Positions 1 through 21,848 of a DNA stretch of 21,848 nucleotides are shown piece after piece. The notes beneath the pieces were generated by a model. The model saw nothing but the letters and a program-made list of their open reading frames with translations. It made no database searches and was not told the origin of the DNA. Each line of letters starts with the position of its first letter. The first letter of the stretch is position 1. The translations under genes and the position numbers were made by a program. Source of the DNA: Myxococcota bacterium (lineage in GTDB: Bacteria; Myxococcota; JACRCW01); NCBI GenBank assembly GCA_040752415.1, contig JBFMGU010000182.1, forward strand, positions 1 through 21,848. The letters are read 5' to 3'.

Positions 1-63
1 CCCGCCCTGCCCCGCCCCGCCCACCTCCGGGGCGCAAGGACGGCGGCTGAGCATTTCCCGTCC

Positions 64-587
64 GTGCGGCTCTTGAAACGACGCTCTGGCTCCCGCCAAT
101 GAGATTGGCAGGCAAGAGAGAAGATTACGTCCCGCTCACAGCTCGGCGGGCGGGCACACTTCGCGGGACTGACTGTGGCAGGTCTTCCAGGGTCAGTCCT
201 GCGACTCGACGACGCGGGCAGTGGTGAGCAGGACGTAACCTGCTCTCTTGCCTGACAATCTCATTGGGCGCGGCTCCTCTGGGACGACGCCCTGGGCTCC
301 CTGCCAATGAGATTGGCAGGCAACAAAACGACAAGTCCTGCTCACCACGAGGCCGTGGGACCCGTTTCGCAGCACTGATGGCGAGCGGATAGGTGCCCGG
401 TCGTCCCTCGTCGCCCGCACGCCTCTTCCAGGGTAGTCCTGCGAATCGACACCGCCGTGAGAGGTGAGCAGGACTTGTCGTCTTGGTGCCTGCCAATCTC
501 ATTGGCAGGGAGTCCGGCGTCGTCCCAAAAGAGCCGCGCCCTCCCTCATTGGCGGGAGCCAAGAGCCTCGTTCCAGGAGAGCCGCAC
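64..587. mobile_element. Outer copy of a palindromic non-autonomous element (MITE/REPIN-like), right arm interrupted by a second copy
   Basis: The left arm 64-139 (gtgcggctc...gccaatGAGattggcaggcaagagag...acgtcccgctcac) is the imperfect reverse complement of 224-267 joined to 545-587. An inner stem pairs tcgcgggactga (161-172) with tcagtcctgcga (193-204). No coding capacity is evident. Confidence 0.7.
266..544. mobile_element. Inner copy of the same element, ~80-bp terminal inverted repeats, flanked by a CTCATT(GG) duplication
   Basis: 266-346 is the imperfect reverse complement of 463-541. Each arm holds the hairpin cctgccaat-NNN-attggcagg (300-320, 489-509). ctcattgg occurs at both 260-267 and 545-552. 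Confidence 0.75.
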
Positions 588-813
588 CGTTTCCCGACGA
601 CAACACACGTCCAGTGCCCGCCCTGGCGCCGCCCGGTCGTGAGCCCGTGTCCAACCCGCCGCTGCAACCCGGGTTCCGGGCATGCGCCGCTTGCTCGTCG
701 GTGTCTGCGTGCCTGGGCTTGCAGCGCACCCGCGGCGCGACACATCCACGGAAGCAACTCCCTGCACCTCATTGACGGGCGACTCCCGGCCGCCCCGTCG
801 GCGGAGTGTTCCC

Positions 814-1989
814 ATGGACATCGGCAGGATCATCATTTCCGGCATGGGGCTTGGCGCCGCGCTGGCCTACTGGGCTGACACACGCAGCGGCGCGCGACGT
901 CGTGCACGCATCAAGGAGCTGGCCATCCACGGCACGCATGAGGCCGTGGACGCCGTGGAGACCACCGCCCGCGACCTGCGCAACCGCGTGCGCGGACGTG
1001 TCCACCACATCAAGGGCGCCATGGCCTACGAGGACGTCCCCGACGACATCCTGCGCGAGCGCGTGCGCAGCCGCCTGGGCCACGTGTGCTCCCACCCCGG
1101 CTCCGTGGACGTGGAGGTGGACCGCGGACACGTGGTGCTGCGCGGCGTGGTCCTGGAGGACGAGATCAAACGCATCCTGGCCGCCGTGAGGCACGTGCCC
1201 GGCGCGCGCACCATCGACGCCACGCTGGAGCCGCACACGCGCCCCGGCAGTGAGCCCGGACTCCAGGGAGTGCCGCGACGGGGCACGCGCGCTCCGTGGC
1301 TTCAACCCAGCTGGAACCCCACCACCCGCCTGGTGGCGGGCCTCTCCGGCGCGGGGCTGCTGGGCTTCGGCCTGGTCCGAAGGAATCCCATCTCCGCGCT
1401 CGGCGGCACCGCGTTGCTCATCCGCGCGGCCACCAACCTGCAGCTGAAGCGCCTGCTGGGCGTGGGGACCGGTCGTGGCGCCATCACCGTGCAGAAGACC
1501 ATGTTGCTGCACGCGCCCGTCGAGGAGGTCTACGCGCTGTGGAGCAACCTGGAGGCCTTCCCGCGCTTCATGAGCCACGTGCGCGAGGTGCGGCACAGCG
1601 GCGAGGACCTCTATCACTGGAAGGTGGACGGACCGGGCGGCACCAGCGTGGAGTGGGACGCCGTGGTGACGAGAAGGGAGCCCAACCACGTGCTCGCGTG
1701 GAAGAGCGTCCCCGGCGCGGCCATCCCCAACGCCGGCATCATCCACTTCACTCCCGCCAACGGAGGCACCCAGCTGGACATCCGCTTCAGCTACTCACCG
1801 CCCGTCGGCGCGCTGGGTCACGTGGTGGCCGCCGTGCTTGGCGTGGACCCCAAGAAGCGCATGGATGATGACCTGCTCCGCTTCAAGTCACTGGTGGAAG
1901 CCGGCAAGGCCAGCGGCCATGAACGGCTGGTGCGCAAGGAGGACGTGGCTCCGCGCGTGCCGGGAAAGACGCCGCCGGAGGTGCACTGA
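814..1989 (+). CDS. BON domain + SRPBCC (polyketide cyclase/dehydrase-like) protein
   Basis: BON-like segment DDILRERVRSRLG...VDVEVDRGHVVLRGVV; hydrophobic middle; SRPBCC motif APVEEVYALWSNLEAFPRFMSHVREV...WDAVVTRREPNHVLAWKS...DDDLLRFKSLVE. ATG 814 follows GGAG at 803-806; the ORF track start is 682. Confidence 0.85.
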   Translation: MDIGRIIISGMGLGAALAYWADTRSGARRRARIKELAIHGTHEAVDAVETTARDLRNRVRGRVHHIKGAMAYEDVPDDILRERVRSRLGHVCSHPGSVDVEVDRGHVVLRGVVLEDEIKRILAAVRHVPGARTIDATLEPHTRPGSEPGLQGVPRRGTRAPWLQPSWNPTTRLVAGLSGAGLLGFGLVRRNPISALGGTALLIRAATNLQLKRLLGVGTGRGAITVQKTMLLHAPVEEVYALWSNLEAFPRFMSHVREVRHSGEDLYHWKVDGPGGTSVEWDAVVTRREPNHVLAWKSVPGAAIPNAGIIHFTPANGGTQLDIRFSYSPPVGALGHVVAAVLGVDPKKRMDDDLLRFKSLVEAGKASGHERLVRKEDVAPRVPGKTPPEVH

Positions 1990-2020
1990 AGGTCTGGCGG
2001 CTCCCCCAGAAGGAAGTCCC

Positions 2021-2129
2021 CCCTGCCCGTGCCCGTGCCCGGCTTGAGGGCCCAACGGTCCGACGAGGTTTTCCGCAGAGAACCTCTGCGCTGAGCGGAC
2101 CTGCAGGCCGCGCAGGGGCACGGGCAGGG
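2021..2129. repeat. Long intergenic hairpin between convergent genes (possible terminator or repeat element)
   Basis: Perfect 14-bp inverted repeat ccctgcccgtgccc (2021-2034) / gggcacgggcaggg (2116-2129), with further imperfect pairing and an inner gaggtttt...agaacctc stem. Confidence 0.55.
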
Positions 2130-2180
2130 TTCTTGGGAAACTCTGAAGCCCACCGGGCGTCGTCGGGAATGCGGCCTGGC

Positions 2181-2807
2181 TCAGTTGGCAACCCAGGACA
2201 GGTCACCCGCGCCCTCGCGCAGCACCACCGGGTACGGCCCGGTCAGGTCCACCACGCTGGAGGGCGGCTCGTTCATCACGCCCGCGTCCAGGATCATGTC
2301 CAGGCCGTGGCCCAGGTGCAGGCTGATGTCGTCGGCGTCGATCAGGGTCTTGCCCTGGTAGGTGGTGCTGGTGCTGACAATGGGCCGACGGAACGCGCGC
2401 GCCAGCGCCAACGTCACGGGGTGGTTGGGCACTCGGATGCCCACGGTCTTGCGCTTGCTCTGCAGGATCTTGGGCACCTCCGGGCTGGCCTTCAGCACGA
2501 AGGTGTACGGCCCCGGCAGCACCCGCTTCATGGTGCGGTAGACGTTGTTCTCCACGATGGCGAAGCGCGCGATGTCCGAGAGGTCCGCGCACACGAAGCT
2601 CATCAGGTGATCCTCAGGCAGACCCTTGAGCTGGATGATGCGGTCAATGCCCTTCTTCTCGTAGATGTTGCAGCCAATGCCGTAGGTGGTGTCCGTCGGG
2701 TAGGCAATGACGCCGCCCGCCTCCAGCACGCCAACGGCACGCTGGATCTTCCGGGGCTCGGGGTGGGTGGCATTGATCTGGAGGCGCAGACACGTGGAGT
2801 GGGCCAT
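2181..2807 (-). CDS. yciO: YrdC/Sua5-family protein, YciO-like (threonylcarbamoyl-AMP synthase paralogue)
   Basis: Motifs GGVIAYPTDTTYGIGC, LPGPYTFVL..S.EVP, KRKTVGIRVP, PIVSTS (YciO type rather than the TSAN of TsaC) and PSSVVDLT. Start placed at ATG 2807. Confidence 0.85.
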   Translation of the reverse strand: MAHSTCLRLQINATHPEPRKIQRAVGVLEAGGVIAYPTDTTYGIGCNIYEKKGIDRIIQLKGLPEDHLMSFVCADLSDIARFAIVENNVYRTMKRVLPGPYTFVLKASPEVPKILQSKRKTVGIRVPNHPVTLALARAFRRPIVSTSTTYQGKTLIDADDISLHLGHGLDMILDAGVMNEPPSSVVDLTGPYPVVLREGAGDLSWVAN

Positions 2808-2986
2808 GGAACTCGTCGCTTCTGGGAACACCTGATAAAGGGCGCGCAGGCTACCCGACCGGTTGCCCTGATGAAAAGCCGCTTGTGCAGCCCGGTTGAC
2901 AGGGACCATGGCCCATGCCACGTCGCGCCACAGGAAGGCACCCCGTCACGTCATGGCGGGAGCTGAGGCTGCGGCAGGCAATCCAC

Positions 2987-3811
2987 ATGGGCCGGGACAA
3001 AGATCCGCTCCAGAAGAGCGACGAGCACAACGCGCGCGGCATTGAGCTGGCCGACCGGGGCTGGCTGGAAGAGGCCGTGAACGAGTTCAAGAAGGCCATT
3101 GCCCTGGACCCCGACAGCGCCCACGCCCACGACAACCTGGCCACCGTCTTTGCCGAGAAGGGGCAGTACCTGGAGGCCATGGAGGAGTACCTCACGGCGC
3201 TGAGGCTGGAGCCCCAGTCGCCCACGGCGCACTACAATCTGGCGTGCTTCCTGGCGGCGCACAGCCACGAGTGGGCCATCCGCGAGTACAAGACCGCCAT
3301 CGAGCTGGAATACGACTACCCCGACGCGCACCTGAACCTGGGCCTGACCTACGCGGAGCGCGGCATGTTCGCGGAGGCCATGGCCGAGTACGAGGTGGCC
3401 CTCAAGCTCAACCCCGGCGACCCGGTGGCCCACCACGAGCTGGCCACCGTGCTGATGGACCTGGGCCGCCACTCCGACGCCATCACGCACCTGCGCAACG
3501 TGCTGCGCGCGGAGGCGGACAACGTGGACGCGCTGGTGGACCTGGGGATTTGCTACACCGCCAAGGGCTTCTACCAGGAGGCGGAGAAGAGCCTGACGCG
3601 CGCCGAGACGCTGGCGCCGGAGGACGCGCTCTGCCAGTACCACCTGGCCGCGCTCAACGCGGTGCGCGGGAACCGGGACCGCGCGCTCACGCACCTGGCC
3701 AACGCCGCCGTCCGGGAACGTGACCGCGTGCGCCTGTGGGCCGACGCGGACCGCCTCTTTGACGCGATGCGCGCCGACCCGCGCTTCCAGGACATCCTCC
3801 GCCCGTCATGA
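2987..3811 (+). CDS. Tetratricopeptide repeat protein
   Basis: About six 34-aa TPR units (AHDNLA..., AHYNLA..., AHLNLG..., AHHELA..., ALVDLG...) and a capping motif FDAMRADPRFQDIL. ATG 2987. Confidence 0.9.
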   Translation: MGRDKDPLQKSDEHNARGIELADRGWLEEAVNEFKKAIALDPDSAHAHDNLATVFAEKGQYLEAMEEYLTALRLEPQSPTAHYNLACFLAAHSHEWAIREYKTAIELEYDYPDAHLNLGLTYAERGMFAEAMAEYEVALKLNPGDPVAHHELATVLMDLGRHSDAITHLRNVLRAEADNVDALVDLGICYTAKGFYQEAEKSLTRAETLAPEDALCQYHLAALNAVRGNRDRALTHLANAAVRERDRVRLWADADRLFDAMRADPRFQDILRPS

Positions 3812-3905
3812 GCCGCCTCCCGGTGTCGGGCGGAATCGTCCCCCTTCCACCCGGCGTTGCACCGCTGGTGAAGACCCGTTCCCGGTGGTGCGCGTGAGCT
3901 CCATC

Positions 3906-6359
3906 ATGCCTCGCAAGCTCGTCGTGACGTTGTGCTCGCTGCTGGTGGTGGCCGCCATGGGCGTGGGCGCGCTGCTCATCTCCCTGCTCAGCGACCTGCC
4001 CCAGCTCTCCGGCATGCATGACTACCGCCCCCCCGTCATCAGCAAGGTCTACGACCGCAACGGCGAGCTGATTGCGCGGTTCTTCAAGCAGCGCAGGACG
4101 GTGGTGCCGCGGGAGCAGATGCCGGACCGCCTGGTGAAGGCCTTCCTGGCCGCCGAGGACGCGGACTTCTACGAGCACAGCGGCGTGGATCTCTCCGGCC
4201 TGCTGGCCGCCGTGCTCACCGAGATCAAGCACCAGCTGCTGGGCTCGGCACGTCGGGGGGGCAGCACCATCACCCAGCAGACCGCCAAGACCTTCCTGCT
4301 CACGCCGGAGCAGACCTACGACCGCAAGATCAAGGAGATGGTCCTGGCCTGGAAGATCGAGCAGGCCTTCACCAAGGACGAGATCCTCTTCCTGTACCTG
4401 AACCAGATCTACTTCGGGAATGGCGCGTATGGCGTGGAGGAGGCGGCGCAGACCTACTTTGGCAAGCACGTGGGTGAGCTGACCTTGGCGGAGTGCGCGG
4501 TGCTGGCCTCCATTCCCAAGAGCCCCAACCGCATCAATCCCATCTACAACCCCAACCGCACGCTCGAGCGTCGCGCGTACGTGCTGCAGCAGATGGAGAA
4601 GCGCGGCTTTGCCCCTCCCGACGAGGTGGCCGAGGCCATGAAGGCTCCGCTGCTGCGGGAGCGCCCACCCGCCGAGTACCTGAACCGCACGCCGTACTAC
4701 GCGGAGGACATCCGGCAGCACCTCATCGGAAAATACGGCGAGGAGATGGTGTACCAGCAGGGCCTGGTGGCCTACGCCGCCGTGGACGCGCGCATGGACG
4801 TGGCCGCGCACCGCGCGCTGCGCCAGGGCCTGGCGGAAGCCGACAAGCGCATGGGCTACCGCGGGCCGCTGATGCGGCTGGACGCGGATGTGCGTCGCAA
4901 CTTCCTGACGGCGGTGCAGCAGGAGATGGAGGACCGTCTGCCCAGGGACCCCGTCGAGCGGGCGCAGCTGGTGTGGGACCTCAGCCGCGTGGATCCCAAG
5001 GTGGCCGAGCGCAGCCCCCAGGAGGCCGCCGAGCAGGTGCGGCTGGCGCACAAGGACCCCGGCTCGCTCGTCGGTGTGGTGGTGGTGAAGGTCGACAGCG
5101 CCGCCGACACCGTCACGGTGGACCTGGGCACCACGCGCGGCACCATGGAATTCTCGACGATGAAATGGGCGCGCGCCAACCGCTACGGCGACCTGGGCCC
5201 CACCCCGCGCGACCCCGCCGACGTGCTGCAGGAAGGCGACGTGGTGCTGGTGCGCCTCCTCGAGGACAAGGCGAGCAAGGGCGCGGCCACGGGGCTGCTG
5301 GTGGCGTTGGAGCAGTACCCGCGTGTGCAGGGCGCGGTGGTGGCGGTGGAGCCGGAGACGCGACGCGTGCGCGCCATGGTGGGCGGCTGGGACTTTGCGC
5401 GCAGCAGCTTTGACCGCGCGACCATGGCTCGTCGGCAGCCGGGCAGCGCGTTCAAGCCGTTCATCTACGCGGCGGCCATCCAGAGCCGGGTGGTGACGCC
5501 CGCGTCCATCCTCGTCGACGCACCCAAGGTGTTTGCCGACAAGGGCGCGGGCCGCGACTGGAAGCCGGAGAACAGCGACGGACGCTTCCGCGGTGACATC
5601 CGCCTGCGTGAGTGCCTCACCCACTCCGTGAACATCTGTAGCATCACGCTGGTGGAGAGCCTGACGCCGGAGAAGGTGGTGGAGCTGGCCACGCGCGTGG
5701 GCCTGGGCGAGAAGTGGCCCATGAACCTCACGCTGGCGCTGGGCACCGGTGAGGTCACGCCGCTCAAGCTGGCCAACGCCTACGCCACCTTCGCCGACGA
5801 GGGACGGTATGGGGAGCCGGTCATCGTCGAGAAGGTGAAGACGGTGGATGGCACGGTGCTGGAGGAAGCGGACGTGCGGAAGGTGGACGTGTTGGACCCG
5901 GCCACCGCGTACGTGACGCTCTCGATGATGCAGAGCGTGGTGGAGTCCGGGACGGCGTGGCGCATCAAGGAGCTGGGTCGGCCGGTGGCGGGGAAGACGG
6001 GCACCACCAATGACGCGCGCGACGCGTGGTTCGTGGGCTGCGTGCCGGGGCTGTGCACCGCCGTCTACGTGGGTATGGACAACCACGAGCCGATGGGGCC
6101 GCAGGAGGCCGGCGGTCGTGCGGCCGCGCCGGTGTTCCTGGAGTTCTACAGGACCATCCTGCAGGGCGCGCCCATCCGGGAATTCCCCGTCCCCGAAGGC
6201 GTGGAGCACCACGAGGTGGACCCGCGCACCGGCCTCTTGGCCGCGGAAGGCCAGACCGACGCGCTCCGCGAGGTGTTCATCTCCGGCACCGCGCCCACCG
6301 AGCGCGCCGTCCCCGCGGAAGACCGCCCCCCCGACGACTGGCGCGAAGGCGACCTCTAG
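3906..6359 (+). CDS. mrcA: Class A penicillin-binding protein 1A (transglycosylase + transpeptidase)
   Basis: N-terminal TM helix; GT51 motifs AAEDADFYEHSGVD, GGSTITQQ, RKIKE, YLNQIYFG; OB-like insert; transpeptidase motifs SAFK (SxxK), SVN and KTGT. Start placed at ATG 3906. Confidence 0.95.
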   Translation: MPRKLVVTLCSLLVVAAMGVGALLISLLSDLPQLSGMHDYRPPVISKVYDRNGELIARFFKQRRTVVPREQMPDRLVKAFLAAEDADFYEHSGVDLSGLLAAVLTEIKHQLLGSARRGGSTITQQTAKTFLLTPEQTYDRKIKEMVLAWKIEQAFTKDEILFLYLNQIYFGNGAYGVEEAAQTYFGKHVGELTLAECAVLASIPKSPNRINPIYNPNRTLERRAYVLQQMEKRGFAPPDEVAEAMKAPLLRERPPAEYLNRTPYYAEDIRQHLIGKYGEEMVYQQGLVAYAAVDARMDVAAHRALRQGLAEADKRMGYRGPLMRLDADVRRNFLTAVQQEMEDRLPRDPVERAQLVWDLSRVDPKVAERSPQEAAEQVRLAHKDPGSLVGVVVVKVDSAADTVTVDLGTTRGTMEFSTMKWARANRYGDLGPTPRDPADVLQEGDVVLVRLLEDKASKGAATGLLVALEQYPRVQGAVVAVEPETRRVRAMVGGWDFARSSFDRATMARRQPGSAFKPFIYAAAIQSRVVTPASILVDAPKVFADKGAGRDWKPENSDGRFRGDIRLRECLTHSVNICSITLVESLTPEKVVELATRVGLGEKWPMNLTLALGTGEVTPLKLANAYATFADEGRYGEPVIVEKVKTVDGTVLEEADVRKVDVLDPATAYVTLSMMQSVVESGTAWRIKELGRPVAGKTGTTNDARDAWFVGCVPGLCTAVYVGMDNHEPMGPQEAGGRAAAPVFLEFYRTILQGAPIREFPVPEGVEHHEVDPRTGLLAAEGQTDALREVFISGTAPTERAVPAEDRPPDDWREGDL

Positions 6360-6499
6360 CGACACGGAGCGAGGTCAACGCGGCATTCCGCGGTGCAGCC
6401 CGGGACAACCCATGGGTTCGGTCATCCAACAAGCCCGGCAGCTCATGTTGTCGCCGCCCCCGCCGTCACATTGAGCGTCCAGAGCGTTCTGCCCCCCCA

Positions 6500-6630
6500 C
6501 AGAAGCCGTCCCGGGTGACGGAGGCGCACGGAGCACCCACCACGCGGCGCGCACTGCGGTTCCTGAGCATCCGCCCTGGGCCCGCGACCGGAGACGCATG
6601 GGCTGTGGAGGGCGTGCAGAAGGCGCGCAA
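6500..6630 (+). repeat. Left copy of an imperfect direct repeat; decayed 5' fragment of the gene at 14370
   Basis: 6516-6630 aligns by eye with 14380-14494 at roughly 85-90% identity. cagaagc precedes both copies, with 9 extra nt in this one. It encodes TEAHGAPTTRRALRFLSIR versus TEAHGASTTLRALRFLSIR. Confidence 0.9.
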
Positions 6631-6769
6631 CCGGCCGCGACACGGTTGGCAACCTGGTTGAGGCATGCTGAGGAATGACGTCGTGGAATTCCGTACGCCA
6701 CCGATCGGTTGACCGGTGATCCCACGTCCCGATACCGTTCGCGGCCCTCCAACAAGAGAGCTCATCCTG

Positions 6770-9700
6770 ATGCGTGCGCTACGTCTGCCGATTGCATACA
6801 CATTGCTCCTGGGAGCCTGCACCGGTCCGGGCGGGACCGGGTCGGGGGCGTCAGGCGGCACGGACCAGCCGGGTTCCACATCCAGCGCGTCGTTCTCGAG
6901 CGCAAGCTCCGCGAGCAGCTCTTCAGGCGCAACCGGCACGGGCTCCTCAGCCGGGTCCTCAAGCTCTACGGGTGGCAGTACATCTGCCAGCAGCTCGGCC
7001 TCGTCGAGCGGCTCCGCGTCCTCAAGCGGGTCGATCACGTCCGGCAGCCCGGCCTCGTCGAGCGGCTCCGCGTCCTCAAGCGGGTCGATCACGTCCGGCA
7101 GCTCGTCGTCCAGCGGCGTCACCTCCTCCAGCCAGGCGACATCTTCCGGCGCGCCCGCAACGTCCTCGTCCAGCGGGGAGGGCAGCAGCACCAGCGTGGA
7201 GGCCTCCAGCACATCCAGCTCCTCGGGGGCGGTTTCGGCCTCCAGCTCGTCGGGCGGCGCGGATGGTGGCTACCCGGACGCCGGGCAGGGCGACGCCGGG
7301 CAGGATGACGGCGGCGCGCCGGCGCTTTCCCGCTGCATACCGGACCCGGTCCTGGTGGCGTCGGGGGCAGGCTGCGTATCCGACGGGGATTGCCCCTGCG
7401 GCACCCACTGCGTGCTCGGGGAGTGCTTGGCGGACTGCACGGAGCAGGCGCCCTGCGGAGCTGGCAACGTCTGCGACCAGTTCGGCCGTTGCCGCGCCGC
7501 CACCGACAGCGAGATCGTGGTGACCGCGCAGCCGGAGTTCGAGGCGCCGTGGCGGGTCTGGCCCCTGTTGGTGAAGGTCCCCGACGTGGCTCAGGCCCAG
7601 GAGCTGCGCGTCCTCACCGAGGGCACGGCGCTGGGGGCGGTGCGCGTGCTGGGTGATGACGTGGTGGAGGTGCAATGCGCTCCGGCCGAGCCGTTTGGCC
7701 GGGAGTGTCGGGCGGAGGGCGTGTCGGCGCGTTCCGAGCTGACCGTGGGCGTTCGCCTCACCCGTCCCCTCGCCGGCGACGAGCTGGGCACCGTGAAGGT
7801 CTACTCCGGCAGTCGCGTTGAGGTGGTGTCGGTGGAGGGCGCCGCCTATGTGCCGCCCCCGCCCCCGCCACCGCAGAGCCCGCCGCCCGGTGCGGACATT
7901 TCCGGCGTCTACGAGGGCAACGCCCAGCTCCAGTACATCCGCGGTTACAACTGGGATCTGGGCCGGCTGGAGGGCCCCACCGTCACACGCTCGGCGCTGG
8001 CGAATCTCAAGGCGGAAGTCCACGGTACGTCGGAGTCCGCGGTGATCGTGCTGCGCGATGAGTCGCGAGTGATGCTGCCAACCGGAGCATGGGTGGGGAG
8101 CCTCCAGCGGCACCCCCTGCTCGGCTACACCTTCCTGCAACTGCCCCGGATCCGCGTGGTGGAGGACGAGGTCCTGCCGGGGATGGACGTGGAGGCGCTG
8201 CTCGAAGGGTGGGCGCCGTTGGTGGGGGTGCAGGTGGCGACGGACGTGACGCTGACCGCCACCGTGGTCCTCATTCCGTCCGGCGTGCTGGACAACCCCG
8301 TCCGCCCCTCGGAGGTCTGGGCGCTGGCGCTGGTGCGGAGCGGGGCGCTGCCCGGCGGCGCCACCGCGCCCCCGGTTCCCGCCGAAGAGGCTCCGCTCCA
8401 CGACGTGACCCGCGCCCGCCAGGTTGGCCCCTGGATGGAGACGCACCGCGCGGCGGTCACTCCGCCGGACTGGGATGCCGCGGCGGCGCACGCGGCGGAG
8501 CTGGCCGACTCGCTGATTTCCGGAGAACCGCGCGCGGACGCCTGCGGCCTCGACGAGGCCTCACTGCTCGCGGTCAGCCGCGCCGCCACCTCGAGGCTGC
8601 TGCTGCGCCCGGCGCAAGGGTTCACGCACAGCCAGACCGCGCTGGGGCAGACCACGTTGACCTTGAACGCCCCGGGCTACCTCAACCCCAGCGCCACCGA
8701 CGGGGGACCGCTGGTGGCCACGGTGCTGGGCGCGCTGGACCGGCTGAACTTCAGCACGCTGTCGGTGCGGATGGCCCCCGGGACGCCGCTGGCGGTGGAC
8801 GGGGTGGCGGTAGCGTGTGCAGGCAGGCTTCCGGCAGGCACGCTCACCCTGGTGGGCTCCGGGTTCGGAGGCCCGCAGTACGACTCCCGGTCCTACCCGG
8901 AGGCGCTCTGGGATGAGTGCGCGGCTCTGTCGGCCGCCACCGGTTGCACGGCACAGGCCCTGGCCTCCCCGCGCGCTGAGCCGGTGGCTCTGAGCTTCAC
9001 GGCCAGCAACGACGATCGTCCCGGCCCGCTCGCCTGGCAGCCAACGGGCCCAGCAGGCATCCAGGTCACCTCGATCTGCGTCCTGCCTCGGGTGATCCCG
9101 GCCTGCCAGGAGTCCCTCTCGTGCGCGGCCCCCGTCGCCGGGGATGACGCTTCGCTCGCCGGCTCGCGCTTCGGAACGGTGGCGGGGAGCAACTCGGGGG
9201 ACCTGGCGTGCGCGTGGGGTGCTCGGGCCGCGGGCCTGGACCTGTCCACGCAGCGCGACCTCCCCGACGGCGACGCACGGAAGAGGCCGGCCGCCGCCCT
9301 GCTCCAGGAGTGCGTGGACGAGCTGGACGCGCTGCGCAACACCGTGCCTCCGGTTGCTCCCGCGGGCAACGACAACGCCGCACGCCTGGCCGCCATCTGG
9401 TCGGGCGGCACGTGCCTGGACCCTGCGCGTCTCATGACGCTCCTGGATCTGCTGGTCGACGACCAGAATGGAGCTCCGGGAGCCCCGTTCCACCCGCGTC
9501 AGGCGTACCTCCAGGCGCTGCTCAGCCAGTGGCTGGAAGTGCATGCACTGCTGGCCAGGGAGGCCACCGAGCGGGAGGTCCTGGCGGAGATCATCCGGCG
9601 CGCCCCGGGCTCCGACGCCGCGCCCGCCACGCCGGCGGACCTGTTTGACCGGAGCCTGCGCGGCTGGCTGCTGCTGCTGCATCCGCGCATGGCCACCGCG

Positions 9701-12430
9701 GTGGACCGCCTCGGCACCGACGCACTGCGCGCCCCCGACTACCGCCAGTTCATTGGTGGCGCGGGCCCACTGCGGGCGCGGCACACGCAAGCCAACGCAC
9801 TGCCCGTGGCCATGCTGGAGACGCTGCGCGTCCAGGTGGAGCTGGCGCGCCGCCTGGTGGACACCGGCCGCTCCACGCCCAGTGAGGCCGTGTTGCAGCA
9901 CGCGTTGCAGGTGCTGCGCTACGTCCAGCTCATCCGCCCCCAGGCCCTCCTCCTGCAGCAGCGCGCGGTGGAAGCGGCCACGGCGGCGGGGCAGCCGGTG
10001 CCGGCGTGGACCGGCAAGGCCGAAGAGGTGGATGCCGCGCTGCAGCGGGCCATGGGAGCTTTCCTGGCGCAGGTTGCCGCGCACCGCTCCGGCCGCAACC
10101 CGTTGGGCATTGAGGACGAGGACCTGCCGCTGTACTTCCTCGGCGACGAGGCGAGCGCCCCTTCGCGCTTCTGGGCCGTCTCGGACTTCCTCATCGGCGT
10201 GGGCGGCAACACCTCCGGCTGGGCTCCTGACCAGGTGGCCGACGCGGACGCCGCGCTGGCCGCCGCGCGCAGCGCCTGGCAGCAGCGTGAGGGCCGCACC
10301 CTGGAGCGCGCGCTCACCGCCCAGGAGCAGGCCCAGCGCGAGTTGGAGGTGCGACGCCGGTACGGCGACCAGGTCCTCTCGTTGTGTGGCGACGTGGCCG
10401 GTCTTGCTTCCGAGGACATCCTGGAGACCGCCGGCAACATCTCGGGGAACAACTGCTACGTGCGGCCGGAGTGCAGCGTGGACGCCCAGCGCTACCTGGG
10501 ACGGCTCCGCACCCGCGACGTGGACGCGCAGGTGTGCATGGTGCGCAAGCTGGCGGCCCTGACGGGGAACGCAGTGCGCTTCCGCTCACCCGAGATGAAC
10601 GACATCGCGCAAGCCACCTGCTCCTCCACCACGTTCTTGGCCACGGGCTGCCCCGAGGCCGGTGGGGGCGCCTGCTACCGGTGCTTCGCTGGCTTCGTCG
10701 AGCTGGTGGCCCCAATCGCGCTCTCGACGTTGGGGGACGTGGACATCTCCTCGGCCAGCGTCGACCAGATCACGCACGCCAAGGCCGCGTGTGAGCAGCA
10801 ATACGGCTCCGTCAGCGGGTTGCCCCTGGACGAGGACAGCCGGTTGCCCGCGTCCTGCTACCAGGGCTCGCTGGGGGAGACGGCGCTGGAGGTGCGCGGG
10901 TTGGCCACGGCGGTGTCCGCGGCGCGGTCGGAGCTGGCGGAGAAGACCGAAGCCTACGACGTGGCGATGCGCTCATGCATCCTGCTCATCACTGCGCAGG
11001 ACGCCAAGGAGGAGGCCAACACCGCGTACCGGTCCTCCGTGGGGATCCTCAAGGGCATCGCCTATGTCGCGAACATGACGGACGACGCGCTGCAGGCGGT
11101 CAACGACTGCGGGGTGGCGGCGGCCGGCGACTGGAACGGCATCTCGCTGCTCACGTGCGCCGCGGCGGCGGCGCAGGTGGCCGTCAAGCTCACCGCGCGT
11201 ACCGCGGACTACGGCGTCGAGGTGGCCACCCTGGCCCACGAGGCAGTGATCGAGCAGCTCGACAACGAGCTGGAGGCCCAGCGCTGCATGAATGACGCGG
11301 GCATGAACCTGGTGGGCGCGCGCTCGGCGGCGCTGCGCATCACGCAGGCCCGGCAGGACCTGGAAATGGCGCTCAACCGCTTCGCCGACCAGCGTGTCGC
11401 GGTGGCGGCCCTGATGGTGGAGGGAGCGCAGGAGCTGGCGCGCGTGCGCGGAGGGAGCGCGTCCGTGATGCCGCTGGCGGAGGACTTCTGGCTGAGTGAG
11501 GCCGTGCGCGCCTTTGCCCGGAAGATGCGCCTGGCCAAGCGCGTGGTCTACCTGGCGGTGCGCGCCTACGAGTACGAGTCGCAGCAGAGCCTTGCGCTGC
11601 GCTCCGCGGTGCTGGACGCGGCGCAGCCGTCCGAGTTGGACGCAGTGCTTGATGACCTGCGCACCGCCGTGGCCACGCGCCGGGTGAACGGCAGCCTGCC
11701 GGAGGACTTCAAGGCGGTGGTGAGCCTGCGCGACCAGCTCCTGCAGCTCTCCGACACCACCGCGCAAGGACTGACCCAGCCACTCACCCCCACCGAGCGC
11801 TTCCGCATGTTGCTTTCGGACCCGCGCTTCGCGGTGTTCGCCCCCGACGGAGCCTACCTGGGGCAGCGCATCCCGTTCTCGCTGGAGCCGTTGGGGCGCA
11901 TCGGGCTGGGCTCAGCCGGCGGCGTGAGCATCCTGGCCGGTGGCGACTGCGCCGAGCGCGTGTGGAGCGTGAATGCCTCCATCCAGGGTGGGCCGGACAT
12001 GTGGCGCGGCAGCAATCCGCCGTCGTTCACGCGCGTGGAGTTGCACAAGGCCGACACTTTCCACAGCCAGTGGTGTGTTGCACCCCTCCCCGGTGAGCCG
12101 CTCATGCAGAGCGCCTCCGTCCGCCCCGCGCGCAACCTGTTCCGAGAGCCCAACGACGTTCCGATGGTGGATAACGCGACGGCCGCCGTGGGGAACTTCA
12201 CGCGCGCGCGCATCGAGGCGACGTTCAATGTGCCGCGGCAGGAGTTCGAGCTGGACGCGTACGAGAATGGGGACTCGCTGGAATTGGCGGGTCGCGGGTT
12301 GTACGGCCAGCACGCGTTGTTCATCCCTGCGGAGTCCATCAGCCGCAACGGAAGCGACGGCCTGGACCTGAACCGGGTCGACGACGTGCTGGTGCGCTTC
12401 GACTACACGTCCGTGGCCGGCCTGCCCTGA
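6770..12430 (+). CDS. 1886-aa putative lipoprotein: Ser-rich linker, Cys-rich modules, C-terminal region resembling Tc toxin A subunit pore and TcB-binding domains
   Basis: Uninterrupted ORF with GC-rich third positions. Signal MRALRLPIAYTLLLGA|C; ~140-aa Ser/Gly linker; Cys-rich repeat CVSDGDCPCGTHCVLGEC; long helices around a hydrophobic hairpin; C-terminal ELAGRGLYG...LDLNRVDDVLVRFDYTS. The CDS is well supported; the TcA-like call is tentative (~0.55). Confidence 0.85.
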   Translation: MRALRLPIAYTLLLGACTGPGGTGSGASGGTDQPGSTSSASFSSASSASSSSGATGTGSSAGSSSSTGGSTSASSSASSSGSASSSGSITSGSPASSSGSASSSGSITSGSSSSSGVTSSSQATSSGAPATSSSSGEGSSTSVEASSTSSSSGAVSASSSSGGADGGYPDAGQGDAGQDDGGAPALSRCIPDPVLVASGAGCVSDGDCPCGTHCVLGECLADCTEQAPCGAGNVCDQFGRCRAATDSEIVVTAQPEFEAPWRVWPLLVKVPDVAQAQELRVLTEGTALGAVRVLGDDVVEVQCAPAEPFGRECRAEGVSARSELTVGVRLTRPLAGDELGTVKVYSGSRVEVVSVEGAAYVPPPPPPPQSPPPGADISGVYEGNAQLQYIRGYNWDLGRLEGPTVTRSALANLKAEVHGTSESAVIVLRDESRVMLPTGAWVGSLQRHPLLGYTFLQLPRIRVVEDEVLPGMDVEALLEGWAPLVGVQVATDVTLTATVVLIPSGVLDNPVRPSEVWALALVRSGALPGGATAPPVPAEEAPLHDVTRARQVGPWMETHRAAVTPPDWDAAAAHAAELADSLISGEPRADACGLDEASLLAVSRAATSRLLLRPAQGFTHSQTALGQTTLTLNAPGYLNPSATDGGPLVATVLGALDRLNFSTLSVRMAPGTPLAVDGVAVACAGRLPAGTLTLVGSGFGGPQYDSRSYPEALWDECAALSAATGCTAQALASPRAEPVALSFTASNDDRPGPLAWQPTGPAGIQVTSICVLPRVIPACQESLSCAAPVAGDDASLAGSRFGTVAGSNSGDLACAWGARAAGLDLSTQRDLPDGDARKRPAAALLQECVDELDALRNTVPPVAPAGNDNAARLAAIWSGGTCLDPARLMTLLDLLVDDQNGAPGAPFHPRQAYLQALLSQWLEVHALLAREATEREVLAEIIRRAPGSDAAPATPADLFDRSLRGWLLLLHPRMATAVDRLGTDALRAPDYRQFIGGAGPLRARHTQANALPVAMLETLRVQVELARRLVDTGRSTPSEAVLQHALQVLRYVQLIRPQALLLQQRAVEAATAAGQPVPAWTGKAEEVDAALQRAMGAFLAQVAAHRSGRNPLGIEDEDLPLYFLGDEASAPSRFWAVSDFLIGVGGNTSGWAPDQVADADAALAAARSAWQQREGRTLERALTAQEQAQRELEVRRRYGDQVLSLCGDVAGLASEDILETAGNISGNNCYVRPECSVDAQRYLGRLRTRDVDAQVCMVRKLAALTGNAVRFRSPEMNDIAQATCSSTTFLATGCPEAGGGACYRCFAGFVELVAPIALSTLGDVDISSASVDQITHAKAACEQQYGSVSGLPLDEDSRLPASCYQGSLGETALEVRGLATAVSAARSELAEKTEAYDVAMRSCILLITAQDAKEEANTAYRSSVGILKGIAYVANMTDDALQAVNDCGVAAAGDWNGISLLTCAAAAAQVAVKLTARTADYGVEVATLAHEAVIEQLDNELEAQRCMNDAGMNLVGARSAALRITQARQDLEMALNRFADQRVAVAALMVEGAQELARVRGGSASVMPLAEDFWLSEAVRAFARKMRLAKRVVYLAVRAYEYESQQSLALRSAVLDAAQPSELDAVLDDLRTAVATRRVNGSLPEDFKAVVSLRDQLLQLSDTTAQGLTQPLTPTERFRMLLSDPRFAVFAPDGAYLGQRIPFSLEPLGRIGLGSAGGVSILAGGDCAERVWSVNASIQGGPDMWRGSNPPSFTRVELHKADTFHSQWCVAPLPGEPLMQSASVRPARNLFREPNDVPMVDNATAAVGNFTRARIEATFNVPRQEFELDAYENGDSLELAGRGLYGQHALFIPAESISRNGSDGLDLNRVDDVLVRFDYTSVAGLP
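6996..7102 (+). repeat. In-frame tandem duplication, 54-bp period, 2 copies
   Basis: cggcctcgtcgagcggctccgcgtcctcaagcgggtcgatcacgtccggcagc starts at both 6996 and 7050 (ASSSGSASSSGSITSGS). Confidence 0.95.
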
Positions 12431-12432
12431 GG

Positions 12433-12651
12433 CGGTGCGGTTTCCCGGGGGGACGCTCCCACTGGGTCCTCCGCACCGGCACGCCAGCCAAACGTGAATG
12501 GCTGGGGTCCTGGGCGAGGGCCCGCCATGAAGTGGCGGCCGGAACGGTCGGCCCCCTCGCCGGAACCGGTGCGGGTAGCGCCCAGAGCCTTCCGCGGCCT
12601 GCGGGAAGCGTCCCGGGTACCCCCCAGAACCTTCTGACCCCTACCCGGGAC
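12433..12651. other. Densely structured intergenic segment (multi-stem; ncRNA, terminator region or repeat element)
   Basis: Nested stems: 12450-12460/12603-12614, 12462-12466/12581-12585, 12471-12479/12566-12574, 12484-12490/12499-12505, 12513-12520/12554-12561, 12522-12527/12533-12538; also 12610-12619/12642-12651. Confidence 0.5.
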
Positions 12652-12773
12652 CCTCCCCGCCCCCCCTCCGGACGTGTCGGGGGCGCGTTGGGAGGTGTGT
12701 CAGGGCCACCTCGTGCGCGTCGCGCAGCCGTACCCACATCAGCGGGGACGGGAGGTCAAAATCGCTGCGGCGC

Positions 12774-14213
12774 TCAGGGTGCGCGGTAGACGACCTTGAC
12801 ACTGGCCGAGGCGACGCCGGTGTTTCCGGAAAGATCACTCGCGCTGCAGCGGATGCCGGTGGTGCCCACGCGGAACAAGCTTCCCGACGCCGGAGTGCAG
12901 CTCACGGGACGTTGTCCGGCAGCCACGTCCTGCGCGCTCGCGGAGAAGGTGACAACAGCGCCGTCGGGATTGGTGGTTGTCACCTGCTTGGCCACGGAGA
13001 TCCTCACCAGCGGCGGCCGCGTGTCCTGGATGCGGACGGTGAATGACCCCGTGCCGGTGTTGCCCGCCTCGTCCGTGGCCGTGCACGCCACGTTGGTCAG
13101 CCCCAGCGCAAACAGGCTCCCCGACTCTGGCGTGCAGCTCACCACGGGTGCGGCGGTGGCGTTGTCGGAGGCGGTGACCGCGTACGTCACCACGCGGTAG
13201 CCCATGGTGCCCGCTTCCAGCGTGAGGGCTCCGGGCAGCGTGAGCACCGGCGGCGCGGTATCCCGCGACACCACGGTGGTGGTCTCCGCCATGCTCGCCG
13301 CCACGTCGTCGCAGCCGGAGTACACGGCCTGGATGGTCCAGGTTCCCAGCAGGCTCTCATCCGGAGCCCAGGTGGTGATGAAGCGACCATCTCCGTCGTT
13401 GTCGGTGTCGGTGCCCAGCGGGAGGGTGGTCTCTCCCTGCACCGCGGTGAACAGGACATCACCGACCCCCGGCCCCACCAACGGCACGCCGTCGGCGCGA
13501 ACCTCCACCTCCACCGCGGTGGCCTGGCCCACGTAGAGGAGCACCGGCGGAGCTCCCGCCGCGAAGGAGACCGCGGTGGGCACCAACGTCTCCACAGTGA
13601 GCGTGAGGGGATTGGACTGCTGCTCTCCGGCCGCACCACCGTCGCGTGGGGGCCCCCGGACCCAGGCAGCCACGGTATGCGGGCCATCCGCCAGCGCCAC
13701 CGTGCTGGTGCACCCCCAGGTGCAACCGGATGCGGGAAGCTGTGCCGTACACAGGACCGCGTCACCCTCGCGCACCTCCACCTGGTCAACAACTTCGAAC
13801 GAGCACCCGTTGCCGTAGAAGGAGGGGTAGGCCGTGTCGACGGTGCCGGTGGGACCGTCCAACCCGAACCCTGGGTGGTTTCTGCAGATGGGACACCCGG
13901 GGCAGGTCTTGCCATTCGTGCGGTACGAGGTCTCGACCACGATGAGGCAGGGGGTGGGCAGGGGGTCGCAGGGCAACGCGGGGCACTCGAAATCGCAGTA
14001 GGGGCAGCCGTAGCAGGGGCTGCCATTGACGTCGCAGGAGCCCAGCGGGTCTCTGGACTCGGGACAGAGGTCCGGGTCGAAGGGCTCGCACCCGAGCTCC
14101 CCGTCCGTGGGACAGTGATCGACTCTGTCGGGGGGGCACTCCTGGGTCTGGGCGGAAACTGGACCAACGAGGACCAACAACGTCAGGCAGGCGGGCACGA
14201 GCGACTTGGTCAT
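12774..14213 (-). CDS. Secreted protein: Cys-rich N-terminus, Ig-like domains, two C-terminal HYR domains
   Basis: Signal peptide MTKSLVPACLTLLVLVGPVSA|Q; ~90-aa Cys/Pro-rich segment; two HYR repeats (DTAPPVLTLP...SCTPESGSLFALGLTNVACTATDEAGN; DTRPP...SCTPASGSLFRVGTTGIRCSASDLSGN). Confidence 0.85.
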   Translation of the reverse strand: MTKSLVPACLTLLVLVGPVSAQTQECPPDRVDHCPTDGELGCEPFDPDLCPESRDPLGSCDVNGSPCYGCPYCDFECPALPCDPLPTPCLIVVETSYRTNGKTCPGCPICRNHPGFGLDGPTGTVDTAYPSFYGNGCSFEVVDQVEVREGDAVLCTAQLPASGCTWGCTSTVALADGPHTVAAWVRGPPRDGGAAGEQQSNPLTLTVETLVPTAVSFAAGAPPVLLYVGQATAVEVEVRADGVPLVGPGVGDVLFTAVQGETTLPLGTDTDNDGDGRFITTWAPDESLLGTWTIQAVYSGCDDVAASMAETTTVVSRDTAPPVLTLPGALTLEAGTMGYRVVTYAVTASDNATAAPVVSCTPESGSLFALGLTNVACTATDEAGNTGTGSFTVRIQDTRPPLVRISVAKQVTTTNPDGAVVTFSASAQDVAAGQRPVSCTPASGSLFRVGTTGIRCSASDLSGNTGVASASVKVVYRAP

Positions 14214-14369
14214 GCGCAACACCTTAGCGCGCCCCCGCACCCCCGTGAACGGCACTCCGCGGCGCGCAGCGGGCCCACGACGCGGTTCCGGGGCGGCTCC
14301 GGAGGAGCGTCGTCGCCGCTTCGTGCGTCGTGCGCCTATAGGCCTCTAACAACCTGACGGGAGGGCTAC

Positions 14370-15061
14370 ATCCAGAAGCTGACGGAGGCACACGGAGCAT
14401 CCACCACGTTGCGCGCACTGCGGTTCCTGAGCATCCGGCTGCGCTCACGACCGGAGACGCAGGGCCTGGTGGACGGCGTGCAGAAGGCGCGCAAGGAGCT
14501 GGGCGCCGACGACGACGCGTGGGAGCAGGCACAGTGGGAACGCGTGGCCGCCACGGCGGAGGTCACGACCTGGTCGGCAAGGTCAACAACGAGGTGATCT
14601 CGCTGGGCGTCCAGGGGCGGGCGCTGGTGAACGGCAACGTGAAGGACCCGCGCTACACCACGTTGATGCACGTGCAGCCGTCGGAGGCCGTGAAGGGCAT
14701 GGCCGACGACGCGCAGAACCGCTTCGTGGCGCACCTCATCAGCCAGCTGGAGACGCAGCAGGCCATGGAGCCGCTGAAGGGTTATGCGGTCGGACTGCGT
14801 GAGTGGCACGCCCGGATCGACGCCGCGATCAAGGAGCGCGAGGCGCGCTTCATCCCGGAGATGAAGGCGCAGGGGGAGCGTCGGACGGCGCTGCTGCGCG
14901 CGCAGCGGGTCTACACCACCATGCACCCGCAGCTGGTGATCACGCTGGGCGACGAGTCGCTCGCCGAGAGCTTCTTCCGCCCGCTCAAGAAGCCGCGTCG
15001 CGCCACCGAGGAGGAGACGGTGGACACCGACGCGAGCGAGGACGTGGAAGCGGTGGGTTGA
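14370..15061 (+). pseudogene. Frameshifted helical hypothetical protein
   Basis: GGGAGG (14359-14364) precedes an in-frame ATC at 14370 (IQKLTEAHG...WERVAATAEV). Coding-like sequence continues in another frame after ~14565 (DLVGKVNNEV...AESFFRPLKK) to TGA 15061. Confidence 0.65.
14373..14494 (+). repeat. Right copy of the imperfect direct repeat (partner of 6500-6630)
   Basis: Direct alignment with 6500-6630, e.g. shared gcgcgcactgcggttcctgagcatccg and ggcgtgcagaaggcgcgcaa. Confidence 0.9.
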
Positions 15062-15191
15062 AGACCACGGAGCAACCCCCGATCGATCTCCCAGGCGGTC
15101 ATGGCGGAGACCGTGATCGTTTCGAGTTGCCCTTGAGGCGTGGGGCCTCCAACCACGCGGAGACCGCGTTGGTGTCCAGGAGATACGTCAT
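15062..15191 (-). pseudogene. vapC: Truncated, frameshifted VapC-like PIN-domain toxin
   Basis: MTYLLDTNAVSAWL (PIN N-terminal motif) from ATG 15191. In a shifted frame ITVSAMTAWEIDRGL matches the S..T..E...G PIN motif. The sequence is cut off at the convergent gene's stop codon. Confidence 0.7.
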
Positions 15192-15790
15192 GGTGCGCTG
15201 GATGTACCGTGGTCGCCGTTGCAGCGCGTTGGTGAGCTCCGCGGCCGCCTCATCCGAAAGGTCCTGGAAGGTCCGCGCAGCCCACCGCTCCCGCCATTGC
15301 TTCGGGGTGAAGCCGGGGATGGTGACTTCGAACGGCAACGGTATTCCTCGAGCGCGAAGCGCGCGTACGGCGGCCTGCACGGCGAGAAAGGACTCGTCGC
15401 ACCACTCCACGATCGCCGCGGGCAAGGGGCGGACATCGACGACCGCTTCCGAGGCTGCGGCGAGGAGAACGAGGCCGCGCATGAAGACCCCGACTTCGCC
15501 CTGCAGCTCCTTGCGCAGCCTTTCCTCATCGGTTTCGTGGATCCTCGCAAGGACGTCTTCAACGGCGGCGCCGGGGAGCGTGAAGGCGGTGGCGATCACG
15601 GGGAGCAGCGTGCGGAGCCACTCCAATCCCTCTTCGTCCACCGACGCTCTCCAATCGGTCGCGGAACGCAGGGGCTCGAGAACGTCGCGTCGGAAGGCGT
15701 TCGGGTACCATTGCAGCGTTGCTCTCAGCTGAGCGGGACCCGTTCCGCAGCGCTGGGAGACGGATCAATCGCCAAGACCGGCAGTCCCAT
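15192..15790 (-). pseudogene. Hypothetical protein upstream of the vapC remnant (candidate antitoxin), probably frameshifted near its 5' end
   Basis: The frame of ORF 15099-15641 stays open upstream (AQLRATLQWYPNAFRRDVLEPLRS...) without a start codon. ATG 15790 (MGLPVLAIDPSPSAAERV) joins it with a 1-nt shift near 15735. The 3' end runs in frame into the vapC ATG. Confidence 0.45.
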
Positions 15791-15935
15791 GTGGGGATCA
15801 TGGCGCCGGCGGAGCCGACAACCACCGTCAGTGCAGGGCACGGCACAACGGCGAATTGCCGGAGCTGGAGGCGGACCGCTTCAGTCTCCGCCTGCGCGTC
15901 TTGGGGCCGTCGCCGGGGGAACAGCCACCTGACGC

Positions 15936-16514
15936 TCAGCGTCGCACCACGCCCTGGTTGCGCAGCACGTCCTCCCACGCACGTCGGGAACCCTTCTTGG
16001 CGCGTCGGGAGGGGCCGGTGGGGAGCGCGGCCAGGACCTGCTTCGGTCGACGGGTCAGGAACGCGTGCGTCAGCGCAATGGCAAGCGCGTCGCTGGCGTC
16101 CTCCTGCGCCACCTCTCCCAGCCCCATGAGCGCCGCCACCATGGCCTGCACGCTCTCCTTGCCCGCACGACCAGTACCCGTCACCGCCAGCTTCACCTGC
16201 ATGGGGCCGTACTCGAAGACCTGGAGACCGGCCTGCGCCACCGTCACCAGCGCCGCACCACGCGCCTGACCGAGCACCAGCGCGCTGCGCGGGTTCTTGG
16301 AGTGGTACGCCGTCTCGATGCTGCACACCGACGGGCGATACGTCCCGATGACCTCACCGAGCTTGCCGGCAATGAACGTGAGCCGCGCGGGAAGTGCTTC
16401 CTCACGCGGGATGATGACGCCGTTGTCGACGTGAGCGGGCTTGCCGTCCGCCCCAGCGTCGACGACGGCCCAACCCGTCTTCAGACTGCCGGGGTCCACT
16501 CCCAGGATGCGCAT
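15936..16514 (-). CDS. ruvC: Crossover junction endodeoxyribonuclease RuvC
   Basis: MRILGVDPGS..TGW, SIETAY, LVLGQARG, VKLAVTGTGRAGKESVQAMV and EDASDALAIALTH, with the acidic catalytic residues present. Confidence 0.97.
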   Translation of the reverse strand: MRILGVDPGSLKTGWAVVDAGADGKPAHVDNGVIIPREEALPARLTFIAGKLGEVIGTYRPSVCSIETAYHSKNPRSALVLGQARGAALVTVAQAGLQVFEYGPMQVKLAVTGTGRAGKESVQAMVAALMGLGEVAQEDASDALAIALTHAFLTRRPKQVLAALPTGPSRRAKKGSRRAWEDVLRNQGVVRR

Positions 16515-19204
16515 CAGGGCGGGGGTGGCGGCGGAGGCGGCGGGGGCGGCGGCGGACCACCCGCGCGTGCACCGCGCTTCTTGCGCTTGGGCTTCTCTTC
16601 CGCCGCGGGCGTTTCCTCACCCGGAGGCGGCGGCGCCTTGGGCTTCTCTTCGACGGCAGGCTCGGGCGGCGGAGGCGGCGCGTCCATGCTGAGCTGCGCC
16701 ATCTCGCCCTTCACCACGGTGACCTTCTCCTGCACCTTGGTCTTGGTGGCCGGGTGCACCAGCTTCATGCGGTAGCGACCAGGCTTCAGCGGCAGCGGGT
16801 CCACCGGCGTCTTGAACGGCATCTTCTTGCCGTTGATGTAGATGATGGACCCCGCCGGCGCGGTCACCGCCACGGCGCCCATGCCCTTGGGGAACTTGAA
16901 CGCGGGCGCTTCGGGCGGCGCGGGCGGGGGCGGCTCCACCGGCGGCGGATCCGGCTGGGCCGGCGGAGACGGAGGCGGCGGCTCCACCGGCGGCGGCACC
17001 GCGGCCACGGCTGCTCCCGAGGAACCACCCGCGGCGGGTGCCCCCGCGCTCGTCGGCGCAGCGGCGGAAGCGGGCGCAGGTCCACCGGAGGCAGCAGGCT
17101 GCTCGGGCGGCGGAGCCGGGGTTGGAGCGGGAGCGGGCGGCGCCGTATTGACCGCCACCTCGGGAGGCTTCTCCTCCTCGCCCTGCAACATCGCCTTGCC
17201 GGGGCCCAGCACAAAGAACCAGCCCGCGGCCGCCAACACGGCCAGACCACCCACCGCCGCGACGACCTTCCCCGCGCCGCGCCTGGGTGCATCCTCCACC
17301 GGCGCCAACGACGTGGAGCTTGCCGCGGGCACCAACGACGCCGCCGGCGCCACGGCACTGGCGGGAAGTCCGCGGGGAGGCTCCAAGGCCACGGGCGTCC
17401 CGGCCAACGCGGGAGGCGGCGCGGCCTCGGTGCCCTCGAACAGCAGGTCGCCGTCCAATGGCACGGGCTGGGCGGCGGGCGGAGGCGGCACGGAGACCGG
17501 CTCCCCCGCGAAGTTGGTGGGCGCGACGGGTGCCGCCGGCGCAGCGGGCAACGACGCGAGCGTGGTGGCGTGTCGAGCTGGCGGTGGCGGGAGGGCAATG
17601 CCGCCTTCCGCCATCCCCGCCGGGGCGGGACGCGGTGGCGCGGCCGGAAGCGCAATGGCGCCGTCGGGAGCGGGCCGGGCCACGGTTCCCGGGAGCGAGA
17701 TGGCCCCGTCGGGGGCAACCTCGGGCAGCACCACGGCGTCCTCGACCTGGGACCGCGGTGCCATCACGCCGCCGCCGGGGACGGTGACCTCCTCGGAGAA
17801 GTGCAGGCCATGGCCCAGGTGCAGCCCCACGGTCGAAGGGCCGGGCGCGGGAGGCGAGGAGGCCGCCGCCGACGCACCAAAGGCGCGGTCCAGGTCCGCC
17901 GCGGGGTCGCCGCCGCTGCCAAAAGGCTCCTGGGCGCGCGCCGCGTCCGCCAGCGCCGACAACGAGAGCTCCTCCGGCGCCACCACCGGCTGCTCCACCG
18001 CGTAGGACGGCTGCGGCGCGGGAGACGGCATGGGAGATGGCGTCAACGGCGCGGGCGCGCTCAGCGTCTCCGGCGCCACCGCGGTCATCAGCATGGTGCC
18101 GGTGCGCGCGCGGGGCGGGGGCGCGTACGTGCCGGGCATGGACGCCCCGTCGCCGCCGAGGTCTCCGAGCCCACCCAGCGTGAGCGAGGGAGCCGCGGGC
18201 GGGACTTCCTCCGCCGCCGCGCCGGGGACGCCCTCAAAGGCCTGGATGATGGGCTGGGTCCAGCTGGTGCGCAGCGGGTGCCCCTCCGGCATCAGCTTGC
18301 TGAGGAAACCGGCCAGGTCCTGCGGGCTGGCAGTGAGTCGCGCCAGGTCCAGGAAGCGCTGCAGCGTGGTGCCAAAAGCCGCGGCGCTCTGGAAGCGCTC
18401 CGTGGGGTTCTTGGCCATGCCCGTGGTCAGCATGTCACCGAGGGCGGGCGGGAGCATGGGCGCCAGCTGGCGCGCGTCGGGGACCGGGGCCTCCTGGACC
18501 AGGCGCAGCGTCTCCGCGGGGCTGCCGCCGCTGTAGGGCGGTCGGCCGGTGACCAGGCGGTAGAGGATGGCGGCCGCGCTGTACACGTCGCTGCGACGAT
18601 CCGCGCCCCCACCCCGCGCCAGCTCCGGCGAGACGAACCACACCCGGCTCTCACTGCCCTCCATGGCGCGCTGTTGGATGGAAGGCGCGGCCAGGCCCAG
18701 GTCCATGATTCGGACCTCACCGTCCCAGCTCAGCCACACGCTCTCCGGCGTCAGGTCGGTGTGCAGCATGGAGAGCGGCGCGCCGGCGCCGTCGGCCGCC
18801 TCGTGGATGGCGTGGAGGCCCTTGCAGATCTCCGCCACCACGTAGACCGCCAGCGGCCCGGGAATGGGCGTGGCGGTGATGGCCGCTTCCCGCAGGAGGA
18901 CGGCCAGCGTGATGCCGGGGAACGCGGCGTAGACACCGGCCACGCCGGCGCCGTCGCTGATGGTGTCCACCACCTGCACCACGTTGTGGTGACGCACCCA
19001 GGCCGCGCGCTGGAGCTCAGCGGCGGCGTGGGCGCTGCCCGGCGGGGCGCCGGCGTGCATGACCCGTCGGACCAGCACCGGCCGGTAGCCACCGCCGGGG
19101 TTTGGCAGCGAGCAGACCAGGGTCTCCCCCGGCGCCCCCGACGGAAGGGACGCCACCACGCGCATCGCGCCGAGATCAGCCACGACGGTCTCCCGCCCCG
19201 GCAC
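16514..19204 (-). CDS. Membrane Ser/Thr kinase-like protein (probable pseudokinase) with Pro/Ala-rich linker, TM helix, PEGA-like domain and terminal poly-Pro
   Basis: Kinase-fold motifs HHNVVQVVD, HTDLTPES, DLGLA, VSPE, DRRSDVYS and P.ERF; TM segment VVAAVGGLAVLAAAGWFFVLG; PEGA-like AGSIIYINGK...TPVDPLPLKPGRYRMKL. Start uncertain (GTG 19204). Confidence 0.85.
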   Translation of the reverse strand: MPGRETVVADLGAMRVVASLPSGAPGETLVCSLPNPGGGYRPVLVRRVMHAGAPPGSAHAAAELQRAAWVRHHNVVQVVDTISDGAGVAGVYAAFPGITLAVLLREAAITATPIPGPLAVYVVAEICKGLHAIHEAADGAGAPLSMLHTDLTPESVWLSWDGEVRIMDLGLAAPSIQQRAMEGSESRVWFVSPELARGGGADRRSDVYSAAAILYRLVTGRPPYSGGSPAETLRLVQEAPVPDARQLAPMLPPALGDMLTTGMAKNPTERFQSAAAFGTTLQRFLDLARLTASPQDLAGFLSKLMPEGHPLRTSWTQPIIQAFEGVPGAAAEEVPPAAPSLTLGGLGDLGGDGASMPGTYAPPPRARTGTMLMTAVAPETLSAPAPLTPSPMPSPAPQPSYAVEQPVVAPEELSLSALADAARAQEPFGSGGDPAADLDRAFGASAAASSPPAPGPSTVGLHLGHGLHFSEEVTVPGGGVMAPRSQVEDAVVLPEVAPDGAISLPGTVARPAPDGAIALPAAPPRPAPAGMAEGGIALPPPPARHATTLASLPAAPAAPVAPTNFAGEPVSVPPPPAAQPVPLDGDLLFEGTEAAPPPALAGTPVALEPPRGLPASAVAPAASLVPAASSTSLAPVEDAPRRGAGKVVAAVGGLAVLAAAGWFFVLGPGKAMLQGEEEKPPEVAVNTAPPAPAPTPAPPPEQPAASGGPAPASAAAPTSAGAPAAGGSSGAAVAAVPPPVEPPPPSPPAQPDPPPVEPPPPAPPEAPAFKFPKGMGAVAVTAPAGSIIYINGKKMPFKTPVDPLPLKPGRYRMKLVHPATKTKVQEKVTVVKGEMAQLSMDAPPPPPEPAVEEKPKAPPPPGEETPAAEEKPKRKKRGARAGGPPPPPPPPPPPPP

Positions 19205-19212
19205 CGAGAAGG

Positions 19213-19968
19213 TCAGCCGCTTGCAAGCTGCTCCATCTCTGCGGGGTCAATGTCGAAGTTGGCGTGAACCTTCTGGACGTCATCCGATTCCTCCAGACGC
19301 TCCATCAGCTTCAACATGGTAGCGGCGTCATGGCCAGTAATTTTCACCGTGCTCTGGGGAATCTGGGTGATGTCCGCGGTGACGGCCTTCAGCCCGGCCT
19401 TCTCGAACGCGTCCTTCAGCGGACCGTAGAGCGAGGGCTCCGCCTTGACGTCAATGGTGTCGCCCGAGTCCATGACGTCCTCCGCCCCGGCCTCCAGCGC
19501 CACCTCCATCACCTTGTCCTCGTTCACCCCGTTCTTCTTCTCAAAGGAGAAGAAGGCCTTCTTGCTGAACTGCCAGGCCACCGCGCCGCTGGCGGCCATG
19601 GAGCCGCCCGTCTTGGTGAACGTGGACCGGATTTCACTGGCGGTGCGGTTCCGGTTGTCCGTGGTCACCTCCACCAGCACGGCCACGCCGGAGGGGCCGT
19701 AGCCCTCGTAGACCAGCTCCTCCAGCGACTCGCCCGCCTCCTCCCCGGTGCCCTTGCGGATGGCCCGCTCGATGTTGTCCTTGGGCATGGAGTTGGCCTT
19801 GGCCTCATCAATGGCCTTGCGCAGTCGGAAGTTGCCGGTGGGGTCGGCGCCGCCCTGGCGCACGGCAACCGTGATCTCCCGGATCAGCTTGGTCCACAGG
19901 GCGCCCTTGGCGGCATCCGCCTTGCCCTTGGTGTGCTTGATCTTGCTCCATTTGTTGTGACCGGACAT
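19213..19968 (-). CDS. yebC: YebC/PmpR (TACO1) family protein
   Basis: MSGHNKWSKIKHTKG, SMPKDNIERAI, YEGYGPSGVAVLVEVTTDNRNRT and LEESDDVQKVHANF. Confidence 0.97.
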   Translation of the reverse strand: MSGHNKWSKIKHTKGKADAAKGALWTKLIREITVAVRQGGADPTGNFRLRKAIDEAKANSMPKDNIERAIRKGTGEEAGESLEELVYEGYGPSGVAVLVEVTTDNRNRTASEIRSTFTKTGGSMAASGAVAWQFSKKAFFSFEKKNGVNEDKVMEVALEAGAEDVMDSGDTIDVKAEPSLYGPLKDAFEKAGLKAVTADITQIPQSTVKITGHDAATMLKLMERLEESDDVQKVHANFDIDPAEMEQLASG

Positions 19969-20209
19969 GGGGCCATCTCTCTTCGATGTGGGGGATCCCG
20001 GCCCAGCGGACGGGCCGCGGAGCCCCGCGCGCTATCACGCCGGGCATACCGCCAGCAAATCCACCGGTCAGGCCCGCCAGGCCCGCGCCGGTGTGACACG
20101 GCCTGATCCAGGTGTTCAGGTTGACACGCTTTTTGCGGTGCCTGGGCCTTGCACGGCGCCTTTGCACGCTTACATAGGTGCAACCGGGGGGAAGACGGAA
20201 GGCAAGGCC

Positions 20210-20659
20210 ATGAAGGACCAAAGGAATTCGACCCCGCAGCGCCCGCAGTCGCCCACAGGCGCCGTGCAGCCAGCCAAGCGGGGGTTTGCCAGAAACCCGG
20301 AGCTGGCCCGGATTGCCGGCAGGAAGGGAGGCATGAGCGTCCCGCCCTCAGAGCGTAGCTTCTCCAAGAACCCGGAGTTGGCTCGCAGCGCAGGGCGCAA
20401 GGGCGGGATGAGCGTGGCCCCTTCCGAGAGGAGCTTCTCCAAGGACCCGGCGCTGGCCCGCGACGCAGGTCGCAAGGGCGGGCGAGCGGTCCCGGCCGAG
20501 GAGCGGAGCTTCTCCAAGAACCCCCAGCTGGCCCGTGAAGCGGGGCGCAAGGGCGGCAGCAGCAACGCCGGTCGACGCGCCGCGGCTTCCCAGGCCACGC
20601 AGGGCGAAGAGAAGACCACGGAGGACACCGGTACCGAGGAGGGTCGCGGCGCGGAATGA
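20210..20659 (+). CDS. KGG-repeat general stress protein (GsiB/YciG-like)
   Basis: Four F..[ND]P.LAR.AGRKGG repeats; hydrophilic sequence; ATG 20210 after a purine-rich stretch. Confidence 0.9.
   Translation: MKDQRNSTPQRPQSPTGAVQPAKRGFARNPELARIAGRKGGMSVPPSERSFSKNPELARSAGRKGGMSVAPSERSFSKDPALARDAGRKGGRAVPAEERSFSKNPQLAREAGRKGGSSNAGRRAAASQATQGEEKTTEDTGTEEGRGAE
20285..20557 (+). repeat. Coding tandem repeat, 75-bp (25-aa) period, ~4 copies
   Basis: Units start at 20285, 20360, 20435 and 20510. Confidence 0.9.
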
Positions 20660-20769
20660 CCACGCCCCCCTGATGCCGATGGACTCCACGGCCGAAAACA
20701 AGATGGCCGCGCCTGCAGCCAGGGCGCGGCCATCTGCTTTTTTCCCGAGCTGAAGCTGGAGCGTGGGCG

Positions 20770-21618
20770 TCAGGGAGACTGCACGCGGATCACGTAGACC
20801 AGGCGCGCCAGGTTCTTGAGCACGTTGGGCACCCGACGCACCAGGTGGATGGAGGGCTTGCGCTGCTCCTCCAGGCTCACCGGGATCTCGGTACACGCCA
20901 CGCCCTGCCGTTGCGCGCGGATGACGAACTCACTGGCAAACAGGTCGCGGTCCACCACGCAGGCGTCAATGGTGGGCAGGAGCGCGGTGCGGCGGTAGGC
21001 CTTGAGTCCGTGGGTGTCCGTGCCGCGGAAGCCCAACGTCACGCGCAGCATCCCGTTGATGACCCGGGTGGCCACCCGGCGCAGCGGCGGTCGACGATCA
21101 TCCGCGCCCGCCATGGCCTTGCTGCCCACCACCAGGTCCGCCTCCCCGCGGTCCAGGATGTCCAGCGCGCGGGCGTAGAAATCGGTGTCGCAGAGGTCGA
21201 TCTCGTCACACATGACGACGTTACCCGCCGCGGCGCGCATGCCCATCTTCAACGCGGCGCCGTAGTTGGGCGCCGGGCTCTCCAGCACGCGGACCTCGGG
21301 GTGGCGGGCCGCCAGCTCCTGGCCAATGGGGATGGTGCGGTCCCGGCAGCCGTTGGCGCACAAGAGCAGCTCAAAGGACCGCCCCAGCGCACGCACGCGC
21401 GGCAGGAGGTTCTCCACCGCGCTCTCCAGGATGGCCTCCTCGTTGTAGACGGGGATGACAATGGAGATGTCCGGAGGTTGGACCAGCGCGGTGGCGGCGG
21501 GTCCGCGCGCCTTGCGAGCTGACGCCCGGGGCGAAGCTGACGTCTTGCGGGCGGCCTTGCGACGTGGGGCCTTGGCCTTCTGGCGACCGTCAACATCCGT
21601 CACGCGCATTCTCCTCAT
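20770..21618 (-). CDS. Glycosyltransferase family 2 (polyprenol-phosphate glycosyltransferase-like)
   Basis: [38 protein letters not shown] and [10 protein letters not shown]. Start ambiguous: ATG 21618, ATG 21609 or GTG 21603 (AGGAG 7 nt upstream). Confidence 0.9.
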
Positions 21619-21848
21619 GCCCGGCGCCACGGCCGGGGTGCGTCAGGGGGTCGCGCAAGCTAGCAGAGACGCCGCGCCGCGCAACGGGGCGGGGACGAGG
21701 ACGTGACCGGAAGAGCGCCGGGGCCACAAAGGTTGGCGGCTTGTGACGGCGTGGTAGCGTCCGCCCTCCGCCGGAGATACTGCCCTTCCGAAAGCGTGTG
21801 ATGGTCCGCCGTGTCTGAACCCGCACCCCTCCCCCCACCCAACCCGTC

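Follow-up and report, generated by a model that had tools for sequence, protein, structure and literature searches.

A gene ending in 13 proline codons overlaps the start of ruvC in a yebC-containing locus of a Myxococcota bacterium

How is a gene translated whose start codon overlaps the stop codon of a neighbor ending in an uninterrupted run of prolines? The question is raised by ruvC, a DNA-repair gene for Holliday-junction resolvase, in a 21,848-nt stretch of DNA from a Myxococcota bacterium (the window, i.e. the whole stretch that was analyzed). Here, yebC immediately precedes, in the same orientation, a long gene with a terminal polyproline tract (the tailed gene), which is followed by ruvC. 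The original prediction for this locus held that ruvC may rely on re-initiation by ribosomes that have cleared the tract, so that RuvC output would be tied to YebC and EF-P activity. Its biological premise, polyproline stalling with relief by YebC and EF-P, is in print: YebC-family proteins were described to relieve such stalls, an E. coli-type YebC rescued stalled ribosomes in vitro, and deletion of yebC was not possible in an efp mutant of Salmonella (PMC13602936). The locus comprises the following features.

19213..19968, minus strand: yebC, 251 aa (Pfam TACO1_YebC_N, 116.8 bits, and Transcrip_reg, 183.9 bits; NCBIfam NF001030, 321 bits)
19190..19194, minus strand: Shine-Dalgarno-like GGGAG, read from the sequence, 6 nt upstream of GTG 19183, the probable start of the tailed gene
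16514..19183, minus strand: tailed gene (kinase-like domain, putative membrane helix, PEGA domain, polyproline end), 889 aa from GTG 19183
16517..16555, minus strand: terminal tract of 13 proline codons, from sequence and translation, with the basic patch KRKKRGARAGG before it
16512..16516, minus strand: TGATG stop-start overlap, from sequence and ORF coordinates
15936..16514, minus strand: ruvC, 192 aa (Pfam RuvC, 144.5 bits; NCBIfam TIGR00228, 131 bits)

In the minus-strand sequence and its translation, the 13 proline codons occupy positions 16555-16517 after GGT GGT, in the order CCG CCG CCG CCC CCG CCG CCT CCG CCG CCA CCC CCG CCC (8 CCG, 3 CCC, 1 CCT, and 1 CCA). The TGA of the tailed gene (16516-16514) directly follows the 13th codon and, as originally described, shares one base with the ruvC ATG (16514-16512) in a TGATG at 16516-16512; the two co-directional genes thus overlap by 1 nt. 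The start of ruvC is unambiguous, since no other start codon stands between the preceding stop in the ruvC frame and this ATG, and the match to the Pfam RuvC model begins at residue 3. The 17 nt at positions −20 to −4 from the ATG (CCGCCGCCACCCCCGCC) include four purines. None of the motifs GGAG, GAGG, AGGA, and AAGG was detected at −20 to −4 in the window or in the two other full-length orthologous loci, which bears out the claim that ruvC is devoid of a Shine-Dalgarno (SD) sequence. The mixture of proline codons, which had been taken to speak against a simple slippage repeat, is likewise real, but it is typical of long proline runs in this genome: CCA and CCT make up 36% of the codons in its other runs of at least eight prolines, versus 11% overall.

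The tract is not a product of chance, because a 13-proline run would be expected about 1e-9 times per proteome by independent draws (our own arithmetic) and only four of the genome's 2,546 runs of at least three prolines reach this length. Proline accounts for 216,540 of the 3,269,834 residues in this proteome. Among the 78 runs of at least six prolines, the window's tract alone ends at a true stop codon, the other apparent case being a contig end; the other long runs of the genome, where placeable, are internal. The remainder of the tailed gene had been said to hold many more PPP motifs, and our count for the gene is 12 runs of at least three prolines, which comprise 29 PPP triplets. This places it third in PPP load among 7,683 coding-like ORFs, 1,723 of which contain PPP; the ORF calls underlying these counts, i.e. 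stop-to-stop ORFs of 100 codons or more that passed a GC3 filter, are heuristic, as are the start choices. Potential rescue factors are encoded in the same genome, i.e. two EF-P-family genes and one YebC, the single family match being the window's own yebC. Its product belongs to the same type as E. coli YebC: among solved chains, 1lfp (232.8 bits) and 1kon, which is E. coli YebC (223.6 bits), are closest, compared with 113.7 bits for HP0162 and 112.5 bits for TACO1.

Conservation in relatives had been named as the way to check the arrangement. The order yebC, tailed gene, ruvC was found in all three full-length orthologous loci (the window, locus L031 of genome G001, and the metagenome locus L038), and with it the terminal polyproline and the stop-start overlap without SD. 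The run consists of 13 prolines in the window, 16 in L031, and 13 in L038. The junction sequences differ (TGATG, GTGA+ACC, and GTGA+AACACG, respectively), the overlap being of the 4-nt type (GTGA) in L031 and L038, and in all three loci the ruvC frame offers no start codon ahead of the overlapping one. Furthermore, a fourth orthologue (P0147), represented by a C-terminal fragment of 140 aa, ends in a basic patch and 10 prolines. In pairwise comparisons of the run between orthologues, 0 of 26 first and second codon positions differed, versus 9, 10, and 6 of 13 third positions, a pattern indicating that proline identity is under selection; these conservation counts are few and non-independent, coming from three full loci and fragments that are all related. 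A terminal proline run occurred in 0 of 16 distant kinase homologues and in 0 of 149 other best representatives. In every orthologue, the last proline of the tail is immediately followed by the stop codon, as a gating role would likewise predict.

Across the orthologues, the product of the tailed gene is conserved, has several domains, and measures 737-889 aa; the gene thus does not have the form of a short leader ORF or of an arrest module dedicated to a specific signal. Its longest ORF extends from GTG 19204 (896 aa), but alignment with the orthologues and the placement of GGGAG make GTG 19183 the likely start. SD sequences precede the tailed gene in all three loci (GGGAG, GGAGG, and GGGAG), the latter two in front of the ATG starts of the orthologues. 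Three domains or segments were distinguished.

18386..19141, minus strand: Hanks-type kinase-like domain (Pfam Pkinase, 70 bits with a cut-off of 31.7; PK_Tyr_Ser-Thr, 48.5 bits)
17204..17266, minus strand: single hydrophobic segment VVAAVGGLAVLAAAGWFFVLG, a putative membrane helix, read from the translation and orthologue comparison
16688..16864, minus strand: PEGA domain, a beta-sandwich with a predicted extracytoplasmic location (Pfam PF08308, 23.4 bits with a cut-off of 20.8)

The order kinase, linker, helix, PEGA is that of Hanks-type Ser/Thr kinases with a C-terminal PEGA domain (P0008, P0014, and P0015), although the terminal proline run is absent from these distant homologues and the window's protein has replaced the Lys and Asn of the catalytic loop. 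When aligned to PknB, it shows HTDLTPES in place of HRDVKPAN and DLG in place of DFG, and the HRDxKxxN loop and the DFG motif are absent from its kinase-like domain. HTD and DLG are common to both orthologues, whose loops (HTDLTPDS and HTDVNPDS) carry neither this Lys nor this Asn. Because of these replacements the domain is probably catalytically inactive; the PknB alignment left out the N-lobe, hence the beta-3 Lys. The hydrophobic segment is preceded by basic and followed by acidic residues. According to the positive-inside rule, which we applied instead of a prediction tool, the kinase-like domain would thus face the cytoplasm and the PEGA domain, which is kept in the orthologues, the outside.

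A tail of the same kind was found in an unrelated, apparently secreted family of the same lineage (G001:C51, with a 54% identical orthologue on G000:C52). These proteins are Gly-rich toward the end and terminate in a Gly run plus 15 prolines or in at least 13 prolines; two further members (P0023 and P0024) end in 10 prolines. The N-terminus of this family resembles a signal peptide, and its CarboxypepD_reg-like matches are weak and below threshold. In G001:C51, the next gene starts 40 nt further on and has its own GGAG. Since an unrelated family possesses an equal tail next to an uncoupled gene, the tail need not be retained for the sake of ruvC, and a protein-level reason for such tails would exist in this lineage. 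One conceivable reason is an end-of-gene pause that serves export or folding of the protein's own PEGA/beta-sandwich part, any effect on ruvC being incidental. Both tailed families are apparently exported (one by membrane helix and PEGA domain, the other by its N-terminus), but a general role of this kind sits poorly with the internal position of the genome's other placeable long proline runs, and the idea is pure inference; we consider it very improbable.

The neighborhood of ruvC in other members of the phylum bears on the role of yebC. In 20 of 28 other loci, yebC was located directly upstream of ruvC, within 90 nt, and in 7 of these 20 the two genes overlapped at stop and start (−4 or −1). 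A yebC-ruvC operon has been reported for about half of the RuvC-bearing bacteria (Zhang, Lin and Gao 2012; PMC3403352). As in that operon, the window's yebC is upstream of ruvC on the same strand, but a 2.7-kb gene for a putative membrane protein separates the two, and ruvA and ruvB do not follow (ruvB was found apart from ruvC, on contig C37). This insertion was encountered only within the window's family and on one metagenome contig. The frequent direct adjacency, often with overlap, indicates that the yebC link and the coupling are ancestral and that the tailed gene is a lineage-specific insertion. The yebC linkage thus carries no information specific to polyproline, and this part of the original interpretation is not supported.

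How ribosomes reach ruvC was assessed against other overlapping genes. Overlapping pairs have been described as coupled by termination-reinitiation (Huber et al. 2019; PMC6728339); in that work, removal of the SD reduced re-initiation by 60-90% in three of five E. coli pairs, and the overlapping E. coli pair bioBF displayed de novo initiation despite a weak SD. Within the window's own genome, an SD-like 4-mer was present in 326 of 569 overlap pairs (approximate pairs), versus a background of 23%, and missing in the other 243. SD-less overlaps are thus common, and a missing SD alone is no proof of strict coupling. A region at −20 to −4 with five or fewer purines, as in ruvC, occurred in 17 of the 569 pairs. 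RNA at the junction was no more structured than shuffled sequences in the three orthologues (z = +0.71, +0.52, and +1.35), and no helix was common to the minimum-free-energy folds of the three junctions. Promoter and terminator scans remained at chance level: there were 0 promoter-like sites on either strand of 15300-20400, with 0.1 expected, a scan that is uninformative at 69% GC.

Possibly, ruvC is expressed independently of its neighbor, either from a promoter within the 3′ end of the tailed gene (the mRNA then possibly having a short leader or none) or by de novo initiation without an SD on the unstructured, C-rich stretch; the overlap would then reflect gene packing only. The unstructured junction favors free access to the start, and the many SD-less pairs as well as the bioBF precedent are consistent with this route. 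It would leave unexplained, however, why the overlap was maintained through three different junction sequences, and the overlaps of yebC with ruvC elsewhere in the phylum suggest an old reliance on upstream translation. In addition, ribosomes paused on the last proline codons would cover the ruvC start, and the empty promoter scan, a weak test, points in the same direction. Independent expression is thus unlikely in our judgement. Termination-reinitiation is the most likely route, because the start overlaps the stop in an unstructured, C-rich stretch without SD; in this respect the original interpretation stands, re-initiation being the most economical way to ruvC. The junction resembles the published termination-reinitiation pairs (PMC6728339) in its overlap types (−1 in the window, −4 in the orthologues), in the co-directional genes, in a downstream start that is first in frame, and in an overlap kept across orthologues. 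It differs in that most of those pairs carry an SD within the upstream gene, which 13-16 CCN codons preclude here, and in that the upstream ORF ends in a strong stall or slow-release sequence; dependence of ruvC on it is putative.

Taken as a whole, the account that we favor, with a confidence only slightly above even, combines ordinary termination-reinitiation with a tail that is a feature of the protein, its effect on RuvC being secondary. In a small, uncultured, Myxococcota-like lineage, a gene would have been inserted into an ancestral, tightly packed yebC-ruvC pair, in which ruvC would have been coupled to yebC in like manner. Its product would be a membrane protein with a kinase-like (probably inactive) domain inside, one helix, and, outside the cell, the PEGA domain followed by the basic patch and 13-16 prolines. 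The proline run would be the real C-terminal tail of this protein, kept by selection on the protein. RuvC would be made by ribosomes that finish the tailed gene on a presumed common transcript and restart on the spot. Before doing so, they would have to pass 29 PPP triplets, the 13-proline run, and Pro-UGA termination, and since they arrive only by this path, RuvC output would be low and dependent on EF-P and YebC. Such dependence is probably a side effect of the arrangement, not its purpose. A C-terminal proline is reported to slow release, a step not promoted by EF-P (PMC7246954, citing Hayes 2002 and Pierson 2016).

A different reading of the same sequences is that the terminal polyproline was selected as a translational gate, EF-P and the operon's YebC clearing the tract before re-initiation at ruvC by design. 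The exact end of the tail at the ruvC-overlapping stop in three of three loci, although the junction sequence was rebuilt each time, fits this idea, as does the impossibility of an SD inside CCN codons, which leaves ruvC with no other obvious ribosome entry. The third most PPP-rich ORF of the genome adjoins its only yebC, and the in vitro rescue and the Salmonella result mentioned above would supply the activity needed. The principle also works in a synthetic dual reporter, where a polyproline motif in the upstream gene was read through a weakly coupled cat in an efp mutant (bioRxiv 10.1101/2024.08.03.606492). The likeness lies in an upstream proline-run stall read through a coupled downstream gene; that reporter, however, is engineered, has its motif inside a fluorophore gene and not at the stop, and was used in E. 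coli efp mutants. Moreover, the ancestral and widespread yebC-ruvC adjacency needs no polyproline logic, YebC acts in trans and would gain no mechanistic advantage from operon membership, EF-P was reported not to speed release at a C-terminal proline (PMC7246954), and the same Gly-rich and polyproline tail occurs on an unrelated secreted protein without a coupled downstream gene. We regard a gate operated by EF-P and the operon's YebC as distinctly unlikely. That RuvC would come only from ribosomes past 13-16 prolines and the overlapping Pro-UGA stop, with supply set by EF-P and YebC through selection, appears quite doubtful. If true, it would be the first natural case in which the polyproline end of a full-size gene meters a coupled downstream gene.

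One coincidence is left unexplained by a side effect: a gene of this PPP rank (third of 7,683) stands beside the only yebC, and it does so in all three genomes. Among known systems, TnaC provides a Pro-UGA arrest that controls downstream genes; this leader peptide, which is short and dedicated to the task, responds to tryptophan and works by way of Rho. The ruvC junction shares with TnaC a peptidyl-tRNA ending in proline at a UGA stop beside downstream genes, but the upstream ORF encodes a protein of full size, nothing points to a ligand, and the junctions revealed no conserved RNA structure. The RNA remodelling of arrest peptides of the SecM, MifM, TnaC, or ErmCL type found no counterpart at the three junctions, whose folds were no more stable than shuffles and had no shared helix.

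With the stall motifs addressed by EF-P, YebC/YebC2, and YfmR/Uup (PMC13602936, PMC12234827, and PMC11990639), the tract has in common consecutive proline codons (at least three, as in such motifs) and the presence of YebC and EF-P as encoded rescue factors. The natural targets known from these reports are short and internal, e.g. the PPP of ValS, whereas here a 13-residue C-terminal run abuts the start of another gene; stalling at this run is predicted.

If RuvC synthesis depends on finishing the 13-proline run, the locus would offer a clean natural test case for the transmission of a stall to a coupled neighbor. In the literature found, stalling or slow release at a gene end that is passed on to a coupled neighbor has been exploited only in the engineered reporter. 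Set against this significance, the yebC link is inherited, the coupling ordinary, and the organisms uncultured. That the Gly-rich and polyproline tail recurs in two unrelated, exported proteins suggests that the envelope proteins of these uncultured bacteria include an as yet undescribed C-terminal module. For the organism itself, the arrangement, if true, would make RuvC output a physiological read-out of how active YebC and EF-P are in a high-GC proteome rich in proline.

The window, an entire 21.8-kb contig (C93) of a genome with 11.0 Mb, 520 contigs and 68.9% GC, carries yebC, a long open reading frame (ORF) and ruvC head to tail on its minus strand. The features concerned are as follows.

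19213-19968, minus strand: yebC, 251 aa, with both TACO1/YebC Pfam domains
16514-19204, minus strand: long ORF (tailed gene), from the ORF call and its translation
15936-16514, minus strand: ruvC, 192 aa, Pfam RuvC match of 144.5 bits with the model beginning at residue 3
16555-16517, minus strand: 13 terminal Pro codons (8 CCG, 3 CCC, 1 CCT and 1 CCA)

Translation of the long ORF ends with KRKKRGARAGG, 13 prolines and TGA, and this stop codon and the ruvC ATG have their A in common. When the sequence was read directly, the 13 Pro codons before a TGA overlapping the ruvC start were exact to the base. The observation behind the original prediction was thereby confirmed; its interpretation, i.e. 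re-initiation on ruvC tied to YebC and EF-P, stood only in part. Elsewhere on the contig, no ORF in the ~800 nt upstream of yebC (19969-20769) shows a GC3 pattern that is clearly coding, and 20170-20733 on the minus strand comes closest (GC3 0.79); this region may be a long leader/promoter region or a poorly scoring gene. A 493-aa ORF at 12774-14255 (minus strand) with two HYR domain matches and bacterial Ig-like domains probably encodes a surface protein unrelated to the poly-Pro finding.

The tailed protein matched a Pfam kinase domain (70 bits) and, near its end, PEGA (23.4 bits, cut-off 20.8). Between the two lie a long Pro/Ala-rich linker and a single hydrophobic segment (VVAAVGGLAVLAAAGWFFVLG), with basic residues before and acidic residues after it. 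Judging from this sequence, the kinase-like part would be cytoplasmic, with the PEGA domain and the tail outside. In the alignment with PknB, the catalytic loop reads HTDLTPES for HRDVKPAN, and DLG for DFG. Both orthologues of the protein retain HTD and DLG, and their loops (HTDLTPDS and HTDVNPDS) are devoid of Lys and Asn; the domain (18386-19141, minus strand) is probably a pseudokinase. The true start of the tailed gene is probably GTG 19183 rather than 19204. GGGAG lies 6 nt ahead of this codon, whose position in the alignment matches the ATG starts of both orthologues, themselves preceded by GGAGG and GGGAG. The tailed gene, 29 nt downstream of the yebC stop, is thus equipped with an ordinary ribosome-binding site. 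In contrast, ruvC has none: no Shine-Dalgarno (SD)-like 4-mer was found at -20 to -4 of its start in any of the three loci, as originally noted for the window.

Coding-like ORFs of the window's genome were collected heuristically, using a GC3 filter on stop-to-stop frames of at least 100 codons rather than a gene caller. The resulting 7,683 ORFs contained 2,546 Pro runs of at least 3 residues, 78 of at least 6, and 4 of at least 13. Only two runs of at least 6 Pro apparently ended at an ORF end, one of them at a contig end and not at a stop, so that the window's tract was the sole long Pro run in this set ending at a true stop codon. With 29 PPP triplets, the tailed gene ranked third among the 7,683 ORFs. 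Its mixed codon usage does not mark the tail as special and was ruled out as a distinguishing feature: the share of CCA plus CCT is 36% in the other runs of at least 8 Pro, compared to 11% genome-wide and 2 of 13 in the tail. Three contigs of this genome (C52, C324 and C55) break inside or directly after runs of 13, 14 and 9 Pro, respectively. Long poly-Pro tracts thus seem to be assembly breakpoints, so that the numbers of long Pro runs given for this genome are lower bounds. The ORF at the end of C324 encodes a Ser/Thr kinase with Pro runs of 14, 13, 10 and 9 and an intact-looking catalytic loop (HRDISPQN, DFG); its 54 PPP triplets are the highest PPP load of the genome.

Only one genome of the same family (G001) and two of the same class were among the 40 relatives offered for comparison, i.e. 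the lineage is sparsely sampled. The RuvC of G001 is 72% identical to that of the window, and its locus (L031) includes two corresponding upstream genes.

L031 4764-5522: yebC of G001
L031 2416-4737: tailed-gene orthologue of G001, 773 aa, ending with RRRRGAG and 16 Pro

The ruvC gene of L031 has a GTG start that overlaps the stop as GTGA. No close relative beyond G001 was detected when all GTDB species were scanned. A metagenome scan yielded one relative, L038, with yebC, a tailed orthologue of 737 aa (ending with KRKKTAEGA and 13 Pro) and a ruvC whose GTG start overlaps the stop; its RuvC and YebC are 70% and 77% identical to those of the window. A word-indexed protein search with the tailed protein returned no close orthologue, and its top match (36% identity) was to the kinase domain. 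In an exhaustive profile search covering 1.84 billion representatives, orthologues were recovered only as two fragments, P0031 and P0147, the latter being a C-terminal piece of 140 aa with a basic patch and 10 Pro at its end. The terminal Pro run was absent from the other 149 best matches of this search as well as from 16 distant kinase homologues returned by the word-indexed search.

Gene order, tail and overlap were kept in all three full loci, as was the linkage to yebC, so that the arrangement first described for the window holds in its relatives, within a sample of few loci that are all related. The junction reads CCC-TGATG-CGC in the window; in the other two loci it reads CCG-TGA with a GTG start, followed by ACC in one and AAC ACG in the other. 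Pairwise comparison of the last 13 Pro codons revealed changes at 9, 10 and 6 of 13 third positions, and at none of the 26 first and second positions in any pair. The residues directly before the Pro run vary in sequence and length among the orthologues. Purifying selection acts on the run itself, to keep its prolines or at any rate CCN.

In each of the three loci, the ruvC frame offers no start codon earlier than the overlapping one, which is followed within 1-3 codons by the conserved RILGVDPGS. Among 569 approximate overlap pairs from the window's genome, an SD-like 4-mer was present in 326 (57%, compared to 23% at random in-frame positions). As the remaining 243 of the 569 have none, the lack of an SD at an overlap is by itself nothing unusual. 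Purines occupy 4 of 17 positions at the ruvC junction, and five or fewer were found in only 17 of the 569 pairs. Possibly, ruvC is expressed independently of its neighbour, from a promoter inside the upstream gene, as a leaderless mRNA or by de novo initiation that needs no SD, which we regard as unlikely but worth keeping in mind. Scans of 15300-20400 were uninformative in this respect, with no promoter-like site at this GC content (0.1 expected) and three terminator-like sites (2.5 expected). Junction RNA of the three orthologues folded no better than shuffles (z = +0.71, +0.52 and +1.35); a ruvC start masked within a hairpin is thus without support and was dropped. A -1 frameshift in the tract, which would fuse the tailed protein to RuvC, was also set aside, because the same frame relation exists at every ATGA/TGATG overlap and the predicted location of the tail is extracytoplasmic.

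The linkage to yebC extends well beyond the family. A phylum-wide tally of ruvC gave 295 matches, with the unpublished genome G195 among its sources; no claim made here depends on that genome, and the synteny counts are those of 28 loci. In these 28 ruvC loci, all from other families of the phylum, yebC was located within 1.5 kb upstream of ruvC in 21, and ended at most 90 nt from the ruvC start in 20 of those 21; both same-class genomes were among the loci with yebC close upstream. A stop-start overlap of -4 or -1 between yebC and ruvC was called by the junction script, whose start choice is heuristic, in 7 of the 20. According to a survey, about half of the bacteria that possess RuvC have yebC and ruvC in one operon (PMC3403352). 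Among the exceptions, ~700 nt separate yebC and ruvC in one locus (L014, genome G037), and in another (L021, genome G027) a long ORF without a yebC match shares 1 nt with ruvC; neither of the ORFs upstream of ruvC has terminal prolines. The yebC linkage is therefore ancestral, and so, presumably, is a reliance of ruvC on translation of the gene before it. The tailed gene is an insertion into the yebC-ruvC pair that has so far turned up in this family-level lineage alone. Although the linkage is kept in all three tailed loci, its ancestral nature (20 of 28 other loci) means that it is no evidence for a poly-Pro logic. Still, in all three loci the genome's only yebC is followed by one of the most stall-prone genes of the genome, a coincidence that counts in favour of a terminal poly-Pro purpose-built for ruvC control. 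By its scores, the window's YebC belongs to the E. coli YebC type (223.6 bits to 1kon compared to 112-114 bits to HP0162 and TACO1), and the genome has two EF-P-family genes. As summarized in a 2026 review (PMC13602936), E. coli YebC relieves stalls in vitro, and yebC is not deletable in a Salmonella efp mutant.

Prolines before a stop were also found away from ruvC. Searching 151 genomes of the phylum for (CCN)10-TGA gave 8 matches, compared to 9 for the reversed control. With the two ruvC loci set aside, a single match fell within a long coding-like frame. A terminal poly-Pro at the stop is therefore no general motif of the phylum. The single extra match, on contig C51 of G001, belongs to a second tailed family.

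L044 718-1533, plus strand: second-family protein of G001 (C51), 271 aa, ending with GGGGGGA and 15 Pro before TGA

This protein is unrelated to the kinase/PEGA tailed protein; it has a signal-peptide-like N-terminus and weak, below-threshold CarboxypepD_reg-like beta-sandwich matches. Its orthologue in the window's genome (54% identical, C52) reaches the contig end after GGGGA and 13 Pro. Two database members of the family (P0023 and P0024) have 10 Pro at the end, but on contigs of ~1 kb, so that the sequences may simply stop where the contig does. The next gene in G001 begins 40 nt past the stop and carries GGAG 6 nt ahead of its ATG, i.e. there is no overlap and no need for coupling. A Gly-rich and poly-Pro C-terminus hence recurs on apparently exported beta-sandwich proteins, independently of ruvC, and may represent a C-terminal module of this lineage's envelope proteins that has so far gone undescribed. 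Mainly because of this second family, we rank the tail as a feature of the protein above a gate selected for ruvC control, as proposed in the original prediction; with such ends recurring away from ruvC, and with the yebC link ancestral, a gate of this kind is doubtful. A pause at the tail for the biogenesis of the exported protein itself would be highly improbable.

Most likely, ruvC is translated by ordinary termination-reinitiation. Anatomy, conservation, missing SD, ancestral coupling context and second tailed family were directly observed, and the course of events is inferred. The three genes would be co-transcribed. Ribosomes would start at the SD of the tailed gene and then traverse its PPP triplets and the 13-Pro run, a passage expected to be slow without EF-P or YebC. 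Termination at Pro-UGA would likewise be slow, and part of the terminating ribosomes would re-initiate at the overlapping AUG. The cell would be expected to make little RuvC, in amounts that depend on EF-P and YebC. In E. coli, RuvC is a low-abundance protein, which would fit such a low output. After a C-terminal Pro, release reportedly proceeds slowly and gains nothing from EF-P (PMC7246954, citing Hayes 2002 and Pierson 2016). Termination-reinitiation at stop-start overlaps is established, and removal of the SD cut re-initiation by 60-90% in three of five E. coli pairs (PMC6728339). In a synthetic reporter with weak coupling, a poly-Pro motif of the upstream gene was read via downstream cat in an efp mutant (bioRxiv 10.1101/2024.08.03.606492).

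The individual parts of this arrangement are known, namely overlap coupling, poly-Pro stalling, YebC together with EF-P, and yebC-ruvC synteny. Judged from titles, abstract openings and some passages, the papers surveyed on polyproline, translational coupling, EF-P and bacterial C-terminal poly-Pro tails did not describe a natural, conserved 13-16-Pro end of a full-size gene whose stop overlaps an SD-less ruvC start. Among the papers listed on C-terminal poly-Pro tails, which were eukaryotic, viral, peptide-biophysics and bacterial-effector studies, none dealt with a bacterial envelope protein ending in such a tail. With its weight reduced by the ancestral yebC link, the second tailed family and the tiny sample of related loci, the locus would constitute a natural test case for how stalling at the end of one gene passes to the gene coupled to it.
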